Of a stretch of 64,000 nt of DNA, positions 1 to 64,000 are shown piece after piece. A program made the translations under genes and the position numbers. The notes beneath the pieces were generated by a model, which was not told where the DNA came from, searched no databases, and saw only the letters and a program-made list of their open reading frames with translations. Position 1 is the stretch's first letter; every line of letters begins with the position of its first letter. Origin of the DNA: Adineta vaga (taxonomy: Eukaryota > Animalia > Rotifera); the NCBI GenBank assembly GCA_021613535.1, contig CP075492.1, forward strand, positions 7,254,001 through 7,318,000, read 5' to 3'.

Positions 1-396
1 TTTTTTCTATACGGATACTATGAAAAATTTATCGAAGCATGACGAGAAATAAAGAAAAGGAAAAGCGCAGTATATTCGCTGTCTCTCCTCCTTCGTCTGA
101 TTATTCATCATAGTAATCATTATGATGAAGAACGACAAACACTAAAAAAACAAATGATTCAATTTCAACTGACATACTTCTTATCCGATAATAAATGCTT
201 GGTTTCATGTATGCATTTTCTTTAAAGCAATACTAGTACTAAAGATGTTTTTGTACGAATAAAAAACAAAACAAATTTTTATTTAAGCATTTAGTGAATA
301 AATTGTTGCAAAGATCAATGGCTATAAAAGCGTGTAATTTTGTGTCTTTTTAATGTAATATCAACATTCTACAGTTCATTCATCCAATATTCTCAA

Positions 397-1694
397 TTAA
401 GATGTGTTATCATCACATGTACATAGTTTACGTTGTGCAAGTTGCGGATCTTTTGTATGCCAATAACCACGAAAAAAATAGTCATCATTATAGAAATACT
501 TACAAAAAGTACACCTAAAATTGGCACGTTTTGTAAAAGTTTTTCGACCGTTACCACTAGAACTCCAATACCAATCACGACAGTTGCCACATTTAGCACA
601 GGCATGTCCATTACAATCGAGTTTCTTATTTGAATATTTTGATTTAGCTGATTCGACTACTTGTGAGTCTTCTAGAAACAAAGAATTAAAAGCCTCAAAA
701 TTGTTCGTAATATGATATTCATTATCACTGCTTCTCAATTAGATATATTAAGTCAATTTATTCATTCTGATAGCATTCGATCCTCTTCAAAAAAAAAGTA
801 AAATGAACTTACTCTTTTCGGGACTTGATATTAATGCCGGTTTATCTTCTTTCTTCGGGATACTTGATGCTGTTGCAGGTGGTAATGTCTTCTTCAATTT
901 GCTAAGATCAAATGGATCGGCTAACATAGGATGAGGTGGTAAAACTTCTTGTAGATGAATAATATTCAATCCATCATCAGAACTTAAGCTGCCAACTACT
1001 TTAAGAAAGATACCTGGTGGTAAAAGTATTTCTTCTTCATTCTGAAAATATGAATGATTTCGAATAAGTTTAGCACTAGTTGTTTGTATCGAAAATATCG
1101 TTCTCGTTCCAGATGTACCCAAATAATTTGGCATTTTCAGGACATCAATCGAAGTACTACAAGAACTGAATGCCCACCAAGCAAATTGTTTATCTTTTGG
1201 ATAAAGAGCAGTCAGATCTTCACGAACACCACGCCAAATAACTGTATGTACACTTGTTCTAAGATAAACAGAAATCTTAATTAATTTGAATACTAAATTT
1301 TCTTAGTTTTCACTCACGGTAGTTTAAAAAAAGCCGTAAGAAATAATTTTAAGTATCGAAACCATGGTCGCAATTCATTACGATCAGATGCACGTAAAGT
1401 TCGGTTCAATATCATATATAAGCTGTCGTCATGGTTTGTCCATTCCATAGTATATAATTGAATTGCAGCAGATTCATCAGAAGTGAGTTCATCTACCGGC
1501 TCCATCGAATTCATTTTAGCAGTTGTTATATAGATTGGTAGATCTTTGACAATATGTGGTTGTAATGGTTTACAAGCTTCTTCAATAGGCAAAAGTGGTT
1601 CATTTTCATAACCAGAAATTGGCAAAAGCAATCGCTTGGGTTCATCACGAATACTTTCCACAAGACGTGGATTAAAATCAACTGTTGCAGCCAT
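397..1694 (-). CDS. R-S-E type NAD+:arginine ADP-ribosyltransferase with Cys-rich C-terminus (3 exons: 1694-1318, 1258-813, 671-397)
   Basis: GT-AG introns 1317-1259 and 812-672 join in frame. Product has AAIQLYT..LY..LN..LR, then WRG, FSSCS and QNEEEILLPPG (R-S-ExE). Last exon has CNGHACAKCGNC..CTFC..CTC. Confidence 0.88.
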
Positions 1695-2520
1695 TTCTAT
1701 ATGTTTGTTTTCTTATTTCTGAATAAGAGAATTGAAAGACAGAATTAAAAAAGTCTTTCTTCAAAGCATAATTTAAAGAATTGTTAAAAAACAAAATTTA
1801 CTCAATGGAGAAAAGATTTTAACCAATCGCTATTTTATAGATATTTCATAAAAAATCAGTTTATTTCAGCATAAAATTTGTTTTGTTGATGAATCATTCC
1901 TTCATTCCTTTTTTATTTTCACATAGTTACTATCAACTGTAATCTTTCAAATGAAAACATTTACATATCCATATTACGGAAAATATAAAAGTTTTGCGTT
2001 TGTAATTAACAACGCAAAAGTAATAGATTCATGTCAGATGCGAAAGCACTCTTTATATTTGAGAACAATAAAGTATATCATATAACATGGAGATGTCCTC
2101 AAACAAATTTTTAAAACAATAACATTTTCACATCGTTTAAATAATAAAATACATAAATCATAAATGATGTCAGTTACTGATTTTTCGTTATATACATGTC
2201 ACCTCAATACAAGACTATTGTATGTATATCTAGGTCCCATATGACGTGATATAAATAAAAGAAAATTCTTTCGTTTCTTATAACAGACGATATATACACT
2301 TATTTGAGAACTTTTATCGATTATGTTAACAATGAAATAGTGTCATTGTTTATATCTATTTGTTTTCAAGAATATTCCTATAAGTACTGACGATTGTCTC
2401 ATTCATCTGTCGATTTAATCAAGTGATCATATGCAGTTAGAATTCTATCTGTTATTTCTATTTGAAAATTCGTTATCGTTTTGATTTTTATCTGTATAGA
2501 TAGATATCACTACAATAACG

Positions 2521-4077
2521 ATGAAATTTGATTCAAAATTATTCTTCGTTTTATTTCTGTCTTTTCTTCACACTGCTACAACTACGGCCAATTATCGTGT
2601 TAATTATAGATTTACACGACAAAACAATGATTATCTCTATGCTTGTCTTTCATCATCTTTACCATCATCAGTACGTATGATATATCCATGTCGAACTCCT
2701 ACAAATCAAAATGGTCATATGTATACATGTAATCCTTTTGATATTCGTAATCTAGCAAGTATTCGGGGATCTCGAATTTCTCATTCACCAGCTGTTATTG
2801 TTTATGTTACAACAAGTCATGATGTTCAAAACGTTATTAAATGTGCAGCAAAATTAGATTATGTAGTTAATGCATTAAGTGGTGGTCACAGTTATGAAGG
2901 ATATAGTTTAGGTTCAGTACCGAATAATATCATTATTAACTTCGAGAAAATGAATAATATTCATGTGAATGTACACGATAAAACGGCAATAATTGGGCCT
3001 GGTGCAAGAAATGGTCCATCATATTATACACTATATCAATATGATAATTATACAATTCCTGCCGGATCATGTGCATGGGTAGGTATTGGTGGTCAAGCTC
3101 TTGGTGGTGGTTATGGTTTACTTGCTCGATTACATGGATTATTATCTGATCACATATTAGAAATGAAAGCAGTAAATGCTCAAGGTGATGCATTGACAAT
3201 AAATGCAACACATGAACCAGAATTATTCTGGGCATTACGTGGTGGTGGTGGAGGTTCATTTGTTATTGTTACTCAATTCAAGTTTCGATTAGTTAAATCT
3301 CCACCATTAGTGACTGAATTTACAGCAATTTGGGATTCAAATGCTACGAAAGTCGTGACCAAACGTTATCAATTATTAATGTTCAATACAACATTATCGA
3401 ATTTTAGTAACAATTTATACTTGCAAATGTGGATAAGTAAAACTCAGATTAGCATTCATATAATTCATTATGGTATTGAAACCGAAGAATTCAATCGAAC
3501 TGTTTCGTTAATGTTAGCAACATTACCATCTCCAAATAGTACTGTAATAAGTCAACGAGATTGGTTGAGTTTTGTTTATAGTATATCAGGAATTGCCGAT
3601 ACTCAACGTGATAATCGTAAATTACTATTACACAATATAACATATCCAACATATGAATTCAAAGCGAAGCATTTATATTTTAATAAACCAATAAATGATC
3701 ATAGTATGGATCTATTAAATCGTCATTTAGCATTAGGTAATGGTCGAATTGGTTTGTTGTTTACTCCATGGGATGGATATTTAAGTACTATACCAATCGA
3801 TGAGACAGCTTTTCCTCATCGACATTATAAATTTAGTATTCAATTTATGGTTGATTGGGATGATATCAGAGAAGAACAACGCCAAATGGATTGGTTAGAA
3901 AGAGTTTATTTATCTCTTTATAATGATTCAACAAAACATTCCTATGTTAATTATATTGATCGCGATGTTTCAAATTGGATGGAAGTATATTTCAGTTCAC
4001 ATAAACAAAGATTAAGTAGAATTAAACAAATGTACGATAAGAATAATCGTTTTTATTTCGAAAAATCAATAGTTTAA
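2521..4077 (+). CDS. Secreted FAD-linked oxidase, berberine-bridge-enzyme-like (AA7-like), intronless
   Basis: Signal-peptide-like N-terminus; SGGHSYEG (covalent-FAD His); GSCAWVGIGGQALGGGYG (covalent Cys); LFWALRGGGGGSF; AFPHR; C-terminal YVNYID..RL..IK..YD..NRF. Confidence 0.92.
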   Translation: MKFDSKLFFVLFLSFLHTATTTANYRVNYRFTRQNNDYLYACLSSSLPSSVRMIYPCRTPTNQNGHMYTCNPFDIRNLASIRGSRISHSPAVIVYVTTSHDVQNVIKCAAKLDYVVNALSGGHSYEGYSLGSVPNNIIINFEKMNNIHVNVHDKTAIIGPGARNGPSYYTLYQYDNYTIPAGSCAWVGIGGQALGGGYGLLARLHGLLSDHILEMKAVNAQGDALTINATHEPELFWALRGGGGGSFVIVTQFKFRLVKSPPLVTEFTAIWDSNATKVVTKRYQLLMFNTTLSNFSNNLYLQMWISKTQISIHIIHYGIETEEFNRTVSLMLATLPSPNSTVISQRDWLSFVYSISGIADTQRDNRKLLLHNITYPTYEFKAKHLYFNKPINDHSMDLLNRHLALGNGRIGLLFTPWDGYLSTIPIDETAFPHRHYKFSIQFMVDWDDIREEQRQMDWLERVYLSLYNDSTKHSYVNYIDRDVSNWMEVYFSSHKQRLSRIKQMYDKNNRFYFEKSIV

Positions 4078-4428
4078 ATTCAAATTCATTGACATCGATT
4101 TTTTTGTATACAAGTCATTTCTCTTCTCTTATATTCAATAATTAAATTCATATTGTATCTTGTCAAAAATTCATCACTTAAATTAGAAGATTTCTATTTT
4201 AACTATACTTTTCATGTGACATATAAAAGTAAGACGAATTACAGTGAATGATTGGATATTGTTCACGAAATCATTTCGGTTTGTATATGCAAAATATGTA
4301 AGTTATGGATGATTGCATTTACCTTCTGTACATATTAATACTTGTATTCCTTTTTACTCGTCTATACACATTAACGCCACATAGTGCGCGCCGTATTTTT
4401 GTTGATTTTCGTACGCAACGATTAACAA

Positions 4429-5232
4429 ATGAGTTTCGAGGGCAAATCGAGTCTATTGAATGGAGAAGAACTTCGTGTTGGTGAACAGTTAACATCGCCT
4501 GATGAAAGAATCTATTTGATATTACAACCAGATGGTTGTTTAGCTCTTTTTCGTAAAAATGATCCACAGAAATCGATTTGGAAGTCAACGATTGATTCGA
4601 AAATAACTGATGTTCAAGGTCCCTTTATATTGAAAATGCAAGAAAATAATGATGCGGTTGTTTATGACGGAAAAGGTCAATCAGTTTGGCATACTGCTAC
4701 TCAATGTCCTGATTTTCCTGGTCTATTTCATTTGGAAGTAGATGATGATGATGGTTGTTATGTTCGTGGTCGAAAAAATGAAATTGTCTGGACGTCATAC
4801 ACAGGTATGCGTTGTTTTAGAGAAGGCAAAGAAGGTATGTCTGTACTCGACAAAGGACAAGAATTATGCACTGATCAATGTCTTGTGTCATCGAACGAAC
4901 ATGTTTGTCTGATGGTAGATTCAGATGGTCATATTGCATTGTATAAAACAGATAATTATGATGAACCAATATGGCAATCAACAATTGATTCAGGAGTAAC
5001 AAGTATGGAAGAACCATTTGTATTCAAAATAACTGATGATAATAACATTGCAATTTATGATACAAATAGACAAATTATATGGAAAACAAATGTATCTTGT
5101 ATTAATTCTGATTGTCGTTTAGTTCTTCAAGATGATGGTTGTCTTCAATTACATCTCAAAGATGATACAAACTCGCATGTTTGGTCAATGAAAGATGGAA
5201 ATACAGTATGCTTCAATGGAATTGACGAATAA
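4429..5232 (+). CDS. Tandem bulb-type (GNA/B-type) lectin-domain protein, no signal peptide
   Basis: Two ~125-aa repeats starting S.L..G.EL...Q.L.S, with degenerate QxDxNxVxY subsites (QPDGCLALF, QENNDAVVY, TDDNNIAIY, QDDGCLQLH) each followed by W-x-(S/T). Confidence 0.85.
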   Translation: MSFEGKSSLLNGEELRVGEQLTSPDERIYLILQPDGCLALFRKNDPQKSIWKSTIDSKITDVQGPFILKMQENNDAVVYDGKGQSVWHTATQCPDFPGLFHLEVDDDDGCYVRGRKNEIVWTSYTGMRCFREGKEGMSVLDKGQELCTDQCLVSSNEHVCLMVDSDGHIALYKTDNYDEPIWQSTIDSGVTSMEEPFVFKITDDNNIAIYDTNRQIIWKTNVSCINSDCRLVLQDDGCLQLHLKDDTNSHVWSMKDGNTVCFNGIDE

Positions 5233-5528
5233 CAGATATGATTAATTCGTTACTTTCGAAACCAGTTTGTTATGTGATTACTCTTTTTTTGTTTTATCTA
5301 TATTAGTAAATCAAAGGCTTATTACGTCAGAGTTTTGGCTCAAAAGAACTGACAGAAATGGTTATCAAGAACTGTTTCCATGTAAATAGAAAGAAGAAGG
5401 AATCGATATTCAGTTCAACGAAAAAAGTGTGATATGATTGATGAACAGATTAGTTATTAGAGATCTTATTATTGAACTTGTCTATTGTTTCTTCTATTTT
5501 CTAAATCAAGTTTTTGAAAAAGTCAATA

Positions 5529-7270
5529 TCAATGATTGCTGAACCAGAAATGAATAGAATATTCCTTTTCTATATAACTAAATTTTTCTCCATTGTTGAT
5601 CAACCATTCGATTATTTCGATACTGATTATCTTGCGATCATGTGGATAATTAAATGACACACTAGACAAGTATATTAAATTTTCCAACACCTCTCTCATG
5701 TCATCCAGATTTTGAACTTTTAAAGCGAAGTTTTCAATATGTACAGGTACAATAGAACAAAGAGTCATCATATTTACATGATATTGTCCATTAATATCCA
5801 ATGGTAACACGATTAATGAGCGAAGATGAGATGTCTTTTGCAGAAATTTCATTAAATTATCAACTATTTTCGATGCTGTTTTTGGATGAAAATCACTTTG
5901 AAAAGATAATGTTCGAAGTTCTAAAACATTCACTAACATCGAAATAAAATGAAGAGCCTCAACTGACCACTCTCGGTGAACGCGAAGTTTCAATTCAGTA
6001 ACATTGGTGAAAAGGAAATCTTCTCTGTTCATACTCTAGAATAGAGACGACAATTATATGTGTAATCTCGATAGGAAAATATGTGGTCATACCTGTTTTG
6101 TTTTGAGTTCTTTCATATTTAACGATAGATATCGAACATGTTTCATGATCAACGTATCATTGAATCTGCTAGTATAATAGCAGTGGACAAAAGAATATTA
6201 CTTCGATCATAATTATATTCAAATGAAATACCAGGAAATGGTATAGAAAAGAGTTTAACTGTATGCAAACTTTTGATCGATTGACAATTAACAAACCATC
6301 GCTTATCTTCGAGCCAAAATGAAGTACGAAATGGTCGAATTAATACTTCGACATCGTCAGTACATTCATAAATACGAAGATGTAATTGATAGAATACAAA
6401 CTGAAATTGACGAAGTAAGAAGAGTTTTGTTTTTATCAACATTTCCCAATATAATCCATCGATCAAGGAATTCGGTGTCAACGAACAATTGATTATTTTC
6501 AGTTGAACAAGTGATGGTGTTAATGAAAGAAAACGTTCTAGATGTAGCATCGATCGATTGGTATCTTGCAGTGTTAATGATGACAATTGTCGATAGAACG
6601 TCACAGAAGAATTTTGATCTGATTCATTCATCCAACAATCATCAATCACTAACGTCCGTAATCGAGGACAAGATCGAAGAATATTTTGATATTCATTGAA
6701 GGTTACAATTCCAACTGTAAGACGAGTGAGACAAGATTCAGACTGACTTCTGAATATGCTCTCAATATGATGTGCATGCGTATCAAGTAATAAGATTTGC
6801 AAATTAGGTTGAATAATCAATTGTGAAAGAAGCCGAAGTATCGATTTAGTTCGTTTTCCTTTCGAATGGATTGAAAGGTAAGTCAATGAACATTGGAGTG
6901 CATCGTTGAGAATCCCATGAAGATCTGTTGACTGAATAGAACGAAGTGTTAATGAATGAAGATGAGGAAAATTGCTAATTCGAAAGCGAGTAATAAACAA
7001 ACTAATTTGACCTGGTGTCGTATTGTCATCAGAGAGAATAATGGAAACGATGTTGTCAGGATAGATTAGATGACAAATAATGTCGAAGTGTCTCTTCGAA
7101 ATAACACTGAAATCGAGATGATAATGGTTGAAATTATTTGAAATCAAATAGAACGTCTTTGCAACATAACGAAAAGAGAGAAGAATTGTTTTGCTATCAA
7201 GATTATCAAGTATTTGATAAAGAATCTCGACGGGTAATGTTGAAAGGGTCGGTGCAATTTGTGGCAGCAT
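5529..7270 (-). CDS. F-box/LRR-like protein (2 exons; apparent 1-nt frameshift near 6165)
   Basis: N-terminal LSTLPVEILYQILDNL F-box, LRR-like body, FRTSFWLEDKRWFV. Frame shifts into NDTLIMKHVRYLSLN, then intron 6092-6036 joins the 5529-6035 exon in phase. Confidence 0.8.
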
Positions 7271-7660
7271 TAAAATATGTTTGAATCACACAATCAATGC
7301 TGTTGTCACATGGTCTACTTTCGCATTTTGTAGTGTTTCTTTTAAAAAAAAACAGTTTCTTTTCTGTCACTTCATGCAATGACGTCTTGTCAACGATGAC
7401 GATTTTAGATCTTGAATATGCCATCTACGTTTTCCTCTATTACGATCAACTACGAAAGCAGTTCATGATATAATGAAGCCATTTATAGGACAGCGATTTT
7501 ATTTAGAGATATAGAGACTGACGCATAAAATTGCAAAAAAGAATAGAAGAATGAAAAGTATCAAATGAATCACAATCTCTTTTGGAAATCGAATATGACG
7601 TAAATATCGATCATCATAAAGCATAATTTGTATTTTAGTAAGCTCAATATTTTCTTGTCA

Positions 7661-8164
7661 CATAACAGTAGCAACTACTTCTGGATTAATAAATGCTGCA
7701 AATACTCCAGTCTGAACTGTTGCATTGAGAGATACTTCATAGAACTCATTGGTACTTGTCTTGTTGGAAGTGAATTGATCAGAGGTCGATTAATTATAAA
7801 TACGACAATATTGTAGATCGTTAATGCGATATACAATACAGAAAGTATGAATGAAACCGCAGCACATGCCTTCGCATAAATACTTGCAATACTACAAACA
7901 AAACAGAGAAAAATGACTAATAATATAACATAACGATATAAAAGTAAATGTCCTCCACTGTGTATTTGTTTGTGAATTAATACTGTTCATATTGCGTACA
8001 ACAAAATTATATGAAGCTGGATATGTGTTACATATAAAGACTATAATACCAGAAACACGTGGTTCACTAATTTGCATATTCGTTTGTTAGCCGATAACAA
8101 CAACTCCATTATCACCGATAGTTACTGCATGTAATTGATTCTCTTGATAAACATCCGTGGCCAT
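7661..8164 (-). pseudogene. Degraded small multi-pass membrane protein gene
   Basis: MATDVYQENQLH...VVIG*QTNMQ has an in-frame TAA; a later hydrophobic exon IASIYAKACAAVSFILSVLYIAL follows an AG. Boundaries approximate. Confidence 0.3.
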
Positions 8165-8482
8165 TCTCAAATTCTACAGACTGTATCACATCATTCTCAT
8201 TAGTTGAGTATTAATCAAAAGAAGTGTAATTATTCAAATGCGGTTGTAAATTCATTGGTATAGAACATGTTTCTATTCATACGTCATATAGCTATATAGC
8301 AGTTAACAATAGAAAAAATATAAAGCGAACGCTGTGGTAGATGAAAACGATCAACAATCATTTATACGTCCGAGAAATAGTAGAATCGTGAAAATAAAAT
8401 TCTCTGTTGTCTACCATATTACAAATGCCATGCATGACAGCTTTTCTGTTGATATGCTTAAATGAGATGAGAATCAATACAG

Positions 8483-8822
8483 GGCTAATTCCTAATTGCG
8501 GTTACTTTTTTTAATTAGTCAATTAAGAGTGACCGCATTCTGGAACAAGGTAGAAAAATGAAAATATTCATTTAATTGATGACTTTAAATGTTAATAACG
8601 AGGGAAAAAAGTTAAACCTATAGATATCATGGGAATTAGAGAGAAAAAAGAAAAGTGAAATAAAAAGGTATGATTATAGATAATAATCTTTTGATTGGAT
8701 TATCTATTGTTAAATTGCGGTCATTTTTCAATTCGATGAATTTTTATTTTTCTATCCTGTTCCGGAAGGTGGCCACTTTTCTTCATAAGTTTATTAAAAA
8801 TGACCGCAATTAGGAAGAAGCG
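8483..8822. mobile_element. MITE (~340 bp) with ~90-bp imperfect TIRs and target-site duplication
   Basis: Left GGCTAATTCCTAATTGCGGTTAC..GTGACCGCATTCTGGAACAAGGTAGAAAAAT matches the reverse complement of the right end (CGCTTCTTCCTAATTGCGGTCAT..GTGGCCACCTTCCGGAACAGGATAGAAAAAT). CAATACAG occurs at both 8475-8482 and 8823-8830. Confidence 0.8.
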
Positions 8823-9095
8823 CAATACAGATATTGCTTTGTTCATAAACGAGAACGACATGATTTCTTCCATTGAAACAAAAGAGGAAAAGAGAGAGGA
8901 AAACAATGAACATATCTACAATTATCATTGGCTTATTCATTAGATGCCATTATTTCCATTATTCTTTTCTGGTCAATGTATATGGATTGAATCAGAATTT
9001 ATCGTTTCTTCTATTATCAAACCAGATATAAATATGTATGGCATCAATTCCATTTAGAAGATTTCTAACAGAAAAAGGATCTGAACAAAATACAC

Positions 9096-9656
9096 ATGCG
9101 TTGTACTGCATTCATAGCAATATCATTTGGACTTGCTGCATTCGCACTTTTGTATGGTGCTCATGAATTATGGCAAGTAAATATATATATTGAAAGACAA
9201 TGTCTGATAAAATCTTATGATCCAGACAATGCTGGTGGTAAAGGATTTTGGCGAGCATACTGGAAAGTACAAATTTTGAATGAACAAATCAAAACAAAAA
9301 TCGATGGTGAAGATTCATTGAGATCTTACTATACATACTTTACAAAATCAGGAGCACTCGAAGCTACAGAAAAGAAAAAGGTAATTCAATCTGTTGTTTC
9401 TCATAAAACATTCTGTTTGTCTAAAAATATTTAGATCAATCAAATCTATACATGTTATAAGTATGGTATGCATCCATTCGATTCCTCGTGGTACTGGTAT
9501 TGGAGAAAACCATCAAAATTACTTGCATGTTTTCTTCTGTCTATTTCTCCCGTGTTACTAATTACGGGATGTATACTTTGCAACCGTCGAATGACTGTGG
9601 AAGAACGAGGAGGATTAAATCAAATGGAATTATCTCAACATCTCGACGCAAGATGA
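9096..9656 (+). CDS. Small two-TM membrane protein of unknown function (exons 9096-9380, 9435-9656)
   Basis: Phase-0 GT-AG intron 9381-9434; hydrophobic N- and C-terminal segments flank a Cys-containing loop. Confidence 0.7.
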
Positions 9657-11130
9657 CCGAACAATATGTTTCAACCAAAAAAAAATATCAAATTACATTC
9701 TATATTTTGTAACTCGGAGAAATGTTTTGCTACAGAAATATTAGAATAAATTTTTCATATGAGTTTAGCAATATTTTCGCTTGTATATCGTCTTCCAAAT
9801 AACATTTGTTTTTGGAATAAAGCTGCTTTGTGGGCGGAAAGAAAATCAAGAATTGATAGCTTTCAGTCAATGTCCAAAAATTTCTACGATTGAGTTTTGT
9901 ATGACGAATACATGAACGATCTTGTCTTTTAAATTCACCATCTTGAGGGTTTTTATGAAATATAAATGAAGAACAATCGACTTACTACATCCAATGTTGC
10001 ATCTAAATCATTGACATCAACCAAATGAATTATTAATGGACCAGAATGTAGATTACGACTATCCCATGAGAGCATCACTACGAATAAGGATACTCTAAAT
10101 ATAATAAAGATGTATTTGAATATACGATTTCTGATACATTTAGCGATATTGCGTTTACTTCGATTTTACTTTATGTCAGTACAATGACGATGGCAACAAA
10201 AAATTAATATTAAATCACACACGCTTCTGATCAATGTATGACAAAACATTTAAAATATTTTACTTTTCTTCGTCTGCTCTGCTCTGTTGAAGTCTGACAA
10301 ACACAATACCGACATAGAATACAAACATAAAAGATTCATTTTGTTGAACTTCTAAATAGGATTATTATCAGATGTAAATTTTTATTGGCAACTCACTACA
10401 TCGATCGAATCCAGCATCTTATGATGGATATTTGCAGTTGAAAACTCATGCACGTATGTCTGTTTATTTTTCCACATTTGTACTCCTATAGTAAATATAG
10501 CCTTGAGATTTTATATTCTCCAACATGCAAATAACAAATTTATGCGATCATGCATTTTATTCCAACGTGAATACGACAACAGTATCCCTTGATTAAATCC
10601 GATATATGCATACAGTTGCAAAGAAACGATATAATATTGAAATGATTTCTTAGTACTATTTGGATTTATAGTGTAAAAAATGAATACGACAATGGTGGAA
10701 GTTCGTTATTCTATTCGTTTTTTTACATAACGCATAAATCTCAATTATCAGATACAGGGCATAATTGTCATAAATGAAAATAAACGAAATAGGCACAGAA
10801 AAAAGATGTTGTCATCTGTTATTAAAGAATGTTAGAATTTGTGATAATATGAATATTATTTTGAAAATATTACGTCATGTACATAAATCAATAAAAAAAA
10901 CAGATCTAGAAATCTGTATTATGAATTGAAATTCATATACTATAATTTTTCCTTTCTTGTGTTCTTGTTTTTCTCCTCAAGCACAAGAGCGTTTTAGAAG
11001 AAGAAAAACACCCAAAAGAGAAAGGAAAGAAAAATAAATCTATGTCACATGTTTTTCTTTTTTGCATCTTGCTTCAGACGATGATAAATATTACAAGATC
11101 TACTCTATTTAATCGATCGATCGTAATTCA

Positions 11131-12399
11131 ATGATGAAACAATGGCAATTTACTAAATCTGGAAGTCCTCGAGATGTGTTAACAATGGTCGACGTACCTA
11201 TCCCAACTACATGTTCAGATGATGAAATACTTGTACGCATTAGTTATGTTTCTTTGAATTCGGCAATTACATATCGACTAATGGCATATTATGGCATTTT
11301 TGATCCTGTTGGTGCATTCTTAGGTAGACCGGGTGTACCTGAAAAGGATTTTAGTGGAATTGTGTGTGATTTAAGAGGTGCAAATGTAAAAGAATTTAAT
11401 ACAGGTAATATTAGATAATTGATTGCATCTTGATATTTCTTGTTTCTTGTAAGGTGATCGAGTATTTGGTATGGGTCCTTCTACATTTCGTGATCTTAGA
11501 CGAGGTGTACTGTGCGAATATATTCTTATTAGACAAGATCATTTAGTTAAAGTACCTGATCATATTTCTCTTAAAGATGCTGCATGTTTAACTGTCACTG
11601 GTATTGTTAACCACTGTACTACCTCATTGTATTCTTCTTATGTGTGTTTTTGAATTGTTAGGATATACTGCATATTGTTTTCTCGTTGAAAAAGCTCAAT
11701 TGAAGAAAGGAGACAGAGTATTCATTAATGGTGGGTCAGGCGCTGTTGGTGTTATGGCAATACAATTAGCTCGGACGCTTGTTGGACCGACAGGTTTCGT
11801 GGTGGCAACATGTACTTCAGTTAAGAGCGATATCATTCGAAATCTCGGTGCAAATGAGGTATGTTTTATGTCTATGAATACATATATGTGTTTCTTTTTC
11901 AGACTATAGATTACACGGAACATATTCTACCAGATTTTCTTCGAAAACACTATAGTTCAAGTCCATTTGATGCGATTTTTGATACTGTTGGTATTGATCA
12001 TTCACTCTATTCCAATTCACCTGCTTATTTGACTCCCGAGGGTTTATTCTGTACTATTGGAGTAGTCGAATTCGGTAATCTATTATCACTTATAAATCAT
12101 ATTTCAATTTTTCTTGTAGGTTCAACAGTATGGTCAGCTACCAGACGAGTTCTGCAATTATTAAGCGCACTGTTCATACCTGTATATCTTGGAGGTGTAC
12201 CTCGCCGACATATATTTGAACCACTTAATATAGTTCATTCACGAATGGTTGCCATGGCAAAATTAGCAGAAGAAGAAGCCTTCAAAGCTGTAATTGATTC
12301 AACGTATACATTTACTGATGTACTCGATGCTTATGACAGAATGATGTTCGTAAAGTAGTAGGGAAAGTAGTTATCGAAGTTAACAGTAAACTGGAATGA
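11131..12399 (+). CDS. MDR-family NADPH:quinone oxidoreductase / enoyl-reductase-like (5 exons; apparent frameshift at ~12347)
   Basis: Introns 11405-11453, 11601-11661, 11859-11902, 12075-12119. Motifs PEKDFSGIV, GDRVFG, VFINGGSGAVG, GA.E.IDY, FDAIFDTVG. The conserved GKVVI end lies in a shifted frame. Confidence 0.88.
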
Positions 12400-12679
12400 A
12401 CTTTACTGAATAAAATTTTATTCTTACTTTCATCACAAACTCTGTAGCAAATTATCATTTAAAATAGTCATATAAGTCAATTTCAAACACAACTTTCTAT
12501 TATGCAAAATTTAGTTGAAAGTATTTTTCCCTATGAACTTCATTATTTTTTTAATACATATTACAAACAGCCGAATGAATGAATTAGAATGTTTCTCATA
12601 CAGGAAAGAATACTCACGTTCATTCACAATGATATAAATACGATCGTTTTTATAAGATGTGTAAAAGAGAATAAGAACA

Positions 12680-12979
12680 ATGTGCTGTGTCAGAGCTATT
12701 CCGGCTATACTTGTATTAGCAGTAGGAGTGTCTATAGCACAAATTGCTTATGGAATATATTATTATCTTCAAAATTCAATCATCTGCGAACGTACTCAAT
12801 TTGCCATTCTATTAATTATGGTTAGTGGTTGTTGTGGCGTTTTATCATTTATATGTCTTTCTTAATGCTGCTATGGATATGAATTTGGATTGAGATCATC
12901 GAATTCTGAAGATAAAATTGCCTCTTCTCTTCTATTTCATAAGTGTTCGAATGAAGCTACATTTATTGCAGTATCATAA
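12680..12979 (+). pseudogene. Small hydrophobic membrane-protein ORF interrupted by an in-frame TAA
   Basis: Two hydrophobic segments, stop at 12863-12865, then the frame continues CCYGYEFG...; could instead be a genuine 61-aa peptide. Confidence 0.3.
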
Positions 12980-13929
12980 TGAACTCTTTTGATCGTCAAA
13001 TTTCACCGAAATATAAATTTGTTGCTCTCAGTAATACTGACTGCTCTTTTTTCTGTTTTAACATAAGTACATAAACGAACAAAAGAAATCTATTTTCGGT
13101 AAGATAGAAGACCTTCATTTTATTGCAATAACATTTCAGAATTCTGACTGAATCAATACTTCTGTCAACAGAGCACGGGCAAACAACTCTATACGTAAAA
13201 CCAAAAATAACAATCAAGAAATACAACTAAACTAAATTGCACCAGCTACACAAGGTAACCATGATTGATGTGTGTTGAAACACGATTCACGTTTCAGCAC
13301 ATTATATTTTGAGAAATCCTCATTTTTGTTGCCCATCAAATACAACATTTCAAAAAATAACTGAAAATGTTAGTGTCTCGCTTTCTTGATACTGAGTGGA
13401 GTAAGAAACAGGAAAATAAGTTGTTGGATGAATAAAAACGTTTTTTTAATGTAAAAAAAGCTTTTCTTGCCGAGAAAAAGTTTTTCTGCTACAAGAAAAA
13501 CCTACGTTTCACATAACAGCCGTCGTCTACTCATTGAATGTAGCATGGAAATAAATTCTTCTGGTAATTTTAAAAGGACGTTGAGACTTATATGATATAA
13601 TTTTCATTTTGGAGACTGTTTATTGACATTGAAGGAAGATAGCTAAAAAGCGAAATTGAAAAACTTATGTTTCCCTCACACATCTTATTCAATACTTTGG
13701 AGACTATTCAGTGATCTGATACAGTCACTAATTTGACTTAGGAGAGAACAATACTAGTTTTGTATAAAACCAGAGCAAGTTTCTTTCATATTATTGATTC
13801 TCTAAGACTGCATGTCAGTGTTTTCTGAATATCCTTGACCCAGCGAATATTTGTTTACTCATCCTTTAATCTACAAGAACCGCTTTAGAATGTATAAGCA
13901 ACAATTACGCGCCCTCTCGTTGTAACGCA

Positions 13930-16396
13930 ATGATTGTTAAAGATTTATGCTCGCTTGATCTATCGGCAGTAAAAGATTCATTCCGTTTACCACATGATTG
14001 TTACATGATTTTTGTGGGACATTTATTGGATGATCATCATCTGGGTAGACTGACGCAAGTAGCTCATGACACAGAAGATTACGATGATCAAGTGGTTGCA
14101 TCTGATAGCCGGTTAGCAATGATGGAAACGGAAGAAATTGAATATTTTTTGGAATATATAACGATATATAAACGAACAGATGTCGATGGACTAATTAATA
14201 ATCGCCAGCGGCATCTTGTTTACGAAGATCATTTCAATCCTGTTCTTTTTGATACGGTTCAAAAAAAAGCTTCATATGAAGAATTGAAACGTGTTTGTCG
14301 TTTTTACGAAAAGAAAGATGGTGTTATCATAGACGATGTAATGAAGTTACATGAAGATCGAACAAAACTATCAACTCCATATTTTCTCGAAAAAGGTCTT
14401 GCTTTAAATGATGCACAGGGAGCAGCATTTGCTCTATCATTTTATACAGGAACGAAAAGTGAATCAGTTAGTCGAGGTGCTAGTCTTATTGCTCGTCAAG
14501 CTAATGGAGAAGTTATTGAAACAAAAACCAAAGAAGAAATGAATGAAGCAGCTATTATTTTGTTTTATTTAGTCAAAGCACTTTCCCATGTTCCTTATTA
14601 TTGGGGTTATGTTACGCGTGCTTGTCAATTAACAGATGCGGAACTTAAATTATATGCACCCGGCTGTTTAATCACATGGATTCAATTTAGTAGCTCAAAG
14701 CGAGGTAAAGAAGTAGCTGGTGGTTTTAATTTTGCTCATCGAAACACATATTTCAAAATATATTCGTTAACTGGTCGACCTATTGGACAATTCTCTAATT
14801 TCGGCAAAGAAGAAGATGAAGTTTTATTTCTGCCACATTCAACATTTTTTGTCTTTAAACATGAAATGGGGTTTCATGGCACGCAACACACGATCTATAT
14901 GCGACAAGTTGAATTAGGTCTTAGCAAATGGTCTGTATTATGGGTTGATGATAGAATATTTGTAGAAAATTGGGAAAACAAGGCTCATATGGAAAGTGCA
15001 GCGACTCGCGCATTAAATATGAACGTCCATTTTATTCCTAAATCATCAACTGAAAGTGCACTAGCATTTTTACGATCACCTTTCGGGCAACGTTTGAAAA
15101 ATAAGTCAATATTTCGTATCGTAACAGATATGAATCGTGAAAATGAAAAACCTGTTCATAATGCTAGCGCTCGATTGATTAAAGCGATACGAAAATTGGG
15201 TTTTAAAAATGAATGCTTAGTGTTTACTAGTGATCAGCAAAATGCAGAAAAAATTATTGCATTCGAACTGAGTTCAGCAGAACAACAAAATGTTACAATT
15301 TCCGATCGTACCAAAGATTTAAGAAGTTTTGTGAATTTTGATCATCCATCGAAATCTTCACAACAATATAATGTTGGAAATACAAGTACGCCCAGTGCGA
15401 AAAATGACGCATATTCAAACAAATCCAACGCTGCTGCTAACGAACTATATCAGGATGTCAGTGCAAGCAAGCAACATAAATCTTATACCGATGTGAACAG
15501 TCACATGATGCACAATTCTAGTAATACAGACATCGATATTCTAATAAGAAACTGTCAACGTCGAAAGTTGGCTAATAGTCGCCATAAGTAAGTTTCAAAA
15601 GTATTACATTGTAATAAAACGATATGTTTATTGTGTAGTTGTGTCTTACTAACCACTGGCTCTTTTAATCCTGTTCATCCTTTACATTTTCAAAATCTAA
15701 TACATGTTAAAGAATATCTTGAAAATGAACAAAAAACTCAATGGAATGTTCTTGCTGGTTATATCTCACCAACACAGTATGTTATTTTGAAATGATTTTT
15801 TTCTTCTGCAGTAATCTATTAGAAATAATTTTACTTTTTAAAGTGATTCATATGTACATTCCAAATTGGGTGATCCGGCATGGATTCCAGCTAAAGATCG
15901 ATGTAAACTTTGTGAAGCAACAATCGAATACGAAGGTACAGAAGTCTCATCTTGGATTAGTGTCTCTCGAGGTGAAAGCAAATGGGACGAGGGGTTCGTT
16001 GATTTCGGTCCTGTTGCTGAAAATCTACGTGATTTTCTTAATAATGAATTGGTTGGTCAAGGAAATATTTTTCAACATCCATTATGCGTCGTTTATGTCT
16101 GCGGATTAGATCATTTCAACAAATGTTTGTACGTTGAAAATATGACCAAACAGCATAATATGGCTTGTGCTATTGTTTTTCGAGTGGGATATGATGAACA
16201 ACAAATCGCTCGTTCGGTAAAAACATCAGGTGCCATTTATATTCCACTAGCTAAAGAACGTACGAAACTTGTTGATGTTAGTTCAACACAAATTCGACAG
16301 TATTTCGAAAATCCTTCATCTACCAAGACAAATATCGAACGGAATATTTATCCAGCTGTCCGCGAATATATGAGCAGAAAATATCGAAAAAAATAA
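13930..16396 (+). CDS. Fusion protein: ADP-ribosyltransferase + CheY-like receiver + NMNAT-like nucleotidyltransferase (exons 13930-15587, 15639-15776, 15844-16396; 782 aa)
   Basis: ART: ALSFYTG, VTRAC, WIQFSSS, EEDEVLFLP. Receiver: VLWVDD..IVTDMNR..LVFTS. After two phase-2 GT-AG introns, NMNAT: LLTTGSFNPVHPLH, GYISPTHDSYV, R..LCE, VYVCGLDHF, DVSSTQIR. Confidence 0.9.
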
Positions 16397-16539
16397 AGTT
16401 TTTCGATGGTATCTCTACAAGACTTGACAAAATAACTTCATTTGTAGTGTGTTTTTAGATGCTTAATTCAATTTTTTTATATAATTATTTTAATCACTAA
16501 ATTCTCATGAAAAGCAGAACAATTATTAGTTAAAAATGG

Positions 16540-17474
16540 TCAATGTCGTTTAGTTGTGAATGCAGATGATGATTGTGGTTTTGTATTGGATGAAAGAAAT
16601 AGAGGAGTAAATACACCTTTCGTTACCAAACTTGCTTTTCCTATCCAACAATAATCAGTTCCGTTTGGGCCATGTATTTGAACACCAGTAAATAATGCAT
16701 ATTGACGATTTTTAAAATGTTCAGCATCGCGTCGAACATATCTTTCTAAATCGATAGTAATTGTTTGATAAGCAGCCATGGTAACTTTAACTAGATCTGG
16801 TGCATTTCTACCGCTTCCATAAGATCAGTGTGTTTAACGATATGTTTTTTTAACATACTCATTTCAATATCATTTTCATCGAAGTCGAGCTTCAATTTAC
16901 CTGAAGCAATTTCGCTTGTGAAAGCAGCGAGAGCACCACATGCTGTAGTCTTTTCTTTCATACCACTGCGTGTTCTATAAACTGAACCAATATTTCCCTC
17001 ATGATCAATGGCAATATGTGTAAAACAATAGTAAACAAAATGACCATCATCTGGAGCATGATGATGTGCAGCAGAAAAACCAGTTTCTCCACAAAATAAC
17101 ATGCCACCCAACGAACCACAAATGAATGCTTGTCCCCACATTGCTTCTATTTCTTCTTCGAAAGGACTGGTAATTTCATCACGACATAAACCAACACAAA
17201 CTAAAGTATTAACATGAGGATAGAAACCTTTGGGTACTAAGGTTTGTTTTGACTGAAAAACAAATTCCTCCAATCCGTAAGCATTTGGAAAGACGCTTTG
17301 TAACTTAGTTTGAAAAGCATCACCATTACTTTTGCCTTCCTTCAAACTTTGACGACAGTGAGGACAAGTTTTGTCTGCATGCGACTGATCGGATGAATCA
17401 ATCAATGAACGACCACTTCGAGAAGAAGTAATAACATGATGTCCATTTTGGTTTTGCGAAGAATGAGAATTCAT
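16540..17474 (-). CDS. LCIB/LCIC-family (limiting-CO2-inducible) beta-carbonic-anhydrase-like protein, apparent frameshift at ~16822
   Basis: GLCRDE, LGG..F.G.TGF.AA.HH.P, HIAID..G..G...R, ACGAL; after the shift PDLVKVT..AY..IT.DLE and YALFTGVQIHG. Intronless CDS. Confidence 0.85.
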
Positions 17475-18629
17475 CCTATCTATAATGTATAATATCTTTT
17501 GGTAACTTACTGAAGTAATAAAAATTCAACTATCTGATGCACAAACAGAGAGTATAAATATTGAGCAATATTTTTCTGCTTTTGCTCTGATATATGACGA
17601 CGGTTGTCACAACTATTTCGTCATGAAAACATAAAAAGTTGAAATATTCTAGTTCGTATTGACGACCAACCGATAAAAACAATTTTAATAACAAGCTGCG
17701 AAGCGACCAGCAACAGAAAGAAAATAACCGAATGTGTATACACTATGAAATATAGTTTGTATAAGATTGTTTGTTGAGTAGGAAGGTGTAAAGTGCGTTC
17801 AGTGTCGAAATGATGCATCGATGTAGAATGTCTGTACATTTTTGTGTGGGTTTGATGATGAATAATACGAAGAGTAGTTTCAGCTTATAGAATATTATTG
17901 TTTACATTACACGATAGTGAATACCTACATTCAATTAAAAACATTGCAGAAATAATGAATGTACTTTTAACGAAGGAATGTGGTCTGTTTAGGCATTTTT
18001 CTTTCTTTGTTTAGCTGTTTGTTTAACAAGTTATTTGGTCAGACTCAATGTTAGTTTTTATGTCATCATAACAGCGTTTTTTTCTTTTCTCGTTTGTTTT
18101 TATAACATCAGCATAAAGCTATTCTTTTCTGGTAAGAAAAATAATACAAAATGCATGGCAAGAATAAATCGAAGCTAACGCTCACTGACAAACTATGGTT
18201 AATAAATAAAATGAAATAAATGTTGATGCCATACAATTACTTGACGACGAGATTATTTTTCTAATATGACACTAACATCACGAGTAAAACTAAACCTAAT
18301 CAAGATCATTGTACATCCACAACTTATGAAATATAAATAATATGTCGTTCAGTTGATGCTTATAATACTAAACTGTAACGGATGACCAATACAGAAAAAG
18401 ATTACTCTTCTAAAATGAAGAATATATAAAGATATGCTTTTCTAAATCATACTCAGACGTTTTAACTTTTTCGTTTTTCTTCTGATCTGATTGATGTAAG
18501 TAAAATGACTAAGAGCACGATGTGGAGAGAAAACTTGATATTGCCCACATAGAAGTAAAACTTATGCTTTTTGTATTTTTTCATTAATATATAACTAAAA
18601 TCTAACTTTCATAGTAACACCTATATAAC

Positions 18630-19294
18630 GCTAATAATCTACCAGATATTGCTGTTCTTCTAGACGATCCTTTTGGTGTGAATGTACTTCTTGAAAATAA
18701 CAATGAAACTTTCATAGTAAAGACATCTTTTTCAACAGAGTGTGAAAGAATATGTAAATCTGCTGTTCGGTAGAGTTGATGGAACATTTTCAATTGGGTC
18801 GAATAGTTTTCCCATATCTCTACCAGTCCGTGATTTCGATAAAGATAGTCATATCAATATTACTTTTGCCAATTCTCTTAGTAAAGACATTGGTATCTTA
18901 TTTGAATCTGGAAATGTTAGTTTTCATAGATGACAGTTGTTTTTCGTTTGGGGTCATGTCGTTAGAGTTACTGGTGCAAGATGCTATTAGTGTCACTGAC
19001 TTTAATGATAATACTCAACCCGGCATTACGTTTAATTTTGTTGGGAGTCGTAATCTTGGCGTTTAATTAAATTATTAGAATGGGTCGTTGAAGAATAAGC
19101 CGAGTTTTTCTACTCTAACAAACTCTAGCACAACATCTTCTGCTGCCACCGGGTATTTTGATTGCGATGGTCGTCAAGATATTATTATATTATACTTAGT
19201 TTCAAAGTATGACTTAAAAACGAGTTTTACTATAAGACCTGTTGCTCTACTTTCGTTTCCCCTCTGTTTTAGACATGTCATCATGTGCGAATAA
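18630..19294 (+). pseudogene. Decayed FG-GAP/VCBS-repeat gene fragment
   Basis: Repeat remnants DFDKDSHINITFAN, DFNDNTQPGITF and GYFDCDGRQDIIIL lie in different frames with stops. Confidence 0.6.
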
Positions 19295-19655
19295 CAGATA
19301 AAATCGAAACATGACCTTGTTTTTCCATTGTTGCTGCGAAGTTGTAGGAGATCAAAAATAAGAAAAGATGTATACTGTCTACTGTCACGCATTTCATCAT
19401 GTAATAATGAGAACAGAAAAATATGTTTGCGACATCTCACAGGATTAATTTACGAGATTGAAATAATAAACGCTTGATATCGTGTTAAATCTTGAACTTT
19501 AATTACACAACACATAAAGATTATGTTTTTGCTTCGAGGATTAATATTTCTCTTTTAATCTACACTGACGTGATGAAATTTCTTCCTATAAAACAGTTGA
19601 TCTTCCATTAGAGTCTTTCATTAAAAAGAGCGAGAAAGTCGAGTTTTGAAAAACG

Positions 19656-20719
19656 ATGGATTCTTTAGCAACGACTGTAACTATTCTAAATAATATTCGT
19701 TTGTCTATTTTTTATACTTATTTCTTTGGAATTTTTCTTGGAATCATTGGTCATATTCTGAATATTCTTGTTCTCACTCAATTAAAACTATTTCGAAACA
19801 ATCGTTGGGTGTTCTACTTAGTGATTGAATCTGTCGTTGATATTGTCTATTGTATAATCATATCATCTAGTAATATATTACAAGTAATCTATCAAATTGA
19901 TCCTCAAGGTAGTAACCTTGTTTGGTGTCGAATACGATCATGCTTATTTCAAACGTGTACACTCACATCATCATTTACAATATGTATAGCTGCTTGCGAT
20001 CAATTTTTTTCAACAACTTATCGATTAAATGTACGACAAATGTGCACGTTTAAACTCGCTCAATGTATAATAGCTATTGGTTTTTGGATATGGCTTATAC
20101 ATAGTGTTATATTTAGTTTTTATCTTAATATAAATCCACCATCTGGATGTGTTATTACAAATTCTGTATTTCTTGAATATTCATCTTGGTTCTTCTATCC
20201 AGTTCTATATGGTCCATTGCAAGTTTTCATTGCAGCAACATCAAGTTTATTAGCTTTTCAAAATGTTCGTCGAATTGTTCGTCAACAAGTTCCAATTGTT
20301 CGTCGTCGACTTGATCAACAAATGACTGCAATGATTTTAGTACGAGCTTTGTTTTATGTTATATTTTCCTTACCCTACTCAGTTTATCGTGTCATTATTA
20401 TCAACAGACCCTATTCTCAATTGAATGTCTTAGAAAATGCCATCCGACAACTACTGCAAGCGGCTTTCACATCTTGGACTGGCGTAAATTTCATAGTAAA
20501 CTTTCATTTTACATTTTCTCTGCTTTAAGATAATATGATTGTTTATTTTAGATCAGTTTCTACATATTCATAGCGATATCAGCACGGTATCGTCATCAGG
20601 TTAGATATCTTTTAGTAAAGAAATATTGGCGACGACTAAGATATTGGTTTTCATTCGATAAAAATCAGATTGTTCCAACAAGCACATTACCAGTTAGTTC
20701 TAGTATTGAACTTGAATAA
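19656..20719 (+). CDS. Class A-like GPCR (exons 19656-20495, 20552-20719)
   Basis: Seven hydrophobic helices; G.ILNI, WCRIR, CIAACDQF (DRY equivalent), RRRLDQQMT; spliced TM7 SFYIFIAISARYR. Confidence 0.9.
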
Positions 20720-21025
20720 ATCATATCTTTAGTTTCTTATTTTAATAAATTTTTAAGTCATAATTACAAAAAAAAGCTGTTATTGTCACGGAATGCTTAT
20801 AGAATTGAAAATGTAGATGCGTCGAATCCAAGATTATTCAGGTGTACATAAGATAATAAATAACCTTTGAAAAAGCGGATTATTCACGAGGCATCCTTCT
20901 CTTTATGCGTTCTCGTATTTCATAATTATCAGGTACATGGAAAAAAAAACCGGCGCAAATGACAGAAAATTCAACGCGTCATTTTCAATATTATAATGTA
21001 GATCATAAAATAAAGATATAGAGCT

Positions 21026-22114
21026 TTAGTTTGCTTTTGTGATAGTCAGAGCAGCATAGGAAGATGAAGATTGATTTTCAGTCCATTTGAACCATGGATC
21101 CATTTTGACCATATTACTTATTATATCTGTGGCAACTTCGTCCAAAGCATGAATTTTGATATTAACATTGACAATTTTAATGTCTTCAATTAATTTCGTC
21201 CAACGTGTTCGGTTAAAATATTCTAAATAATCCTCATAATGATTCGTGAAAACATAAACAGAATAATCGACTTCTAATTGACGAAGTTGCCTATTGGTTG
21301 AAGCACAGATACGTTCCAATTCCTCAAATTTTAAACCGAATAGAGAAAGTTTTACTATAGACAGAGCATGCAAAGACAAAGATTTGTTTGGATGAGAAGA
21401 AGGTGATTGATAGAAAATATCTTCTGGATTGTTGCGTTGACTACTGAGAGATTTTAATGCATGACAACATGAAATAATATCGAAGAAAATTCTTGAATCA
21501 ATATTATCGATACATAGATATTCTATAGAATGATTAGAAGGTAAATCGAGAATACATTGACGATCAAAGTTTGTTTCTTGTAAATTCCAGAGACTCAATG
21601 TACAATGACGTAATTTTGGATGTTGAAAAAGAGTTTTAAATAATATACCGATGGATGTACTAAATGTTTTGTCTACAAATCTTCCTATACACTTTAGTCG
21701 GAACATTTTTAACATATGTAATTGAGGGAGAGCTTCACAGAGATACGATAATTTCAATGCCGCTTGTTTTGCACGAATGTGAAGATTCACTGAACGTAGA
21801 CTTATAAGACACGATGCATGATATCGAAGAAATTGTATGGTATAACCCGAATGTAAAGAACTAATTGTGTCCAGTGCTTGAATCCATTGTAATTTCATAG
21901 GATTTAATCTTTCAAAAGCCTGAGAATTAGCAAATACGTGATTCTGATTTATTTTAATTCGAAAAATGATTGGCAGTTGTGGAGAACTGAGAAGAAAATC
22001 GAAGTATGAATTGAGGTTACGAAATGCAACAGCGATATGTTCAGACGTAAGATATCGGAAGATTTCGAGCCACAATTCTACAGGAAAATTTTCAATGTGT
22101 ACGCGAGTCGTCAT
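21026..22114 (-). CDS. F-box domain protein
   Basis: IENFPVELWLEIFRYL..AFRNLN F-box followed by LRR-like repeats; single-exon ORF. Confidence 0.85.
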   Translation of the reverse strand: MTTRVHIENFPVELWLEIFRYLTSEHIAVAFRNLNSYFDFLLSSPQLPIIFRIKINQNHVFANSQAFERLNPMKLQWIQALDTISSLHSGYTIQFLRYHASCLISLRSVNLHIRAKQAALKLSYLCEALPQLHMLKMFRLKCIGRFVDKTFSTSIGILFKTLFQHPKLRHCTLSLWNLQETNFDRQCILDLPSNHSIEYLCIDNIDSRIFFDIISCCHALKSLSSQRNNPEDIFYQSPSSHPNKSLSLHALSIVKLSLFGLKFEELERICASTNRQLRQLEVDYSVYVFTNHYEDYLEYFNRTRWTKLIEDIKIVNVNIKIHALDEVATDIISNMVKMDPWFKWTENQSSSSYAALTITKAN

Positions 22115-23389
22115 TTAATATTACTCACCTTGGTCATAAAATATTACTCCTATATAGGTGTTTATATAACGATGCATTAGTCTTGCGTAATATCATATCT
22201 CGATTGGTTATTTCCATAATTCGTATGTAGACGAAATGAGACATATTGAAGATTTCAAAATATTCTTATCTACGATGTGTGAGAATTCTCAGTAATGCAA
22301 TACAATACACGGTGTGTCAGATAAGAATTTGAAGAGTGAAGCATAAGGGATAAATACAATACGTTTACGAATATATATATATATATTTACTATCTAATGA
22401 TTACTGAAGCAGGAAAGACGTAGACAGTTGAAGTACAGATATAAATTTCGGTAATTATTATCCAATACTTCTTATAACGCATTGATAATTTTGATCTGGT
22501 CTTCTATTGGGTCGTCAAATGTCAATGCAATTGACGGTAGTACTGAAAGTGTTGTTAACTTTATTTACGATGCTTTTATTTTACGATTGTCATGTTCTTG
22601 ATCAAGATCTCGCATGAAATAAATCAATTTTCTGTTCTATTCAGTATCATATTTGAAAACAATACTCACTAAGATTCAGAACATTTGCCAGTAAATGACC
22701 CTTGAGCGGTTCCAACTTTTGCGATGCGATCTTTCAAGAAACAAGCTCCAACTAAATTCATTGTTCATGCAATACATGTTGATTGTCTTTCGCAGAAAAG
22801 AGCACATTCAAATGACGAATCAACTACAATGATCGTCAATTCTTCGATATTACCTAACTCGTAAATTGGATTGGTCAAAAACTTTGCACATCGTTGTTTT
22901 TCGGTTGATACCTATTCAAATCAATAAGGCAGTGGGTTGATTTCATGCTTGAATGGATATCTTTACAAATTCTTATTATGACGAATTCTGGAGCAAAGAA
23001 TACACGGAGAACCTCGAATATATTTGTACAAATAAAAATCTACAAGCTTTATACGAAAACACACATAAACTTATATGTTTGTCAGGAAAGAGAGAAAAAT
23101 GTATCATAGAGATAGAGATATGTAGATGATAAAGGTTTATTGGTGGAGAATAGAACGCGATATAAAACAGACCAATATTATGAAGTTATTAAGTGTATAT
23201 ATTCAGTTGAAAACAGTGTTCATTTGATGCTTGTGGTCAACAACGATCAAAGAAAATTTCATGAAAAGAAAGTATAGTTATTCATACGTTCCTTTCTGTT
23301 ATCTATCGTTCGTAAATATTAGCTTTTAATCTTCACTCTATGACTCATTTCTTTTTCCTACGTGTCCTTTCATAACAAAAACTTTCACA

Positions 23390-25129
23390 ATGTCGACAAC
23401 ATGGCTTGATCATTTACCAGTAGAAATTGTTTTTCAAATCTTTCGTTACTTGTCATCAAATGATATCGTCTATGCATTTGCTCATTTCAGTGAACGATTT
23501 CAACGTATTTTGATAACAAATTCTGAAAATTATTTAAAATTATATTTACCCACAAATAATTTCAAAGAATGGGAAATCATTTGTTCAATCATTGGTTCCT
23601 ACATTGAATTCATCGAGATCGATACATGTGATGTCTTCTTTCCATTATCGAATTTTCCTAATTTAAAATCTCTCGTGTTATCTTCGTCATGTAAATTAAT
23701 TGATGAACAATTAAAACTTATTATTGAAAATAAACAATTTAATAAACTTCAATCATTTGAATTATTCAAACAGAAACTTTTCGTCAATGAAACCGATCTT
23801 GACAATACAACAAGTCATAATTATCTACTTCCAAAAATTTGGAATTATCAAAATTCTTTAGGAATCGTTCATTATTCAGCTTTAATTCCAACATTTTCTG
23901 TTTTAAATCTAAATAATTTGCAAAGCAATCAAAATTTACATTCCCTAACAATAATATTAAATGAATTGAATGATATATTTACACTTCTATCATATACACC
24001 AAATCTAAACTATTTAAATCTTCAATCATATCCACCTAAAGTATTTCAAACAACAAACTATGGAAAAAAACATAAATTAAAAGAATTTCATTTAAAACTA
24101 AATAATAAATGGAATCGTTCAATTGATTTTAATCAATTAATCGATGTTATACATCAAATATCTTCAACATTAGTTTGTTTATCAATAAATTTTGCCACTT
24201 CATTTCTTGATCATACAAGAGGATCACCAATAGATCATTCGAAACTTGAACAATTCTTTGAAACAATGAATGAATTGAAAGAATTCCATCTATACGTTAA
24301 ATTACCAAGACAACACGAACAAAATATCAAGATTTTCTCTAACTTTCAAAAACAATTTTGGTCCAATCGGAATTTGTCATTTGGAATGTATGGAAATTAT
24401 TTGTATACAGTACCGTTTTATTTCAATTATCTTCATGAAGTTGATCAGAATTTTCATAGAAATCATCCTTTGAATGTCTGGTCCAATGTGCGATATATTG
24501 AATTATCTGTTGCATCGAATTCTAATGGAAACAATATTATACAAGAATTAAAACTGAAAATTCCAAAATTAATAATAATTTTATGGAGAAACTATTCCGA
24601 TTCAAATTTCAATTACAATGAAAAAAAGAATACTATGATAAATCATATTAATATTATTCATTCTAGTTTTCGAGATTCTTTGATATATTCAAATGAAGAT
24701 TGGTATGTTTTCACATTACTCGAATGCACTCATTTATTCTTACGAAATGAAGACGCTTTTTCTGCAACAGCAAGAGTAAAACTACGCTTGAATTCTATTC
24801 AATATATTGGCCTTGTAAGACTGTCGAAACTTCATCAGTTTTGTCTTTTCAATGTTCCACATGTGGATTTTTCGATCGATAGAAAACGTGCATCATTACA
24901 ATGGTATGCGCATATCCTAACGAAATTTATCAAAAGTTTCCAATCTTTAGAAACAATAAAGATCTTTATTGAAGATTCACTTTCTTCAAATGAGACAAAT
25001 TCAAATACAGAAACAGAACTAATCGAATTGATTGTATATTTAAATATGAATGATGAAATTTTAAGTCATTTTAAACTTAAATACTATTCCGATTATTTTC
25101 TATTGAAAAGAATAAACTTATATACATAA
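23390..25129 (+). CDS. F-box domain protein
   Basis: LDHLPVEIVFQIFRYLSSNDIVYAF; LRR-like body with TPNLNYL and LYTVPF. Confidence 0.87.
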   Translation: MSTTWLDHLPVEIVFQIFRYLSSNDIVYAFAHFSERFQRILITNSENYLKLYLPTNNFKEWEIICSIIGSYIEFIEIDTCDVFFPLSNFPNLKSLVLSSSCKLIDEQLKLIIENKQFNKLQSFELFKQKLFVNETDLDNTTSHNYLLPKIWNYQNSLGIVHYSALIPTFSVLNLNNLQSNQNLHSLTIILNELNDIFTLLSYTPNLNYLNLQSYPPKVFQTTNYGKKHKLKEFHLKLNNKWNRSIDFNQLIDVIHQISSTLVCLSINFATSFLDHTRGSPIDHSKLEQFFETMNELKEFHLYVKLPRQHEQNIKIFSNFQKQFWSNRNLSFGMYGNYLYTVPFYFNYLHEVDQNFHRNHPLNVWSNVRYIELSVASNSNGNNIIQELKLKIPKLIIILWRNYSDSNFNYNEKKNTMINHINIIHSSFRDSLIYSNEDWYVFTLLECTHLFLRNEDAFSATARVKLRLNSIQYIGLVRLSKLHQFCLFNVPHVDFSIDRKRASLQWYAHILTKFIKSFQSLETIKIFIEDSLSSNETNSNTETELIELIVYLNMNDEILSHFKLKYYSDYFLLKRINLYT

Positions 25130-25254
25130 TTGAAGATTTTGTTATTGTTGCTGATTACTCGATGTCTTTCTCTTTCTTCGTTTACTCTTAAACATTGTTG
25201 ATAAGATTCTTATCTATGGTCTTCTATGACCACATTGTAACATTAAGTTTTAGA

Positions 25255-28188
25255 ATGACTAGATTCTCTCTGTATCTATTGATATTTCATGCTGTATTGC
25301 TTTTTGAAAATCTTCACGCATCATCACTGTGTTCTTCACCACAACCACGGCATGTTCGAATTGATTATCATGATGTGGATACTCATCATGATCTTGTTGT
25401 TAACACACCTATCTTTTCGTGGACTATTGATAATGAAGAATATCTTTGCAATGGCACGTTGTTACGTGGTATTCATCAAATCGCATATCATATCACTATA
25501 ACACGGATACATAGTTTTTACTTTTCAACAGAAAGTTCTTCTTCTTTGATATACAACTCAGGTCGCATTGTTTCCAATGTATCAATAAATATACTTTGTG
25601 ATAATGCAACATTAATATCGGACACACGATATAAATATTCCATTCAATATTGGTCATCGACAGGTGCAGTCAGTCAACTTGCAATCGGTCAGTTTCGAAC
25701 GGCATTATTCAATCCAAAAAGTGAATTAACAGCAAATTGGATTGGTTCACGCCAGATTAATATGAATGAATTGAGACGTGAATTTTATATTCCACAAAAT
25801 GTACTTTCAGCAACTGTATTTATAAGTGGTATGGGTTACGGTATCTTATATGTCAATGGTATCAATGTTGATCCTTCACGTCGTTTTGATCCTGGTTGGA
25901 CTACGTATACACAACGTGTCCTGTATGTTTCATATGATGTAACGCAATTGTTACAAGGTCAATCTATGAATTGTATTGGTGTACAATTAGGACTTGGATT
26001 CTATACAAACGAACAATGGGGTGGTGGTGTGCCAGCACCAGCACCAGAAGTATTTGGTCCACCAGCACGATTACTCTTACAATTGAATCTACTATTAAGT
26101 GATCATTCAACAATGAACATTAGTACTGATACAAAATGGCTCGGTCGTGAAGGTGCTCATCGTAAAGATAGTATATATATGGGAACATTTTATGATAGTC
26201 GTGCTGAACGTTATAATTGGTCTACTCCTACTTTTAATGATCCCTACAGTCTCTGGTTGAATGCTTCTTCCATTGAATCACCACTATCGTCACCAACTGG
26301 TCAATTGACATATCAAACTATGGATCCGATACGCATTAGTCCATATGCATTACATATTGCTACATCAGCAGCTCGAACTGGTTATAAATCAATGCCATCC
26401 GGTGTTATTGGTGGTAATATCATGGATGGTGGTGTGTTCAATGCAACAGTCATTCCAAATCAACAAGTACCAACTTATGATGTTTCACAGAATATTGCTG
26501 GCTATTGTACATTAACTATTACGGGAAGAAAAGGAATGACTGTATCAACACGACATGCTGAATTATTGAATGCACCTAGTATCAATGGAATTCAATATCA
26601 AGGACTCAATCAAGCGAATTATCAGATTATTACTGCTTCTGATGATTTTATCATTCAAGGTATTTCACACGAAGTATTAGCACCATTATTTACGTATCAT
26701 GGTTTTCGTTATATTTCAATATTTGCTAATTATATTGATATTGAATCAGTTGTATGCGCAGCCATTCATAGTGAAACAAAACTCATTGGCAATTTTACTT
26801 CGTCATCACTCGTACTCAATCAAATTCAACATAATATTCTCTGGTCACAATTGAGTAATATCATGTCAATTGTAACCGATTGCAGTCAACGACAAGAACG
26901 ACGAGGATGGTTAGGTGATGCAGCACTATCTGTCGATGTTGCACTATTTAATTTTGATTTGTATGGATTATACGTCAATACTTTGCAGAATATTGCTGAT
27001 GTTCAACATGAAGATGGATCAATTCCTGATACAGCACCATATGCAGTCGGTGGATATGTCGCAGATCCATCATGGGCTCATGCTTATCCAGAGATTACGT
27101 GGCGTTTGTATCAACATTACAATGATACTGCCATAGTAAAACAACATTATATTGGAATACAAAGATGGGTAGATTATTTGACAAATCGTGCAGAAAAAAG
27201 TGGTCTGGCAAATATGTATTTTGCTTATGGTGACTGGGAAACGCCGGTAAACTATCCAGTAACAAATAGTTCTCTAGTCTCAGCATTTTCATATTTAAGC
27301 GATGTACAAATAATGATTACTCTCTCAAAAATTCTCAATAATCAAACAAATATTGATAAATATAGTAAACTATATGAACAATTAGCAGTCGAATTTCATA
27401 CGGTATTCTACAATCCTCAAGTAAATGGTTATGCCGAAGGATATCAGACAGCCAATACTCTAGCCCTACGACTACCCAATGTTGTTCCCGCTAATCTTCG
27501 TACCTCGATTCTGAAAGCACTTGTAGATAATATTGTTCAACATGCAAATCATTCGACTACAGGTATTGTTGGTACAGCTGCATTATTTCCAATTCTGACC
27601 GAAGCTGGCTATCATGATTTGGCTGTAACTGTGGCTACTCAAATAACATATCCATCCTTTGGTTTTATGTTCAATAATGATGTACAAAATGCGACTACTA
27701 ATTGGGAAACATATCATGCTTTACTCAAAGGTCAAGGAGGTACAGATAGTCTCAATCATCATATGTTTAATAGTATTGGTGCTTGGTTTTATCGATATTT
27801 AGCTGGTATACAATTGAATGGTTTTATTGATGATCTTATTATTCATCCACGACTAACCACATTACTCTTCGATGTAGAAGCAGAAGTATATACTATCAAT
27901 GGACCTATTCTTGTTTCGTGGAAACGAGATATTGATAATAATACAGTTATATATGATATTACTGTACCACATTCATATCATGCTATTGTTACATTCGAAC
28001 CTATGAAATCATCTGCACAATGTATATCAATTGAAGAAAATGGTATACTAATTTGGCAACAATCTTTGCCACCGATAGAAATAAAAGTCCAAGGTATTTT
28101 ATGGGTACGTTCTGATACAAAGATCAAAGGTGCAATGAGTACTCGTATACAGAGTGGTTCGTATCAATGGAAAATACAATGGAATTAA
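25255..28188 (+). CDS. Secreted alpha-L-rhamnosidase (GH78), intronless
   Basis: Signal peptide from ATG 25255; DPGWT.Y..RVLY..YDVT, FTYHGFRY, TDCSQRQERRGWLGD, YGDW, TGIVGT, ATTNWE, SLNHHMF. Confidence 0.93.
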   Translation: MTRFSLYLLIFHAVLLFENLHASSLCSSPQPRHVRIDYHDVDTHHDLVVNTPIFSWTIDNEEYLCNGTLLRGIHQIAYHITITRIHSFYFSTESSSSLIYNSGRIVSNVSINILCDNATLISDTRYKYSIQYWSSTGAVSQLAIGQFRTALFNPKSELTANWIGSRQINMNELRREFYIPQNVLSATVFISGMGYGILYVNGINVDPSRRFDPGWTTYTQRVLYVSYDVTQLLQGQSMNCIGVQLGLGFYTNEQWGGGVPAPAPEVFGPPARLLLQLNLLLSDHSTMNISTDTKWLGREGAHRKDSIYMGTFYDSRAERYNWSTPTFNDPYSLWLNASSIESPLSSPTGQLTYQTMDPIRISPYALHIATSAARTGYKSMPSGVIGGNIMDGGVFNATVIPNQQVPTYDVSQNIAGYCTLTITGRKGMTVSTRHAELLNAPSINGIQYQGLNQANYQIITASDDFIIQGISHEVLAPLFTYHGFRYISIFANYIDIESVVCAAIHSETKLIGNFTSSSLVLNQIQHNILWSQLSNIMSIVTDCSQRQERRGWLGDAALSVDVALFNFDLYGLYVNTLQNIADVQHEDGSIPDTAPYAVGGYVADPSWAHAYPEITWRLYQHYNDTAIVKQHYIGIQRWVDYLTNRAEKSGLANMYFAYGDWETPVNYPVTNSSLVSAFSYLSDVQIMITLSKILNNQTNIDKYSKLYEQLAVEFHTVFYNPQVNGYAEGYQTANTLALRLPNVVPANLRTSILKALVDNIVQHANHSTTGIVGTAALFPILTEAGYHDLAVTVATQITYPSFGFMFNNDVQNATTNWETYHALLKGQGGTDSLNHHMFNSIGAWFYRYLAGIQLNGFIDDLIIHPRLTTLLFDVEAEVYTINGPILVSWKRDIDNNTVIYDITVPHSYHAIVTFEPMKSSAQCISIEENGILIWQQSLPPIEIKVQGILWVRSDTKIKGAMSTRIQSGSYQWKIQWN

Positions 28189-28842
28189 TAAGAAAAACTA
28201 ACGAAGATTTATATCATCAGCAAAGATAGTTATTTTAAATCGTTCTTTTCATTTTAATTTTCTTTGAAATTCTATCTAGTATTTATGACGAAATATTCAA
28301 TTCCTTTTGCAATACATAGACTACGTGTATATGTTATTTAAGGACATTAGAACGAAAAGAAAAAATAGAAATAAAATACATGTGCGTATGTGTAATTATA
28401 GAATGCTAACAGATGAAGAGAAGAACAGAAAAGAAAATTATAAACTCAATGACACAAGTAACAAAGTCTTATTATTAATCTTATCTTTCTCTTTTTTGAT
28501 TCATCAGATATATTTATACGTATGTATATTCCTTCTTTCGTATCATTTTCGATTTATTCATTTTTGCAGAACAGATCTTACTATTTTTTTGAGTTGTTAT
28601 TGGTCCGTATACTACCTCCAATCTAATAATATTATACTTCCTGACTCATACATGAGAGCATGTGATGATAATAGACCGAAAATAGAACCAAAAATCGAAA
28701 CAAATCAACAAATATAATTGGTTGCTTTTGAAATAACATCATTTTTAGTCATCAAACATCGACCGCTGGGTTCATTTGTGATTTTTTTTTCATCGTCATT
28801 CGCGTCTTTATTTCATAACTACTGATACGATTCTATTTTTAG

Positions 28843-31646
28843 ATGACTTTAACTGCGTCCGAACGTACATTTAGAGATATAAGAGATCTCGTATTTAAAC
28901 GCTTTTTTGGAAGATTAATTAGAAAATTATTTGGATTTTATATAACGTTTTTATTCGTCTATATACCATCGTCAATCTATTATGTTGTTACATTAGGAAA
29001 ACCGAATGAAAATTATCAAAAACAACGACGAATTCGTGCGAAACAAGTTGATGAATCGGATCCATTATCACCTTATCGTGCTGTCGAAGTACTCGATAAA
29101 CTTAGAGAACAACCTGAAGAAGGAGTTAATACTCTAGCTGATATTCCAGATTTATGTGCGAAACGTTATGGAGATAAAGAAACAATGGGTGTTCGAGAAG
29201 TGACCGGTGTTGAGGAAGAAAAACAACCAAATGGAAAAGTTTTCAAAAAGGTTTGTTGATTTCTTTCTTCAACATCTTGTATTTATTTCGATTCGAATTA
29301 AATATTTAGTTTTCATTTGGTGAATATCAATTTACAACATATCGACAAGCATGTGCTCGTATTGATGCCATTGGCCGTGGTTTACTTTCATTAGATACTA
29401 AACCTGGTGATAAAATATTGATTTTTTCAGAAACACGTCCCGAATGGTTATTAACTGCATTTGCTGGTTTTCGACATAGTTTAACTGTGGTAACACTTCT
29501 ACCAACATTAGATGACGAAGGTATCAAACATGGAATTAATGAAACAAACATAAAAACAATTATTACATCACAAGATCTTCTTTCAAAACTTGATGTAAGA
29601 AACATGAATAGATGGAATGTAGAAGATGAACTTTGTTTGTTTAGAAAATATTAGATGAAACAGAAAAAGTTCGTCATGTTATTTACTTTCCAGCTCGAGC
29701 AAAAGTTGATCGTGAGAAAAAACCGAAAGAGAAAACGAATATTCAATTTATTCCAATAGAAAAATTAGAGAAACAAGGAAAAGAAGCAAATATTGGTAAA
29801 TTGTATTGTTTTATTCGTTTCGATTTTGTCTTTATTATTTCATTTAGATGAAGAAATTTTGAAAAAACGACCTAAGAAAGAAGATATTGCTGTTATTATG
29901 TATACAAGTGGAAGTACTGGACCACCCAAAGGTATTTTAAACACTTGTTTTGAAAACAAGTTGTACTATTCATTTGATTTATGTTTGTAGGAGCATCTAT
30001 TCGACATGAAAGTGTGATTGCTGCAATAACTGGTCAAAAGGAACGTGCGTTTACAATAGTTGATGTCGAAAATGATATCTTCATTTGTTATTTACCATTG
30101 GGTCATATTTTTGAACTATGTTGTGGTTTGTTCATCTCATTGAAATTAGTTACGAAAGATGAATATTTTTATTAATTTAGAAATTTTGGTATTCTATGGT
30201 GGTGTCAAATCTGGTTATAGTTCTCCTCAAACGTTAACTGATCAATCAACCATGGTTAAAAAAGGTGAAAAAGGTGATTTACAAGTTCTTCGACCAAGTA
30301 TAATGAATTGTGTTCCTGTAAGATGAATTTCTTTTCAAAAGTTAATCATGTTTTGTTTGTTGTCTATTAGACCATTCTTGAACGTATTCAACAAACAGTC
30401 TATGGAAAACTAAAACAATCCAATTTTTTTCTCCGTCAACTTTTCAATCTTGCTTATACAATCAAAGTAAAGCGTTTAGAAGCTGGTTTACCAACACCAA
30501 TTCTTGATTTGTAAAATTGTTTTCTTTATTTATTCTATTGTGAACTTGAATATATATATATTTAGTTTGATGTTTTCACGTTTCAATAAAATGGTTCTTG
30601 GCGGTCGTACAAAAGCATTATTATCTGGTGGTGCAATTTTAGCTGATGTTACTCAACGATTTGCTGAATGTGTTTTATGTGTTCATGTTTTTCAAGGTTA
30701 CGGTCTCACAGAAACATGTGCTGGTGGAACTATTGCTGATGGTAATACTTTATTTATCTTCAATACACTAATTAATTGAAACATATTCTATTTAGAATAT
30801 GATATTACTGTTGGTCGAACGGGATATCCGATTGTATCAAGTGAATTTCGTTTAATTGATTGGGAAGAAGGAAAATATAAAACAACAGATAAACCAAATC
30901 CACGAGGTGAAGTTCTTATTGGTGGAAAAGTTGTTGTCGATTCATATTTTGGTGATGCAGCAAAAGAAAATGATAGTTTTAAAGACATTGATGGAACGAA
31001 ATATTTCTATACAGGAGATATTGGAGAAGTTTTTCCTGATGGAACATTGAAAATTATTGGTATGTTAAGTTTTATCGTTTAAAGAAGTTAACATTTCGAC
31101 AAGTTTTCATTTAGATCGAAAGAAAGATGTAGTAAAATTACAAAATGGAGAATTTGTTTCATTAGCTAAAATTGAAATGGCAGTAAAGAAATTATTATTT
31201 GTTGATAATTGTTGTGCGTGTGCATCTTCTTCAGCTGAATTTACAGTTGCTTTAGTTTGTCCCAATCCAAAAGAAATCTCAGTAAGTTCATTGAAAATTA
31301 TGATTTGTTATGTTTGACTGTTGTGTAGATGTATGCAGAAAAACATTTCAATGAAAAAGATTGGAAAAAAATTGCTGATGATGACGATTTCAATGATGAA
31401 ATTCTTCGAAAAGTACAAGATATTTGTCGAAAAGATAAATGTCAAAGTTTTGAAATACCAAAACGTATTAAAATTGTTCAAGATAGTTGGTCACCAGAAA
31501 GTGGTTTAGTTAATGATGCACTTAAATTAAAACGAAAAGCAATTGGAGAAAAATATAAAGATGATATTAAGAAACTTTATAAAGAGAAATCCAGTGAGAC
31601 AAAGAAGAAGCCAAGAAAAGATGGCGATGAGAAGAAACAAGATTAA
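28843..31646 (+). CDS. Long-chain fatty-acid-CoA ligase (ACSL3/4-like), about 11 exons; start uncertain
   Basis: IMYTSGSTGPPKG, YLPLGHIFEL, QGYGLTETC, PRGEVLIGG, FYTGDIG, IIDRKKDVVKLQNGE, ALKLKRK, separated by short GT-AG introns. Confidence 0.93.
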
Positions 31647-31829
31647 GCATTAACATAGAAGCAAAAATGTATTTTTTGTGTTTTATTTTTATTTTATTTC
31701 CGCGTTTGACATTCGTTCTATATTTTCTCATTAGATTAACGTTTCTAAGTGTATTTTCTACGATTGAATATAAAACATTTCTCTGTTTATTATTTGTGTT
31801 TGTATTTTCATCTTTGAACAAATTTGTTT

Positions 31830-34800
31830 TTATACTATGTTTGGTTTCATAAAAACAAACACTGTGAAAATCATCATCGATCTAGATACAATCAAATTAA
31901 TACCACATCCAGATGTTACCGTTGTTGTTATTGTTGTTGTCGATACAGTCGTTCGAAGTGTTATCCATATACTGGGACACCCTCCTACCGTCGAATGAGC
32001 TGATGCAATTGCTGAATTCATGTCTAAATAATATCCATTTGACATGACATGTCTTATACATCCACTGAATGTATTGACTTGTGTTAAACTTGGATAAAGA
32101 CCCGATATTAATGAACCTGTAACTGGTAAACCGCCAAGATATAATTGAACATTAGATAAACCATATGTATTTAATGTTGAATTAAAACCTTGTAATACAT
32201 ATTGACAATCATTAACTGTTACAAGAATCAATGAATCAACATACTAGCAAGAAGAAGAATTAGAAATGATGAGTTTTAAATGAACGAATACATACTTGAT
32301 ATTCAACATGATACCATGTTGATGCATTGATAACTGTATTTGTTGCATCGAGTATTCTATCACGAAAATGAAATCTTAATCTTGATTGATAGATTTCAAC
32401 AGCTATCCAAAAGAAATCATTGATATCTGTTATATTACGTCCATATAACAAAATTAAACTATCGACTACTGCTGGTCGAATAGTAAAATCAAATGAAAAA
32501 CGTGTTGGAGCACGATTTGAAAAATACATTCCATCAAAAACAGCATATCCATCACCATTAGCATGAAATGTTCTTCCAAGAACTTGACAATAAGGACCAA
32601 GTGGAGCATAAGCTTGTAATGAGGTGCATGGACAATAAGTAAAATTATTGAATGAATATGTTGTACAACCAGCTTGTGTATTAGTAAAATTAAGTGAATA
32701 AGTAGAATTGACACAATCAGCAGAATCAACGACATTAATACCAATAAAGGATGTTTGATTTGTATCAATAGCATATGGTAATGGTTGAATAGTTCGTGTT
32801 GGACGACAAACAGTATCTGAAAAAAGAAGATTTTCTCTAAATTGAATTGATTTTTTTAGAAATAATTCTTACCAGCTGGACAAACATAATTTGTACATGG
32901 ATTTGGTCCACTAGCACTTGCTGTAATACCATAACTCGATGAAAATCGAGCAAGATTAGTATTAATAGTATTTTCAATATCACTTTTAGCTAAGGAAGAT
33001 ATATAAAAAACAACATCTGTTAATGCTTGTTGTTTTGCTTGATCAAATGGTAAAGGTGGATAATATGGACTACGATATCGAAAAACAGGACGAATGGCAA
33101 GAATATTGATAGAATCAGCAGTGACAAGTAAAATTGATGCCAAAGCATTTCGAAGAACATTCAAGCGATTACCAAGTGTTGGATCGATTAATGTTTCAGG
33201 ATATTCACCTAGGAAAAACAAAAATAGAGCTTTTTAACTAGAAATTGATTAGAAATATTACCTTGAATACGAATAGTTGCTGCTTTTCGAACCCATTCAG
33301 TATCAACACTTTGAACTCCGAGTTCAACTGTACCGACAGCTGAAGAAGGTACATTTGGTTTTGTTACATCCACGATTACGGTCGATGTTCCTGGATAAAG
33401 TGCATCCGGTGTTCTTAAATATCCTTGTGTTGCCGTAAACGATTGTCCATTACTAGAAGATCTAACAGAATATGTTCTACTAGCTCGAAACCAATCATCT
33501 GGATCATTAACATAAATTGAACCAAGTGCAACATTTCGTAATGAATTTATATAACCATTAGCATAAATAACACTAATCGTTTTATAGCCATTGGAAATCG
33601 GATAGTTATTTAAAACATCTCCAACAATAATTGGAATTGTTGATATTGCTGAGAAACCTTTGTTATCACTGGCTTTAAATGTGACCGTTAAATTTTTTGT
33701 AGCAGTTCGATTTAAAACACCATTGTAAGTTAATCGATATGAACTATTATAACTCAAAGTTGGTCCAGATAACGAAAATGTTGATGGAGATAAAATTTCT
33801 ACTTGAAAAGGTACAGTATTATTCTGTGCTGGATCATCATAATCAGTAAATATCACTGTAGTACTTGGATTTACAACACCTTCTGTTAAAATCCATGGTG
33901 GATTCTAAATATCAAAACGATTTTTTCGTAAAAAAGAGAAACTGTTTATTCCTAAGCAAACTTCTTACTGTTGGTATTGGCGCATTATTATTTGTATCGA
34001 TGACTGTGATACTAACTGGTGCATAACTTGAAACACCTAATCCATCTTCATCAGTAACACGCATGGTAAAATTATAGATTGGAGCACCAAATGGTAAATC
34101 ACGAGAAAGACCCGGTGCTGCTATGCCAATAGTTGTCTGATTACTTGCTTGATTTAGATATAGGCTATTGAGATTCAATTGATTACTTTGAGTAACAATA
34201 GCATACACAAGTGATGTCGCTGGAATATCAGGATCAGTGGCACGAATCTAAATATCAAAGATATAGATATGAACATTCTTTTGTTATACTATAATTTAAT
34301 CAAATGAAACAATAGGTTTGTAAGGTCATACGCTTCGTATCTTGCTGACATTTCAATATGACAATAGAAAAGATATCCTTGTGAACAAATTAATCTTCAG
34401 CTTATTGAATTCATTCGTAATGACATTAATCTTTTTTTTCTCACTTTACTAATAAGTCCTGAATATACATATATGAAACTTCAAAGTTGAAGGATACTGA
34501 AGAGTTCAAACATTTTTGTAAATATTACTTACCACTGGCCCATTGAGAACAGAAATAGCAGTTCCTTCTTCGACTGCATATTGGTAGGAAGTAAAACCGG
34601 GCATTAAATTAAAATAAGGTGCTCGTGTATTTTGTGGTATTAGAAGAATATTCACTGTCAATGTTGCTAAATTCTGTGTATCAAATGCTGTCAATACCAA
34701 TGTGTAATTAGGTGTTACTTCATAACTCAACGGTCCAACAACATAAAGTTGACCTATTGCTTGATATTGTGTACGAGATGTATCAGCAACATTATCTGAT

Positions 34801-37800
34801 AACAACTGAAAGGTGAATGCATTCTTGGTATTACCACTCAATATTCCAAAATCCAATATAGTATCAAAATCTGTATCTGTAACTGTTAAATTGAGTATAC
34901 CAGTACCATTTAACGTTGTTTCATTGATAGAAATAGTGATTGATGTTGAATTGACAAAAACTATTGAAAACAAAAGAATTGAAATTTATAAAAAAAACAT
35001 ATCTTTGAAAGCTAAATAAAATTGCTTTACCTGGTGGAACATCATTTACATCAATAACTTGGATATCAAATTGAAAATCTTGTGTATTGGGTGTTATTGA
35101 ATTCCATGCTGGTGCACCGTCAGACGCAGTAATAAATATACGATAGAGTGTCTTATTACTTTCACGATCGAACGTTGCATTTGTCCATATCGTTCCATTA
35201 GAAGCAACAAAAAAGTTTCCAAGTGCTTCTGAATCACTCAAATTTCTATTTAATGCATAACTAACAGAACTATAAGCAGGATCGACATCACGATCAAATG
35301 CTTGAATTTGAGCAATAACGCGATTTCCACTCTCATTTTCGACAACACTCAAAACAATTGAACGAATATCAAATGTTGGAGTTTGGTCATTCTGATCAAT
35401 TAATGTAATTGTTGTTGAACCAATTAATGGAGGATTTACAAGAACACGAATGTATATTAAATAAAGACTTTGAATTTCAGCATGAAGACCACTAGTAACA
35501 ACAATACCACTACTGAAAAGATTTCCATTTCGTAATACTGGTACATCACTAAATGGTATGTATGTATTTGGAAATGGACTACTAACAGTCATAATCGACG
35601 ATGTTGTTGATGTTAATAGATAACTGATGGTTCCATTGAATCCATATGCTGTATTAAATATGGGTCGATTTCCATAGGTTTCATAATATTTTTCAATAAT
35701 TGGAAAATTTAATTCTTCATAAACTGGATCAACCCATCTTGCTGGTGGTGGATCATTATCATTGTTATAATAGATTGTTACTGTAGCATTTGTTTCACTC
35801 GTACGTTGAGGTGAACCACGATCTTGTGCATAGACTTGAAATGTTATTGGAAATTGACTAACATTTAAATTATAGATACCAGGAACACTACTACGAAGAA
35901 TAATTGTTCCGGTAGTTTGATTGATCGTAAAATATGGAACATTAACTGTTCCAATATAATAATTAATCATTCCATTTAAACCTGAATCAGCATCTGAAGC
36001 AATAATACGTAAGAAACGAGCACTATTCGAATTGCCAGTAGTTGAACGATAGATAGTATAATTCCAGTTTGTCATAATAAATACTAAACGAAATCATTTT
36101 CATGAAAGCAAAAAATATTTCATTAGTACTTGATCTTACCTGGTGGATTATCGTTCAAATCAAGTAGATTAATACGTAAACTACAGAACGCTAAAGAAAA
36201 TATTGGCAATAGAAAGAATTTGAATTAAATTGAATAAATAAAAACTTACATTGTCGCTGTGGTGTACCATTATCAGTAGCTAATATGAACAAATACCAAA
36301 CTCGTGGAGTACCTTAAATCATCACAATTCATGTCTTTATAACCTTGTTCATATATAAAATTCGGTTCACTATTTTTCGCTTCGATAACTCTTGTTTAAC
36401 AACACGGTCAATGATCAGAAAAATTTAAAGCTTGATTGACTCTTCAGTTAATGACGCTTTTTAACACTCGGAAATTTCTTACGTAAACAAAACTTTTCTT
36501 ATGAAAGAATTACATCAATTGAAAATACATTCATATCGATTTTTTTTTGTTAAAGAAAATGAATATGTTTTCGTTCTCTATTGAAAACTGTACGGAGTAA
36601 CGAAGATTTGCATATTACGAAAAAAAATGGAATCAATCTTACCTGGTGCATCATAATCAAATGAAACATTCGTTCGTAATATTGCCGTACGAGTAGTATT
36701 CGTTTGTGATATTTGTTGAAGATAAAATTGTGAATAAGCTGTATTTCTCAAACCACTCACTTGAAAAAGAAAAAACTCGATAGATAATCAATAGAATGGA
36801 AAATGAATAATAATTTACCTGTTGTTCGTGCTTGTTCTGATGGAAATGATATTGTTACTTGTCCATTTTCTCCTCTATCATCATCGAATACCGATATGGT
36901 GGTAATATTTGCTCCGATTGAATTACTTTCATAAAAAGAAACTGCTGAACCACAAATATTATTAAGAAATTGTGGTGATCGTTTATTAACAGCTGTAACA
37001 TTGAGTTATAATTATCGTCGTTGAAAATCGTGGACATGCTGGACGTGTTGGTAAACATGATGAGCCATCATCATAGCAGTTACAGTAACAAAATATTGTG
37101 CAGCAGCGGATGATTGAAATGATTGTTGTAATTGTAAAACACCCGTTGTTGCATCAATGGAAAACTGACTACTAATCATCGAATAAGTAATTCCATCACC
37201 ATCAGGATCTGTTGCAAAAACAGTACCAAATAGTGAACCAACCGCTGCCGTTTCACTGACTGAGAATGTTTGATTCGATGGTGTGAAGTATGGTGGATGA
37301 ACATTATAATTTTCAAGACTGATTTGAACGAGTGCTGTTGAACTAACTGATGGTCGATTAGAATAGGTTTGAGTCGCAATTAAATTGAATAAATAACGAT
37401 TATAAGGTGTAAAGTAATTCAATAGACTAGATGAAAGAGAGAAATACGTTAGATACATTTGATTGTTATAAGTAACTTACTAAGTATTAGTGACAAGGGC
37501 ATAGGAACCATTTGATAAAGTAGTAACAGCAAAATTTGGATTGCCTGATGTCACTGTTATAATTCCTGAGGTAAAATTAAGTGCTCGACCAGTGACAGAC
37601 GTGGAAACAAAACTTGGTCGAGTAAAATCGGTCTGTGGTTGAACATTAAATGTAAAGACCTGTGTACCATTTGAAGATGCAACAGAGAAATTTGAAACTG
37701 TTGTGACATAAACAGATTGATCGAAGAGAGGACCAGCAAAATTTGCATTGTAGAAAAAATCTGGTATATCATTTTGACAAGTTTGTCCAATGATAGGACT

Positions 37801-37872
37801 CAATTGGGTTACGATTAAAATAATCAAAGTATGAAATAAGAAATGTAGCTTATATTTATTGAAATAAAACAT
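31830..37872 (-). CDS. Cadherin-repeat protein with non-chordate cadherin, Cys-rich and laminin-G modules, ending in a Thr-rich stalk and hydrophobic tail; two compensating frameshifts at ~37073 and ~37005
   Basis: Signal peptide; repeated A.D.D, FDRE/YE and D.ND..P.F motifs; GSIYVNDPDDW; CQVLGRTF...GYA; LamG LYLGGLP..FSGCIR; stop at 31830 with no cytoplasmic domain. Confidence 0.85.
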
Positions 37873-38447
37873 TCTATATCTGAAAATAAGTCAATAACTT
37901 TAACTATTCTTAGTAGGAAATGCGAAAGAACATTTAATGTTTGCACAAAAATAACTGTATCCAATCATTGGTTATTTGAAAATTGTATTCTATTTTACCT
38001 GTAGATTTCCACGTCTGTTTATATGAATAAAATTACAATCAGTCGATAGTATAAATTCTTGTAACAGTAATTCTATTGAATTTACTAGAATACGGTTTTA
38101 TCAATTATAAATCGACGAAAACATTTAATATAAAACATCCTGCCGTACGACAAAAAATAGGAAGATTTTATAACAAAAATATGTTTGTCCGTTCTTAATT
38201 TTATGCCATTGAATTCTTATTTTCGTCTATGTTAATCTCGAAATGTAAAACGATACTTCACCTGTATGACGCACTTTGTTATTCCGGAAATAAATATTTA
38301 TATTTCTACGACTTGTTGTTATTCCTCTTAAGTAAAGAGATTATTCACGCTTGCTTTAGGTATTTTTGTATATAAAAAAAATATTATTTAATATGAAATA
38401 GTCATTGAGTAAAAAATATTTCTATTTGAAAAAAGTTCACAAGATAC

Positions 38448-39214
38448 TCAGTACTCAGGCATGTCTTCAATGCCATATTTGGCTAGTTTATGTATAATTT
38501 CTTGTAAATCTGTATTTGCATGTTCGAGTTTTTCATATTCAATACTGAGCACATTTGAAGCATCGATATGAATCTGTTTCATTTCACCCATTATCAGTCT
38601 ATCGACGACTAGAGGTTTCGCTGTTTGTAATGTCACATTCCATCGTTTAATATCGTCTAGTGCAATATTCCATCGATGTATATCGGGCTCCAAATAATCA
38701 CCTGATCTCATCCTTGCTTGCAGTTGTTCACTAATTGTTGATAGACGGTCCTTTAATTGTTTAAAACCTTTTGTAATCGCAGTGATATCAGCATCTACAC
38801 GACGTTGATTTTCTTCCATGATTTGTCGAATAACATTTCGAGTCCGATCAGCTTCTTGTGTAATTTGTTTTGTAATTTGTGCTATAGTGCGATCTTTCCA
38901 CGTATCAATAAGATTGAATTCACGAACATAAGTAGGAAGATCACCTGTTAAAGTATCATGCGGTTTATCAAGTTCTTCATGAAGCAGATCATGAATACTG
39001 ATGAGTGCTTCCATTTGTATTGTAAGTTGCTGATGATGCGTAGTGAGATGTGGCAAACAAAATGATTGATTACCTACAAAAACTCAGATAATACTTGAAC
39101 AAATAAGAAGAAGAAGAAGAAGAATAGTTCAGACTAACATCCATCACAGGTAGCAATCGATGACTTTTCACATGGTTTTGATTCGACTGTAATATTACAT
39201 TTCTTTGATGCCAT
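38448..39214 (-). CDS. B-box-like Zn-finger + coiled-coil protein (exons 39214-39139, 39073-38448)
   Basis: Splicing gives C..C..CDGCNQSFCLPHLTTHHQQL, then a coiled coil with IDTWK..TI..I...A and DYLEPDIHRW. Confidence 0.78.
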
Positions 39215-39394
39215 GTAAGAAATTGTTGTTGCTTTTTTCTCAAATATAACGATAACACAACCAAAAGAAATCGTAATTGTTTAGTGATACATTAAAGACA
39301 ACATAAGCAAACAAAGATATTCGTCTTTTCTTACTATCGGATGACTCGACAACATATTTGCTTTCGAAGATGTTGTTTATCCAAAGTTAACTTT

Positions 39395-41068
39395 TTACAA
39401 CCAAATATAGAGAAAAGCAGTATCAAAAGGAGTCTTTTTCGTCTTATAACACATTGACTGGTTTTTCGTTATCTGTTGACTAAGTTCGTATAATTGTCTC
39501 TTGTAACATTTAAACATTTTTCGAGCATTCACATCTTTGATTCGTAATTCTAGAATAAGAATGCGTAAGTTTCGAAAACATTGTTGAAGATTTCGAATAA
39601 AAGGATATAATGTTCTGCAGTGGTAATGGTTTTTTGATTCAAGATTAAATTTCAAAATCTTCAAATTAGGTAAAATTAGTGAGAGTTGAGAAAAAAAACT
39701 CTCACAATCATCATAGCAGAGCAACTTCAAATTGATGTGAATGATTTTTTTTCTCTTTTCCATCGGAATTATTTTTAACATTTGGTCGAGGAAATCTTTT
39801 GAATTTTGGACACTTCCATATATACGTGTTATATTTGATGAATTAGCTATAGCTTCCAATATAAGTTTGCATGCATCTACTGACAAAACGTCGCTGGAAT
39901 CCATATATATTTCATGCATATTTATAAGGTGAAGACTAACATTTGAATCCCGTGCTTCTTGTAAAGTACCATTACAGAACGTAAACGAAACCAAAGGCAT
40001 TTGATAATTAAACATAACTTCTGGAGGACGACCAATACCAAAGGAATAAGATGCTGATAGTCGACAAGATACGGTATCAAATTGTACAAGTCGTGGCTGA
40101 GTATAGATAATATAACTTGAATCTTGTAATTGTTCAACATTAGAGAAGAACGTAGGCAAATCAGGTTTGTGCATCGTTCGAATATAATAACGAAATATGT
40201 CAAGTTTAATAAAGTCGTTTACGATACTTTGAAATATGTTATAGTTAGAGAATTCTTCAATAGCTGCGTTGAATATCAAACTCAATGACTGAATATGATT
40301 TTTGAATATATTCAGAAACTGATATATAAATTCAAATTTTGGCCCATATTGAAAATAGACAAATCCATTGATTTCTAAATGTAGTTTTTTTAATGTTGGT
40401 GGAACATTGATTTGATGAAAATTTTTTGAATTTTTAAAACGTAAAATTGATAAGTTCAATTCTTCTAGATTTGGTAGTATTCTCAATAGTTGAATGGTTG
40501 CTTTGAGTGACCATAGATTGATGGAAAGACGTTTGATACTAAACAATCGTGGAATATCAACAAAATTCGGTATATCACGACTAAAGATTAAAGTAAGTGT
40601 AGTTAAATTAGATGAAGCATTCAATGCGATTGTTCTCAGTAACTGTTGTGTGGTTGGAAAAATTGAAAGTTCCGATAAAGAGGATGAAGCTGATAAAGTA
40701 TCAATTAGGAATAGTTTTTCTATGGAAAATTCTGGGTCGCTCTCATAATCTTTCTCCACATTTAAAACGAATGATTGTATATTAATTAATCGATGAATAT
40801 GAGATTTCAACAATTGAATTTGTTCATGTCCAGAAAGTTTTAGCGATCGAATGTTGGATCCATACAATGGCAAAATATGTTCAAAGAATATTTGTCGAAG
40901 TTGATAAGATGGCATATTATCATATGTTAAATCGACATCATATCCATATGGTTCACTTAACTGTTGAAATCTTCGATTAAGATTTGTAAATGAATACAAT
41001 ATATCGAACTGATGTAGGTATTGGAATGTTAATAGCAATAATTCATCGGGAAGAGATTCTAGATGCAT
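39395..41068 (-). CDS. F-box domain protein
   Basis: LESLPDELLLLTFQYL..FDILYSFTNLNRRF followed by LRR-like repeats. Confidence 0.87.
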   Translation of the reverse strand: MHLESLPDELLLLTFQYLHQFDILYSFTNLNRRFQQLSEPYGYDVDLTYDNMPSYQLRQIFFEHILPLYGSNIRSLKLSGHEQIQLLKSHIHRLINIQSFVLNVEKDYESDPEFSIEKLFLIDTLSASSSLSELSIFPTTQQLLRTIALNASSNLTTLTLIFSRDIPNFVDIPRLFSIKRLSINLWSLKATIQLLRILPNLEELNLSILRFKNSKNFHQINVPPTLKKLHLEINGFVYFQYGPKFEFIYQFLNIFKNHIQSLSLIFNAAIEEFSNYNIFQSIVNDFIKLDIFRYYIRTMHKPDLPTFFSNVEQLQDSSYIIYTQPRLVQFDTVSCRLSASYSFGIGRPPEVMFNYQMPLVSFTFCNGTLQEARDSNVSLHLINMHEIYMDSSDVLSVDACKLILEAIANSSNITRIYGSVQNSKDFLDQMLKIIPMEKRKKIIHINLKLLCYDDCESFFSQLSLILPNLKILKFNLESKNHYHCRTLYPFIRNLQQCFRNLRILILELRIKDVNARKMFKCYKRQLYELSQQITKNQSMCYKTKKTPFDTAFLYIWL

Positions 41069-41333
41069 TTCGAATTGTATGTGATTGAAAAATAGACACT
41101 ATATATACACAAAAGTCATAAGAAACAAACATGTTTTTTTCCAATTTTCTTGAGCAATAGGATTTAGTAAATATATGACTCAGAGATATTTGACAAGTGA
41201 AATTTGCACAACACATCGAAATCTACATTGAATAAAGAACTGCGATGATGTCATGTAATTGGATATACTTGGGGAAAAAATACTGGTCTTAACAGTATTT
41301 TTGAAATCTATAAGTAATATTTATTGCTAGAAT

Positions 41334-42185
41334 TTAATATAGCAAGAGCAAAAATACAAATAACAATATTCCATACATCGGTTCGTTTATATTAGATGTA
41401 GAAAAGGGTGGTTCTATGGGTGTACCTGCACGTATTAAGTTGAATTCTATTAGTAATTGAGCGACGTTATGATACGGATTTCGTCCATTACATAAATCAT
41501 GATTACAAACATATTCTACTAAACTTTGTCGTGAATCTATTTTTCCATTAAGATAATATGCTGTTTCTTCTTTAATTCCCAATTGTTTTCATGATTGATC
41601 ATCACTATGTGACGAACAACTTCTGCGTGTTTTGTTCGTATAAATATTATCAGCATCTAGAATGCATGTCTTGATATCATTAGCACAAGTGATTGACTGA
41701 CTATCTGTGGACATACAACGAATAGCGTCAGTACCTGAATCAGATGTAAACAAAGCCGAAGATAATTTCTGCTGAAATTGTTCAAAATTCCATGTTAATT
41801 TACGCATTTCAACTACTTTCATTTTGACATATTCAAAATCACATAAATCTCCATAAAAACATTTATGTATGAACGTTGTCCATTGTACATTAAATGTTTC
41901 ATGCCACATTTCTGTCTCATGCGATATGTAGTAATTATCTAAAGTAGCATTATCACCAACTAAACTTTGTTCACCAAGTTTAATATTTATTAATTTTGAC
42001 ACATAATCAAAACTAATTTCTGTATAACATTCATTATTCTGAATTGTTTGAGCACATTCCGATGGAAGTGTATTGAATGTTTCGTTGAATGTTAAATATA
42101 TACTACAAGACCCTACACATTGATGTTGTATAGTTAGAGGAAGCAGAGTAGCAAGATAAAGACAAATGAGAGTGATACTTGTCAT
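41334..42185 (-). CDS. Secreted Cys-rich, probably GPI-anchored protein with one in-frame TGA (41589-41591)
   Basis: Signal peptide MTSITLICLYLATLLP; CFYGDLCD and CNHDLCN motifs (Ly6/three-finger-like ends); hydrophobic C-terminus. The two track ORFs share a frame, separated by a single TGA. Confidence 0.65.
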
Positions 42186-42882
42186 TTGCTTGTATCTTTC
42201 TTTTTGCAAGTTATTTAACTACCGAAACTCGTTGTGTTATCTATCTTAGTTTAGAAATATATACTTTTACGGAGATAAAAGTATATTTGATATTTGTTTC
42301 TCGGTTGACAATACACTATGTGACATTAGTATGAGAAATACAAATAATCAGAAAATATCGTAATTAGAACGGAACTTTGCTGACCTCTATTCTTTTTTGA
42401 CTAACGGATATGTTTTTTCTAATACGATAATTAGAAATGATGATAACCTGCTCGAATAACTAGAGTGAAGAATGAAAGTAAAACAAACAATATGGATGAT
42501 ATTATTTGGATTATAGACTTATCGATATCATGTCTTCATTCAAACGTACTTATTTCTAGATGATATGATTAATAATGTCATTGTATATTTTCTGTTCATG
42601 ATTTAACTTAATTTATAGTTGTAAGATTAACTATGATAGAGTCTACTAAATTATGGTTGGCAATATCTGCAGACTTTGTCTCACTTGATCTAAGCATCTT
42701 TGAGGGTGTGCTAAAAAAGAATTCTACGGCCTGCTACTGAAAGAATACTTTGTGAAGATTCGATTACAATCAGTTAATATTCGCATAGTTTTCTCTTCTG
42801 AATGACTATCGAATGGCTATAACATCTATCTTTTCTTTGTTGCCTTCGGAAGTACAACTCGTAAAAAGACACCAAATAAAAT

Positions 42883-43212
42883 ATGATCAACATCACTGAA
42901 ATGCAATATTATTTACAGCAAGTGAATATCTATCTAGAATTATCTCTGCTCATATTATGTGTCATTGCGAATATCTTGAATACAATAATATTTACTAATC
43001 GATCAACAGAATTTGCTCACGATCTCCTGCTTATTTTGCTTGTCACTTCCTGTAACGTTCGTTATCGACAGATAGTGACTAAGCAATTTATCAAATTTGT
43101 CATCATACTGATAAGTCTCTTTTGGATCTTGCATGGTATGATCTATATAATTTTCTATGATATTTATCTATCAACTGCCACGAATTCAACGGCAGTTCAA
43201 CAAAGTAAGTAA
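42883..43212 (+). pseudogene. Internally deleted GPCR fragment
   Basis: TM1 (IANILNTIIF) jumps to a DR-like segment and TM4 (FWILHG); most helices are missing. Confidence 0.6.
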
Positions 43213-43808
43213 TATATTCTTGCATATTTGATAACTTTTGTCATTATTTTAAATCAAATTTAATATTGAGTAAAATTAGTCTAGTCATAGTTTTGACAAG
43301 TCCAGCAGGATTTTTTATTCTACACATAACATTCACTGAATCTAAATCGAAATCATTCGAGCAGCGAACAGTGGAAGAAATAATAAATTCTCTATTTAAA
43401 ACTATATTCTATATAAACTCTGCTTGCCGGTAATTGCTATTTCTATTCAGTTTGTACTTAGTGTACCACGGAGATCTGTGCTTCGCAGCCATTTCGCAAG
43501 CAATTAAAGGCCACACTATTACATTTGTGCACAAGACATTCAAATTGCAAACGGTAATAGTGAAAATAAACGTTATTTATGAAATCAAGCTCTATAGAAT
43601 ATTGGACATGCGATTTTTTTCTCATTATTTTAGTGATCTCACCGTTATATTATATATTCTTTGTGTAGCTTTGGTGATAATGTATTGTCAACAAAATGTT
43701 CAAAAACAAAAGATTATGTTATATTAAATATTTCTCTTAATACTTTATTTATCTACAAATAAAAATGTTCTCATTTATAAATAAGATAAAAATTAAAAAA
43801 TACTATTT

Positions 43809-44890
43809 TTATCCAACTGTTTGTGAAATATCTATTGGTTGTGAGTTTCTGGACAACGGCGACATAATATTAGGTAAGGTAAATACATTAGCTAAAATAT
43901 ACACTTGAGACATACCATTTCCCAGAAGACTTAAATACAATCGACTAGTGCCTTTTGGTATACGAAAGTAATGTAGAGCATTAGTATAACCAGAACCTAA
44001 AAAAAAGTTGTATCGCTTATTACTTGCAACTGCATTAGTACTATAGGATTTGGTTCGGACAATGAGCCATATACGGTACAAGCTGCACAATTTGATGCAA
44101 ACATGACAACTGTATCATTTGTAGTTGTATATGAAACTGTATTGAGTTGCACAGTGTAATAAATACCATTTGTTATACTAGGAATATACGATTGACTATT
44201 GATATTAAGCAGAAATGGTACATCAGACGCCATTGAGGCGATATGTGGTGTCGCAAGAATCAGTTCGTAAAAAGTCGATACTGGAACGGCATAATATCGC
44301 GATGGATGCGACGCCAAACGATTTAAAACTGTTATACTTGCACTGAATCCAATACCGACAACAATTACTGTCATTCCACGATTTCGTTCTAAGAGACGAA
44401 TACTCGATTCGGCCAAAGCATCTGGAAGACTAGAGATCACAATGGTTACTCGCGGTATTCCAGGTCGGCAATATGATGTACACTGTGAATCCACGATACT
44501 CAGAGCTGACACTAAAGACGATGGATTCAATTGCGTTTTTGTGTATTGTTTTTTATCGAGATATGTTTTCACTGTTGCGGCAGAAGTTGTTGTGTGTGGG
44601 ACAACGGTACTTACTGACGACGATGCACCATAGAAAAGCATCTGAAAATAAGGAGTCGATCCGCTAGGATTCAGATCAGTTGCAAGATTATACAACGCGG
44701 TTTTCACTAAACCGTGTTGCAACTCATTCATATAAGCGTTTTGTTCATCAACTAGTACAAATAAATCGACCGCTTTATTATTCAACGGATTGTTGAAAGC
44801 TCTTAGCACGCCTGCATTTATACCAGTACAGAATAATAGAATCAAGCTTGCATAAACATTGACCAAGATAAGAGTTGTATGTTTCTGCAT
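43809..44890 (-). CDS. Secreted von Willebrand factor A domain protein (apparent frameshift at ~44042)
   Basis: Signal peptide; AVDLFVLVDE, RPGIPRVTIVIS, VIVVGIG, LNRLASHP. EPNP is followed by a 2-nt AT, then STNAV in the second ORF. Confidence 0.75.
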
Positions 44891-45406
44891 TTTGAAAGAA
44901 TCTTAATGATAAAATATAAACAATGAGACGACAATCACTTTAGTCTATTATCCTACTTGAGAGCAATACTTGTGTAGAAGCTGAATATAATGAAATAGCA
45001 ATCAAGAAATTTGACTACTGTATTTATAGTACTGCCTAGCAGAAGTTATCAAGTAACTTTAATTGCGCACAATTTTATTTCTAGAAACATCTTATCTACC
45101 TTTATCATTCGACGAAAAGTTCTTTTTTCTTCATTTTTGTGAAAATCTTATATATGAATCATTTTTATCAAACAATATTCAAGTAAATACACTTGAATAT
45201 CGTTTTTTTCCAAGTAAATTGAAAATGTTGCTTTTAGATGTCTGTTGATTCTTCTCTTAAACGAAAAGACCCAGATTCGTTAGTATTTGGATTATAATAA
45301 TTATATTTATGGAATACTTTGTTAGGAAATACAGAGAGATTATTATAACAAGCACAACGAATAAGAAAGAATTAAAATATTGTCATGTTTGACGGAGATT
45401 ATTTGT

Positions 45407-46356
45407 TCATTTCAAACTCTTCATTATAGTTTGAACATCTTCAAAGATCTATAATAAAATATTTAAGATACAATTTAAAGAAATTCATTCACTAAACCTT
45501 ATCCACATCTTTGGAAGCATCAATTCGATGTACTAAATTTTCTTTTTCATATGATGCAATTAACGGTCGAGTTGATTCATTGAAAGTTGTTATGCTTTGA
45601 AAAAATATAAACAATGAGATGAAATTACAAAAAAATGATTTAGTTAATACTCACCGTTTTTTTAAACTTTCTTCATTGTCATCAACTCGTCCACTGTTTT
45701 TGCCACGTTCAAGACATCGAGTAGTACTCGTCTATTCCGAAAAAATATGATATATACTTTGATTAAATTTTGAATCTCTCTATTATCCTTGCACGAAATG
45801 ACTATTTTACCTTTTCATCGCAATCAAAAATTAATACACATTGAATATTAACTTTATTAGCCATTGTCTTTTTCCAACCATCCACATTTTCTTGATTTCT
45901 TGGGAAACCGTCAATTAAATAATTATGTTTATCCGTTTTTTTCATTGCCTTTAGTCGCAAAATAGAAAATATTGCACTCTTACGATCATCAAGATAGAAA
46001 CATACTTCGTCCAATAATTTGCAAGTCAGTTCAGTAGAAACAAGCGAGCCACTTTTCATCTGTTCCTTTAATTGTTTACCTAGATTTGAATCCGATTTCT
46101 CGGCTTCTTCTCGAAGAAGATCACCAACGGATAAATGAACATAATCAAAAGTCTAAAATAATCAGAGAAAAAAAACAAGTATAAGATTTCGTTTTTATAA
46201 CGATCTTGATTACTTACATCTTTAATACGTTTACATTGTGTACCTTTGCCTAAAGAAAAGAACATTATACGACATTATATCAGATAATTGGATACTATAC
46301 GTACCAGATCCTGGTGCGCCTATGACAAATATAACATTTGGTTTTGTTTCCGACAT
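45407..46356 (-). CDS. CMPK1: UMP-CMP kinase (7 exons)
   Basis: Spliced [67 protein letters not shown]. Confidence 0.93.
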
Positions 46357-47201
46357 AATAATCAAATTCTTCTATACAGAAGAAAGAATATGGACATACT
46401 TTCTGAATTTAATGTGATCAACAAGAACGCCCGCGATAGGACATTGATATACTATTTTTCTAATACAAAAAAAAAATGGCGTTAATGATCTTTAATATGC
46501 TCACGTGATAGACAGAGAAAAAAAGCTACACAGTCCTGTGTTTACGTTCTAATCGATATTGACTGACGTTGATGTTAGGGTAAATAATCAGTCGATTCAA
46601 ATAGAATAAGAATTTAGAGAAAAAAAAATATTAGCTAGAATGACAACCAACAAAAAAGACCGAACGAACAGAACGATAAAATATACAAGTGTGAGCATAG
46701 CTTCCTAGTAAGGGCGCATAATAGTATAGTATGGATGTGCCCTAGCGTCTACATCTATTCTAAGCGTATGACTATGAACATCAAGTCTATATTTTCATTA
46801 TTTTATTTGACACAGCATCTTGTTATGAATATCAATGAGAACTAAGTGTATATTTATGATGATACATATTCAAATTGTATATTATATCAATTTCGCAATA
46901 TATTCTCATAGAATTCAATACAATAGATGATTATTATGAAACAATTATAAACGTATATGGGAGAATACTTTCGAATTGATGGTAAGTTTTTAATATAAGA
47001 ATTTTGAATAGTCTTGTTGTGTGTATATACAGTAACGTTGTTTGTTTTGGTTACCTTTTTCTTTTTGCACTTTTCTTTCTCTTATCTATTATCGTGCTGG
47101 GCGTTTCTTTCTTATCAATATTATTCTTATTCTTCTATTTTATATAACCGCGTGTTCTTGACAATTATAGGTCATAACATTTTTTTTGTGCAGCAAACAT
47201 C

Positions 47202-48386
47202 ATGAACAATATGCTTCTTATGAAAGCACACGAAATACAAGCAGAATTGAAATCTATTCGGCAAGATATTCATGCGCATCCTGAAATGGCTATGGAAGAA
47301 ATACGAACATCAAAATTAATCATTTCGAAGTTAAAAGAATGGGGTGTGACAGTGACAGAAGGTGTAGGTAAAACTGGTGTTGTTGGCACATTGAAAAGTA
47401 CAAAATCAGGTGATCGAAGTATTGGTCTTCGTGCTGATATGGATGCTCTTCAGTTAACTGAAAAGACTGGTGTTTCATACTGTTCAACAAAAACTGGTAC
47501 TATGCATGCATGTGGACACGATGGACACACAACGATGTTACTGGGTGCTGCAAAATATCTAGCCGAACATCGAGATTCATTTTGTGGAACAGTTCATTTC
47601 GTTTTTCAACCAGCTGAAGAAGGACAAACAGGTGCCATTGCCATGATTAATGATAAATTATTCGAACGTTTTCCAATGGATACTATTTATGGTTTACATA
47701 ATTATTCAGAGCAACTTGGTACATTTGCTATTTGTACTGGACCAATGATGGCAGCAGCTGATCCTTGGTTTGTGACATTCCACGGAACTGGTGGTCATGG
47801 TGGAGCTGCACCACATCGTGCTACTGATGTAACCGTCTTACAAGCACAATTTATTCTAGCTTTACAAACTATTGTTAGTCGTAATATTAATGCACTTGAT
47901 ACAGCCGTTATTAGTGTTGGTGCTATTGAAAGTGGTTCTTTTGGATCAGTTAATGTTATGCCATCAAAAATACGAATTGGTGGTACAGCTCGCAGTTTGA
48001 AACAATCTGTTCGTGATATAATTGAACGACGAATAAGAGAATTAGCTGATGGTTTAGCTGCAAGTTATGGTTGTACAGCAGAAGTTGAATATGTTCGTCT
48101 TGGAATCCCACTTGTTAATCACGAAGAAGAAACCAAACGAGCAATAAAAGCAGCTAAAGCTGTTGTTAATGAAGCAAATGTCAATCCGAATGGACAACCT
48201 TCGATGGGTGGTGAAGATTTTGCTTTTCTACTGGTCGAACGACCTGGTGCTTTCATATTCTTAGGGATTAATAACGAAGCAGAGACCAGAAATTTACATT
48301 CTCCAACATATGATTTCAATGATGATGCCATTCCATATGGTGTCGCCTATTGGATCAGTTTAGTTCAACAAGAACTCAGTATTTAG
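47202..48386 (+). CDS. M20D amidohydrolase (hippurate-hydrolase/Acy1-like, bacterial type), intronless CDS
   Basis: HAHPE, LRADMDAL, MHACGHDGH, FQPAEE, G.GGHG..PH, GGEDF, LHSPTYDFND. Confidence 0.93.
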   Translation: MNNMLLMKAHEIQAELKSIRQDIHAHPEMAMEEIRTSKLIISKLKEWGVTVTEGVGKTGVVGTLKSTKSGDRSIGLRADMDALQLTEKTGVSYCSTKTGTMHACGHDGHTTMLLGAAKYLAEHRDSFCGTVHFVFQPAEEGQTGAIAMINDKLFERFPMDTIYGLHNYSEQLGTFAICTGPMMAAADPWFVTFHGTGGHGGAAPHRATDVTVLQAQFILALQTIVSRNINALDTAVISVGAIESGSFGSVNVMPSKIRIGGTARSLKQSVRDIIERRIRELADGLAASYGCTAEVEYVRLGIPLVNHEEETKRAIKAAKAVVNEANVNPNGQPSMGGEDFAFLLVERPGAFIFLGINNEAETRNLHSPTYDFNDDAIPYGVAYWISLVQQELSI

Positions 48387-48939
48387 TGTATGACATGTTT
48401 CTAACTCTCTGTATTAAATTCGATAGAATGTACTTAGAATAATTTTCGTAGATACTTTCTTGTAAAATACATATTAACAAGATAATCGTTGAATATAACT
48501 GATTACTAAATTCATATTTCCGTATATTAATCAATAAAATGTCTTTTAACTACTTATATAGCGATAAATATGAATAATTCTGCTTTGTAATCCAATAAAA
48601 CTATCACTTGTAGATTAATAATTCATATTTCGTTTTTATTTTTTACTCATACCAAATACTTTATTGAATTTTTCTTCTATCATTAACTATTATACTTTCC
48701 TTCTTACAATTACTTTGACTATTTGAAGGTGTGCAATAATCCTTGTTTAACTAAACGAAATAAATATAGCTCCAGAATATAAAATAAATACTCGCCTCTA
48801 TTTTTCCAACTTACTAATGCACGTGTTATTTATGATATATGTATATCATAATGCAAATTGCAGATCAATCGATTGATACTTCATTAAAACTTGATATAAA
48901 TAGAGATCGATTATTTGAAAAATAAATATAAGTAGAATT

Positions 48940-50578
48940 ATGGGCATGAAAGCAACTAAATTCTTTCAAATACACGATGAGAATCTTGAAACATTGTCTT
49001 TGGTTTGGCTAGGTGCACAGGTGAATACAACAAAGGAAAATCAAAGTACCCACCGAGAACTTCAACATATTATTAGCTATACTGAACGATTTGATGGTCA
49101 ACAGAAATGTTACGACTACATTGCGTCTCTTTCTTCACAAGATCGACTTATTTTGATTGTTAGCGGTGAACTTGGCCAAAACATAGTACCACAAATTCAT
49201 CCTCTTCGACAAATTTCATCTGTTCATGTGTATTGTAGGAATAAAAAACTCAATCAACTATGGACAGGCAAATATTCCAAAGTATATAAGATATTTTTTC
49301 TCTCTTCAATTTCAATTTCAATTTCATTCATTTCTAGATAAGAAGTGTCGTTATTCAATCAAAAGATCTCATTACGGAAATAAAAGCAGACCAACAAAAA
49401 TCGGACAACAGTAGAAGAACCACTTTCAATCAATATATTTACTGCTAACAATAATTTAGATCAATCAACAGCTCAACTTAATGGTCACTTTGTTCATTAT
49501 CTTCTTTTAATCGATGTTCTTCTTCGATTGCAATCAATTGAAAAGATAAATGTGCACTCATTAAACTCTTAAAGAATGAATTTAAGAAGAATAAAAGTCA
49601 ACTCACCATAGTACGCGAATTGGAAAAGAATTTCAATGTCAATCATTTGTCACTGTTTATCGTGGACAAGTGATGTCAACTGATGAATTGGATATTGTTC
49701 AACAATCGATTGATGAATTTATTTCGATCAATTCATTTTTCTCAACGAGTACTAAACAGGATAAGGCATTGGAATTTCTGAACAGTGCTACTGTTTCCAA
49801 CGATTTATATCGTGTATTATTAATAATTGATGCGGATCCTAGTGTTGTAACAACGAAACCATTTGCTGATATTACTTCATTGAGTGCCTATAAAGATGAA
49901 CGTGAAATCTTATTTATGACTGGATCCATCTTTCGTTTAGTTCACATGTATCGAGATGATGAGAAAGATATTTGGATAATTCAAATGCAATTATGTGGAG
50001 ACGATGAAAATGGTTTGAAAAATCTTTTCGAACATATGAAACAAGAATATGGAAATGGAGACGAAGAAATTAATCTTCGTTCATTTGGTGATGTCTTACG
50101 AAAAATGGGACAATTTAATTTAGCAGAAAAAATGTATTGGCGTTTGCTGAATAGAATCCCATCGTATGATCCATTACTTTACTCTTTATATTACTCATTG
50201 GGTTCAGTCACGAAAAATAAAGGTGGCTATGATTCGAGTCTTCAATGGTTTACTAAATCGTTCGAACTTCAAATTCAAACGAATCCAATAGATTATGTTA
50301 GCATTAGTGGTATTTATTGTTGGAATGGCGTTATTTATGAAGCGAAAAATGATTATATTATAGCACTGAAATATTATAACAATGCTGTTGAACTATTAAA
50401 ACAAGAATGTGACGAGAATCATCCAGACATGGCTCACTTCTATTACAGTATTGCTATAAGTTACGAAAACATTGATTCAATACATGAAAGAAATGATGAA
50501 TTACGACAAGCATTGACATACTATAAGAACACTACCATTTCAACATCCAAATGTGATAAAAATCGAAAAAGCTATTGA
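48940..50578 (+). pseudogene. Degraded ART + TPR gene
   Basis: Intron 49282-49337. ART motifs VYRGQ, NSFFSTS and DEREILF are followed by TPRs. Frameshifts at ~49400-49560, an apparent missing segment near 49630, and a truncated last TPR. Confidence 0.75.
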
Positions 50579-51049
50579 ACGAACATCATCTGAATGAAAA
50601 TAATTTTTTTTCAAATTTATTTTACAAACATAAATAAAAAATATTGAATAAACTAATGACAGAATTCTACCAAATGATTGTATCGATTTCTGATAGAAGA
50701 TATATTAGTACTAATGCAACAATGCTTGAATTTACTTCTACATTTTATGTAACACATCGTCTTCGTACAAATCATACATCTATATAGTAATATTCTCAAG
50801 ATGAGTACTTTGACTGAATATCGACGTATTTTACGTAGTCATATAACAAAAAAATACGAAAAGAAAATAAATGAAAAAATGGATACTTATCATAAATATT
50901 TTTTACAGCCTCACTTTGGAATTTCATAATAAAAAAATCCGACGTCGTTCTTCTCTTTATCTGCCTCTAGACTATAACATATAAATTTCTTCTAGTCGAA
51001 TGAAGATAGATGTTTTTTTATTGTTTTTCTATAGACGATCATAATCAAC

Positions 51050-52183
51050 ATGTCCAATAATAACGAAGAAAATATTTCTGCTTCAAATACACCTACATTT
51101 GGAGACAATAATCAGCAACGAGTACCATCTCGACATCCTCAAAGACCGGTATTAGTACGAGTAAGAAATAATTCGATCGTTGATCTATTATTTGTCTTAT
51201 AGAATTGGCGACTACGAATAAGAAACCGTTACAATCGTCGACTACAGCAACAGCAAATCACTACGACACGTACATTGACTGATGCTTATACCCAAATAGA
51301 TTCAACTAGTGGTATATTATATATTAGTTATTGCTATATAGTTTTCTAAAAGAAATATACCCTAGAAATTAATCAAGAATCTAACTCAAATGATCGAAAT
51401 CGAGTTAGCATAGAATCAGCCGAATATCGGAGCAAACCGCTTGATAGTGTCTCTGATGAAACTTTGGAATGTGAGTAGAATTAGATACAAAAATAAATAA
51501 GTACGTACGTATCTATTTTAAAGCTACTCATGTTGCACCAATGGCCCAAATTAATTCTCCTTCTGGATCGCAACTAGTGATGTTATCGGTAACAAATGGT
51601 AATTTCTCTTTGTCTTTCCAATTTTTATTCAGAATATATTATCATGAATACTTTACTAGGACCAGTGACACTCATTAGTGACACATCATCAAGTTCTCCA
51701 CAACAACAATCCATTTTTGTTACTCAAAATCCTATGAAAGTAGCTGTATCATATGCAGGCGAAACGGAAGCTCGGGTTAGACAAATCACACAGTTGATTC
51801 ATAATTCACTAACTACTTCGGAAAGTCCCTATCCAGTCTTTTTTGCCCGTGATTTTCAAGACGAATTAGTTGGATTAAATGGAATGGCCAAATTGCTAAA
51901 AATTTATCGAACTGCTTCTCTCGTTGTCGTTTTTCTCTCGATCACATATCACCAATCACCTTTCTGTCGAGAAGAATGGAGAGCAATAAGAAATTACTAC
52001 ATGTATGGTGAAGGACGCAGCCAAACTGAGAAACTATTTTTTGTTAAACTAAGTGATTATAATGCTGAAGAACTCAATCTTGTTTCTGATGACTTTTATC
52101 TCGATGGATTGACAATGGACGATCAGCATATAGCGGATCTGATCATCAGCCGATGGCGTAAGATTGAACAGTTGCCAAGATAA
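51050..52183 (+). CDS. TIR-domain protein with disordered N-terminus (exons 51050-51160, 51203-51311, 51366-51470, 51524-51598, 51660-52183)
   Basis: All four introns are GT-AG and phase-consistent. TIR motifs: VAVSYAGE, VFFARD..ELVG.N....L.KIY, LVVVFLS..Y..SPFCREEW. Confidence 0.85.
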
Positions 52184-52387
52184 AGAGAACTGTTCATAGT
52201 ACTACAAAAGATACAATTGTTTTATAAGATTAAACTTTCTCTGCTCAAATACGCTTTCATTCTCTACATATAAATATAATGTTAAAGCAAGAATTTATTC
52301 TTTGATTGTTTATTATAATATTTCGAAAGCATATATAAATTGACAAGTATGAGTCAAGAAAAAAAACCATTATTATGTGCAGATTTT

Positions 52388-53755
52388 TCAATATAATTCA
52401 GCACTTGCTAGATAACTGCCATTGTTTGATTTGCCACCAGCAACTAGAACTGTTCCATTGGTTAGTACGGATGCTGTATGAAAATTGCGTGTATCAGTCA
52501 TGTTTTCTGTAATTGTCCAGTTTCCTGTTGACGGATTATATAATTCAGCAAAAGCACTACTATTACATCCACCTGCAACTAATACATATCCATTTGTTAA
52601 AAGAGATGCTGTGTGACCACTTCGTGCACAGTTCATACTACCAGTCAATACCCAATCTCCTGACACTGGATCATATATTTCAGCAATACTAACAGCAGCG
52701 CCGTTCAAACTACCACTCACTAATACTTTTCCGTTTGTTAATACCACTGCTATATGAGCACCTCGTACAGTATTCATATTTCCCGTCGTAATCCATGTAC
52801 CTGATGAGATGTTGTATATTATACTACTAGTAAGAAACTGACTACCATCATGTCCACCGCTAATTAATATGTTTCCATTGGTTAGTACCGATGATGTGTG
52901 CAGTTTTCGTGGCGTACTCATCGAATCAATTGTTGACCAGATGCCTGTTGACGGATCATATAATTGAGCGCTACTAAGAAGAGCTCCATTATATCCACCA
53001 ACAACTAATATTTTTCTGTTGAGTAATGTCGACGATGTATGTACGTTTCTAGAAGTACTCATGCTACCTGTTGCAATCCATACTATAAGGAATGCACAAA
53101 CGAGTTAAGTTTATATTTTCTTTCCGATAGTATAGGATAATTTTTAGATGTCTTATAGAAGAAAAACTGCGTGCGAAAAAATATATCTTCACTCTTTTAG
53201 TGCTACTCATTTCCATGACAACAATACTTTTCTCCCTAAGGTAAGTTGATGATTGTTTAGTTTTTTCTAAAATATAATTTCCTATCTATTATAAAATTAT
53301 TTCTCTGTTAACCAGCACTAGCAAGGTCTATCAGTTCATAGAAGAGTATTACCTCGTATTGATGCTGTTGTCTCTGTTGATGTGGATGTAGACGATGTTA
53401 TGCTTGTTGTAATCCTATATATACACATACACAACATTAGAAAATAATTATTAGTTATCAAAACATGACTACCTTGTGGATTCAAACTACCATGTTGACT
53501 GGGAATATCAGCGAATATTTCACATTGATTAATAGATTGATCAAACGTTACTGTACGACAGTGGCTATTGGATAAGCAAGCAATATGGCAAGCTTTGAAA
53601 TTCGAAGTTGATAGTACAGTAGAAGATGAACAGCCAGAATCAGTGCACTGATATCGTATGTCGTTCAATTTAGTGACTAATAATGATCTCGTATCTTGAG
53701 ATGTTATTCGTCCGAAAAGATTGAGACAGAAAAACAACATTATTATGTATTTCAT
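52388..53755 (-). CDS. Secreted PAN/Apple + Thr-rich linker + kelch-repeat protein (middle splicing uncertain)
   Basis: Signal peptide; C..AC.....CRTVTF.....QCEIF (PAN); about five R..HT...L.NG.VLV.GG...AELY kelch repeats. Confidence 0.82.
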
Positions 53756-54906
53756 GTTGAAAGAATAGTGACTATTTTCCAAATGACTTTTCTGCTAAAG
53801 AATAAACTGTCTTTTTTAAATTGAAGAAAAAGAACCACATCATTAATAGATTTTTCTCATAACTACTTAAATTCACTATGTTTAACTTTTATGTTTGATT
53901 GAACATTGAAAAGCACCATCTTTTCGTCTTCTATTTTGGCAATATAGGAAACTTTTGTGATTATTCTGTATATTAAATCAAAAGTCACAAAATCATTGCT
54001 CTGTTTAAAAAGAATGAATACAGCAGGAAAATCTAATTTGCTTTTCTTCTGCAGAACTGAAGGTCATTGGCCTCTAACAACAATCTCCTTTCCTACTTCA
54101 TCAAATAACCAGAAAACAGAAAAATATGATAAAAGAGAGACAACTTGCGAAAAGTTCTCACAATAATAATTGAAATGCTCGAAAAATACCTTGTGATTTA
54201 GACGAATATTTTTTTTTGACCTCATAAATTATAGCAAAATATATGTTCTCTCAACGTTCGAAAGGAAATAATCACACATAAAAAATGGGCAAATAATGAT
54301 GATGATGTAGGGCCGATTACATAATTGAAAAAAATAGAAGAATTTACAATCATTTTTTAAGTTCGCTAATTTTTTGATTTACTTATTTCAATCGTCCTTT
54401 TTTCTATTCATGACTACAGTTTGATAATGAAATTGATTTTCAAAAAAGTGTTCGCTGCGCATCTACACCATTATGAATACTAATTTCTATTTCCGAAGAT
54501 GAAAATAAGAATATATGACTTTTCAATTTTTGTTTTGTGTATTGTAATAGGCACATAAACAAATATTCATCTTTGTAAATGTTGATGCTTCAGCAACTAA
54601 AATGAACAAATCTAATGCTTAAATTTTGATTGAAAGTAATAGCATAGATCCTTCTCAAAAGTATTGATTCAGCCACATTTTCATTCCTACAATATTCTAC
54701 AGAGCATTACTCGTTGACTACAGCAGAATACAAATGTGGCATATGGCATATCAATAACCACGTTTTGTTCTTTCTCTCAGGAAGAATAGAGCAAAAATAT
54801 TTATTTTTTTCCAACTAAATAAAAGAACGAGCAGTATGGATACATAAAAATATCAACAAATGAAAGAGAAAGCATGTTTTCAAAACGAAATACATAAGAA
54901 AAAAGT

Positions 54907-56695
54907 ATGGCGTCTTCTTACTCAGCGTCTGCGGATGTCAATGAAGTGTACGATGAAAGATTTGAAGAAATTTATAACTCTGATGAAAATATTATTGAGC
55001 TAATGGACAATGGAAGGACATGCACATCGATTAGACGAGGATCATTTGGATGTACTCTTGGTCATAATGCATATTTATCGGGTGTTCATCGTATTCGACT
55101 AAGACTAGATTATGGCATAGCGTCGTTGGGCATTCATTGTCGGAATATGCCACTTGTATCGAGCGAATTTGGTGCAGGTAGCTATGATTCGAATCCTTCT
55201 ATACATGGTTGGGGAACAGGTGGCTCTAGAATAGTCAACGGAAGATATGAAGGAGACGTCTTCACAAAAACAAAAGAAAGGTTAATTCAATTTGTATTGG
55301 TATTGAATTGTGATGATCATCGATTGAGTATGCTTAATGAAAACACTAACGAGCGCGATGAAATGGAAGTTAATATTGCTAATGCACCGTTTCCATGGTG
55401 TTTATTTGTTCAAATTTCTAGATTTGGAGGTCGCGTTTCGCTGGTATATCCTTTATCATTAACTTTCAAATCGACTCCTGCAGATGCAACCTTACTGAGA
55501 AATCTAACAGTCAAAACGTTAGGTAATGTAACGTTTTACACTCAATCATATTGATGATATTATTCTTCTGTCAGATCATGAAATTATCGATGATAATAAT
55601 AGCAGCGATACTACAAATACAATTGCTACACAATTCATGTCAACATTAGAATGTGAGTACATATTTCTCTAACTAGTTTCGTTTATTTTCATACTCTCAT
55701 ACAAGTAAATAATGGAGCACTTATTTATAGTATGGCGTCAGGAAGCATATCAAAGGATTGATCAATATTGTGATGAAAAGCGAGAAGAATTTATCGGTTT
55801 ACTCAATCAACAACGAACGAAACCAAAACCTGTCAATATTCAATCGATATTTTCTTCGTTAACATTTAATCGTGATCTCGTTCATTTTCGTTCGAATAGA
55901 TTAGTGTCAAAAGCTATATTACCTTTTCAAATACAAGGTGCATCAAGTCTATTGGAACAGAATCATGGTTGTATAGCAGCAAATGAAAATCATTTTGTAA
56001 TCATTCAAGCCAATTCTCTTTGGATTTATAAACACGAATGGCCGCCGCTACGTAGTCTTCAATGGACATATGGCAACATATACGATATGTTTTGGTGTCA
56101 TGCTCTCGATCAATTCATTCTCATTTCTGAGCAAAAGATTCTCCTTTTCAATGACAAGACAATGACTCTTAGTCCATTATCATTAAACGAAAATCAAACA
56201 ACGATTGACTTTTATGGAGGCACATGCATAGAAAATATGCTATTTTTCTTTACATGGGGTTGGGGTTCATGTATTTATGTATATGCGATTCGACCATTAC
56301 TTGAACTGCAACGAACATATCAACCACCTTTTCCATGTACAACAGATGAACTTATTTTTCATTGTGCATCGAATTATCAAGCATTGGCAATGATTATCAA
56401 AAATCGACATGATGAAATTCGTCTAGATCTCTGTTCACCAACTAATATGGAACGATTTTGGTCCATAAAGTTAGATTTAACAGTCGGATATCAACATATT
56501 CGATGTTGTTCAATAAATCATAATGATTGGATGATTATTTCTCCTGATTCATCAACATTAACTCATATTTCTGGCGAAGGTGAACTCATTGGTAAAGATA
56601 CCCATGATCCAGTGCCTTGGTATGGACTTTCGCTACGCAACAATGATATTCTCATCTTGTCAGACTATATGATGAACATATATCGATTGTCATAA
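54907..56695 (+). CDS. SPRY-like N-terminal domain + coiled coil + beta-rich C-terminal domain (probably one 4-exon gene)
   Basis: SGVHRIRL..HGW..LNCD..PFPWCLFV. Short exons near 55483-55522 and 55575-55651 lead to WRQEAYQRIDQYCDEKR. Could be two genes. Confidence 0.55.
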
Positions 56696-57050
56696 GAATC
56701 ATTTATCACTGTTTCTTACGATACTAAACCACTTAAATATTCAAGAAAATATAGCATTGCACAACAGATAGTTCGAAAATGTGAGTGCATGGATATGATT
56801 CTTGTATTTTATCTTCGATAATTACGCCAAAAGAGTGTGATTGAGTTTTACACCTTACTCACCCCATACTTGATACTTTTTCAAGTTTATTGTATAAAAT
56901 AAAAAGAAATAAAAGATTCAATTATGAAAAGTTAAATCAATTTCCGTTTCATAATTTTCTCTCGCTTCTTGAAATTTACCATCTTGAATCACTTGTTTTG
57001 ACTTTGAATAATTCAAGAATTAAATGCTCTTCTATTTTCGGCAGTTCAGA

Positions 57051-57875
57051 TTATTGAAATGACTGTTCACATCCCATTCTTTTAGAAGATTTCTGCCTGT
57101 GTGATGATTTTGTTTTACTTGAGACGCTGCCATTAGTATGATGTTTTCGAGCATTGTCGACATATTTCTTATTTTTTGTACATCGTAATTTTCCATCAAT
57201 ACGTTCTATCAGGTATTTCAAAAACACTTTTCGTTTGTAGTCTTTGACTTCTTCGACGAAATGATTATCACCACACGTTGTTGTTGTTCCATCGCATCCT
57301 TCCGTTTTGAACCATATTATATCACAAAATGGACATCGTTTAATTAAATTTCTTTGATTTTTATTATCAAATAGATTGTAAGACATGAATGCGACTACTT
57401 TCTCAACAAATGCATCACAAATTCTAACATTTTCTTTTTCTATTTTAATATAAAATGCATAATAATCTAATTCTTGCATTACTCCACCATATTCCTCTCG
57501 AAACTCTCCGAATAATATTTCCATTTCATTTTTGCATTTTACAATAATCATATGTAAAACGTCATCTTTATCTTCCGTGGACTGCACATTAAATTTGCAA
57601 TCGATGCTGATGGACTTCGTTCCGAACAGAAGAATATAATGTTTTCTAAATTTGGACATTCATTATCAGATGATTCGCATATGCCTTGAAAACATTTTTG
57701 TGGATTTTTCGATTGATCCCAATGCGTGATAATTACCACAACAAACATCATTATGAAACAAATTTCGAGTAATACTTCCTCTACCTTCAGTTGCTTCGTG
57801 TTGTGTTCCACAGATTGTAGACGTTTTTTTCTTAATTAATGGCTCAATGTTTTCCATAATTTTGTAAAGGATCAA
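57051..57875 (-). pseudogene. Broken ORF with RBR/IBR-like Cys motif
   Basis: CPFCDIIWFKTEGCDGTTTTCG resembles an RBR RING2-type signature; the upstream part is split across frames. Confidence 0.45.
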
Positions 57876-58940
57876 TAGTAGTATGTAAATCGACGCTGAT
57901 CAGTGACTTACCTTCAAGAAAGAGTATACTGTACTACTATATATTCAAATGATTATTAGGAACCCTTGAAAACGTGTTTTTCACTAGATTACAACTCGTT
58001 TTATAAGGGCGTTTTGTTGGTAAAATCCGAAGAATCTAACACAATATTTGAGTCTAAGGAGGAAAAGACCCTAGTTATTGTAAGCATGTATTGACAAATT
58101 TCATAAAGGAAAAAACAACGTATGTCATTGTAGCTGTGACTAGTGTTTGTAAGATACGAGAAAAAACACCAACGGATGACTAATGTTTCTATTCATGTTT
58201 TGATTTCTTACCTTTTCGATATTAATGTTTTAAATAATTTGTTCTTCTATTAAATTGTCTAATTTTTTCAACAATCCACACTCTACAATAGCATATGTCG
58301 ACTTGTCCACGTAACGGTCCACCAGTGTGAGGAAAGTCGACATATGCAATTGGAGAAAACCAATATATACATCTTGTAGAGCATCATCGATAACGTCGGA
58401 AAGCACATTTTTTAACTCAATGGGTGATTCTTTCTTTAAAAGAAACTTGGTGGTACGAGATGCACTCGAAGAACCAGTTATAACTAGGAAATACGCCTTG
58501 ATTATGATCTGATTTTTTTCCACTAAGAGATGTTATTGTTTCTAAAGCTGATTATATGCCGCACATGCAACTCACATGGACTCTTCATTTATGTCGTTAA
58601 ATCTGAGATTCATCGTTTCTTCAAAAAAATATTCGCTTTGATAAAGTAGTGCACTTCTGAGTGTGATTCCGTCACGGAAACTACTCTGTAATTCTTTTTC
58701 TGCCTTAAGTAGGAAAGTTTAGGTTTCGTCCATATATCCCCCAACGCTAGTTTTTCATGCTCTATCGGATGCACTGCATTGCTTTTTAAACAGCGTTCAA
58801 GTTACTTCGAACGAGTGTGACGGAATCACCAATAAGTAATCAATTTGTTTACCTGAATTAGCAAAAACACTTTTTTTTCTTATAATATCTTACTAATTAA
58901 TAAACAGAGTGCGCAGAAGATTCAAGTGCAGCATAGATCA

Positions 58941-59348
58941 GAGTGTAGGTGTGGTTTTTACTGTGAGTATGAGTTGGAAGAGGATGTCGATTCGGAAGGA
59001 GATAGGTGTGTGGGTGGGAAATAGTGTGGGTGTGCAGGAGTAATGGTATGGGTATGCGAGGATATGGGTATGATCGTGGGTGAAGACAGAATTAGTATGT
59101 AGTCATACTTGTCGAAACTAGCACTCACTTCCCATCTTTCCGCCACACACCCATGCGGATACCTATATCCACCCACACATATACCCTCACCGGCATCCGT
59201 ATCTGCCCATACCCATACCAGTACCGAGGCTCACAGTTACTCACACCTAAGCCGATAGTCTGAGTGACATCCACAGAAACACCCATAATCACTTTTACCA
59301 CTAGTATGCTCATCACTCATACTCTCACTCTCATCCACACCCATACTT
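58941..59348. repeat. Head-to-head degenerate hexamer array (GT-rich then CA-rich)
   Basis: TGTGGG/TATGGG/TATGAG-like units up to ~59099; CCCACA/CCCATA/CTCATA-like units after 59104; central palindrome AGTATG-TAGT-CATACT. Confidence 0.7.
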
Positions 59349-59498
59349 CAAAGGAATGACGCTTTGGTGTTATTACGGCTATTAGAAATAGTTTCACTAA
59401 TTATTTCGCCCTTCATAATGTTTATATATCAACTTTGGGGAACTATATTTATGTTTTCGGATAAATAAAATTTCTTTAAATTTCAACATTTTTAAACT

Positions 59499-59554
59499 GT
59501 GATTCCATCACGGAAAAAAGTGATTCCATCACGGAAAAAAGTGATTCCATCACG
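59499..59554 (+). repeat. 21-bp tandem repeat, 2.7 copies (GTGATTCCATCACGGAAAAAA)
   Basis: Exact copies at 59499-59519 and 59520-59540; partial copy at 59541-59554. Confidence 0.95.
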
Positions 59555-60019
59555 AACCATTTTTCTAACTGCAGAGCCATGTTATTATATACTTTAATTT
59601 TGTTCATTCCTGTGGGTAGCTAGTCATAAGGGCTATAACTTTTACATACAAAAGTTCTTTGTTACACTTACAGTTTCGCTAAACTTTTCAAGTCTTGTCA
59701 TGGCGCTGGAAATGCATTACCATTTTTGCTGATTCCGTCACGGGCATATTTTTCAATTTTAAACTCATAAAAGCAGAACGAAATTTAATGGAACTTTTGC
59801 GAGATGTAGGGCTAGGTAGCTCGTATATCTTACAAAAGTAATCAACTTTAACCGACTAGAATGTGCTGAGATATTGAGAAGACAAGAGGAAAAAACGTGA
59901 TTCCGTCACGCTTGGACAGGTCGATATGTCAGTTCTCAATACCTTTAAATCTCATTATATTACGTGATCAAAAATATATCTCATGAATTCAAGTTTTTAA
60001 TCAAAACATGTGACATTCT

Positions 60020-63000
60020 TCAAATATGTTCCTTATCCTGAGTAGTCGGTGATATTAATAGCTGTCTCTCAACAATTTTCAATGATTGTTCTTGGGTCTT
60101 TGTTCGAAGTAGAGAAATTCGACGAGTTGCTTCGTTTATATTTGATGATTTTCGTACAGATCGTTGGCTTTCCGCTGGTCTACGCCTTTCTTTATTAGTT
60201 GTAGATTGAAATGGTTTTCGTAGTGTATCATCTATCTTTTCTCCAATGGAGTTCGATGACTTGACTGATTGTGTATCGTGCTGATCTTTTGATTCCGTTC
60301 CTTTACGTGACCCATAGGTATCAGCTTCATCCGATTCTTCTTCGGCTAAAGAATCAGTATCATACGTATCTTTCTCCGCTCGTGTAGTAGATTGCGCAGG
60401 AGCCACGGCCAAGTTTACTGTTTTTATTTCTTCCGATTCCTTATTGGTTTGGACAGGTAAGAGTGGAGATTGAATCGGTTCTCTAATAGCATTTTCCACA
60501 TGTAAATAAGATGCATACGCCATAAATCCACTATCTAAATTAGATTGATTGCAAAGTACTTTATTCTATCAATCGCTTACAATAAAGATAAAATGTAGTA
60601 CTAAATCTTACCGAACTTTTCACATGTTCGTCCTAGATAACTACAATCAATACGAGGCATCAGTAAAATATTCCATAAAAGTCCATTTATCAAACGAACA
60701 ACAGAAGAAATAATAGCAATATGACAACCTATATGAATATTTGATTTTCTCTGCAAAATCTATTCAGATTGAATGATCACTTACTAAAAATGAATGTAAA
60801 ACAGATAAGTACAGCATAGATCTTATCATTCGATTTATTGGAATCTGCATGTTCAGATTCTTTCGAAGAAGCGAATGTACATAGCCATTGTTTAATATTT
60901 CGATTCAATCCATATAAAACTAATAGCGGTAAAATAAACGAAAGTATGGAAAATAACGGATGGAGATATTCGAATTGAAGTGTATAGACATAGTATCCAA
61001 TGAAACTACATATGTTGATTATAAATAGAATTGTATGAAACCAAATGAAAAAGCCACCGACAGTATTTAAGAAAATTGAAGATAGATATCCAACTGATTG
61101 TGAAGCTATGGCATTTTTTCCGAAGTTCTCTTTCGATGGTATCTCATCGTACTTCTTCTCCTTCAATTGTTTGGTATGTTCTTTATATTTTACAATTCCA
61201 TAGAATAATTGTATAGTAAAGACCAAAAAAGTCAGTATAGCACTACTGAGAATTTGATAATTAAAAGACCAATCGTCGATGTCTTCAGGGAAAAACAATA
61301 CCTCAATAATCAATTTATATCAATTCAACTCACCAATATTGAAGATTTCTTCTAAACAGAATATGAGGAAATATATTGAACTTGTGCCTGTTATTGATTC
61401 AAATGTAAAGACACATGCTAGATAGAAAAGTAAGACAAAAATTAATGTATATGCACTCATAGCAAGCGTAGTAAATTTAAAGTTTGTGTCCCATGAATAT
61501 ATTCTTTTGATAATCTTTTTTGCAAATGAACAAATTTTGAAAGACTCAATATCTTTCCATGAAAGGCTCGAAGACGAGTTTACTGAATTCTGCTCAATAC
61601 CAGGAGTTGATGGTACACTTGTGACTTTTGTTCTTTTCTTATAAGTTAAGTAAACCGAATCATAAATAAAACGAACAGTTAATTCTGCACCAATATAAGA
61701 TAATAAAATGAAATATGGTGTATTTTTCAGTACTCCATAAAGAATTATCAAAGTTCCAAGTTTCTAAATAAGTTATTTGATTAACTATTTTATGGGAAAA
61801 TGATTCTAAAATATACCAGACGATGTAATGCTTCGTTATATAATGTAAATCGTTTAGAAAGAGGTAAATAATCCATACATAAACTTCGACGAATGACGAT
61901 ATATCCAATATTACCAATAATGTATAGAAATGCGAAAAATCGAACACAAGTACTTCGATGTTGTAATGAAGAGAAGATCGAATAGTAACGAATACTAGAA
62001 TGTGCAAGAAATGATCATATAATGATGAAATTGTAGAAAATAAAAATATGAACAAACCTGTAGAGAAGAGGAATTAAAGCACGAACGAGAAATAGTGAAA
62101 GAACACCTTGATTCCATAGTTCCGTTATATCGATGAAAACGTGTTCGAGAGCAATAAGTACTTCAAGCATAACTATACCATAAAGAGCAGCTGTTTCATA
62201 ACGATTTTCTGTTTCAAAGGGTTCACTTGGTGACAAACAATCGCCTAAATTATTATGGTCATATTCATTCAACTAACTAATTGAAATGGATGTTACCTGG
62301 TTGACTTGTACAAACACTTGAATTTTTCATTGTTACTTCGATCATAAAAGAAAAGATGAAACAAAGTATGAAGGAACCAAGGAAGAAAATATGATTATCA
62401 ATATTCCAAATCGATTTTTGCGTGCATTTTTGAATTCCTTCAACGATATTTTGAATGAGCAAGTCAGATGTCAATTGATCAGTTTTATAAAGAGGAAAAG
62501 AAGTGACATGATGGATGATTGGAATCAGATGTAGACATATGAGAATAATACACATTAAAATAAAAACGAACAGCAAACGACTGATTTTACGCTCTTGTCT
62601 TTCACTGAAAGGAATACAAGAGTGATGATTATCGTAAGGGTCAAGTGGATCTTTCAATTCACCTTGGAGATATCGATATTTGATTGCTATAACTATCACT
62701 AGGATTTTGACGACCTTGTGTTGCCTCCTGTGTTTTGAATAGAGTTTCAAAAAACCTATTTGAAAACAATGAAATAATACAAAAAATTCACAACTCACTT
62801 GCTGAATTTGTTAACACATCTTTGTTGATATGTTTGCATTGATTGAAATGTCAAGATGAAAAGGAGAAGTACGATGAACAATCCAATTGACAATTGTATA
62901 AACTTCATAGACACTAAAACATTGGAAAAAAAGGTATGAAAATGCGAATTTAAATACATATAGTAGAAGCTTTCACGATTTCTGCAATATAGACCATCTG

Positions 63001-64000
63001 ACCAGAAATAACATGAACATTTAAAACCAACTAAACTATTCACACAACGTCCATGTTTACCGCAAATATCATTAGCAAAACAAAAATCTAATACTAAAGA
63101 AGTTAAGTGATTGTATCATTTTTTTTAAATGTATTCTACGAACCATATTGGCACATGTATTTATAGTCTGAATCGAGATCAATATCGTTGATTGAACAAA
63201 TGAATTTTTCTGATTGTAAATATCTGGTTAATAGAAATACTTTCGAATCCGTTTCCAATGCATTCCATGTTAATTGATCACACATTTTATAAATATCAAT
63301 CAATTGATCAGAACTATCGACGACAACAGCAGATTTCAATGTAGATGGTATACTGTTGCTTTGTAAATCAATTTCGACATTGTCATACCAGTGTGTTTCT
63401 TGTTGTGATTGATTAAAGATTCTTGTTTGTTTTTTATAATAATTGAAACGAATTCGTCGAAATTTGTTTTCAGCTATTTGCCATTTGGAACGATCATTTT
63501 TCGAGAAGTTCTCAACGAATTCTCTATCTAATACAAAAAAAATGAAATCAACAAATCTCGAGACATTTTCTTACTGTTAACTAATTTGGAATCGATTTCA
63601 ATGAGTATCTCATGTAGATTGTTTGTAACAAGAATATGAGTTAGATAAAAAACTTCGATTGAATGACGAATTTTTGTCAATTGAGAACTATTCAAATAAA
63701 GTATATTACATGTGTCATTAGCGTTTATAGCTGTAGATGATACATTGGAGAGAATATAACATGAACCACCGAATCGTTGCCATCCGTTGGGACATCGATA
63801 TCGATTAACTGCAATACACACATAATACATCCATCGATTTTCTATTTGAAAGTAGATCATGATTAATACTCACTAGTTTTTTGACTGGTGTCAATGGTTG
63901 ATAAAAGTTTATCTGAGAACGACGAAAGATAATTTTCATTGAGATCAAATGGATGAATCGACAGAGCACAGTAGTTTCGATCGGTAAGGATAGTAATGAT
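60020..64000 (-). CDS. STRA6-like multi-pass receptor with N-terminal C-type lectin and EGF domains (5' end outside window)
   Basis: CPNGWQRFGGSCY...MCQY (CTL); CGKHGRCVNSLVGFKCSC..C (EGF); then EPFETENRYETAALYG, IYSWDTNFKFT and RIDCSYLGRTCEKFDSGFMAYASYLHVE (STRA6-like). Confidence 0.75.

Follow-up and report, generated by a model that had tools for sequence, protein, structure and literature searches.

Does a single gene of the rotifer Adineta vaga encode a protein that both makes and spends NAD+? The question was raised by an earlier note on the window (the whole 64,000-nucleotide stretch of DNA that was analysed), which read positions 13930-16396, annotated as gene I4U23_013010, as a fusion of an ADP-ribosyltransferase (ART), a CheY-like receiver and an NMNAT-like domain, hidden by splicing. 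That ART, receiver-like and NMNAT-like domains lie in one polypeptide was supported by the public annotation, a single spliced contig, Pfam matches, folds and conservation. The analysis established the structure of the gene and its joined transcript, the identities of the domains, the conservation of catalytic residues and the conservation of the protein across bdelloid genera.

Piecewise comparison showed that the public protein (hypothetical protein I4U23_013010, 782 aa; P0001) is the translation of three exons (Table 1). The 552 codons of ORF 13930-15587 continue via the split codon AA|T into exon 2, and via a second split codon, CA|T, into exon 3. The N-terminal helical part, the ART, the receiver-like domain and the S/N-rich linker all lie in the first coding exon. 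Both phase-2 GT-AG introns, the 138-nt exon and the 782-aa frame proposed in the earlier note were identical to those of P0001, and a spliced contig crosses both introns. The fusion is indeed hidden in the raw ORF track, but the NCBI gene model already holds the exact protein. That note overlooked a non-coding 5′ exon, which ends at 13254, and the 634-nt intron that follows. This exon was detected on a contig from run X2, which has its window end at 13906 and carries 94 extra letters beyond it; the final 14 of these match 13241-13254 exactly, with GT next. The gene has at least four exons, the first of them non-coding. The main ORF starts no further upstream, since the in-frame upstream ORF stops at TAA 13924-13926. 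At the other end of the gene, an AATAAA (16392-16397) overlaps the stop codon TAA.

Table 1. Features of I4U23_013010, in window coordinates.
Feature	Position	Strand	Basis or detail
Non-coding 5′ exon	13161..13254	+	3′ end defined; 5′ end approximate, from 94-nt loose end
5′UTR intron, GT..AG, 634 nt	13255..13888	+	donor GT 13255, acceptor AG 13887-13888; sides joined by RNA-like contig
Short upstream ORF in 5′UTR, in frame with main ORF	13891..13926	+	sequence; TAA 13924-13926
First coding exon (aa 1-552 and 2 bases of codon 553)	13930..15587	+	translation identical to P0001 1-552
ADP-ribosyltransferase domain, R-S-ExE type, aa ~93-328	14206..14913	+	Pfam PF01129 and fold
Catalytic Arg R230	14617..14619	+	invariant, 94/94 family members
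F-S-S-S (STS-type) motif, aa 253-256	14686..14697	+	S254 89/94, S255 88/94
E295-D296-E297 (ExE) motif	14812..14820	+	E295 92/94, E297 93/94
Receiver-like (CheY-fold) domain, aa ~332-470	14923..15339	+	AF2 model and fold matches
Acidic pocket, D340 and D341	14947-14952	+	
Acidic pocket, D400	15127-15129	+	
S/N-rich linker, predicted disordered, aa 471-552	15340..15587	+	14 Ser and 11 Asn in 82 residues
Intron 1, 51 nt, phase 2, GTAAGT..GTGTAG	15588..15638	+	sequence and spliced contig
Exon 2, 138 nt, start of NMNAT-like domain	15639..15776	+	G-S-F-N-P-V-H-P-L-H at 15658-15687
Intron 2, 67 nt, phase 2, GTATGT..TTAAAG	15777..15843	+	splits S-P-T-H / D-S-Y
Last coding exon, remainder of NMNAT-like domain	15844..16396	+	SSTQIR 16280-16297; stop TAA 16394-16396

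Intron 1 read-through meets a stop two codons in (TAA 15589-15591), so that a complete protein of 553 aa appears in the ORF track, and retention of intron 1 would yield this ART-receiver protein. NMNAT-like genes that stand alone and ART-receiver genes of 474 aa also exist. These features would suit a gene-model artefact in which a neighbouring ART-receiver gene and a small NMNAT-like gene were wrongly merged. The earlier note had itself named separate transcripts as an outcome that would speak against the fusion. Instead, a single 379-nt contig of about 7.5 depth, from a run (X1) whose RNA nature is a guess, maps to 15512-15587, 15639-15776 and 15844-16008, and thereby joins the end of the first coding exon to both NMNAT-like exons with exact GT..AG joints. 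We took X1 to be a probable RNA run, given zero depth over intergenic 13600-13905 and no intron-bearing contig; the introns are retained in DNA runs X7 and X8. Furthermore, exon 2 opens in phase 2 and lacks its own start codon context. Both the three-piece structure and the fusion are found again at four further A. vaga loci, as well as in A. steineri, A. ricciae, Rotaria socialis and R. magnacalcarata, and exon-wise matches to paralogs also break at query residue 54/55, the site of intron 2. We therefore rejected the merged-gene artefact, which the spliced contig and the recurrent structure largely refute, as very improbable.

The N-terminal enzyme domain was assigned as an R-S-ExE ART, as previously proposed, both by Pfam and by fold. 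PF01129 scored 25.6-26.6 bits on P0001 against a gathering cut-off of 22.3, and it matched 94/94 members of the ART-receiver family (best E 3.6e-12). The catalytic Arg, FSSS and EDE positions given in the earlier note coincided with R230, F253-S256 and E295-D-E297. The ART fold matched XopAI (VIA Z 15.4), HopU1 (14.8), Tre1 (6drh_B; 14.6) and rat ART2.2 (13.8) over 181-215 residues. P0001 thus resembles the Arg-specific mono-ARTs HopU1 (3u0j), Tre1 (6drh) and vertebrate ecto-ART2.2 (1gxy) in fold and in its R / S-x-S / E-x-E residues, whereas sequence identity to them is just 16-18% and P0001 carries additional receiver-like and NMNAT-like domains. Those proteins are either toxins that are secreted or injected, or ecto-enzymes with a GPI anchor; a sequence check of P0001 revealed no signal-like or transmembrane segment. 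A language-model atlas search with the ART-receiver part returned rotifer clusters only. As an R-S-ExE mono-ART, P0001 would transfer ADP-ribose from NAD+ to arginine, an activity and specificity that its conserved residues and modelled fold suggest.

The middle domain is a receiver by fold only, as judged from its AF2 model. The model (pLDDT about 95) comprises five alternating beta-alpha units at residues 334-468 by DSSP, and matched more than 40 receiver domains with Z 11-12.6 and rmsd 2.5-2.9 A over 115-120 residues. Like two-component receivers (PF00072), it has a (beta-alpha)5 fold with Asp residues where beta1 and beta3 end. Placed on the model's secondary structure, the acidic pocket (DD after beta1, D after beta3) is conserved at D340 in 94/94, D341 in 92/94 and D400 in 92/94 family members, and the post-beta4 Thr/Ser is weakly kept (T433, 66/94). 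Unlike PF00072 receivers, it lacks the Lys after beta5, where S/T stands in 89/94 members with no conserved Lys nearby, and no receiver family matched it at the sequence level: none of the receiver-type Pfam families matched any of the 94 members at E <= 1, and a middle-domain profile found no receiver among PDB sequences. Receiver-like leads from the language-model atlas were all sub-threshold. The earlier description of this domain as CheY-like thus stood for the fold and the acidic pocket, but not for a Pfam or PDB sequence signal or for the conserved Lys.

A six-frame exon-wise search of the 100.8-Mb assembly gave no match for HisKA (PF00512) or Response_reg (PF00072). A receiver-fold domain whose acidic pocket is intact, in an animal for which no two-component kinase was detected, raises the question of which signal it reads. 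Packed directly behind the ART, the receiver-like domain most likely gates it, and such gating would use a metal, a phosphoryl group or a small ligand rather than a histidine kinase. A comparable setting is that of cRec, described as a histidine-kinase-independent receiver-like phosphoesterase domain of NAD/ADPr systems (PMC9503650); by this description, the two share an NAD+/ADP-ribose context without a histidine kinase.

The linker was confirmed as S/N-rich, and from residue 477 onward its pLDDT is under 50. In a set of nine full-length Adineta and Rotaria proteins, its mean identity was 0.41, compared with 0.75 for the NMNAT-like, 0.74 for the receiver-like and 0.63 for the ART domain.

Membership of the C-terminal domain in the NMNAT family was supported at several levels. 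On the whole domain PF01467 scored 27.2 bits against a cut-off of 21 (model positions 1-132/133). The 138-nt exon by itself reached E 0.012, and exon 3 by itself gave no Pfam match and no meaningful PDB sequence match, so recognition requires the whole domain. A domain without a nucleotidyltransferase fold was another outcome that the earlier note had set against its reading; the fold model (pLDDT 93) found as its 18 best Foldseek matches fungal, human and plant NMNATs (E 2.4e-13 to 1e-9, TM 0.65-0.74), with bacterial NadD next. Profile searches matched human NMNAT1 in the PDB (E 2.5e-7) and, with the family profile, vertebrate NMNAT1 (E 3e-38). Of the motifs previously listed, GSFNPVHPLH, SPTHDSY and SSTQIR fit the NMNAT patterns GxFxPx(H/T)xxH, SPxxDxY and ISSTxxR and are invariant in 10 fused proteins, H566 and H569 included. 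Across the 68 members of the wider clade, G16, P20, H22, H25, S52, P53, Y58, K62 and R74 are kept in at least 90%, as are G142, D144, S201, S202 and R206.

Nevertheless, comparison within the family placed the fused domain in a divergent NMNAT-like clade. The best and sole NCBIfam match, TIGR00482, scored 40.1 bits against an equivalog cut-off of 112.45. Alignment with frog NMNAT1 by hhalign revealed an 8-residue gap at the canonical 'PNLW' loop after the GxD motif; this segment is short clade-wide, with a Trp in just 13/68 members. In the fused subclade, Gly (G98) replaces a Trp that the wider clade conserves, and the divergent clade carries a conserved G-x-D-H-x-x-K-C motif. We take the Trp of the 'PNLW' loop to be the one that stacks on nicotinamide in NMNAT1 structures; since this loop is missing, the acceptor substrate may differ, and NAD+ synthesis by the fused domain is a property that we infer. 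A separate canonical NMNAT is encoded elsewhere in the A. vaga genome (L030), and the fused domain is therefore not the housekeeping enzyme. That one protein makes and spends NAD+ is plausible, a claim weakened by the separate canonical NMNAT, by the 'PNLW' deletion and by a middle domain that is a receiver by fold only.

An extra NMNAT-type protein has a precedent in yeast Pof1, a non-canonical third NMNAT (PMC13191266). Pof1 is described there as a low-activity protein with T/HxxH and SxxxxR motifs that stands beside canonical enzymes and modulates NMN handling, and the fused domain is like it in being additional and in its motifs; the low activity is that of Pof1. The likeness rests on this description, Pof1 not being among the named matches of the NMNAT-like family profile.

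This divergence, together with the distinct motif, the sub-equivalog score and the separate canonical enzyme, is also what would be expected if the domain were no NAD+ synthase. It could use another phospho-acceptor to make a non-canonical dinucleotide, with use by the ART optional, or run the reverse reaction (NAD+ + PPi to ATP + NMN), or serve as an ATP/NMN/NAD+-binding sensor that controls its partner. Fusion partners point the same way: in A. vaga the NMNAT-like module is also fused to protein kinase, FN3K (fructosamine-3-kinase) and EcKL domains, and in Rotaria to a U-box-kinase, all of which consume ATP and not NAD+. However, all named relatives and top structural matches are NMN/NaMN adenylyltransferases, and the invariant full set of catalytic motifs argues for catalysis over mere binding. 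We regard this alternative as unlikely.

The ART-receiver part has its own range of partners. The fusion with the NMNAT-like domain has 4-5 paralogs in A. vaga; no upstream ART ORF was found for the copy at C5:8.2 Mb, which is probably standalone. At the same C-terminal position, other family members carry a caspase (P0111, P0112), a rhodanese with a dual-specificity phosphatase (DSPc; P0101, P0120), a ubiquitin (P0021, P0119) or a PDZ domain (P0088), and these forms branch in among the NMNAT-fused clades on the ART-receiver tree. Such a pattern is consistent with modular stress or immune effectors, in which a constant ART-receiver core (sensor, regulator or one effector) is combined with an exchangeable C-terminal output, the NMNAT-like domain altering cellular NMN/NAD+ rather than feeding the ART. 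The nearest ART folds being bacterial effectors and toxins fits this proposal, as does the marking of one paralog as an HGT candidate in the accessible part of a published supplementary table. On the other hand, the analysis yielded no link between the family and infection, the ART-receiver loci of A. vaga number only about 9-10 and form no large diversifying family, all domains are under similar purifying constraint, and gene-model errors in draft Rotaria assemblies may account for some of the 'short' or odd architectures. On balance we consider modular effectors unlikely.

The best explanation as a whole, to which we give slightly less than an even chance, is that I4U23_013010 is one expressed gene encoding a cytosolic protein of 782 aa and three folded domains, a gated mono-ART tethered to its own nucleotide 'feeder'. 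The disordered tether of roughly 80 residues would link the ART-receiver part to an adenylyltransferase of the NMNAT family whose catalytic motifs are intact. This enzyme would use ATP and a pyridine mononucleotide to produce NAD+ or a close analogue beside the ART, which could thereby stay active, or be controlled, at low bulk NAD+. Both enzyme activities, arginine specificity, gating and feeding are what we infer from the domains and their arrangement. Three further points count against this explanation: fusion of the module to ATP-using kinases is left unexplained by a pure 'NAD+ feeder', NMNAT alone cannot recycle the nicotinamide released by the ART, and one paralog is without stress induction in the accessible part of published Adineta vaga expression tables (PMC10809525).

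The mechanism would be a covalent version of 'NMNAT feeds PARP', a concept established for NMNAT-1 and PARP-1 (PMC5322727). As proposed for P0001, the mammalian pair places an NMNAT-family synthase beside an NAD+-consuming ADP-ribosyltransferase for local feeding. The mammalian proteins are two, held non-covalently on chromatin, whereas P0001 is one polypeptide with a receiver-fold domain in between and a divergent NMNAT-like paralog as synthase. The consumers differ too, PARP being of the H-Y-E, diphtheria-toxin-like type and P0001 an R-S-ExE mono-ART (cholera-toxin-like, ARTC). Fusions of a HIGH-superfamily NMN adenylyltransferase to another enzyme from the NAD+/ADP-ribose network are known in NadM-Nudix and NadR (PMC9503650), but these join it to a Nudix ADPR pyrophosphatase or a ribosylnicotinamide kinase instead of an ART, and these fusions are bacterial or phage, not animal.

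NMNAT feeding of ADP-ribosyltransferases has so far been known only as transient protein contacts in mammals, and a conserved natural single-chain ART-NMNAT-like fusion is Rosetta-stone evidence for ART/NMNAT coupling. The fusion also exposes an unstudied NMNAT-like clade, expanded in bdelloids and joined to several enzyme types. In a broader proposal, which we hold to be rather improbable, the divergent NMNAT-like module of bdelloids would be a portable nucleotide supply or interconversion unit placed on NAD+- or ATP-spending enzymes, feeding the ART with NAD+ or with a dinucleotide that only the ART uses. If true, it would provide a private substrate pool during the NAD+/ATP crisis that desiccation, rehydration or attack brings.

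The earlier note knew of no described animal protein with this architecture, and no paper describing it was found in the full-text literature searched, but the protein and its orthologs sit in NCBI/UniProt with both Pfam labels; the architecture is apparently new to that literature. One A. vaga paralog is annotated PF01129+PF01467 in the accessible part of the published supplementary table. Some members of the NMNAT-like clade are strongly induced by desiccation and radiation in the accessible part of the published tables (PMC10809525).

Translated piecewise, the three coding exons equal the public Adineta vaga protein P0001, and the 782-aa product is identical to the NCBI entry "hypothetical protein I4U23_013010 [Adineta vaga]". 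The three-exon, two-intron model of the earlier note was therefore right, yet the fusion was not "hidden by splicing", as that note had put it, since the identical model already stood in the public annotation. Whole-protein analyses were run on P0001, and the exons were also searched singly. The window is AT-rich (GC ~31%) and corresponds to G000:C3:7254001-7318000 in the six-contig, 100.8-Mb A. vaga assembly. The coding sequence carries 26 listed variants, allelic or between strains: 14 are synonymous and 12 nonsynonymous, and none hits a catalytic residue.

Features of the ART-receiver-NMNAT-like gene (window positions)
Feature	Position	Length	Strand	Details
Non-coding first exon and 5'UTR	13161-13926 (region)		+	X2 contig
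5'UTR intron	13255-13888	634 nt	+	acceptor AG 13887-13888
First coding exon (ORF)	13930-15587		+	sequence, P0001
Coding intron 1		51 nt		phase 2, GT..AG; split codon AA/T (Asn)
Second coding exon	15639-15776		+	sequence, P0001
Coding intron 2		67 nt		phase 2, GT..AG; split codon CA/T (His)
Last coding exon	15844-16396		+	sequence, P0001

Four sequencing runs were compared over 13600-16800. The DNA runs X7 and X8 retained introns and intergenic sequence; coverage by X1 and X2, presumed to be RNA, was confined to exons at this gene and its neighbour. One 379-nt X1 contig (depth 7.5) spanned 15512-15587, 15639-15776 and 15844-16008, both joints being GT..AG. By this single contig from a presumed RNA run, one molecule carries both the ART-receiver exon and those of the NMNAT-like domain, against the separately transcribed NMNAT exons that the earlier note had named as refuting the fusion. 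An in-frame TAA lies two codons into intron 1 (15588-15591), so that a retained intron would cut the product to 553 aa, leaving the ART and receiver-like parts but losing the NMNAT-like domain; no contig retaining this intron was seen in X1. At the 5' end, an X2 contig ending at 13906 carried 94 extra letters, the last 14 of which match 13241-13254 exactly, followed by GT, thus identifying a non-coding first exon and the 5'UTR intron. With the frame closed upstream by a TAA (13924-13926), 13930 is the start codon. A 12-codon upstream ORF (13891-13926) immediately precedes this start.

The R-S-ExE ADP-ribosyltransferase (ART) domain was borne out by profile, motif and fold. PF01129 scored 25.6-26.6 bits against a Pfam cut-off of 22.3, and R230, S254, S255, E295 and E297 are conserved in 88-94 of the 94 aligned relatives. 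In an AlphaFold model of residues 1-490 (pLDDT 82, pTM 0.83), compared with 48,161 PDB chains, residues 93-328 matched XopAI (Z 15.4), HopU1 (14.8), Tre1 (14.6) and rat ART2.2 (13.8). In R-S-E ARTs, E-x-E predicts an arginine acceptor. The most hydrophobic 19-residue stretch of P0001 has a Kyte-Doolittle mean of 1.19, short of transmembrane strength, so that, judged from sequence, the protein is probably cytosolic.

The CheY-like middle domain proposed in the earlier note stood as a fold but not as a sequence family. Residues 334-468 form five beta-alpha units in the model (pLDDT about 95) and match more than 40 receiver domains among PDB chains (Z 11-12.6, rmsd 2.5-2.9 A over 115-120 residues). 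An acidic pocket (D340, D341, D400), placed where beta1 and beta3 end, is near-invariant in the 94 relatives. However, the conserved Lys after beta5 is absent from this alignment, the Thr after beta4 is conserved in just 66 members, and no member matched a receiver-type Pfam family. Nor did a profile of the domain retrieve a receiver among PDB sequences, and six-frame, exon-wise profile searches of the A. vaga genome found no HisKA or Response_reg match. The domain is thus a receiver by fold and pocket, outside PF00072, for which control by a histidine kinase is unlikely. A possible lead is "cRec", a kinase-independent receiver-like domain in ADP-ribose-processing systems (Iyer et al., PMC9503650).

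Membership of the C-terminal domain in the NMNAT family was confirmed. PF01467 scored 27.2 bits on residues 557-751 (cut-off 21), a profile of ten fused domains matched human NMNAT1 (E 2.5e-7), and a profile of the 68-member NMNAT-like clade reached vertebrate NMNAT1 (E 3e-38). In a model built from these 68 relatives (pLDDT 93), the best 18 Foldseek matches were without exception NMNATs of eukaryotes (E 2.4e-13, TM 0.74), and bacterial NadD came next; the sole NCBIfam match, TIGR00482, fell under its cut-off. GSFNPVHPLH, SPTHDSY and SSTQIR are invariant in fused domains. The clade also holds standalone rotifer proteins and protist proteins automatically named NMNAT.

Two observations temper the claim that this protein makes NAD+. 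A canonical multi-exon NMNAT (L030; G000:C6:11325800-11328000, - strand), with motifs GSFNPVT..H (GSFNPVTIAH), ISPVSDNY, DTWE, GADV...KVW and ISSTNIR, is encoded separately and lies outside the expanded clade. Moreover, alignment with frog NMNAT1 (hhalign probability 94.6%, 29% identity, 202 columns) left an 8-residue gap at the canonical "LGVPNLWK". The equivalent segment is short across the clade, with Trp there in 13/68 members, and G-x-D-H-x-x-K-C is conserved instead.

The same module occurs in other A. vaga fusions: with a Tyr/Ser-Thr protein kinase (L013 1471-2952, 493 aa), with fructosamine-3-kinase (L019 1506-3329, - strand, 608 aa) and probably with an EcKL kinase (L018 3-1973, - strand). 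Rotaria draft models P0279, P0298 and P0364 join it to U-box/kinase, Fork-head or ankyrin repeats; their modules are 57-72% identical to the fused domain over the aligned stretch, which in P0364 covers 47% of the domain. Some of these Rotaria fusions may be gene-model merges. The acceptor pocket is divergent and kinases are among the fusion partners, so the module may yield a product other than NAD+, or may be a general nucleotide-supply or sensing unit. In the best-supported of the proposed mechanisms, P0001 would be a cytosolic mono-ART that acts on arginine, is gated, and has an adenylyltransferase of its own on a tether; the NMNAT-1/PARP-1 feeder arrangement (PMC5322727) would here take covalent form. 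Full-text literature searches found no paper on this architecture, for which the earlier note knew of no described animal protein, but databases and one supplementary table do show it. The fusion, whose function is a predicted one, is of real interest to NAD+ biology.

Fused-type NMNAT-like exons occur at five A. vaga loci, four with ART-receiver exons upstream, sharing exon breaks. Full-length orthologs or paralogs were found in A. steineri, A. ricciae, Rotaria socialis and R. magnacalcarata, and all named matches of the fusion and ART-receiver searches were bdelloids. Pairwise identities in a set of nine full-length proteins averaged 0.75 (NMNAT-like domain), 0.74 (receiver-like domain), 0.63 (ART), 0.41 (linker) and 0.39 (N-terminus). 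At the position of the NMNAT-like domain, other family members carry caspase, rhodanese plus dual-specificity phosphatase, ubiquitin or PDZ domains (P0111, P0112, P0101, P0120, P0021, P0119, P0088). A quick tree of the ART-receiver region, with a weak backbone, placed NMNAT-fused proteins in at least two well-supported clades across both genera, and contained one 16-member clade of purely short proteins (about 474 aa); the caspase, rhodanese+phosphatase, ubiquitin and PDZ variants fell among the remaining clades. In the 631-aa ART-NMNAT paralog P0079, a TAG lies within the last NMNAT-like exon match (G000:C5:5766828-5767388), and the final 11 residues and some of the N-terminus are missing from its annotated protein; this paralog may be a decaying gene or a faulty model.

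Moris et al. (2024, PMC10809525) tabulate an ART+NMNAT paralog, FUN_000003 (PF01129+PF01467), as a candidate for horizontal transfer with best hits in Stentor coeruleus; it was not induced in the data tabulated there. For A. vaga, their tables S1, S3 and S5 list as over-expressed after desiccation or irradiation the NMNAT-like FUN_012219 (log2FC about 4.1) and FUN_001721 (PF01467+EcKL; about 2.7), together with a fructosamine kinase. Since the A. vaga genome holds two loci of the NAPRTase family (best model NF006629) and many genes of the isochorismatase family, nicotinamide could be salvaged, via NMN or NaMN.

LCIB-type proteins are known from algal CO2-concentrating mechanisms. Here, in an animal genome, the gene lying tail to tail with the fusion (16540-17474, - strand) encodes a beta-carbonic anhydrase of LCIB type (Pfam LCIB_C_CA, 144.5 bits), and contigs of both X1 and X2 map to it.
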